From: a virus
Taxonomy: Duplodnaviria > Heunggongvirae > Uroviricota > Caudoviricetes
Length of the DNA stretch: 8,089 nucleotides
IMG/VR virus record: IMGVR_UViG_2558860290_000019
Direction: 5' to 3' (one strand)
Part shown: piece by piece, positions 1-8,089 of the stretch
How the letters are laid out: every line of letters starts with the position of its first letter
How positions within the stretch are numbered: the first letter of the stretch is position 1
The notes under the pieces: generated by a model
Told to the model about the DNA's origin: nothing
The model's input: the letters and a program-made list of their open reading frames with translations, nothing else
The model's database searches: none
Translations under genes and position numbers: made by a program

Positions 1-1152
1 TTATTTAAGAGTTCTTCCTATATTTATGCTTTTTTTCTCTATGGTTATATGCATGAGATATGCAAGAGTTGTAACAATAGAGAACGCAGCTATCAATGAT
101 ACTAGATAGCTAAAACCAGATCCAGTTAGGAATCTGATTATGCAATACCCTATCACTGAGTGGAGAGCATAAAAAGAATAACTTATATTTGCAAGAAATG
201 AGAGTGGTCTTACCTCTTTAAAGTAATCATTTAATAACATTGCGATTAAAAATACAATATAACCATAAATATAGTTTACTCCAACCTCAATAAATTGGTT
301 GCTCTGTGGGCCGCATTTCCACGTCATTCCTACAAGGATAGCTGTCATCATTGTTGAAGCTATGAACTCGCCTGTATTAATTCGCTTTTCAAAATAAAAG
401 TTAAGCAGAATACCAAGAGTCATATATGAAATGTACATGAATTCTATCTTTAACGCATCGAAAGAAAAGAATCCCTGCTGACTTGAGCCAAGCCCTAAGT
501 TTGCTGTAAAAAATGTAATGGCGAATACAGATATTGGGATGCATAATAACTTTATTATATTTGCACTTCTTATTGCCCCATATACCAAAAGACAAGTTAT
601 ATAGAATTTTATCTCTATAGATAGGGTCCAGTTTACATAATCAATGCTTCCATAGTTGAATATAGATGCAAGCAATGTAATATTGTATATAAAACGATCC
701 ATTGAGATACTATTTGCAGAACCCCAAAAGATGTTGCTTGCGGTAAATACTGCAAGCATTATAAGAGAACATACTATGTATGTAGGGTATATTCTTATTA
801 TCCTTGCAAATAGGTAACCAAGTGGAGACTTGTTTCTCATTGAATATGTTAAAACAAACCCGCTAATTATGAAGAATATAGATACCCCAAACGGACCATA
901 ATTAAAATATGGTAAAGGAGGAAGTATTGATATGTAATAAGCTGAATTTCCAGTGCTCACGTCAGGAGCGCCGGTCACAGAGCTGATGAATGTAGGATTT
1001 AGTGAGTATATGCCAAGCCAGTGGACTGCAACTACACTCAAAAAAGCTATAGCCCTTAACTGTGAAGCGAAGATGACTCTGCCTTTCTTTTTTGTATCCA
1101 CCACTTCATGGATGGCATTGCTTTGAATGCCATCCTGCGCTTGTTGCGCCAT
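1..1152 (-). CDS. Acyltransferase family 3 (OafA/Oac-like) integral membrane protein; AT-rich cargo gene at the P2 Z/fun-equivalent slot
   Basis: Complete minus-strand ORF (stop TAA at 1..3). Two in-frame ATGs: 1170 has no Shine-Dalgarno, while the ATG at 1152 (Met7) is preceded by AAGAGG (1159..1164) with a 6-nt spacer, so 1152 is preferred (383 aa; 389 aa from 1170). The protein is very hydrophobic with multiple predicted membrane segments and carries Acyl_transf_3-type motifs: LRAIAFLSVVAVH (Arg...His in the first helix), GVSIFFIISGF, ARIIRIYPTY and NWTLSIEIKFY (compare the WSLSVE motif). The gene is far more AT-rich than the tail genes and is divergent from FI. Confidence 0.8.
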   Translation of the reverse strand: MAQQAQDGIQSNAIHEVVDTKKKGRVIFASQLRAIAFLSVVAVHWLGIYSLNPTFISSVTGAPDVSTGNSAYYISILPPLPYFNYGPFGVSIFFIISGFVLTYSMRNKSPLGYLFARIIRIYPTYIVCSLIMLAVFTASNIFWGSANSISMDRFIYNITLLASIFNYGSIDYVNWTLSIEIKFYITCLLVYGAIRSANIIKLLCIPISVFAITFFTANLGLGSSQQGFFSFDALKIEFMYISYMTLGILLNFYFEKRINTGEFIASTMMTAILVGMTWKCGPQSNQFIEVGVNYIYGYIVFLIAMLLNDYFKEVRPLSFLANISYSFYALHSVIGYCIIRFLTGSGFSYLVSLIAAFSIVTTLAYLMHITIEKKSINIGRTLK

Positions 1153-1256
1153 TTCTAACCTCTTTTCCATTTAAAATTTAATCTAAGTAGAGAAAAAACA
1201 AAATGGGATTATTCATCATTGTTGATTAAAGATAAAGAGGGTATGTACAAAACTAA

Positions 1257-1277
1257 CACCCACTGAGTGAGTGGGTG
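1257..1277. repeat. Perfect 8-bp inverted repeat CACCCACT-N5-AGTGGGTG at the AT-rich/GC-rich junction; possible operator or leftward stem-loop
   Basis: Read directly: CACCCACT (1257..1264), GAGTG loop, AGTGGGTG (1270..1277). On the minus strand the stem is followed by TTAGTTTTGT, a weak U-rich tail. Function is not established. Confidence 0.25.
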
Positions 1278-1403
1278 CAGGCCGGGTGGTTGCTGGCTGC
1301 GGGGGAGTCACGTCAACGCGTGGCGCTGATTTTTGATATTGGCCTGTCCACGCTCTATAAAAAATTCCCCTCATCAGTGCCAAAAAATAAATTGTGTCAT
1401 CCC

Positions 1404-1420
1404 TTGTCCAACCGGGACAA
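1404..1420 (+). promoter_or_regulatory. Dyad TTGTCC-N5-GGACAA upstream of FI; candidate activator site of the late promoter (PF-equivalent)
   Basis: Perfect 6-bp inverted repeat centred at about 1412, roughly 72 bp upstream of the FI ATG, with only weak -10-like hexamers downstream (TATCAC 1451..1456), as expected for an activator-dependent promoter. Caveat: the Ogr-family consensus I recall is TGT-N12-ACA, whereas this dyad is TGT-N9-ACA, so the assignment is tentative. Confidence 0.3.
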
Positions 1421-1483
1421 ATAGCCTGACATCGCCGGCACAACTGAAAATATCACTCACCCATTAACCACGGAGTTAAACGG

Positions 1484-2674
1484 ATGAGTGACTATCATCA
1501 CGGCGTGCAGGTGCTGGAGATTAACGACGGCACCCGCGTCATTTCCACCGTATCCACCGCCATTATTGGCATGGTCTGCACGGCCAGCGATGCGGATGCG
1601 GAAACCTTCCCCCTCAATAAACCGGTGCTGATTACCAATGTGCAGAGCGCAATTGCAAAGGCCGGTAAAAAAGGCACGCTGGCGGCGTCGTTGCAGGCCA
1701 TCGCTGACCAGTCAAAACCGGTCACCGTTGTCGTGCGCGTGGAAGACGGAACCGGCGACGACGAAGAAACGAAACTCGCGCAGACCGTTTCCAATATCAT
1801 CGGCACCACTGACGAAAACGGTCAGTACACCGGACTGAAAGCCCTGATGGGCGCTGAGTCGGTTACCGGCGTTAAACCGCGTATTCTCGGCGTACCGGGA
1901 CTGGACACCAAAGAGGTCGCCGTCGCACTGGCATCGGTATGCCAGGAACTGAATGCCTTCGGGTATATCAGCGCATGGGGTTGTAAAACCATTTCCGAGG
2001 TGAAAGCCTACCGCCAGAATTTCAGCCAGCGTGAGCTGATGGTCATCTGGCCGGATTTCCTCGCATGGGATACGGTTACCAGTACCACCGCCACCGCGTA
2101 TGCCACCGCCCGTGCGCTGGGTCTGCGCGCTAAAATCGACCAGGAGCAGGGCTGGCATAAAACGCTGTCCAACGTCGGGGTGAACGGTGTTACCGGCATC
2201 AGTGCATCCGTCTTCTGGGATTTGCAGAAGCCCGGCACTGATGCTGACCTGCTGAACGAGTCAGGCGTCACTACGCTGATTCGCCGCGACGGTTTCCGTT
2301 TCTGGGGTAACCGTACCTGCTCTGATGACCCGCTGTTCCTCTTTGAAAGCTACACACGCACCGCGCAGGTACTGGCCGACACGATGGCTGAGGCGCACAT
2401 GTGGGCTATTGATAAGCCCATCACCGCAACGCTGATTCGCGACATCATTGACGGCATCAATGCCAAATTCCGTGAACTGAAAAACAACGGTTATATCGTG
2501 GATGGCTCATGCTGGTTCAGCGAAGAATCCAACGATGCGGAAACCCTCAAGGCCGGAAAACTGTATATCGACTACGACTATACCCCGGTGCCTCCTCTTG
2601 AAAATCTGACCCTGCGCCAGCGTATTACTTCCAGATACCTGGCAAGTCTGGTCACTTCGGTTAACAGCAATTAA
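1484..2674 (+). CDS. FI: Contractile tail sheath protein (P2 gpFI family)
   Basis: 396-codon ORF with GGAG (1472..1475) 8 nt upstream of the ATG. N-terminus MSDYHHGVQVLEINDGTRVI; length and position as first gene of the FETUD order match P2 gpFI (396 aa as I recall). Immediately followed by the tube gene. Confidence 0.93.
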   Translation: MSDYHHGVQVLEINDGTRVISTVSTAIIGMVCTASDADAETFPLNKPVLITNVQSAIAKAGKKGTLAASLQAIADQSKPVTVVVRVEDGTGDDEETKLAQTVSNIIGTTDENGQYTGLKALMGAESVTGVKPRILGVPGLDTKEVAVALASVCQELNAFGYISAWGCKTISEVKAYRQNFSQRELMVIWPDFLAWDTVTSTTATAYATARALGLRAKIDQEQGWHKTLSNVGVNGVTGISASVFWDLQKPGTDADLLNESGVTTLIRRDGFRFWGNRTCSDDPLFLFESYTRTAQVLADTMAEAHMWAIDKPITATLIRDIIDGINAKFRELKNNGYIVDGSCWFSEESNDAETLKAGKLYIDYDYTPVPPLENLTLRQRITSRYLASLVTSVNSN

Positions 2675-2686
2675 GGAGCCTGACCG

Positions 2687-3205
2687 ATGGCAATGCCGCG
2701 CAAACTCAAGTTAATGAACGTCTTTCTGAACGGCTACAGCTATCAGGGCGTTGCAAAGTCCGTCACGCTGCCAAAACTGACCCGTAAGCTCGAAAACTAT
2801 CGCGGTGCGGGGATGAACGGCAGCGCACCGGTGGACCTCGGCCTTGATGACGATGCGCTGTCAATGGAGTGGTCGCTCGGGGGCTTCCCGGATTCGGTTA
2901 TCTGGGAGCTTTACGCCGCAACCGGTGTGGATGCTGTGCCGATTCGTTTTGCAGGCTCTTACCAGCGTGACGATACCGGCGAAACGGTGGCCGTCGAGGT
3001 GGTCATGCGTGGACGTCAGAAAGAAATCGACACCGGCGAGGGTAAACAGGGAGAAGACACCGAGTCGAAAATCTCCGTGGTCTGCACCTATTTCCGGCTG
3101 ACGATGGACGGTAAGGAGCTGGTCGAAATCGACACCATCAACATGATTGAGAAGGTGAACGGCGTCGACCGGCTGGAGCAACACCGCCGCAATATCGGCC
3201 TGTGA
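2687..3205 (+). CDS. FII: Tail tube protein (P2 gpFII family)
   Basis: 172-codon ORF with GGAG (2675..2678) 8 nt upstream of the ATG. Size and position match P2 gpFII (172 aa as I recall). Confidence 0.93.
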   Translation: MAMPRKLKLMNVFLNGYSYQGVAKSVTLPKLTRKLENYRGAGMNGSAPVDLGLDDDALSMEWSLGGFPDSVIWELYAATGVDAVPIRFAGSYQRDDTGETVAVEVVMRGRQKEIDTGEGKQGEDTESKISVVCTYFRLTMDGKELVEIDTINMIEKVNGVDRLEQHRRNIGL

Positions 3206-3212
3206 TTTTCAT

Positions 3213-3233
3213 CCGGTCAGCCTGGCTGACCGG
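3213..3233 (+). terminator. GC-rich stem-loop (9-bp stem, 3-nt loop) between FII and E with no U-tract; possible partial terminator/attenuator or mRNA 3' stabiliser
   Basis: CCGGTCAGC (3213..3221), CTG, GCTGACCGG (3225..3233), a perfect inverted repeat. It is followed by TTAACCCC, not a canonical U-run. It lies 8 nt after the FII stop and about 29 nt before the E start. Confidence 0.3.
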
Positions 3234-3261
3234 TTAACCCCGATTCATAAGTGAGAAAACC

Positions 3262-3537
3262 ATGAACAAAGAAAATGTGATTACCCTGGACAATCCGGTC
3301 AAACGTGGTGAGCAGGTTATCGAACAGGTCACGCTGATGAAACCCAATGCGGGGACGCTGCGCGGTGTCAGTCTGGCTGCGGTCGCAAACTCCGAAGTCG
3401 ATGCACTGATTAAAGTGCTGCCGCGCATGACGGCACCGATGCTGACCGAGCAGGAAGTCGCCGCGCTGGAACTGCCTGACCTTGTGGCGCTGGCCGGTAA
3501 GGTGGTCGGTTTTTTGTCGCCGAACTCGGTGCAGTGA
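3262..3537 (+). CDS. E: Tail assembly chaperone (P2 gpE family)
   Basis: 91-codon ORF (MNKENVITLDNPVKRGEQVIEQV ... GFLSPNSVQ). Size and position match P2 gpE. A TTTTTTG run lies near its 3' end. Confidence 0.9.
   Translation: MNKENVITLDNPVKRGEQVIEQVTLMKPNAGTLRGVSLAAVANSEVDALIKVLPRMTAPMLTEQEVAALELPDLVALAGKVVGFLSPNSVQ
3510..3516 (+). promoter_or_regulatory. Slippery heptamer T_TTT_TTG in the E frame; candidate programmed frameshift site for E+E'
   Basis: In the E frame the codons are GGT TTT TTG, giving the X_XXY_YYZ pattern. Programmed -1 frameshifting at TTTTTTG to make gpE+E' is the established P2 mechanism. See the findings for the frame anomaly in this sequence. Confidence 0.55.
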
Positions 3538-3691
3538 CGTTTCCAAAAAAATACTCTCGGTCGATGACCTGATGGCGGATGTGGCAGTGGTATTTCACTG
3601 GCCGCCATCAGAACTGTATCCCATGAGCCTGACCGAACTCATCACATGGCGCGAAAAGGCGCTCCGGCGAAGTGGAAACACGAATGAGTAA
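3515..3691 (+). CDS. E': E' reading frame (C-terminal extension of gpE, expressed only as an E+E' frameshift fusion); in this sequence it lies in the +1 phase relative to E
   Basis: Open frame with no convincing own start, overlapping the 3' end of E and ending at TAA 3689..3691, which overlaps the T start. C-terminal part reads LSVDDLMADVAVVFHWPPSELYPMSLTELITWREKALRRSGNTNE. The 5' boundary is nominal, because the true fusion point depends on the shift site. Confidence 0.6.
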   Translation, partial: CRRTRCSDVSKKILSVDDLMADVAVVFHWPPSELYPMSLTELITWREKALRRSGNTNE

Positions 3692-6132
3692 CAATGTAAA
3701 ATTACAGGTATTGCTCAGGGCTGTTGACCAGGCATCCCGCCCGTTTAAATCCATCCGCACAGCGAGTAAGTCGCTGTCGGGGGATATCCGGGAAACACAA
3801 AAATCACTGCGCGAGCTGAACGGTCAGGCATCCCGTATTGAGGGATTTCGCAAGACCAGTGCACAGCTCGCCGTGACTGGTCATGCACTTGAAAAGGCAC
3901 GGCAGGAGGCCGAAGCCCTTGCCACACAGTTTAAAAACACCGAACGTCCGACACGTGCTCAGGCGAAAGTGCTGGAATCCGCAAAGCGTGCGGCGGAGGA
4001 CTTACAGGCGAAATATAACCGCCTGACGGATTCCGTTAAACGCCAGCAGCGGGAACTGGCCGTTGTGGGAATTAATACCCGCAATCTTGCACATGATGAG
4101 CAGGGACTGAAAAACCGTATCAGTGAAACCACCGCACAGCTTAACCGTCAGCGTGACGCGCTGGCGCGTGTCAGTGCGCAACAGGCAAAACTTAACGCAG
4201 TAAAACAGCGTTATCAGGCAGGCAAGGAACTGGCCGGAAATATGGCCTCAGTGGGCGCTGCCGGTGTGGGGATTGCGGCGGCGGGAGCGATGGCCGGAGT
4301 TAAGTTGCTGATGCCCGGTTATGAGTTTGCGCAGAAAAACTCAGAATTGCAGGCCGTGCTCGGAGTGGCAAAAGACTCCGCCGAAATGACCGCACTACGC
4401 AAACAGGCGCGCCAGCTCGGCGACAATACCGCCGCTTCGGCGGATGATGCGGCCGGTGCACAGATAATCATCGCGAAAGCGGGTGGGGATGTTGATGCCA
4501 TTCAGGCGGCAACGCCGGTCACGCTGAATATGGCGCTGGCGAACCGCCGCACGATGGAAGAAAACGCCGCCCTGCTGATGGGGATGAAATCCGCCTTTCA
4601 GCTTTCAAACGATAAGGTCGCTCATATCGGGGATGTTCTCTCCATGACGATGAACAAAACCGCCGCCGATTTTGACGGCATGAGCGATGCGCTGACCTAT
4701 GCCGCACCTGTAGACAAAAAATGCCGGTGTCAGCATTGAAGAAACCGCCGCAATGGTCGGGGCGCTGCATGATGCAAAAATCACAGGCTCAATGGCGGGG
4801 ACGGGAAGCCGTGCCGTGTTAAGCCGCCTGCAGGCACCGACGGGAAAAGCATGGGATGCACTCAAAGAGCTTGGTGTGAAAACCTCAGACAGCAAGGGAA
4901 ACACCCGGCCAATATTTACCATTCTGAAAGAAATGCAGGCCAGTTTTGAGAAAAACCGGCTCGGTACTGCCCAGCAGGCTGAATACATGAAAACTATTTT
5001 CGGGGAGGAGGCCAGCTCAGCCGCCGCCGTGCTGATGACTGCCGCCTCAACCGGAAAGCTGGACAAACTGACCGCTGCGTTTAAAGCCTCAGACGGGAAG
5101 ACTGCCGAGCTGGTAAATATCATGCAGGACAACCTCGGCGGTGACTTTAAGGAGTTTCAGTCCGCTTATGAGGCGGTGGGGACTGACCTGTTTGACCAGC
5201 AGGAAGGCGCACTGCGTAAGCTCACACAGACGGCCACAAAGTATGTGTTAAAACTCGACGGCTGGATACAGAAAAACAAATCACTGGCGTCAACCATTGG
5301 CATCATTGCCGGTGGCGCGCTGGCGCTTATTGGCATCATCGGTGCCATTGGTCTTGTAGCCTGGCCGGTTATCACCGGCATCAATGCCATTATCGCGGCA
5401 GCAGGCGCAATGGGGGCAATCTTCACGACGGTTGGCAGTGCTGTTATGACGGCCATCGGGGCGATTAGCTGGCCGGTTGTGGCTGTGGTGGCCGCCATTG
5501 TCGCCGGGGCGTTGCTTATCCGTAAATACTGGGAGCCTGTCAGCGCATTCTTCGGCGGTGTGGTTGAAGGGCTGAAAGCAGCATTTGCGCCGGTGGGGGA
5601 ACTGTTCACGCCACTTAAGCCGGTGTTTGACTGGCTGGGTGAAAAGTTACAGGCCGCGTGGCAGTGGTTTAAAAACCTGATTGCCCCGGTCAAAGCCACC
5701 CAGGACACCCTGAACCGTTGCCGTGATACTGGCGTCATGTTCGGGCAGGCACTGGCTGACGCGCTGATGCTGCCGCTTAATGCGTTCAACAAACTGCGCA
5801 GCGGAATTGACTGGGTACTGGAAAAACTCGGTGTTATCAACAAAGAGTCAGACACACTTGACCAGACCGCCGCCAGAACTCAAGCCGCCACGAATGGCAG
5901 CGGTGGTTATATTCCGGCGACCAGCTCTTATGCAGGCTATCAGGCTTATCAGCCGGTCACGGCACCGGCTGGCCGCTCTTATGTGGACCAGAGTAAAAAC
6001 GAATATCACATCAGCCTGACCGGTGGTACTGCGCCGGGGACACAGCTTGACCGCCAGTTACAGGATGCGCTCGAAAAATACGAGCGGGATAAACGTGCGC
6101 GCGCCCGTGCCAGCATGATGCATGACGGTTAA
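3684..6132 (+). pseudogene. T: Tail tape measure protein (P2 gpT family), interrupted by a frameshift in an A6 run (4716..4721); possibly a homopolymer sequencing error
   Basis: N-terminal ORF from ATG 3684 (MSNNVKLQVLLRAV; the track's GTG at 3672 is less likely) ends DKKCRCQH with TGA at 4737..4739. The +1 frame is open from 4714 and reads TKNAGVSIEETAAMVGALHDAKITGSMAG through to TAA 6130..6132. Removing one A gives a continuous AAPVDKNAGVSIEE junction and an 815-codon ORF, which matches my recollection of P2 gpT length. The N-terminus is coiled-coil-like (Q/R/A-rich) and the centre has glycine-rich hydrophobic segments (GIIAGGALALIGIIGAIG), both typical of tape measure proteins. Confidence 0.8.
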
Positions 6133-6146
6133 GGAGGTGACGAAAA

Positions 6147-6626
6147 ATGATGCTCGCGTTAGGTATGTTTGTTTTTATGCGCCAGACGCTGCCACACCAG
6201 ACCATGCAGCGTGAATCAGATTATCGCTGGCCGTCAAATTCCCGTATCGGTAAACGGGATGCCTTTCAGTTTCTCGGTGTGGGTGAGGAAAACATCACGC
6301 TTGCCGGTGTGCTTTATCCAGAACTGACCGGCGGCAAGCTGACGATGACCACGCTCAGGCTGATGGCAGAGGAAGGCCGGGCGTGGCCGTTGCTGGATGG
6401 CACCGGCATGATTTACGGCATGTATGTCATCAGCAGGGTGAGTGAAACAGGGAGTATTTTCTTTGCAGACGGCACACCCCGGAAAATTGATTTTACGCTG
6501 TCGCTCACCCGCGTTGATGAATCACTGGCCGCGCTTTATGGCGATATCGGTAAACAGGCGGAATCGCTCATCGGTAAGGCTGGCAGTATGGCGACCAGAT
6601 TCACGGGTATGACGGGGGCGGGATAA
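6147..6626 (+). CDS. U: Tail protein gpU (P2 gpU family)
   Basis: 159-codon ORF with AGGAGG (6132..6137) 9 nt upstream of the ATG. Size and position match P2 gpU. Confidence 0.88.
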   Translation: MMLALGMFVFMRQTLPHQTMQRESDYRWPSNSRIGKRDAFQFLGVGEENITLAGVLYPELTGGKLTMTTLRLMAEEGRAWPLLDGTGMIYGMYVISRVSETGSIFFADGTPRKIDFTLSLTRVDESLAALYGDIGKQAESLIGKAGSMATRFTGMTGAG

Positions 6627-7789
6627 TGCTGGATGCGCTGACATTTGATGCAGGCAGTACACTGACGCCGGATTATATGCTGATGCTCGACAGCAGGGAT
6701 ATTACCGGCAATATCAGCGACCGTCTGATGAGCATGACCCTGACGGATAACCGGGGCTTTGAGGCTGACCAGCTTGATATTGAACTGAATGATGCCGACG
6801 GGCAGGTCGGGCTGCCGGTTCGTGGCGCTGTCCTGACGGTGTATATCGGCTGGAAAGGTTTTGCCCTGGTATGCAAAGGGAAATTTACCGTTGATGAGGT
6901 CGAACACCGGGGCGCGCCGGATGTGGTCACCATCCGCGCCCGGAGTGCAGATTTTCGCGGGACGCTCAATTCCCGCCGTGAAGGCTCCTGGCATGACACC
7001 ACGCTCGGTGCGATTGTTGAGGCGATAGCCTCCCGTAACAGGCTGGAAGCCAGTGTCGCGCCGTCACTGGCAGGAATTAAAATCCCGCACATCGACCAGT
7101 CGCAGGAGTCCGACGCGAAATTCCTGACCCGTCTTGCAGAACGCAACGGCGGTGAGGTGTCGGTAAAAATGGGAAAACTGTTGTTTCTCAAAGCGGGGCA
7201 GGGGGTGACGGCCAGTGGTAAAAAAATCCCGCAGGTCACCATAACCCGCAGCGACGGCGACCGCCATCATTTTGCGATTGCTGACCGTGGAGCCTATACC
7301 GGCGTAACGGCAAAGTGGTTACACACCAAAGACCCGAAGCCGCAAAAGCAGAAGGTAAAACTGAAACGCAAAAAGAAAGAGAAACACCTGCGCGCACTGG
7401 AGCACCCGAAAGCGAAACCGGTCAGGCAGAAGAAAGCGCCTAAAGTACCGGAAGCGCGCGAAGGTGAATACATGGCCGGTGAGGCTGACAACGTTTTTGC
7501 CCTGACCACGGTATATGCCACAAAAGCGCAGGCCATGCGCGCCGCTCAGGCGAAGTGGGATAAACTGCAACGGGGCGTTGCGGAGTTCTCCATCAGCCTG
7601 GCTACCGGTCGGGCAGATATTTACACGGAAACACCGGTCAAAGTGTCTGGCTTTAAGCGCGTCATAGACGAGCAGGACTGGACAATCACTAAGGTGACAC
7701 ACTTTCTGAATAATTCCGGCTTCACGACGTCCTTAGAGCTTGAGGTCAGGCTTTCTGATGTGGAGTACGAAACAGAAGATGATGAGTGA
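6626..7789 (+). CDS. D: Tail protein gpD (P2 late control gene D family, baseplate hub-like)
   Basis: 387-codon ORF whose ATG overlaps the U stop (TAATG, 6624..6628), suggesting translational coupling. Size and position match P2 gpD. Contains a lysine-rich low-complexity segment (7325..7468). Confidence 0.88.
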   Translation: MLDALTFDAGSTLTPDYMLMLDSRDITGNISDRLMSMTLTDNRGFEADQLDIELNDADGQVGLPVRGAVLTVYIGWKGFALVCKGKFTVDEVEHRGAPDVVTIRARSADFRGTLNSRREGSWHDTTLGAIVEAIASRNRLEASVAPSLAGIKIPHIDQSQESDAKFLTRLAERNGGEVSVKMGKLLFLKAGQGVTASGKKIPQVTITRSDGDRHHFAIADRGAYTGVTAKWLHTKDPKPQKQKVKLKRKKKEKHLRALEHPKAKPVRQKKAPKVPEAREGEYMAGEADNVFALTTVYATKAQAMRAAQAKWDKLQRGVAEFSISLATGRADIYTETPVKVSGFKRVIDEQDWTITKVTHFLNNSGFTTSLELEVRLSDVEYETEDDE

Positions 7790-7807
7790 TGTTTTTATTT
7801 TATCTGT

Positions 7808-7836
7808 TTGTTTTATAAGGATAAATTAACTAAAAT
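7808..7836 (+). promoter_or_regulatory. Candidate sigma70 promoter for ogr: -35 TTGTTT (7808..7813), 17-nt spacer, -10 TAAAAT (7831..7836)
   Basis: Hexamers and spacing read directly from the AT-rich D-ogr intergenic region. The predicted start site at about 7843 would give a roughly 28-nt leader containing AAGAGG (7857..7862). Confidence 0.35.
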
Positions 7837-7870
7837 GGCACCATCAACAAAACCGGAAGAGGTGCTCGCG

Positions 7871-8089
7871 ATGTTTCATTGTCCTTTATGCCAGCATGCC
7901 GCACATGCGCGTACAAGTCGCTATATCACTGACACGACAAAAGAGCGTTATCACCAGTGCCAGAACGTGAATTGCAGCGCCACGTTCATCACTTATGAGT
8001 CGGTACAGCGATACATCGTGAAGCCGGGAGAAGTCCACGCCGTAAGACCGCACCCGTTGCCGTCAGGGCAGCAAATTATGTGGATGTAA
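7871..8089 (+). CDS. ogr: Ogr, zinc-finger transcriptional activator of late genes (Ogr/Delta family)
   Basis: 72-codon ORF MFHCPLCQHAAHARTSRYITDTTKERYHQCQNVNCSATF..., with the Cys-x2-Cys ... Cys-x4-Cys zinc-binding pattern. AAGAGG lies 8 nt upstream of ATG 7871. The track's longer ORF from TTG 7808 is rejected because it lacks an RBS and would run through the promoter-like region. The stop TAA is at 8087..8089, the window edge. Confidence 0.9.
   Translation: MFHCPLCQHAAHARTSRYITDTTKERYHQCQNVNCSATFITYESVQRYIVKPGEVHAVRPHPLPSGQQIMWM

Follow-up and report, generated by a model that had tools for sequence, protein, structure and literature searches.

An AT3 acyltransferase gene in the Z/fun slot of a P2-like prophage: a putative O-antigen-modifying cassette from a tailspike siphovirus

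What an AT-rich gene at the edge of the tail operon of a P2-like E. coli prophage encodes, where it came from and what it might do for the lysogen are the questions raised by the 8,089-nucleotide stretch of viral DNA analysed here (the window; IMG/VR record IMGVR_UViG_2558860290_000019). An earlier note, made from the sequence alone, had read the gene as family-3 acyltransferase (AT3) cargo in the Z/fun slot, divergent from the tail sheath gene FI, with its own ribosome-binding site, and set off from the tail operon by a sharp shift in composition near 1200..1260. These features hold up (Table 1). The GC content is 35.2% for 1-1170, drops further in the 5' region of the gene, and then rises, to 51% over 1260-1483 and 55.4% over 1484-8089; DNA homology to other P2-like phages picks up again precisely at the 1260 break.

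In the ORF list, minus-strand 1..1170 is a complete 389-codon frame, and its in-frame upstream ATG at 1170-1168 would give an alternative product of 389 amino acids. The true start is probably the second ATG (1152-1150), for a product of 383 amino acids, because a Shine-Dalgarno sequence lies just upstream of it, RefSeq chose it in annotated copies, and the first ATG is not kept (GTG stands there instead) in a relative encoding a 90%-identical protein on a siphovirus-like contig, L004. The L004 copy has GAGGGG at the Shine-Dalgarno position. Further upstream, a block of 62 nt (1193-1254) is 94% conserved relative to L004. The gene may be transcribed in the lysogen, and its own promoter would be expected in this AT-rich region; a consensus promoter scan found nothing resembling a sigma-70 site on its strand 5' of the start codon. 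By eye there are only weak candidates (TTTATC-17-AATAAT), which we do not claim as promoters. Inspection by eye found no GATC sites in the 5' region, so nothing there suggests Dam/OxyR phase variation of the gtr/oafB kind. A hairpin at 1256-1278 on the minus strand, flagged as terminator-like, straddles the right cassette junction, and an Rfam search of the window gave no match.

Table 1. Features of the acyltransferase cassette and its flank in the window.
Feature	Position	Strand	Basis
AT3-only acyltransferase gene	1..1152	-	383 codons plus stop at 1-3
AT-rich 5' region of the cassette, presumed site of the gene's own promoter	1153..1259	-	24.7% GC for 1171-1259
Shine-Dalgarno AAGAGG	1159..1164	-	6 nt 5' of ATG 1152 (sequence)
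Right cassette junction	1260..1267		P2-like homology resumes at 1260; siphovirus-cassette homology ends at 1267
DNA invertase 3' remnant (Hin/Gin-type, 52 codons, HTH_7 domain)	1266..1424	+	Pfam PF02796 HTH_7, 2.8e-8
Dyad TTGTCC-N5-GGACAA	1404..1420		Region matching the P2 pF activator-binding site, mapped from annotated P2 features
Tail sheath gene FI, first of the conserved tail operon bounding the slot	1484..2674	+	ORF list, identical-locus annotations, P2 map

With the tail-fibre assembly gene on one side and FI on the other, the gene occupies the place of fun(Z) in P2 and, like it, points leftward. The window begins at its stop codon, and the tail-fibre side was checked in full-length copies of the locus. 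Three of these (L001, L002 and L185), compared as the earlier note had proposed, all read fibre, TAP, AT3, (invertase remnant), FI, and agree with the P2 map on the claimed position; in the P2-like prophage copies the AT3 gene is convergent with the tail-fibre assembly gene. The resemblance to P2 thus covers the slot between G and FI, the leftward orientation, the AT-richness and the variable cargo. As had been claimed, the Z/fun locus is a documented hotspot for accessory and defence genes, the second one in P2-like phages (PMC9519451; bioRxiv 10.1101/2024.10.15.618418), and our search of the literature found no published AT3 gene in this slot.

Between the gene and FI lies an element that the earlier note had not covered, as it had not covered the cassette structure or the tailspike-phage origin described below: a DNA invertase gene of which only the 3' part survives. 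This remnant matches the 3' end of its pro483 counterpart at 94-97% identity, and RefSeq annotates it as a pseudogene without its N-terminus. Measured against pro483, the first ~430 of 594 nt are gone. In phages of the pro483 type this same slot holds a DNA invertase gene along with a tail-fibre segment that can be inverted, and window positions 1260-1500 are 94-97% identical to the end of that invertase gene and the FI promoter region; the alternative fibre and assembly genes of pro483, in contrast, are absent here and the AT3 cassette stands in their stead. Homology to P2 starts at 1408. The dyad at this point would, from its position alone, correspond to the activator-binding site, and the late promoter of FI seems undamaged.

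The AT3 gene belongs to a discrete ~1.43-kb cassette that the P2-like locus L002 (11841-13267) and L004 (65-1492) share at 87.5% identity; in L004 the gene converges on a tailspike gene that is intact. At its left end, just outside the window, the cassette retains the final 41 codons of the tailspike gene of L004; this remnant is followed by a hairpin terminator, whose pairing is kept despite base changes in both arms, and then by the AT3 gene and its 5' region. The right junction was placed by blastn against pro483 and L004 and by megablast against E. coli genomes and phages. No direct repeats, IS elements or transposition signatures flank the cassette. L004 is collinear with Erwinia phage 59 (tailspike, then convergent O-acetyltransferase); its phage type was inferred from PHROGs and tblastn, and its backbone had no megablast match among 50,697 phage records. 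Judged from these comparisons, the cassette arose in a temperate tailspike siphovirus. It was then captured into the Z/fun slot of a pro483-type P2-like phage, a capture that deleted most of the tail-fibre DNA invertase gene.

The product is a stand-alone inner-membrane acyltransferase (AT3-only, TmAT fold). It matches Pfam PF01757 (Acyl_transf_3) at E=5.5e-23 and 82 bits, against a cut-off of 31, with residues 38-373 covering positions 7-324 of the 326 in the profile, and PHROG 3333 ('O-acetyltransferase') at 2.4e-38. NCBIfam has no match for the protein and PADLOC-DB 2.0 returned 0 defence families at E<=0.1, so that it has neither a curated name nor a catalogued defence family. The catalytic motifs are intact: R33-X10-H44, FFIISG at 93-98 and R117-I-I-R120 (383-aa numbering), of which R33, H44, F93, F94, S97, G98, R117 and R120 are invariant in 29 relatives with identities down to 27%. 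Arg and His residues of the R/K-X10-H and RxxR motifs are essential in OafA and Oac (PMC7448272). The AF2 model (pLDDT 89, pTM 0.87) bears out the multi-pass topology that had been anticipated: it has ten long helices, in an integral membrane fold related to HGSNAT/GWT1, with low confidence in the N-terminal extension (residues 1-25). The chain ends two residues past helix 10 (H349-381 of 383), with no 11th helix, and Pfam finds no second domain in the protein; the C-terminal SGNH domain is therefore absent, as the earlier note had said.

Among characterised enzymes, one comparison is with Oac of Shigella phage Sf6, a serotype-converting O-acetyltransferase of O-antigen and another AT3-only PF01757 membrane protein encoded by a low-GC phage moron. 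The proposed alignment with Oac succeeds at the level of motifs (R-X10-H, FFxISG, RxxR and WTLxxE; hhalign probability 93.8%), and the order tailspike, terminator, convergent acetylase is shared by Sf6 and the donor phage. The homology is nevertheless at family level, with 34% identity over 58 aa and 152 hhalign columns; Oac has 333 aa whereas the window protein has 383, with an N-terminal extension and a longer loop joining helix 1 to helix 2, and the carrier of Oac is a P22-like podovirus rather than a P2-like myovirus. The Salmonella O-antigen acetyltransferases OafA and OafB share the AT3 domain family and the essential motifs (PMC7448272) but add an 11th helix and a periplasmic SGNH domain for final transfer, where the window protein simply ends; OafB is a product of the BTP1 prophage that confers protection from the BTP1 tailspike phage (PMC9558356). 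A tblastn search of the 50,697 phage records (E<=1e-3) matched only Erwinia phage 59 and one Halomonas phage, and so found no close relationship to the characterised Oac proteins (Sf6 Oac, OacB/C/D, PhiV10 Oac). The better of the two matches, gp22 of Erwinia phage vB_EhrS_59 (Feofaniavirus), is 26% identical and its function is likewise only predicted; this phage and L004 have in common the order tape measure, minor tail proteins, tail protein, tailspike and convergent AT3 gene, whereas the window cassette now sits in a P2-like tail region. To our knowledge, neither the Erwinia nor the Halomonas protein has been functionally characterised.

The genomic context of relatives adds to this picture. 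Like Oac-type genes, the gene is a moron on a temperate phage beside a receptor-binding protein gene, its sister copy adjoining the intact tailspike. Relatives adjoin gtrA/gtrB and tail-fibre genes in Pantoea. In Kluyvera prophages they directly follow tail-fibre genes, and the baseplate genes of one such prophage mark it as Mu-like. Among the best 79 of 187 IMG/VR loci, a tail-fibre-assembly gene is nearby in 23, a Mu-type baseplate gene in 12 and a tailspike gene in nine, and Pseudomonas relatives (~40% identity) lie within rmlBDAC/glycosyltransferase clusters. This placement, beside tailspike and tail-fibre genes and in rml O-antigen-type clusters, strengthens the case for a function in surface polysaccharides.

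We therefore favour, with moderate confidence, the reading that the enzyme acylates the O-antigen of the lysogen, with lysogenic conversion and receptor masking as the result. By analogy with the family, an acyl group, most likely acetyl from acetyl-CoA, would be taken up at the cytoplasmic face with the help of the RxxR motif and of the conserved helix-1 residues Arg33 and His44; after crossing the membrane it would be attached, in the periplasm, to a hydroxyl group on a sugar of a surface polysaccharide, most likely the O-antigen. The outcome would be serotype conversion, and phages whose tailspikes or fibres recognise the polysaccharide would find it masked. The acyl donor, the acceptor, expression in the lysogen and the effect on phages are all presumed in this scheme. 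The LPS core, not the O-antigen, is generally regarded as the receptor of P2-type phages, so self-exclusion of the carrier phage does not follow.

The same receptor choice would make modification of the core suit a P2-like carrier, and a working AT3 enzyme with some other target (LPS core, enterobacterial common antigen, capsule or colanic acid, osmoregulated periplasmic glucans, peptidoglycan) is the alternative to be weighed most seriously. AT3 proteins act on all of these classes of envelope glycan (PMC9558356), and the acceptor is not predictable from sequence alone; no characterised enzyme is close to the protein. We nevertheless regard it as unlikely, since the tailspike end in the cassette and the convergence of the closest relative with an intact tailspike put the gene where genes for O-antigen or capsule conversion classically lie (Sf6, Erwinia phage 59), and since relatives at ~40% identity sit in rml/glycosyltransferase clusters. 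For peptidoglycan, moreover, the O-acetylases of the AT3 family are AT3-SGNH fusions (PMC9558356), and the window protein is unfused.

We give little credence to the idea of an inert passenger, dragged in by illegitimate recombination, silent or without an acceptor, and kept only by slow prophage decay. In its favour, both prophages in complete genomes are degraded (DLI.5a has a fusion of a replication gene with a tail-fibre gene, and AST46 a truncated terminase), E' and T appear frameshifted in the window, the scan gave no consensus promoter for the gene, and the gene occurs in only 2 of 5426 complete genomes. The gene is, however, under purifying selection (dN/dS = 0.108 at dS = 0.50 against the L004 copy), and its 5' block is conserved along with all of its catalytic motifs. 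More than 250 contigs carry the ORF intact, in 43 different sequences that are at least 90% identical. Two P2-like backgrounds, ~2.2% apart over the shared 8.1 kb with almost all differences in the tail genes, have the same cassette, which is also present at two integration sites; this indicates spread on a mobile phage. Finally, an analogue or homologue of Fun(Z), or another intracellular (abortive-type) defence gene, is hardly credible: the slot and orientation are those of fun(Z) and the slot is enriched in defence systems (PMC9519451), but the product is a membrane enzyme of ten helices that has the full set of AT3 catalytic motifs, matches no PADLOC family and has no similarity to Fun(Z). 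P2 Fun(Z) (NP_046777), which acts in T5 exclusion, is a protein of 528 aa with a GEKGTGKT stretch and no Pfam domain, and the best BLASTP alignment between the two has E=0.35 over 10 residues; of the two options that had been left open, a different cargo gene stands and a Z/fun homologue falls.

Returning to O-antigen acylation, its most specific form concerns the hosts. The two complete genomes with the gene (AST46 and DLI.5a) are both of serogroup O99, which accounts for 14 of the 5426 genomes; as they share an insertion site and are maybe one lineage, the link to O99 may reflect one event. We offer only tentatively the suggestion that the cassette is a receptor-masking module that would acetylate the O99 O-antigen (ABC-transporter-type, with a rhamnose homopolysaccharide backbone), acquired from an O-antigen-specific tailspike siphovirus with loss of the invertase.

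The gene is most likely an ordinary further example of a well-known type of phage conversion gene, and since phage-borne AT3 O-acetylases and the Z/fun hotspot are already well established, the concepts are unchanged. What is new is the ~1.43-kb cassette with its retained tailspike codons, the replacement of the invertase, the dN/dS value and the context of the relatives. It provides a clean and datable example of moron transfer, a 1.43-kb unit that still carries 41 codons of its former tailspike neighbour and now resides in another phage family, in a slot already recognised as a hotspot. If the O-antigen is acetylated, there would be an unrecognised O99 subtype, which could affect serotyping, recognition by antibodies and the response to O-antigen-dependent phages, therapeutic phages among them. 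Some of the 'unknown' cargo of the P2 hotspots may likewise be receptor-modifying enzymes that catalogues of defence systems do not score. Should masking of O99 prove to be true, the Z/fun 'defence hotspot' would also exchange surface-modification genes that act as anti-phage defences, such genes would move between unrelated phages as small self-contained units with their own terminator and 5' region, and tools for finding defence systems would miss them.

A complete 389-codon ORF occupies the minus strand at window 1..1170, with its stop at 1-3, and an AAGAGG element lies 6 nt before its second in-frame ATG (1152-1150), with no such element before the first. Because of this spacing, because RefSeq protein WP_023565399.1 begins at the second ATG (383 aa), and because a 90%-identical relative has GTG in place of the first ATG but retains the ribosome-binding region, we take the predicted acyltransferase-3 (AT3) gene to begin at the second ATG. 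The GC content is 35.2% over 1-1170, 24.7% over 1171-1259, 51% over 1260-1483 and 55.4% over the remainder, and the step at 1260 is the exact point at which DNA homology to other P2-like phages resumes. The ORF list and GC profile thus agree with the earlier note, which had described an AT-rich gene with its own ribosome-binding site, an abrupt change in composition and divergence from the sheath gene FI.

A Pfam search with the gene product returned a single match, PF01757 Acyl_transf_3 (E = 5.5e-23; 82 bits, cut-off 31), over residues 38-373 and nearly the full profile, and no second domain; in PHROGs the protein falls into phrog_3333 'O-acetyltransferase' (2.4e-38), and NCBIfam and PADLOC searches gave no match. 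Across 29 aligned relatives, down to 27% identity, R33 and H44 (R-X10-H), F93/F94/S97/G98 (FFxISG), R117 and R120 (RxxR), and W175/L177/E180 are invariant. The first three motifs are those reported for characterised AT3 acetyltransferases, the motif Arg and His being essential in OafA and Oac (PMC7448272). The motifs align with those of Sf6 Oac in a profile comparison (93.8% probability, 152 columns), and pairwise BLAST aligns just 58 residues of the two proteins (34% identity). An alignment-based AlphaFold2 model (mean pLDDT 89, pTM 0.87) has ten long helices, the protein ending two residues past the tenth; by fold comparison the model is related to HGSNAT and GWT1, with the next match at 7.4, and searches of the PDB by Foldseek and by sequence gave no match. 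We know of no solved AT3 structure, and GWT1 is presumably a member of the TmAT superfamily. A recent study unites HGSNAT and AT3 proteins in a 'TmAT' fold (PMC12423673). Every computable feature that defines AT3 proteins, and the unfused subclass among them, was found, and on the strength of the Pfam and PHROGs matches, the invariant motifs and a ten-helix model with no second domain, the product is predicted to be an AT3-only membrane acyltransferase with an intact catalytic signature, an enzyme class that we regard as near certain. The hallmark family-3 motifs and the missing C-terminal SGNH domain, both recognized earlier by eye, therefore stand, and the model has the multi-pass topology expected of them.

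The gene is present in just two of 5426 complete E. coli genomes, DLI.5a and AST46, both 99.7% identical to the window over its first 1500 nt. Both loci, like draft assemblies with an identical 389-aa ORF, are arranged as baseplate genes, tail fibre gene H, a 137-aa tail-fibre-assembly-like gene, the convergent AT3 gene, a pseudogene, and then FI, FII, E/E', T, U, D and ogr. Full-length loci and the P2 map confirm the proposed Z/fun position between the tail-fibre side and FI, the interval that fun(Z) occupies in P2, likewise leftward. In P2-like phages this G-FI interval is described as a second defence-enriched locus (Vassallo et al. 2022, PMC9519451) and as a mixed-purpose hotspot where tail fibres are swapped and DNA invertases are frequent (bioRxiv 10.1101/2024.10.15.618418); our literature search found no mention of an AT3 gene there. 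P2 Fun(Z) has 528 aa, no Pfam domain and a GEKGTGKT stretch, and the window protein has no similarity to it. Of the two possibilities left standing in the earlier note, a Z/fun homologue is therefore rejected, and the AT3 gene is different cargo in the same known hotspot. Prophage decay differs between the two genomes, with the cargo slot and tail operon kept in both: in DLI.5a a fusion joins the replication endonuclease and tail-fibre genes (L001 8673-11383), with loss of the entire head, lysis and baseplate region, and in AST46 the terminase is truncated (L002 7116-8074) and head and lysis genes are missing.

To the left of the window, homology of the fibre-tip/assembly module to other prophages stops at position 11841 of the AST46 locus (L002). 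L002 11841-13267 matches positions 65-1492 of the unrelated Logan contig L004, with 87.5% identity over 1428 bp, and the ends of this match coincide with those of the AT-rich island on both sides. On L004 an intact tailspike gene (627 aa) faces the AT3 gene, which is 90% identical and convergent with it; upstream of the tailspike come the tape measure, three minor tail proteins and one large tail protein. The same gene order is seen in the temperate siphovirus Erwinia phage vB_EhrS_59, in which the tailspike is followed by a convergent O-acetyltransferase, as in L004, and then by an integrase; this O-acetyltransferase is the best phage-database match to the window protein (26% identity). In the P2-like prophage, the leftmost 124 bp of the island are the last 41 codons of an L004-type tailspike gene (VILTGWVSSNDTVSFRMQNGTGSPMTLPTGKISAVILKYS-stop, against ...SSITLPAGNISAVISRYS-stop in L004), and a perfect 14-bp hairpin (ATTATATGGTGGCG-CA-CGCCACCATATAAT) separates the tailspike and AT3 stops; in the homologous L004 hairpin, pairing is kept and bases are changed in both arms. 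The tailspike remnant, the hairpin and the match ends define a cassette composed of a tailspike 3' end, a bidirectional terminator, the AT3 gene and a ~107-nt 5' region, which a P2-like phage received from a tailspike phage. The corresponding genes of Sf6 are arranged alike (tailspike, terminator, oac, promoter, int). A search of the cassette flanks for repeats or IS elements that could account for the insertion found none.

Directly left of the cassette, the fibre-tip module (L002 10800-11841; a tail-fibre C-terminus and the 137-aa assembly-like gene) occurs in just 14 of the 5426 complete E. coli genomes, seven of them serogroup O99, an overlap that could reflect receptor specificity or shared strain ancestry. 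Other strains have it in a prophage with Mu-type baseplate genes and stfP/ymfQ homologues, where the next gene in BE311 is another convergent cargo gene, for a LEM-3-like GIY-YIG protein.

At the right-hand junction, window 1260-1500 matches ~1640 E. coli records, in which, according to their annotation, a recombinase/DNA invertase gene ends here and the sheath gene starts. In phage pro483 an invertible segment with alternative fibre and assembly genes shares the slot with an invertase gene of 594 nt, and homology to pro483 begins at window 1260. This homology and the invertase remnant show that the carrier descends from a pro483-type phage, which lost its alternative fibre genes and the first ~430 nt of its invertase gene to the incoming DNA. 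Spanning the junction, directly upstream of the AT3 5' region, is a hairpin with a 9-bp stem and then a T-rich stretch (window 1256-1278, minus strand; GCACCCACTCACTCAGTGGGTGT TAGTTTTGTA), flagged as terminator-like in the scan; it might insulate the AT3 gene against antisense read-through, or be fortuitous.

Features of the cargo slot and its borders (window positions unless the AST46 locus, L002, is named)
Feature	Position	Strand	Remarks
Tailspike remnant and hairpin	L002 11841-11994		Outside the window, to the left of position 1 by 6 to 160 nt
AT3 gene (predicted)	1..1152	-	
DNA invertase 3' remnant, last 52 codons	1266..1424	+	Pfam HTH_7, 2.8e-8
Dyad TTGTCC-N5-GGACAA	1404-1420	.	Retained; region corresponds to the P2 pF activator site
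FI	1484..2674	+	Divergent from the AT3 gene

Between the window and L004 copies of the AT3 gene, dS is 0.50 and dN 0.054 (dN/dS = 0.108), and a 62-nt 5' block (window 1193-1254) is 94% identical to L004, above the synonymous-site identity. The cluster at 90% identity or more spans over 250 contigs and 43 distinct sequences, its hosts being E. coli and one Shigella boydii; its sister cluster has E. coli and Citrobacter hosts. An identical cassette lies in two P2-like backgrounds that differ by 170 mismatches (97.8% identity over the window), of which 4 fall within the first 1500 nt and 166 within the ~6.6 kb that follow, and at two integration sites, one adjoining pflB and the other a Peptidase_U32 gene; the cassette has therefore moved with a mobile phage. 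Upstream of the AT3 gene, a scan for consensus promoters detected none; we infer that the gene is expressed. Compared with the assembly L186, the window is otherwise 99.95% identical, with one mismatch and three single-base insertions, two of them 2 nt apart. The bases inserted at 3551 and 3553 (region 3545-3555; a 2-nt net gain beside an A-run) truncate the E+E' frameshift product, which reads ...FPKKYSRSMT-stop after the -1 slip, and the 1-nt insertion at 4714 splits tape-measure gene T, which is unbroken (815 aa) in each of the six other copies examined, into 3672..4739 and 4753..6132; these are either sequencing errors or very recent prophage decay.

Relatives in the Enterobacterales are prophage morons beside receptor-binding genes: one adjoins a tailspike (L004), those of Pantoea lie beside gtrA/gtrB, a beta-helix fibre and a tail-fibre-assembly gene, those of Kluyvera directly follow the fibre genes of myovirus prophages (one Mu-like by its baseplate genes), and that of Salmonella is in a podovirus-like prophage. 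IMG/VR holds 187 relatives; within a few kb, the best 79 of these 187 loci have a fibre-assembly homologue in at least 23 cases, Mu-type baseplate genes in at least 12 and a tailspike in at least nine, counts that are lower bounds because few markers were used. In Pseudomonas the relatives (~40% identity) belong to rmlBDAC/glycosyltransferase clusters. Several loci have another, divergent AT3 gene a few kb from the relative, in Pantoea (L005 14899-16029; L009 4740-5528) and likewise in Pseudomonas putida (L100 9324-10430), the Pantoea pair in a prophage remnant between flagellar genes fliT and fliE, with gtrAB in a related locus (L008).

Both complete E. coli genomes with the AT3 gene have the O99 wzm/wzt O-antigen cluster, gmd and an epimerase/dehydratase gene; O99 wzt occurs in just 14 of 5426 genomes, and the two, sharing one insertion site, may be a single lineage. 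The O99 antigen is of ABC-transporter type; its backbone is a homopolysaccharide, and each unit bears two side branches (PMC7685785). In the AST46 O-antigen region (genes at L183 39574-40847 and 42650-44710), gnd and ugd enclose chromosomal gtrA and GT2 (gtrB-like) genes, and next to gnd is a gene for a DUF6311 membrane protein, so periplasmic O-antigen modification seems to be built into this serogroup; the prophage acyltransferase would come as an extra layer.

The relatives' context, the O99 hosts and the known biology of Sf6 Oac and BTP1 OafB (PMC9558356) make O-acylation of the lysogen's O-antigen the best-supported reading, one that would entail serotype conversion and a block to polysaccharide-binding phages. 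We somewhat favour the O-antigen as the target, and put phage exclusion as the selected benefit at even chances. P2-type phages generally use the LPS core, so the benefit need not be self-exclusion. That the enzyme acts instead on another envelope glycan seems unlikely; that the gene is an inert passenger is more doubtful still, being at odds with both its spread and the purifying selection on it. An intracellular defence like Fun(Z), against which sequence, fold and PADLOC all speak, is scarcely credible. The gene has the hallmark context of an Oac-type converting enzyme and is predicted to act like one, but none of the characterised Oac enzymes is closely related to its product. A gene of this kind is already known, and what the locus adds is a cassette resolved in detail, down to the tailspike remnant and the invertase it displaced, together with an O99 hypothesis that can be tested.

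Follow-up and report, generated by a model that had tools for sequence, protein, structure and literature searches.

The E/E' locus of the window (the whole stretch of viral DNA analysed, 8,089 nt) is very probably a P2-type E/E+E' −1 frameshift cassette that has been disabled by a private 2-nt insertion, either a mutation or an error of sequencing or assembly. The odd phase of E' is the footprint of this private insertion rather than the product of another recoding mechanism. What was detected is a frameshift lesion in a known recoding site, and its biology is not new.

The window was identified as the tail operon of a P2-like (Peduovirus) prophage. Its alignment to P2 (AF063097) had 96.5% identity over 5,854 columns (5.85 kb) and contained just three indels, each an insertion in the window. 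The gene order FI, FII, E, E', T, U, D and the start of ogr, determined from open reading frames and alignment, was as in P2, and the same order was found with Pfam labels in near-identical contigs. The nearest relative found, contig L112, was 99.07% identical over all 8089 nt and also carries the acyltransferase gene. The features of the window are as follows.

1..1170, minus strand: acyltransferase gene (PF01757 in relatives, where the product has 383-389 aa)
1484..2674: FI, sheath gene
2687..3205, plus strand: FII, tail tube gene, a 172-aa ORF that aligns to P2 FII (PF04985 on the equivalents in relatives)
3262..3537, plus strand: E, tail assembly chaperone gene, 91 aa, phase 1, intact
3510..3516, plus strand: slippery heptamer T_TTT_TTG in the zero frame of E, near its 3' end, intact
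3516..3572, plus strand: extension in the −1 frame (phase 0), reading VAELGAVTFPKKYSRSMT and then TGA 3570..3572
3545..3553, plus strand: lesion 1, AAAAAAATA as against AAAAAAT in the nearest relatives and GAAAAAT in P2
3551..3691, plus strand: C-terminal coding part of E', displaced to phase 2, reading (I)LSVDDLMADVAVVFHWPPSELYPMSLTELITWREKALRRSGNTNE and then TAA 3689..3691, with the whole GpE domain
3684..4739, plus strand: N-terminal part of T, 351 codons in phase 0, with a premature TGA after lesion 2
4712..4714, plus strand: lesion 2, GTAGAC as against GTGGC in relatives, with G>A at 4712 and an extra A at 4714
4715..6132, plus strand: C-terminal part of T in phase 1 (ORF 4753..6132)
6147..6626: U
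6626..7789: D

The acyltransferase gene occupies the position of fun(Z) in P2, to which homology starts only at window position 1408, and is likely a lysogenic-conversion cargo gene. With FII upstream, E/E' is seen to lie between the genes for tube and tape measure.

Four of the defining features of a P2-type cassette were found in the window. E runs from ATG 3262 through ...GGT TTT TTG TCG... to its stop at TGA 3535..3537, is equal in length to P2 gpE with one residue different, and matched PF10109 (Phage_TAC_7; E=5e-12, 46 bits against a cutoff of 25). The slip site consists of a T6 run at 3510..3515 followed by G 3516 and is identical to that of P2. Downstream, phase 2, which is +1 or −2 with respect to E, is open over 3482..3691, its TAA lying 8 nt into T (ATG 3684), and contains a match to PF06528 (Phage_P2_GpE; E=6e-22) formed by residues encoded wholly downstream of the A-run. 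Position, TAC_7 domain, heptamer and GpE domain are therefore present, and the one that counts for function, an open −1 frame, is missing solely because of the private 2-nt insertion, which makes the locus a disrupted member of this class of cassette and not a different system.

In P2, a 142-aa E+E' is made beside the 91-aa E by a −1 slip, an established mechanism in which tail assembly requires both proteins (PMC3091744, PMC5009743), and the frameshift takes place at TTTTTTG (PMC3091744). In the P2 GenBank record AF063097, E has 91 aa and E+E' is entered as a joined CDS; the base that follows TTTTTTG is labelled 'site of -1 translational frameshift', and the product reads ...AELGAVTFPKNLSVDDLMADV. 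According to work by Christie and co-workers in 2002 (J Bacteriol 184:6522), P2 reportedly slips −1 in ~10% of ribosomes, and the C-terminal GpE domain of E+E' is said to be essential for tail assembly. As an observation on the record itself, its join(19430..19685,19685..19857) re-reads the T after TTTTTTG (base 19685; position 3818 of L001) to give ...GFLFAELG..., whereas with a tandem slip on T_TTT_TTG the G would be read twice, giving ...GFLVAELG...; the deposited P2 E+E' sequence may carry a wrong residue there.

The departure of the window from P2 begins only downstream of the slip site. From the slip site through TTTCC the window equals P2, after which P2 continues GAAAAAT-CTCTC, the nearest relatives AAAAAAT-CTCTC and the window AAAAAAATACTCTC. 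The pairwise alignment accordingly sets P2 TTTCCGAAAAA--TCTCTC against TTTCCAAAAAAATACTCTC in the window, and L112 and three more close relatives have CCAAAAAAT-CTCTC where the window has CCAAAAAAATACTCTC. These alignments identify two extra A bases in the window, one at 3551 (A6 to A7) and one at 3553 (T^C to TAC), situated 35 to 37 nt downstream of the slip site. The stretch before them, 3516..3544, is base for base that of P2, where it is read in the −1 frame. A net insertion of two bases moves all downstream sequence from the −1 to the +1 frame, and this is the anomaly that had been reported. Given that E' lies in the −1 frame in P2 with a spacer of 7 nt, as against 9 nt in the window, the anomaly is not chance noise of reading.

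Neither the slip site nor the opening 11 to 12 codons of the extension is altered, and with the signal intact a −1 slip should still occur in the window. Those first 11 to 12 codons of the phase 0 linker correspond to the real E' linker, and the remainder is out-of-frame read-through past the lesion. The −1 frame, which becomes open to the overlap with T once 3551 and 3553 are deleted, is not open to it in the window as written. Translated in silico, the −1 product stops after 18 codons at a length of 103 aa, keeps PF10109 and loses PF06528. Ribosomes that shifted −1 would be expected to halt at TGA 3570..3572 and release this 103-aa protein without a GpE domain, such that functional E+E' would presumably not be made, or only in traces.

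The phase problem was first raised by a sequence-only reading of the window, which placed E' in phase 2 (+1/−2 relative to E) instead of the −1 phase; on re-reading, every coordinate and every statement of phase holds. Its view of phase 0 as the real coding frame after the slip site is borne out by the P2 product, which reads ...AELGAVTFPKN LSVDDLMADV, and its suspicion that the anomaly resides in the sequence and not in the mechanism agrees with the two extra A bases relative to P2 and relatives. The further suggestion that one A is missing from a functional arrangement has to be replaced: two A bases (3551, 3553) are extra, and no relative examined has an A8 or a 10-nt form. An insertion of two and a deletion of one are equivalent in frame terms, which is why the repair by one A also restores the frame. 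Indeed, re-reading one A at 3551 (that is, adding one A) gives ...VAELGAVTFPKKILSVDDLMADV... and joins phase 0 to phase 2 as ...TFPKKILSVDDLMADV... The same reading had allowed that P2 and its relatives might share the T6 and A7 runs with E' in the window's phase; they have GA5 or A6 followed by T-C, with E' in −1.

To establish how far the arrangement is shared, the spacer from GTGACGTTTCC to CTCTCGGTCGATGA was compared. It was 7 nt in 118/118 related copies and 9 nt in the window only. All of the IMG/VR contigs (n=108), found by a flexible pattern scan that allowed 5 to 11 nt between conserved flanks, had 7 nt, reading GAAAAAT in 92, AAAAAAT in 14 and GAAAAAC in 2. The flexible-spacer scan of GTDB species genomes gave a single match, in E. 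albertii, with 7 nt too. Among phage records, 74/74 were two bases shorter than the window, their matches measuring 559 or 556 nt where the window has 561 or 558 nt. In complete E. coli genomes there were 1,814 matching places, spread over 1,580 of 5,426 genomes; none of these places was 100% identical over 3490..3610, and the best, at 98.3%, differed only by a 2-nt gap.

Searches for the lesion itself were likewise negative. A 44-mer across lesion 1 had no match in complete E. coli genomes by megablast, and a 32-mer was absent from IMG/VR and from 241 million JGI metagenome records by exact-pattern scan. The bases 3551 and 3553 were absent in 115/115 aligned relatives. No E' in the window's phase was found among the 74 phage records, the 1,814 E. 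coli places, the 108 IMG/VR contigs and 14 further contigs. A spacer of 8 nt (intermediate) or 10 nt (in-frame) occurred in none of the sets searched, which indicates that the parent was A6-T-C and that the window gained two bases rather than losing one. A parent with three extra bases in frame (A8-T-A-C, PKKIL) and later loss of one A was rejected, the 10-nt spacer being present in 0/118 copies; an A8 parent was also rejected on the grounds that it would score ~99% on 3490..3610, where the E. coli places reach at most 98.3%.

The upstream half of the signal is as constant as the spacer. The T6 form GGTTTTTTG was present in 117/118 related copies, and the P2 geometry from the frameshift site to the E' domain was kept in 117/117 copies that could be checked base by base. 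Where relatives vary past the end of E (CCG/CCA, AAT/AAC), the changes are silent in the −1 frame, which confirms it as their coding frame. The 118th copy (L073, near 7073, minus strand; IMG/VR 2627854066_000009) has a 7-nt spacer with T5 in place of T6 (GGTTTTTGTCG), which would put E itself out of frame; this is probably a homopolymer error or a mutation in a draft. Another relative, the prophage of E. coli DLI.5a (NZ_CP103972.1; 1..2383 of L110), is 97.8% identical to the window over its full length. It is a largely deleted remnant that adjoins pflB-focA and contains a fusion of two truncated genes, one for a replication endonuclease and one for a tail protein, and its tail operon still has E, E' and T intact.

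Other ways in which the GpE domain might be reached were considered. A direct programmed −2 (or +1) shift at T_TTT_TTG, similar to that of Mu, would join E to phase 2 as ...GFL-CRRTRCSDVSKKILSVDDL... Phase 2 is open over the required distance, such a product would contain both Pfam domains, and −2 and +1 shifts are documented for the tail chaperones of other phages (PMC5009743). The phase change, however, stems only from the private insertion downstream of the P2-identical stretch, and the linker of a direct −2 product would be the out-of-frame CRRTRCSDVS in place of the conserved one. By inspection, a −2 slip would move the P-site codon from UUU to GUU with a mismatch at the first position, although the A-site codon, from UUG to UUU, would pair as it does for −1. 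E' was in the phase for a direct −2/+1 shift in none of >2,000 related copies, and a phase that no relative conserves means that the window is not a Mu-like −2 system. We regard a direct shift as extremely unlikely.

Production of the GpE domain as a separate small protein, for which no frameshift would be needed, is just as hard to credit and has a very small probability. Translation would start internally at ATG 3572 (39 aa), which does lie in phase 2, or at TTG 3482, and automatic annotation of relatives includes 39- or 51-aa 'GpE family' ORFs. These 39-/51-aa calls, however, are artefacts, produced by gene finders with no model of frameshifting. E' of P2 is made as an extension of E, and it is the fusion that tethers the chaperone to the tape measure (PMC3091744, PMC5009743), whereas a free 39-aa domain would be without the E part.

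The remaining route starts from the P2-type slip. If the insertion is real, E+E' could be made at a low level by a −1 slip at T_TTT_TTG followed 29 nt later by a second −1 slip on A_AAA_AAA, or by addition of an A by RNA polymerase, to give ...TFPKK-ILSVDDL..., one residue longer than the P2 product (K-N to K-K-I). The A7 run at 3545..3551, the only one in the region, forms an A_AAA_AAA heptamer in phase 0, which is the frame that ribosomes would occupy after the first slip and from which a further −1 slip would lead back into the GpE frame. Re-pairing of the two lysine tRNAs on this heptamer would be perfect, and the double −1 product keeps PF10109 and PF06528 with scores equal to those of P2. 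In E. coli, AAA-AAA tracts have been found to allow −1 frameshifting by which 1-nt deletions are compensated (PMC1851650); for C-AAA-AAA in pDEST17 the level was 25-60%, with transcriptional slippage excluded (Belfield et al. 2007, PMC1851650). Compensatory frameshifting on indels in homopolymer runs is furthermore a recognised class (PMC5009743).

Set against this, A_AAA_AAA is reported to be much less shift-prone in E. coli than A_AAA_AAG (PMC5009743), and the yield of a double −1 product would be that of two minority events multiplied. Nothing indicates selection for a double −1 shift, since the arrangement was absent from all other sequences searched; the lesion of the window is not maintained across isolates and is private in all collections searched. 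T is frameshifted too and would need an independent +1 event, so that tail production would still fail even if E+E' were rescued. Leaky rescue of this kind is therefore considered unlikely, and the fuller proposal that the A bases are real and that functional E+E' is made by two successive −1 slips 29 nt apart (or by an A inserted in transcription) is given little credence. The sequence-only reading had put forward both a second −1 slip on A_AAA_AAA and a direct +1/−2 shift. Each is chemically conceivable, and that part stands; comparison lends them no support, the arrangement being shared with no relative.

RNA structure offers no further help to a second slip, as no well-placed stimulatory structure was found and the nearest strong stem begins 17 nt past the A-run. 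A small hairpin just past the slip site and the overall fold were no better than those of shuffled sequences (z = −0.5 in the window, −0.8 in P2). A stem of 10 bp spanning 3569..3611 did stand out from shuffles (z = −2.5) and was rejected as a stimulator on account of its poor placement, 17 nt past the A-run and about 50 nt past the T-run. This stem is a perfect inverted repeat (3569..3578 / 3602..3611; CTGATGGCGG / CCGCCATCAG) in the coding region of E', and it is conserved in P2. P2 itself is reported to lack a stimulatory structure of this kind (PMC3091744). Over 3200..3900, Rfam gave no meaningful match.

The reading of the E/E' locus as a disabled cassette is reinforced by the state of T, in which the sequence-only reading had missed a second frameshift; its presence in the same window points to lesions and not to recoding. 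Lesion 2 lies 2 nt upstream of an A6 run (4716..4721) and moves T out of phase 0 into phase 1. T is a single ORF of 815 aa in P2, in the closest relatives and in all further fetched contigs except L117. The exact variant was absent from complete E. coli genomes (megablast) and from IMG/VR and the JGI metagenomes (exact-pattern scans), and exact-protein look-up returned no record for the T fragments of 351 aa and 459 aa. A +1 slip, or the loss of one A in the A6 run, would restore T with a single Ala-to-Asp change.

The damage to the operon appears to be recent. With 4714 deleted, T becomes one ORF of 815 codons without an internal stop, and with 3551, 3553 and 4714 deleted every reading frame is restored, including the E' extension. 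The other differences from L112 comprise 57 synonymous and 12 non-synonymous changes. Together, the restorable frames and this ratio indicate a lineage that was functional, or under purifying selection, until the lesions arose very recently.

Whether the lesions belong to a recently inactivated prophage or to local errors of base calling or assembly was weighed from their distribution. Only nine positions of the window were private among about 70 to 115 aligned relatives. Three of these are in the two lesions. The remainder are six single substitutions, of which four fall on third codon positions in D and two change an amino acid of T. Each lesion cluster consists of two changes within 3 nt, and the inserted bases are all A. 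Both clusters lie at most 5 nt from a homopolymer run of at least six bases; such sites make up 2.4% of the window, which puts the chance of both clusters falling there at ~6e-4. Spontaneous mutation in E. coli has an indel-to-substitution ratio of ~1:10, and three indels among nine private changes is far above this, which was counted toward error. The clustered double changes, the A-only insertions and the nearby A-runs were taken as pointing in the same direction.

Real decay is supported by other P2-like prophages that have decayed with T split, L117 being one example, and by the DLI.5a prophage, which is largely deleted. The L117 copy (7061..9507; GCA_005393605.2, AP024126.1, the second P2-like copy there) has T split into 664-aa and 131-aa parts. 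It also lacks ogr beside pflB. Located at the chromosomal site where the relatives of the window lie, it is an independent case of a P2-like prophage in decay. On balance, we lean slightly toward error over recent inactivation.

For annotation, E/E' of the window should be treated as a P2-type −1 frameshift gene that is disrupted, T should be marked as frameshifted, and neither should be taken as evidence of +1/−2 recoding. The two lesions flag this prophage copy as either defective or locally mis-sequenced. If the record is in error, the true sequence would contain CCAAAAAATCTCTC within 3535..3560 and GTGGCAAAAAAT within 4705..4725, and the cassette would be an ordinary P2 one. If instead the double −1 shift were true, the locus would be a natural case of indel compensation by a homopolymer slip stacked on a programmed frameshift, with a product ...TFPKKILSVDDL... 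and a junction peptide ILSVDDLMADVAVVFHWPPSELYPMSLTELITWR preceded by TFPKK, and signal from the E' frame would depend on both runs (altered T-run GGCTTCCTG, altered A-run CCGAAGAAG).

Among known systems, the C-AAA-AAA tract of pDEST17 (Belfield et al. 2007) and the 'savior indels' (Atkins et al. 2016) resemble the window in having an indel at a coding A-run that is partly correctable by slippage of lysine tRNA. Unlike in those cases, correction in the window could come only after a different minority frameshift, and the adjacent gene T is broken too. Phage Mu also has its downstream domain in the +1/−2 phase relative to the upstream gene (PMC5009743), but this phase evolved in Mu, whereas in the window it results from a private 2-nt insertion and the relatives are all −1. 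The G/GT pair of lambda (Levin et al. 1993; Xu, Hendrix & Duda 2004, 2013) is comparable in its shared N-terminus, its location between the major tail protein and tape-measure genes, and a minor product made by a −1 slip (PMC5009743). It has no sequence similarity to the window and uses G_GGA_AAG, and the cassette of the window is interrupted. The likeness to P2 extends to the same FI-FII-E-E'-T-U-D-ogr operon, the heptamer, the first codons in the −1 frame and the sequence of the GpE domain; the window differs in having that domain in the +1 and not the −1 frame, and in the frameshift of its T.

Follow-up and report, generated by a model that had tools for sequence, protein, structure and literature searches.

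Two private lesions beside A6 tracts in the tail operon of a P2-like prophage are most likely sequencing artefacts

The stretch of DNA analysed here (the window, 8,089 nt) is the tail-gene end of a P2-like (Peduovirus) prophage, carrying the operon FI, FII, E/E', T, U, D and ogr, and as it stands in the record the reading frame of this operon is broken at two places, one in the region of E' and one in T. Are these breaks damage to the prophage, or damage to its sequence? A sequence-only reading had raised the question by noting that an A7 tract (3545-3551) and an A6 tract (4716-4721) lie at the two breaks, and by offering miscalled homopolymers and slipped-strand mutation as the possible causes. 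Both tracts are present in the sequence, and both discontinuities are real in the record, as the open reading frames (ORFs) and their translations confirm. We also agree with the earlier view that the answer decides whether tails can be produced, as a prophage that truly carried these lesions could not make them. From comparison with other copies of the locus, we conclude that the breaks are probably base-calling or consensus artefacts superimposed on an intact, ordinary P2-type tail operon.

On either side of the broken segment the genes are intact. Upstream of the tail operon lies an acyltransferase family 3 cargo gene (1..1152, minus strand; Pfam PF01757), which is annotated as an acyltransferase in CP103972 and has a GC content of 33-39%, versus 55-59% in the tail operon. 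This cargo gene carries neither lesion. After a resolvase HTH remnant (1266-1424) come, on the plus strand, the tail sheath gene FI (1484..2674), a 396-aa ORF whose relatives are annotated as phage tail sheath protein, and the tail tube gene FII (2687..3205), a 172-aa ORF assigned from annotations in relatives. Beyond T, and also on the plus strand, are gene U (6147..6626, from the ORF list and the annotation in a relative), gene D (6626..7789, from the ORF list) and the late transcription activator gene ogr (7871..8089). Exact-protein look-up found proteins identical to FI in many assemblies, and a protein identical to D is likewise widespread. The region spanning 3200-4800 is 97.5-98.1% identical to the corresponding region of phages P2, L-413C and vB_YpM_46, the value for P2 being 97.5%. 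Homologues of this region are found in about 1,600 of 5,426 complete E. coli genomes, and many E. coli genomes harbour 2-4 P2-like prophages each.

The first of the two breaks lies just downstream of a site at which a change of frame is expected. Gene E (3262..3537, plus strand, frame 1) encodes an intact tail assembly chaperone of 91 aa (Pfam PF10109 Phage_TAC_7, E=2.6e-12), and near its 3' end is the slippery heptamer T_TTT_TTG (3510..3516, plus strand), the site of the programmed -1 frameshift that produces E+E'. The heptamer is intact and in phase, its zero-frame codons being GGT TTT TTG, and it is invariant in an alignment with P2, L-413C and YpM46. In P2, a 91-aa E and a 142-aa E+E' are made from one start codon by -1 ribosomal frameshifting at TTTTTTG (PMC3091744), and the same frameshift of E/E+E' is also listed in PMC5009743; as cited in these two papers, the FETUD frameshift is credited to Christie et al. 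2002 and to Xu, Hendrix and Duda 2004. The sequence-only reading did not separate this intact programmed frameshift from the lesion that follows it.

In its position and domain content, the E/E' pair of the window is of the P2 type. The two overlapping ORFs sit between the tail tube gene FII (2687-3205) and the tape-measure gene T (which begins at 3684), and both Pfam domains of a P2-type pair are present, Phage_TAC_7 in E and Phage_P2_GpE in E'. The GpE domain itself is undamaged (3551..3691, plus strand; Pfam PF06528 Phage_P2_GpE, E=5.8e-23), and the remainder of E' that encodes it occupies frame 2, offset by +1 from E. Because this frame is +1 and not -1 relative to E, ribosomes that make the programmed slip would read the plus strand from 3516 to 3572 and terminate at the TGA at 3570-3572, and the predicted product is a protein of 103 aa that lacks the GpE domain, compared with 142 aa for the wild-type E+E'. 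Translation of the window therefore yields no -1 frame that is open to an E+E' of ~142 aa. Such a product is encoded by three clonal relatives of the window, L203, L207 and L210, which are described below, and by a further copy, L004 (142 aa).

The displacement of the GpE frame is caused by lesion 1 (3545..3553, plus strand), at which the window has A7-T-A and the aligned relatives have A6-T. Two extra A's are present, one within the tract (A6>A7) and one at 3553, between the T and the C, and together they shift the remainder of E' 2 nt out of register. Across this site (site 1) the relatives read TTTCC-[A/G]AAAAA-TCT[C/G]-TCGG and the window reads TTTCC-AAAAAAA-TACTC-TCGG; within the window's own lineage, the sequence is CC-A6-TCTCTC where the window has CC-A7-TACTCTC. 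The interval between the flanking anchors is 10 nt in every one of 135 public copies and 12 nt in the window. The sequence-only reading had taken the A7 tract to be one A short, but this invariant interval indicates that the site has two A's too many. An in-frame A8 lineage was found neither among the 135 public copies nor among 1,501 E. coli genomes.

The second break splits T inside its PF10145 domain. The N-terminal fragment (3684..4739, plus strand) is 351 aa in length, ends in VDKKCRCQH before the stop codon and matches profile positions 1-106 of Pfam PF10145, and the C-terminal fragment (4753..6132, plus strand, frame 1) is an ORF of 459 aa that matches profile positions 121-201. What breaks the gene is lesion 2 (4710..4715, plus strand), GTAGAC in place of the GTGGC of relatives, which amounts to one inserted A together with a G>A change and a net gain of 1 nt. 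Across this site (site 2) the relatives have CCTGTGGC-AAAAAA-TGCC and the window has CCTGTAGAC-AAAAAA-TGCC. The edits are located 1-4 nt upstream of the A6 tract (4716..4721, plus strand), which is of wild-type length, and the earlier proposal that this tract has one A too many does not hold, the extra A and the G>A change both being upstream of it. The A6 is kept in 152 of 155 public copies, and the other three have a base substitution inside the tract that leaves the length of the interval unchanged; this interval is always 12 nt among the 155 copies and is 13 nt in the window. A one-base deletion at 4712 restores, on translation, a T of 815 aa. Of the idea that both breaks are single-nucleotide changes in homopolymers, what survives is that both are at or beside A tracts; the lesions themselves are complex, with two edits in each.

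The most informative comparison is with genomes of the same lineage. Searching with the acyltransferase protein encoded in the window brought up this prophage lineage in three independent assemblies: L207 (Logan, SRR29542936), L203 (an ENA metagenome scaffold) and L210 (GCA_054728915.1). L207 is identical to the window over 8,086 nt save the two lesion clusters, and L203 and L210 each differ from the window by one unrelated SNP beyond the lesions. All three encode an 815-aa T and have E' in the -1 frame, and L203 and L207 continue through the full set of P2 morphogenesis genes. Three substitutions in the window (3673T, 4287G and 5893A) had been considered as private SNPs that might signal relaxed selection in T, but they are private only with respect to the first 19 relatives that were compared; they proved to be lineage polymorphisms common to L203, L207 and L210, and this sign of relaxed selection was dropped. 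As these substitutions are shared with the clonal relatives, the private changes of the window are the two clusters only, with no private SNP. Each cluster packs 2 edits into 3 nt, and an A is gained with every one of them. Recombination, or the collapse of paralogous prophages into one sequence, was also considered and rejected, as comparison with L207 gave no SNPs that would mark a chimera, and neither lesion allele is a blend of known variants.

Beyond this lineage, neither lesion was encountered again. When 5,426 complete E. coli genomes were searched by megablast with 71-76-mers, the window allele was found in 0 of the 1,501 genomes with a match at site 1, and in 0 of the 1,344 with a match at site 2. 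Exact-pattern scans of GTDB species representatives, IMG/VR and JGI metagenome contigs detected neither allele, and neither is present in plasmid records (PLSDB) or phage records. The public copies referred to above were collected by a variable-gap pattern scan of IMG/VR and of all fetched loci, and none of them varied in length (0/135 at site 1 and 0/155 at site 2). At the protein level, the ORF products specific to the lesions (T fragments of 351, 355 and 459 aa, and a 69-aa E' ORF) are absent from an index of 153 billion genes, as judged by exact-protein look-up. Two events that are each rarer than approximately 1 in 1,300, found in a single record at a distance of 1.2 kb from each other, are very unlikely as independent mutations and argue for a shared cause.

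The sequence-only reading had also suggested surveying other homopolymers for similar frameshifts. We carried this out within the window, counting A/T tracts of 5 or more and G/C tracts of 4 or more, and comparing their lengths with those of the clonal relative L207: 68 of 69 tracts are identical, and only the tract at site 1 differs. Tracts of correct length include T7 (30-36) and A7 (7220-7226). Seven-base tracts should attract errors no less often than A6, and the correct length of these two counts against a purely systematic homopolymer error. The proximity of the breaks to A tracts is nevertheless not a matter of chance, given a probability of ~6e-4 that two random positions would both be 5 nt or less from an A/T run of at least 6. 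On inspection of the sequence, neither the Dam motif GATC nor the Dcm motif CCWGG was found at the lesions.

Other public copies of the locus also contain broken tail genes, and these bear on the question in both directions. T is frame-broken in 7 of 152 public copies. L190 matches its nearest relative with 0 mismatches but has four G-tract deletions in T, and T also has two G4>G3 deletions in L119 and an A5>A4 change in L011; in L206, a 3.2-kb deletion removes FII-E-T. We regard the indels of L190 and L119 as the same behaviour in other public records, and count them in favour of an artefact. The deletion in L206 and the change in L011 indicate that real decay of such prophages exists, and count against it.

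The record therefore carries two lesions that are unique to it, and everything else in it is identical to independent assemblies. As no other public copy has these lesions, including three that are otherwise identical, they are most likely errors, and their cause is most likely technical. We propose that two local base-calling or consensus errors occurred, each of which would have added A's inside an A6 tract or immediately next to it. At site 1, A6-TC would have been rendered as A7-TAC, and at site 2, GTGGC-A6 as GTAGAC-A6, which on the minus strand corresponds to T6-GCCAC becoming T6-GTCTAC. In both cases, the base of the tract itself would have been repeated, either within the tract or, on one strand, a few positions further along, a pattern that points to mis-segmentation or carry-over of signal at a homopolymer rather than to replication slippage. 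The true DNA would then most likely be as in the clonal relatives, with E' in the -1 frame, an E+E' of 142 aa and a T of 815 aa.

Several observations are consistent with this proposal. Both variants are confined to this record, and clonal relatives that were sequenced independently do not have them; the two lesions also involve the same base and the same direction of change, each no more than 4 nt from an A6 tract. As natural divergence, two complex events without a single ordinary substitution, on a background that is that of three other assemblies, would be very improbable; with an error rate that belongs to one assembly, two such events are unremarkable. In long-read assemblies, most residual errors are indels in homopolymers, which shift the reading frame of genes, and insertions predominate in the drafts (PMC8011154). 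Among Nanopore insertion errors, a surplus A following TCCA or CCCA is frequent (PMC12007338), and the tract at site 1 is preceded by TCC.

The lesions could instead be genuine and very recent mutations that have left a freshly defective P2-like prophage, a reading that we consider unlikely, though it deserves serious weight. Such a prophage would make gpE and a truncated E+E' of 103 aa, and its tape measure would be split into pieces of 351 and 459 aa. Both lesions adjoin A6 tracts, where polymerase errors are enriched, and broken T genes and deletions are known from other public copies (the 7 of 152, and L206). The accuracy of the other 68 tracts argues that the record is not grossly error-ridden, and the 2-4 P2-like prophages of many E. 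coli genomes make complementation or relaxed selection possible. Replication slippage, however, alters the length of a tract by whole units, and here each lesion is composed of two edits within 3 nt, with the tract at site 2 unchanged. At neither site is the change confined to the repeat tract, and tract-length polymorphism is absent among the related genomes (135 and 155 public copies, respectively). The earlier choice between artefact and mutation was a live one, on which the comparisons favour the artefact, but the signature of slipped-strand mutation that had been read into the sequence is not borne out, as edits lie outside the tracts. Genuine mutation would also require that two complex events arose independently, unaccompanied by any ordinary substitution, on the background of three other assemblies, and the length of each tract is constant across more than 1,300 genomes.

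Real lesions might also be tolerated if the A tracts served as recoding or phase-variation sites that allow a leaky, stochastic, low-level production of tails. Lesion 1 creates an in-phase A_AAA_AAA, and the -1 frame of the window, CCA AAA AAA TAC, is formally a perfect X_XXY_YYZ site at which a second -1 slip, or transcriptional slippage, would give an E+E' of 143 aa. The product of this double slip would retain the entire GpE domain (FPKKILSVDD... vs FPKNLSVDD...), and the tape measure would be restored by slippage on the A6 of T, the whole amounting to a 'savior indel plus compensatory frameshifting' in a phage tail operon. We find this highly improbable, as in E. coli A_AAA_AAA shifts far less readily than A_AAA_AAG, the low efficiencies of two events would multiply, and T would require a +1 shift at C_AAA_AAA, without a known signal. 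In addition, the stretches on which RNA polymerase is described to slip efficiently are 9 A or T long (PMC5009743), neither tract is polymorphic in the population, and the lesions are private to one record. The literal form of the sequence-only reading, in which an ancestral A8 at site 1 and an ancestral A5 at site 2 each changed by one A, is scarcely credible. One more A at 3545-3551, or one fewer at 4716-4721, does formally restore the frames, but no relative has A8 or A5, and it is refuted by the ancestral states, A6-TC and GTGGC-A6, as seen in the clonal relatives and in all other copies. The 'repaired' proteins would moreover gain a residue (KKIL for KNL) and replace an invariant Ala with Asp.

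Taken at face value, the record describes a tail-less prophage; the comparisons made here suggest that the operon is most probably intact, and that its two 'pseudogenes' should be left out of any tally of prophage decay. Were the lesions real, there would be no functional E+E' or tape measure, and no tails unless a co-resident P2-like prophage complemented the defect. The case would then be an ordinary one of recent prophage inactivation, and there is no new biology either way. For records of this kind, a clonal relative from an independent assembly serves better than guessing which homopolymer is off, a guess that was wrong here at both sites.

The operon type itself is standard and already well understood. 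Like the P2 FETUD operon, it has the order FI-FII-E-E'-T-U-D-ogr, with T_TTT_TTG at the end of E and GpE downstream; unlike in P2, the E' of the window is displaced by +2 nt, the -1 frame ends after 19 codons and T is interrupted. The clonal relatives, unlike the window, keep the standard P2 arrangement. Around five edits in 8 kb, a figure that is our own estimate for a polished long-read-only assembly and not a computed value, would be comparable to what is seen in the window. The lesions resemble the homopolymer errors of long-read or flow-based sequencing (Homopolish, PMC8011154; Kastor, PMC12007338) in that private indels fragment conserved genes and the same base is gained. They differ from the classical residual error, which is a clean change in tract length and usually a deletion, in having insertions that extend beyond the neighbouring nucleotide, together with a substitution. 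With slipped-strand contingency loci they share a frame-changing event at a poly-A tract in a coding region, but here the tracts are just 6 nt, there is no polymorphism in more than 1,300 genomes, and one lesion lies outside its tract. If the lesions were real, the closest likeness would be to defective P2-like prophages such as L206, with its 3.2-kb FII-E-T deletion, and L011, with A5>A4 in T; those copies, however, have a single simple lesion or a large deletion on a divergent background, whereas the window has two complex micro-lesions and no other change.

Near-identical versions of the window's prophage are found at two chromosomal sites. The first, adjoining yegQ (Peptidase_U32), is the location of the window's clonal relatives (public copies L203, L207 and L210), whereas the second, adjoining pflB/focA/ycaO, hosts the copies L006-L009, L204-L206 and L208-L209. 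Over window positions 1-3040 we found only 2-3 differences from L006-L009, and over the right half (3043-8089) the divergence from these copies is approximately 1-2%, with other P2-like prophages providing a better match. The window's prophage lineage is a mosaic, reflecting the recombination that is usual among peduoviruses.

At the left end of the window, upstream of FI, lies a family 3 acyltransferase gene (1-1152, minus strand; PF01757), whose GC content is 33-39% versus 55-59% in the tail operon. Its position is the cargo slot occupied by Z/fun in P2, and its product may modify surface polysaccharide. The contents of this slot are varied amongst relatives, and include a recombinase and several hypothetical proteins. 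Next to the acyltransferase gene is a remnant of the C-terminal HTH_7 domain of a resolvase/invertase (1266-1424, plus strand; PF02796), which the CP103972 annotation lists as a truncated pseudogene; three other public copies (L005, L012 and L015) carry an intact recombinase of 197 aa at this place. The first three nucleotides of the window (1-3) are exactly the acyltransferase stop codon on the reverse strand and the last three (8087-8089) exactly that of ogr; the window appears to have been cut at gene boundaries.

Gene T is frame-broken in 7 of the 152 full-length public copies. Copies broken by clean 1-nt homopolymer changes include L190, L119, L011, L084 and L165, with four G-tract deletions in L190 (IMGVR_UViG_2874920711_000012), which has 0 mismatches to its nearest relative, two G4>G3 changes in L119 (IMGVR_UViG_2627854066_000009), and A5>A4 in L011 (AP024126.1, the copy at 1.70 Mb). 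Several of the broken copies look like cases of systematic sequencing error. A clear instance of genuine decay of the tail operon is the related prophage copy L206 (GCA_031091795.1), where a deletion of approximately 3.24 kb, corresponding to window positions ~2885-6130, has removed the 3' end of FII together with E, E' and T.

In the relatives, the wild-type E' frame at the place of window positions 3543-3551 reads CCA AAA AAT. The tract A_AAA_AAT that it contains is formally an X_XXY_YYZ heptamer, located approximately 30 nt 3' of the programmed T_TTT_TTG. P2 proper differs here, reading CCG AAA AAT where the window's relatives read CCA AAA AAT.

What the first reader, a model, noticed from the sequence alone, without database searches (positions are those of the whole stretch)
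4701..4760. Tape measure gene T is split by a +1 frameshift at an A6 homopolymer
The T reading frame from 3684 terminates at TGA 4737..4739 (peptide ...AAPVDKKCRCQH), while the +1 frame is open from 4714 and carries the rest of a typical tape measure protein to 6132. The two frames overlap only across the A6 run at 4716..4721. Reading it as A5 gives a seamless AAPVDKNAGVSIEETAAMVG junction and an 815-codon gene. Either the prophage has a genuine inactivating slipped-strand mutation in an essential tail gene (a defective prophage that still keeps its cargo gene and ogr), or this is a homopolymer sequencing or assembly error. Tape measure genes are not known to use programmed frameshifting.
Basis: seen in the sequence. 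Interest (0 to 1): 0.55.

Follow-up and report, generated by a model that had tools for sequence, protein, structure and literature searches.

The report
Broken tape-measure gene, probably sequencing error
The P2-type prophage tail-length gene T really is split in this record, but the extra base lies next to the A6 run rather than in it, and the most likely cause is an error in the sequence record or, failing that, an ordinary private mutation.

Summary
The frame break is real. Gene T reads from 3684 to TGA 4737-4739, and its remainder runs in the +1 frame from 4714 to 6132. P2, L-413C, four near-identical E. coli and metagenome contigs and at least 120 IMG/VR contigs also carry A6 here, and they read in frame as GTG GCA AAA AAT (V-A-K-N). 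An A5 version of that 30-mer was found nowhere. The window instead has GG changed to AGA at 4712-4714, which is one insertion plus one substitution just 5' of the run.

An E. coli draft contig (GCA_012623565.1) is identical to the window over all 8089 bases except at this site and one other. The second site, at 3551-3553, changes A6 to A7 and TC to TAC (+2 nt). That truncates gpE+E', the frameshift-made tail chaperone. Both lesions are complex, both add A, both lie beside an A6 run, and both are absent from every collection searched.

Two such lesions with no ordinary substitution in 8 kb fit consensus or sequencing error best (about 0.78). Private inactivating mutations in a defective prophage are the main rival (about 0.17). 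Programmed recoding is effectively excluded. This is an ordinary finding of low interest.

The parts
3684..4739 (+). 5' fragment of tape measure gene T (351 aa, ends ...AAPVDKKCRCQH, then TGA)
   Evidence: Pfam PF10145 matches aa 239-343, profile positions 1-106 of 201.
4712..4714 (+). The lesion itself: wild-type GT-GGC has become GTAGAC (one inserted A plus G->A). It also creates TAG 4711-4713 in the downstream frame.
   Evidence: Alignments to P2 and L-413C, to L004 and to six more distant Peduoviridae.
4716..4721 (+). A6 run. It has the same length as in intact relatives (codons AAA AAT, Lys-Asn), so it is not the site of the indel.
   Evidence: The wild-type 30-mer with A6 is in at least 120 IMG/VR contigs. 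The A5 version has 0 matches.
4714..6132 (+). 3' part of gene T in the +1 frame. The first possible start codon is ATG 4753 (459 aa).
   Evidence: PF10145 profile positions 121-201 match aa 2-84 of the 459-aa ORF.
3545..3553 (+). Second lesion, in E': wild-type CCAAAAAATCTC has become CCAAAAAAATACTC (A6->A7 and TC->TAC, +2 nt). It truncates gpE+E' at 104 aa.
3262..3537 (+). Gene E (tail assembly chaperone, 91 aa), intact, with the -1 slip site TTTTTTG at 3510-3516.
3517..3691 (+). E' extension, reached by the conserved -1 programmed frameshift. Here it is broken into two frames by the +2 lesion.
1..1170 (-). Cargo gene: acyltransferase family 3 (389 aa) in the position of P2 fun(Z).

Best explanation
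The split of gene T is an error in this sequence record, either a base-calling, consensus or polishing artefact beside a homopolymer. In the real DNA, gene T (815 codons) and E' are most likely intact and read ...CCT GTG GCA AAA AAT GCC..., as in every relative.

Shown: the record carries two complex, A-adding lesions, each beside an A6 run, on a background otherwise identical to an intact prophage. Inferred: the lesions arose during sequencing or assembly rather than in the cell.
For: 1. The window equals E. coli draft contig AASXGZ010000021.1 (L004) at every one of 8089 positions except two clusters, 3551-3553 and 4712-4714. There are no ordinary substitutions.
2. Both clusters are complex, with two changes within 3 nt. 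Both create extra A's and both touch an A6 run. Only 2.4% of window positions lie within 5 nt of a run of 6 or more, so two random hits would both land there about 6e-4 of the time.
3. Neither mutant 31-mer occurs in the representative genomes or in IMG/VR, and the T one is also absent from JGI metagenomes. None of 1346 E. coli RefSeq records matches the 95-nt region better than 97.9%. Neither truncated product is on record among 153 billion gene calls. No protein in the large protein database ends in VDKKCRCQH.
4. Same-base insertions near, but not adjacent to, a homopolymer are a described sequencing error class, the carry-forward error (PMC3764156). Site 1 on the + strand (A7-T-[A]-C) and site 2 on the - strand (T6-G-[T]-C-T) both have that shape.
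5. Frameshifted fragments of T from other assemblies are common in the protein database, for example P0002, P0003, P0004, P0006 and P0007.
6. From established knowledge of E. coli mutation spectra, substitutions outnumber indels roughly ten to one. Two complex indels with no substitution is therefore an unlikely product of real divergence.
Against: No reads or quality values are available, so this is inference from pattern only. The sequencing platform of the record is unknown. Site 2 needs a substitution as well as an insertion, which is not a textbook single carry-forward event. Ten other runs of 6 or more bases in the window are error-free. Prophages do decay, and real frameshifts in tail genes are common.
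Confidence: 0.78

Rival explanations
1. Both lesions are real, private mutations, and the prophage is tail-defective. gpT would be cut in the middle of its PF10145 domain, and gpE+E' would be truncated. No tails could be assembled, while the acyltransferase cargo gene, ogr and the other tail genes remain intact.
For: The frame breaks are unambiguous in the record. The T break falls at profile position about 106 of 201 of PF10145. Real inactivation of this operon occurs elsewhere, for example an IS21-family insertion in strain CUVET16-819 (H104). Both T and E+E' are annotated as essential tail proteins in P2.
Against: There are no substitutions in the other 8084 positions relative to L004. Both events are complex and homopolymer-adjacent, which is unusual for spontaneous mutation. 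No selective reason is known for hitting two tail genes. The alleles are seen in no other assembly.
Confidence: 0.17
2. The lesions are real but leaky. Lys-tRNA slippage on the A runs would restore some full-length product. For T this needs a +1 or -2 shift on A6 at 4716-4721. For E' it needs a -1 shift on the newly created in-frame A_AAA_AAA heptamer at 3545-3551. The prophage would then still make a few tails by compensatory, not programmed, frameshifting.
For: The 23-nt frame overlap at 4714-4736 contains the A6 run. In the E' frame the A7 run forms a perfect X_XXY_YYZ heptamer, and a -1 slip there gives ...FPKKILSVDDLM..., rejoining the wild-type E' sequence. Low-level compensatory frameshifting at indels is documented in other systems (PMC5009743).
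Against: There is no conservation at all, since every relative is in frame. The A run is not even conserved as a run in more distant relatives, which have GCG AAA AAT, AAG ACG or AAA GAT. No stimulatory element was identified. T needs a +1 or -2 shift, which A6 supports only weakly (established knowledge). E+E' would need two successive rare shifts. This rival also requires that the lesions be real.
Confidence: 0.04
3. One reading: slipped-strand expansion of the homopolymer from A5 to A6, whether as a real mutation or as a sequencing error.
For: Deleting one A restores an 815-codon ORF.
Against: Intact relatives have A6. The A5 30-mer is absent from IMG/VR. The alignments place the extra base and a G->A change at 4712-4714. 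The A5 repair gives Asp344 instead of the Ala344 seen in all eight sequences compared.
Confidence: 0.01

Closest known systems
Bacteriophage P2 gene T (gpT, tail length tape measure protein; AF063097 19850-22297) and L-413C gpT
   Same: Same operon order, FI-FII-E/E'-T-U-D-ogr. The 701-nt region around the break is 97.6-99.1% identical in DNA. PF10145 is present. The repaired product is 815 aa and differs from P2 gpT at 14 residues.
   Different: The window copy carries GG->AGA at 4712-4714, which splits the ORF into 351-aa and 459-aa pieces.
E. coli draft genome GCA_012623565.1, contig AASXGZ010000021.1 (prophage next to yegQ)
   Same: Identical to the window at all positions outside the two lesions, including the acyltransferase cargo gene.
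   Different: It has an intact 815-aa T and an intact E'. It lacks the 3 extra bases.
Homopolymer-associated sequencing or consensus errors (over-calls and carry-forward insertions of flow-based chemistries; indel errors in long-read consensus)
   Same: Insertions of the same base as a neighbouring run of 6 or more, located near but not always inside the run (PMC3764156).
   Different: The platform of this record is unknown. Site 2 also contains a substitution.
Programmed -1 frameshift of the tail chaperone genes (P2 E/E', lambda G/GT)
   Same: It lies in the same operon, immediately upstream of T. The T TTT TTG slip site at 3510-3516 is intact in the window.
   Different: That event is conserved across long-tailed phages and yields two products. 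The T break is private to this record and needs the opposite direction of shift.

Membership tests
Phage tape measure protein, P2 gpT type (PF10145 PhageMin_Tail) | Significant match to PF10145 | tested here: met
   In the intact relative, E = 2.4e-45 over aa 239-440. The two window fragments match profile positions 1-106 and 121-201.
Phage tape measure protein, P2 gpT type (PF10145 PhageMin_Tail) | Position directly downstream of the frameshifted chaperone pair E/E' and upstream of U, D | tested here: met
Phage tape measure protein, P2 gpT type (PF10145 PhageMin_Tail) | A single continuous ORF of about 815 codons, since the ruler function needs one polypeptide | tested here: not met
   The ORF is split at 4737-4739 in this record. 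It is intact in L003-L006, P2 and L-413C.
Programmed ribosomal frameshift (recoding) site | The frame discontinuity is conserved in relatives | tested here: not met
   All relatives are in frame. The mutant 31-mer has 0 matches in three collections.
Programmed ribosomal frameshift (recoding) site | A slippery motif suited to the required shift, plus a stimulatory element | tested here: inconclusive
   A6 could allow a +1 or -2 slip of Lys-tRNA, but C_AAA_AAA in this frame is a -1-type context, and a -1 shift does not restore T. No stimulator was sought.
Slipped-strand (homopolymer length) frameshift or contingency locus | Run length differs from that of intact alleles | tested here: not met
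   A6 is present both in the window and in intact relatives. The A5 version was never found.
Sequencing or assembly artefact | Disagreement with raw reads or an independent resequencing | not testable with these tools
   No reads are available. The pattern evidence only supports it.
Defective (cryptic) prophage | Inactivating lesions in essential genes that are verified in the DNA, with loss of phage production | not testable with these tools
   Two frame breaks in essential tail genes are present in the record. Whether they are real, and the phenotype, could not be tested.

The most novel reading that the evidence does not exclude
Both lesions are real, and the lysogen still assembles some tails. 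Ribosomes would slip on the A runs: +1 or -2 on A6 in T, and -1 on the new in-frame A_AAA_AAA in E', which comes after the normal -1 shift at T_TTT_TTG. That would be an example of compensatory frameshifting rescuing a tape measure gene and a doubly frameshifted chaperone.
Probability: 0.03. Interest if true: 0.5.

Novelty: not a real feature. Interest (0 to 1): 0.08.

Why it matters
It matters little for biology. For annotation, gene T and E' in this record should be flagged as frameshifted or suspect, and the prophage should not be called defective on this evidence alone.

The case also shows a general trap. A frame break lying next to a homopolymer was attributed to a change in run length, yet comparison with relatives shows the run is unchanged and the lesion is adjacent to it.

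If the lesions were real, the prophage would be a tail-less P2 remnant that still keeps a probable O-antigen-modifying acyltransferase. That is a common outcome of prophage domestication.

Tried and rejected
1. A5 as the ancestral state was rejected.
2. I looked for the source record or any second carrier of either lesion, and all searches were negative: E. coli RefSeq complete genomes, phage records, the representative genomes, IMG/VR, JGI metagenomes (T lesion only), exact-product look-ups of both T fragments, and a protein search with the frameshifted tail.
3. Template-switch or quasi-palindrome copying from elsewhere in the window was considered. No second copy of the mutant 7-8-mers GTAGACA, TAGACAAA or ATACTCT exists, and AAATACTC occurs once on the minus strand at 6459 with no extended match. 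This was rejected as unsupported.
4. An E-E'-T fusion through the combined +2 and +1 insertions was checked. Frame 0 has stops before 3672, so it was rejected.
5. A prfB-like +1 shift at CAT TGA was considered. The P-site His codon cannot re-pair in the +1 frame, so it was rejected by reasoning and not tested.
6. Dam or Dcm motif-linked long-read errors were considered. There is no GATC or CCWGG at either site in the sequence.

Full report
**What the window is**

The window is the late tail operon of a P2-type (Peduovirus) prophage.
- An acyltransferase cargo gene lies at 1-1170 on the minus strand.
- The tail genes follow on the plus strand: FI 1484-2674, FII 2687-3205, E 3262-3537 with its E' extension, T from 3684, U 6147-6626, D 6626-7789, and ogr at the end.
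- Identity to P2 and L-413C is about 97% over the tail genes.

**Checking the observation**

The frame break is real.
- The reading frame from ATG 3684 ends at TGA 4737-4739 with ...AAPVDKKCRCQH.
- The +1 frame is open from 4714, after TAG 4711-4713, and encodes the rest of T to 6132.
- A6 lies at 4716-4721.
- Deleting one A gives an 815-codon ORF.
- The frames overlap over 4714-4736 rather than only across the A run.

**Where the lesion actually is**

Alignment with P2 and L-413C shows that both also carry A6 here. They read CCT GTG GCA AAA AAT GCC (P-V-A-K-N-A) in frame. The window reads CCT GTA GAC AAA AAA TGC C. The difference is therefore GG -> AGA at 4712-4714, one inserted A plus one G->A change, located 2-4 nt upstream of an unchanged run.

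Several further results agree.
- The wild-type 30-mer with A6 occurs in at least 120 IMG/VR contigs.
- The same 30-mer with A5 occurs in none.
- Six more distant Peduoviridae (BIS20, MDG45, ST147-VIM1phi7.1, PsP3, Wphi, EtG) are all in frame, with no base at the window's extra column.
- In those six, Ala344 is invariant, and the run is not conserved as a run: GCG AAA AAT, AAG ACG and AAA GAT all occur.

The A5 repair would also produce Asp where all relatives have Ala.

**Nearest relative and a second lesion**

The exact acyltransferase protein is encoded on seven public contigs, and in those that reach T the gene is an intact 815 aa. One of them, E. coli draft GCA_012623565.1 contig AASXGZ010000021.1 (L004), is identical to the window over all 8089 bases except two clusters.
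- The first cluster is the T lesion described above.
- The second is at 3551-3553, where wild-type CCAAAAAATCTC has become CCAAAAAAATACTC (A6 -> A7 and TC -> TAC, +2 nt).

The second cluster lies in E', the extension reached by the conserved -1 programmed frameshift at TTTTTTG (3510-3516). It truncates gpE+E' to 104 aa (...FPKKYSRSMT*) instead of 142 aa. Gene E itself is intact. P2 annotates both T and E+E' as essential tail proteins. The review PMC5009743 summarises the chaperone and tape-measure mechanism.

**Is either lesion seen elsewhere?**

Neither is.
- No E. coli RefSeq complete genome among 1346 matching records exceeds 97.9% identity over the 95-nt region, which corresponds to the two differences.
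- The best full-window identity in that set is 97.8%.
- The T mutant 31-mer is absent from the representative genomes, IMG/VR and JGI metagenomes, and the E' mutant 31-mer is absent from the first two.
- The truncated products are not on record.
- No protein in the large database ends with the frameshifted tail.

That last search did turn up several other frameshifted T fragments from other assemblies. One of them, P0002, reads VAKMPGS, as a shortened A run would give. Broken T calls are therefore commonplace.

**Consequence if the lesions are real**

The T break falls in the middle of the PF10145 domain. That domain spans aa 239-440 of the intact protein, and the break is at profile position about 106 of 201. 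A tape measure split into 351-aa and 459-aa pieces is not expected to work. That expectation rests on established knowledge that the ruler protein spans the tail as one chain.

**Interpretation**

The record differs from an intact twin by exactly two events. Both are complex, with two changes within 3 nt. Both add A's and both abut an A6 run. Only 2.4% of the window lies within 5 nt of a run of 6 or more, so both landing there by chance has a probability of about 6e-4. There is no ordinary substitution in the remaining 8084 positions.

From established knowledge, real divergence in E. coli is dominated by substitutions, and real homopolymer indels are simple changes of one base in the run. By contrast, same-base insertions near but not adjacent to a homopolymer are a described class of sequencing error (PMC3764156). 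Site 1 read on the plus strand and site 2 read on the minus strand both have that shape.

I therefore rate a consensus or sequencing artefact at about 0.78. Real private inactivating mutations in a tail-defective prophage get about 0.17. A leaky, translationally compensated version of the latter gets about 0.04.

The compensated scenario rests on two facts. The T overlap contains A6. The E' lesion creates a perfect in-frame A_AAA_AAA heptamer at 3545-3551, and a -1 slip there would rejoin the E' frame as ...FPKKILSVDD.... Nothing is conserved, however, so this cannot be programmed recoding.

**What was rejected**
- A5 -> A6 slippage.
- Local template-switch copying.
- An E-E'-T fusion, because frame 0 has stops before 3672.
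- A prfB-like shift at the stop codon.
- Methylation-motif long-read errors, since there is no GATC or CCWGG at either site.

**Verdict**

The frame break is correctly observed, but its mechanism was mis-assigned. It is most probably not a biological feature, and if real it is an ordinary prophage pseudogene. Only reads or resequencing can settle which.

Noticed in passing
window 3545-3553: A second frame-breaking lesion relative to the otherwise identical contig L004: A6->A7 plus TC->TAC (+2 nt) in E'. It truncates gpE+E' to 104 aa. It also creates an in-frame A_AAA_AAA heptamer whose -1 slip would restore the E' frame.
   Followed up: yes
window 1-1170 (minus strand): The cargo gene is a 389-aa family-3 acyltransferase (PF01757) in the slot that holds fun(Z) in P2 and a different hypothetical gene in L-413C. 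It is probably a lysogenic-conversion gene, possibly for O-antigen acylation. The identical protein is found on 7 public contigs.
   Followed up: partly
P0002, P0003, P0004, P0006, P0007: Other public assemblies contain short T fragments frameshifted at different points within 30 codons of this site. P0002 reads VAKMPGS, as a shortened A run would give. Broken T genes are therefore frequent in assemblies.
   Followed up: partly
NZ_CP150989.1 (H104): In E. coli CUVET16-819 the same tail operon is interrupted by an IS21-family element (ISEc12 istA/istB). This is a clear case of real prophage inactivation.
   Followed up: no
NZ_CP083887.1 (H36/H101): A P2-type tail operon sits on a 43-kb record of strain NDM2 that is separate from the chromosome, and the chromosome carries another copy. 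It may be an excised or circular phage genome assembled as a separate replicon.
   Followed up: no
window 7808-8089: The ogr ORF is open upstream to TTG 7808 (93 aa). Relatives annotate 72 aa (P2, L004) or 84 aa (L003), so start-codon annotation is inconsistent.
   Followed up: no
L004 1-3085: In the nearest relative the prophage abuts yegQ (peptidase U32), a DUF1508 gene and a two-component system gene pair (sensor kinase and response regulator). In L003 and L005 the equivalent end abuts pflB and focA. The same phage type therefore sits at different attachment sites.
   Followed up: no

Follow-up and report, generated by a model that had tools for sequence, protein, structure and literature searches.

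Gene content of the locus

The window, by which we mean the whole 8,089-nt stretch of DNA analyzed here, contains the end of the tail-gene region of a P2-type prophage. From position 1408 to position 8089 it is colinear with the genome of phage P2, at 96.7% identity, and the following genes could be identified:

1484-2674, sheath gene FI, from the list of open reading frames (ORFs)
2687-3205, tube gene FII, from the ORF list
3262-3537, gene E, from the ORF list
3672-6132, tape measure gene T, broken, from the ORF list
6147-6626, gene U, from the ORF list and a match to the Pfam family GpU
6626..7789, plus strand, gene D, coding for the baseplate hub protein gpD (387 aa), from the ORF, Pfam, identity to P2 and fold
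up to 8089, ogr, from the ORF list and a match to the Pfam family Ogr_Delta

Gene D is found where the order of a P2-type tail operon places it (FI-FII-E/E'-T-U-D, then ogr). It shares 97.5% nucleotide identity with P2 gene D, and the encoded protein differs from P2 gpD at two positions, K132E and T136S, both outside the lysine-rich segment that is the subject of this study. Residues 51-364 match Pfam family PF05954 (Phage_GPD, 'Phage tail baseplate hub (GPD)') with 95.2 bits against a cut-off of 30.1. An AlphaFold2 model built from a 103-sequence alignment (mean pLDDT 86.9, pTM 0.84) displays a fold of the gp27/VgrG/gp44 type, and its Foldseek matches are the hubs of eCIS, R2 pyocin, P1, Mu and T4, and T6SS VgrG, with E-values against solved hubs of 5e-24 to 1e-13. 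The gp27, Mu gp44 and VgrG hubs (PDB 1k28, 1wru, 9ki1, 4mtk, 3cdd and others) have the same fold as gpD (Foldseek probability 1.00, query-normalised TM-score 0.5-0.73), but their sequence identity is of 10-16% only, and they are undetectable by sequence search. The gpD of the window is a baseplate hub protein, by both Pfam and fold. In P2, cryo-EM has placed a gpD trimer between the tube initiator and the spike (Klein-Sousa et al., bioRxiv, dated 2026-09-15, 10.64898/2026.09.14.750843).

A cluster of lysines in gpD

The feature under study is the following:

7322..7471, plus strand, lysine-rich segment, gpD residues 233-282, net charge +13, from translation and composition; identical to P2, and located in a gap of the alignment with the pyocin R2 hub (PDB 6u5h)

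Positions 7325-7468 of the plus strand translate to TKDPKPQKQKVKLKRKKKEKHLRALEHPKAKPVRQKKAPKVPEAREGE, corresponding to gpD T234-E281; the peptide quoted in a preliminary description of this DNA is one residue longer, and ends with Y282 at position 7471. Residues 233-282 include 15 lysines, four arginines, one aspartate and five glutamates, for a net charge of +13, while the other 337 residues of the protein sum to -9. The densest 48-residue window of gpD holds 16 lysines; shuffling the protein 20,000 times gave maxima of 8.0 on average and of 14 at most. The clustering of lysines in gpD is real and goes far beyond chance. At the DNA level, 69% of positions 7325-7468 are purines, versus 56% in the whole of gene D, and only eight T are present in 144 nt. 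The portrayal of the segment as a highly basic and purine-rich insert in gpD is therefore borne out by net charge, purine content and shuffling alike.

Concerning a foreign origin of the insert, we could not find any compositional sign of it, the GC content being 0.53 against 0.55 for the gene. Searching the literature for previous accounts of lysine richness in gpD yielded unrelated papers only.

Antisense reading frames opposite the segment

Two ORFs are present on the opposite strand:

7294..7536, minus strand, antisense ORF of 80 aa, spurious; no Pfam match, and long antisense stretches are typical of gpD genes
7319..7702, minus strand, antisense ORF of 127 aa, spurious; no Pfam match, and 150 of its 384 nt overlap the segment

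The preliminary description had reported long antisense ORFs at 7294..7702 and stated that the segment generates them. The ORFs do exist, but as two (7294-7536 and 7319-7702) that had been merged into one range, and the causal part of the statement does not hold, since they reach up to 230 nt beyond the segment and gpD genes devoid of it have equally long ones. Antisense stop triplets are somewhat depleted within the segment (1.4 versus 2.3 per 100 nt). The longest stop-free antisense stretch of gene D spans 197 aa, against a median near 210 aa in gpD genes that lack the lysine-rich loop, and probably corresponds to a 189-aa minus-strand ORF at 6673-7242, which lies outside the loop.

The crossing of the segment by antisense ORFs of 80 and 127 aa might point to a signal acting at the level of DNA or RNA, or to a gene on the opposite strand, rather than to a property of gpD. 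We regard such a reading as scarcely conceivable, because stop-free antisense stretches of about 200 aa are general in gpD genes, and because conservation follows the gpD reading frame in the form of peptide motifs (see below).

Three specific candidates of this kind were rejected. Antisense genes have no Pfam match and their open stretches are generic to gpD genes; an RNA element finds no Rfam match in the window; and a hidden frameshift or ribosome sliding on lysine codons would have to act on a segment whose longest A run is of 5 nt and which holds no XXXYYYZ heptamer. The shifted frames across the segment stop after 10 and 39 codons.

In the GenBank record of Erwinia phage ENT90 (HQ110084.1, 985-2367), three minus-strand 'hypothetical proteins' are annotated inside gene D, and gene D itself is represented by no more than 88 aa of C-terminal 'late control protein D'. 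This indicates that antisense ORFs of gene D have been mis-called in a public record.

A lineage-specific insertion in the hub fold

The position of the segment in the fold can be delimited as follows:

7358..7471, plus strand, insertion proper, gpD residues 245-282, KLKRKKKEKHLRALEHPKAKPVRQKKAPKVPEAREGEY, not found in the majority of Phage_GPD homologues
7370..7492, plus strand, gpD residues 249-289, no predicted secondary structure and low confidence, from AlphaFold2

In the AlphaFold2 model, the mean confidence of 10-residue blocks is about 83-97 over residues 11-230, falls to 74-75 over 231-250 and to 45-60 over 251-290, and rises again to 90-97 over 291-370. The strands flanking the loop are modelled at 226-231, 242-248 and 290-297. 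Structure prediction is thus in line with the initial view of a segment lying between two better-ordered halves of gpD, as the flanks are confidently modelled and residues 249-289 are unstructured.

In the 103-sequence alignment, residues 242-243 and 245-282 are the sole internal run of gpD that is gapped in at least half of 90 distant homologues. Since no other internal run lies opposite gaps in most of these homologues, the segment represents a lineage-specific addition of about 38-40 residues to a gpD beta-hairpin, placed at its tip and second strand, and is no family-wide element.

The R2 pyocin hub (6u5h) is the only solved homologue detectable by sequence (E = 1e-45). It has the same fold and aligns over gpD residues 14-231 and 295-371, but it counts 29 residues where P2 gpD has 63, and lacks the lysine-rich insertion. 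The pyocin differs also in that a ripcord protein replaces the tube initiator (10.64898/2026.09.14.750843).

An exhaustive HMMER search of 1.84 billion representatives retrieved 3,679 gpD homologues. We took as the length of the hairpin site the stretch from the conserved 'YTGVxAxW' strand to the conserved 'V/Y..G...L...YA' strand. Among the 107 full-length sequences in the best 150 of the 3,679, it measures at most 13 aa in 59, 14-28 aa in 14, 29-56 aa in 25, and more than 56 aa in nine. In the wider Phage_GPD family it ranges from 10 to 170 aa, with about 10 residues in most homologues. The suggestion that the segment may simply be a normal feature of the gpD family has therefore to be abandoned, given that 59 of 107 hairpins do not exceed 13 aa and that the pyocin R2 hub is some 34 residues shorter at this site.

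Other Phage_GPD lineages carry inserts of 90-170 aa at the same hairpin site (P0138, P0139, P0155, P0161, P0164, P0186 and P0187). In these inserts the motif of the next helix, 'Y.S...A..AA...W' (cf. gpD 297-311), recurs once or twice, and from their sequence they look like local tandem duplications of a structural element.

Conservation and motifs of the loop

Three blocks of the loop are of particular relevance:

7385..7417, plus strand, conserved motif HLRALEHPKAK, gpD residues 254-264, inside block 253-264
7418..7447, plus strand, hypervariable and indel-prone PVRQKKAPKV, gpD residues 265-274, 38% conserved, with 18% gaps
7448..7471, plus strand, conserved loop exit PEAREGEY, gpD residues 275-282, 96% conserved, leading into a strand common to all homologues

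Of the 120 matches listed, 114 are near-full-length relatives (370-400 aa), and every one of these has the loop. In homologues of at least 78% identity, the region corresponding to residues 225-295 spans 65-76 aa, with indels at two spots only. The expectation that the length of the segment varies between relatives is confirmed by this modest range, as well as by the much wider one (10-170 aa) observed across the family.

In 111 relatives of 78-90% identity, the loop is 74% conserved, versus 82% for the folded parts of gpD. Block by block (111 relatives below 90% identity), conservation amounts to 83% in HTKDPKPQK, to 77% in QKVKLKRKKKE, and to 79%, without any gap, in the KHLRALEHPKAK block (253-264). 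The consensus of the loop motifs in close relatives is HLRALxHPKAK and PEAREGEY. Such values and fixed motifs do not fit the notion of a loosely constrained linker.

At the exit of the loop, the residues Y282 and G285 of gpD align with the V..G of minimal hubs. In more distant P2-like clades, loops are shorter and still rich in lysine and arginine (e.g. HTREPAKKESTTVKRKRRTKKQKKEPEAKQGDY). Other distant loops have a similar length and a net charge of 0 to +3 only, and keep an 'HP.AK' core (P0129, P0151, P0153, P0196 and P0207), which in P2 is HPKAK, residues 260-264 (7403-7417 in the window). This suggests that 'HP.AK' may be a sequence-specific contact motif independent of lysine richness. Because non-basic loops keep this core, charge alone cannot be the whole mechanism. 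Judging from these alignments, the loop is constrained and motif-bearing, with one free-running spacer, and its charge is common but not universal.

These data bear on whether the loop could be a passive spacer, that is, a low-complexity expansion tolerated at an insertion-prone hairpin and devoid of a specific partner. The range of lengths that this site accommodates across the family, the hypervariable sub-block 265-274 with its indels, and the failure of AlphaFold2 to give the loop any structure would all be consistent with such a spacer. However, once the variable block is set aside, conservation of the loop equals that of the fold, HLRALxHPKAK and PEAREGEY being fixed; the HP.AK core persists in distant loops; the loop co-occurs with a C-terminal tail of gpU (see below); and a contact of the P2 hub loop has been modelled (10.64898/2026.09.14.750843). 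We therefore consider a passive spacer unlikely, albeit the least unlikely of the alternatives discussed here.

Probable correspondence with the hub-wedge contact loop of P2

The recent cryo-EM study of P2 describes a hub made of three gpD beneath six gpU, in which a 'gpD hub-triplex contact loop' touches the gpJ/gpI triplex electrostatically, and the C-terminal helix of gpU contacts the adjacent triplex in a similar manner (10.64898/2026.09.14.750843). Of the six gpU copies, three could be traced as far as T150 and the rest only to A129. The gpD loop sterically hinders the three other gpU helices, so that the symmetry is broken from C6 to C3. The authors found the loop, named 'L23', and the helix to be enriched in P2-like phages (19/27 versus 0/18) and conserved in sequence in Peduovirus, Vimunumvirus and Duonihilunusvirus. 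They propose that pulling by the fibres breaks these contacts and leads to contraction and loss of the baseplate; they also report that after contraction the baseplate is lost and the tip of the tube crosses the outer membrane (10.64898/2026.09.14.750843). The main text of the preprint gives no residue numbers for L23 and makes no mention of lysine richness (10.64898/2026.09.14.750843), and a sequence search of the PDB with gpD retrieved no solved structure of P2.

By elimination, and from the matching taxonomic distribution, the lysine-rich segment most likely corresponds to L23. First, it is the sole Peduovirus-specific insertion in gpD, the pyocin R2 hub aligning on both sides of it and being 34 residues shorter. 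Second, the coupling with gpU recurs in the loci that we surveyed. Third, DNA homologous to the loop is present in 125 phage records, including that of a Duonihilunusvirus, phage vB_YenM_06.16-2. Finally, a loop of charge +13 suits an electrostatic contact with gpJ and gpI, whose net charges in P2 are -18 and -7, respectively. The name 'L23' would also fit a loop between strands 2 and 3 of the sheet modelled at 211-218 / 226-231 / 242-248.

The window and the L23/gpU-helix module of P2 share the protein itself (two substitutions, loop identical), the gene order T-U-D-ogr, a Peduovirus-restricted elongated hub loop and a co-occurring C-terminal extension of gpU. There is no demonstrable difference between them, their equivalence being one that we infer. 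The feature is thus most likely already known, as the P2-type wedge-contact hub loop described for P2 in 2026, and not a new element.

Association with a C-terminal tail of gpU

The proposed partner of the loop is encoded immediately upstream of gene D:

6534..6623, plus strand, gpU residues 130-159, its C-terminal tail, LYGDIGKQAESLIGKAGSMATRFTGMTGAG, candidate partner of the gpD loop on grounds of co-occurrence; beyond the Pfam core

The tail lies outside the family core, as the Pfam GpU model stops at residue 125, and the gpU of the window has 30 residues past position 129. In 160 IMG/VR loci (two alignments) and 11 named phages, we determined how long the gpD insert is and how far gpU extends past residue 129, and found that long gpD loops co-occur with a gpU tail of 24-46 aa (167 loci, 23 clusters). 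Within the IMG/VR loci, a gpD insert of 29 residues or more always comes with a tail of 24-35 residues on gpU, which in most cases begins with (M/L)(F/Y)GD(L/I)..Q, whereas minimal gpD hairpins are accompanied by tails that span 0-22 residues, save for one of 29. When the 23 clusters are classified by a loop of at least 29 aa and a tail of at least 24 aa, five have both, two have only the loop, one has only the tail, and 15 have neither of them (Fisher one-sided p = 0.003, a value that overstates independence, because the clusters, made at about 70% identity, are phylogenetically related). The co-occurrence of loop and tail should therefore be read as an association, rather than as a tally of independent events.

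Exceptions occur in both directions. RSA1 (Ralstonia, 38 aa) and PHL101 (Mannheimia, 70 aa) have long basic gpD loops together with gpU tails of 10-11 aa, and Burkholderia phage phiE202 has no gpD loop and a short basic gpU tail, TTREKNTRKDKR. At genus level, basic loops occupy this site in Eganvirus (186-like), Entnonagintavirus, Kapieceevirus, Xuanwuvirus, Novemvirus, Aresaunavirus and Baylorvirus, with no gpU tail in the last two. The existence of loop-only lineages implies that the coupling between the gpD loop and gpU is not obligatory.

In P88 (Xuanwuvirus) and phiT5282H (Novemvirus), which possess a basic gpD loop of 29-32 aa, gene U does not precede gene D. A sheath gene on the opposite strand lies upstream of gene D instead, indicating that these genera have a rearranged tail operon.

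A proposed latch between hub and wedge

Taken as a whole, the segment is a flexible polycationic loop of the hub that probably contacts the wedge and acts as a releasable latch. From each of the three gpD copies, the loop would reach out to one of the six triplexes of the wedge, made of two gpJ and one gpI, and would grip it by an electrostatic and motif-assisted contact, while the other three triplexes would be held by the C-terminal helix of gpU. By sterically excluding the neighbouring gpU helices, the loop would let the hub-initiator complex turn a sixfold baseplate into a threefold one. Binding of the fibres would then pull the triplex off, upon which the contact would be lost, the sheath would contract and the baseplate would drop. 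The outward position, the triplex contact, the breaking of symmetry and the release model are those of the P2 study (10.64898/2026.09.14.750843). Our own observations concern the composition of the loop, its insertion site, its predicted disorder, its conservation, its co-occurrence with the gpU tail and its identity to P2.

The charges of loop and wedge are opposite in P2, as seen above. Across eight phages with loops of 10-70 aa, we found no trend of co-variation between the loop and the charges of gpW, gpJ and gpI, gpJ being at -13 to -24 everywhere. The net charge of the triplex varies from -17 to -55 in the eight genomes, and phages lacking the loop have gpJ and gpI of much the same acidity as phages that carry it. 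As the wedge is about as acidic where the loop is missing, charge complementarity appears generic rather than co-evolved. Together with the loop-only phages and the non-basic loops that keep HP.AK, the acidic wedges of loop-less phages indicate that the 'electrostatic' description of the contact is incomplete.

A high positive charge could also be expected of a loop that lines the lumen of the hub and binds DNA or the tape measure protein, an interaction with either having been put forward at the outset, and it is the one property of the segment that speaks for such a role. The P2 tape measure has itself a net charge of +16, so that the charges would repel each other; gpD matches PF05954 only and no nucleic-acid-binding domain; most hubs work without the loop; and in the P2 structure the tape measure forms a C3 bundle in the lumen, whereas the Peduovirus-specific hub loop sits at the wedge interface (10.64898/2026.09.14.750843). 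We consequently found no support for this proposal, and hold it to be very improbable.

The polycationic composition, and the passage of the tube tip across the outer membrane once the baseplate has been lost after contraction (10.64898/2026.09.14.750843), would be compatible with an interaction with the host envelope, in which the exposed +13 loops attach to phosphates of LPS, to peptidoglycan or to the head groups of phospholipids, thereby aiding penetration. Such a role is doubtful, more so than a passive spacer, as homologous loops with a net charge near 0 exist and most hubs of phages infecting similar Gram-negative hosts have no loop. It could nonetheless add to that of a latch, with three loops bared at the tip of the tube once the wedge detaches. 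It is conceivable, if rather far-fetched, that the loop has a dual use, first as a wedge latch and then as a polymyxin-like patch engaging LPS and membrane phosphates that helps the hub-spike to cross the outer membrane. Were this the case, it would be the charge of the loop, and not the HP.AK motif, that is tuned to the host envelope.

Under the latch model that we favour, the segment can be labelled as a P2-type wedge-contact hub loop rather than as unexplained low complexity. To the P2 study we add a map of motifs around one hypervariable block, the status of the loop as a single insertion, a reproduction of the association between loop and gpU tail in an independent IMG/VR set, and the exceptions to it. 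Mutagenesis of P2, a classic model phage, and the engineering of tailocins could take these motifs and exceptions as targets.

Other features of the window

The tape measure gene T carries a 1-nt insertion with respect to P2 near position 4712 (within 4700-4740 of the window), where P2 reads CCTGT-GGCAAAAAATGC and the window CCTGTAGACAAAAAATGC. The resulting break of frame leads to a stop at 4737-4739 and splits T into two ORFs, 3672-4739 and 4753-6132, meaning that the prophage is defective or that the sequence is in error.

Upstream of the tail genes, positions 1-1407 have no homology with P2. They include a minus-strand ORF (1-1170) coding for a 389-aa membrane acyltransferase of the Acyl_transf_3 family (PF01757), which occupies the site of the P2 moron fun(Z), upstream of FI, and is probably a cargo gene for lysogenic conversion.

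Finally, the slippery heptamer T TTT TTG of the known E/E' -1 frameshift is present at positions 3510-3516, and the E' extension corresponds to the ORF at 3482-3691.
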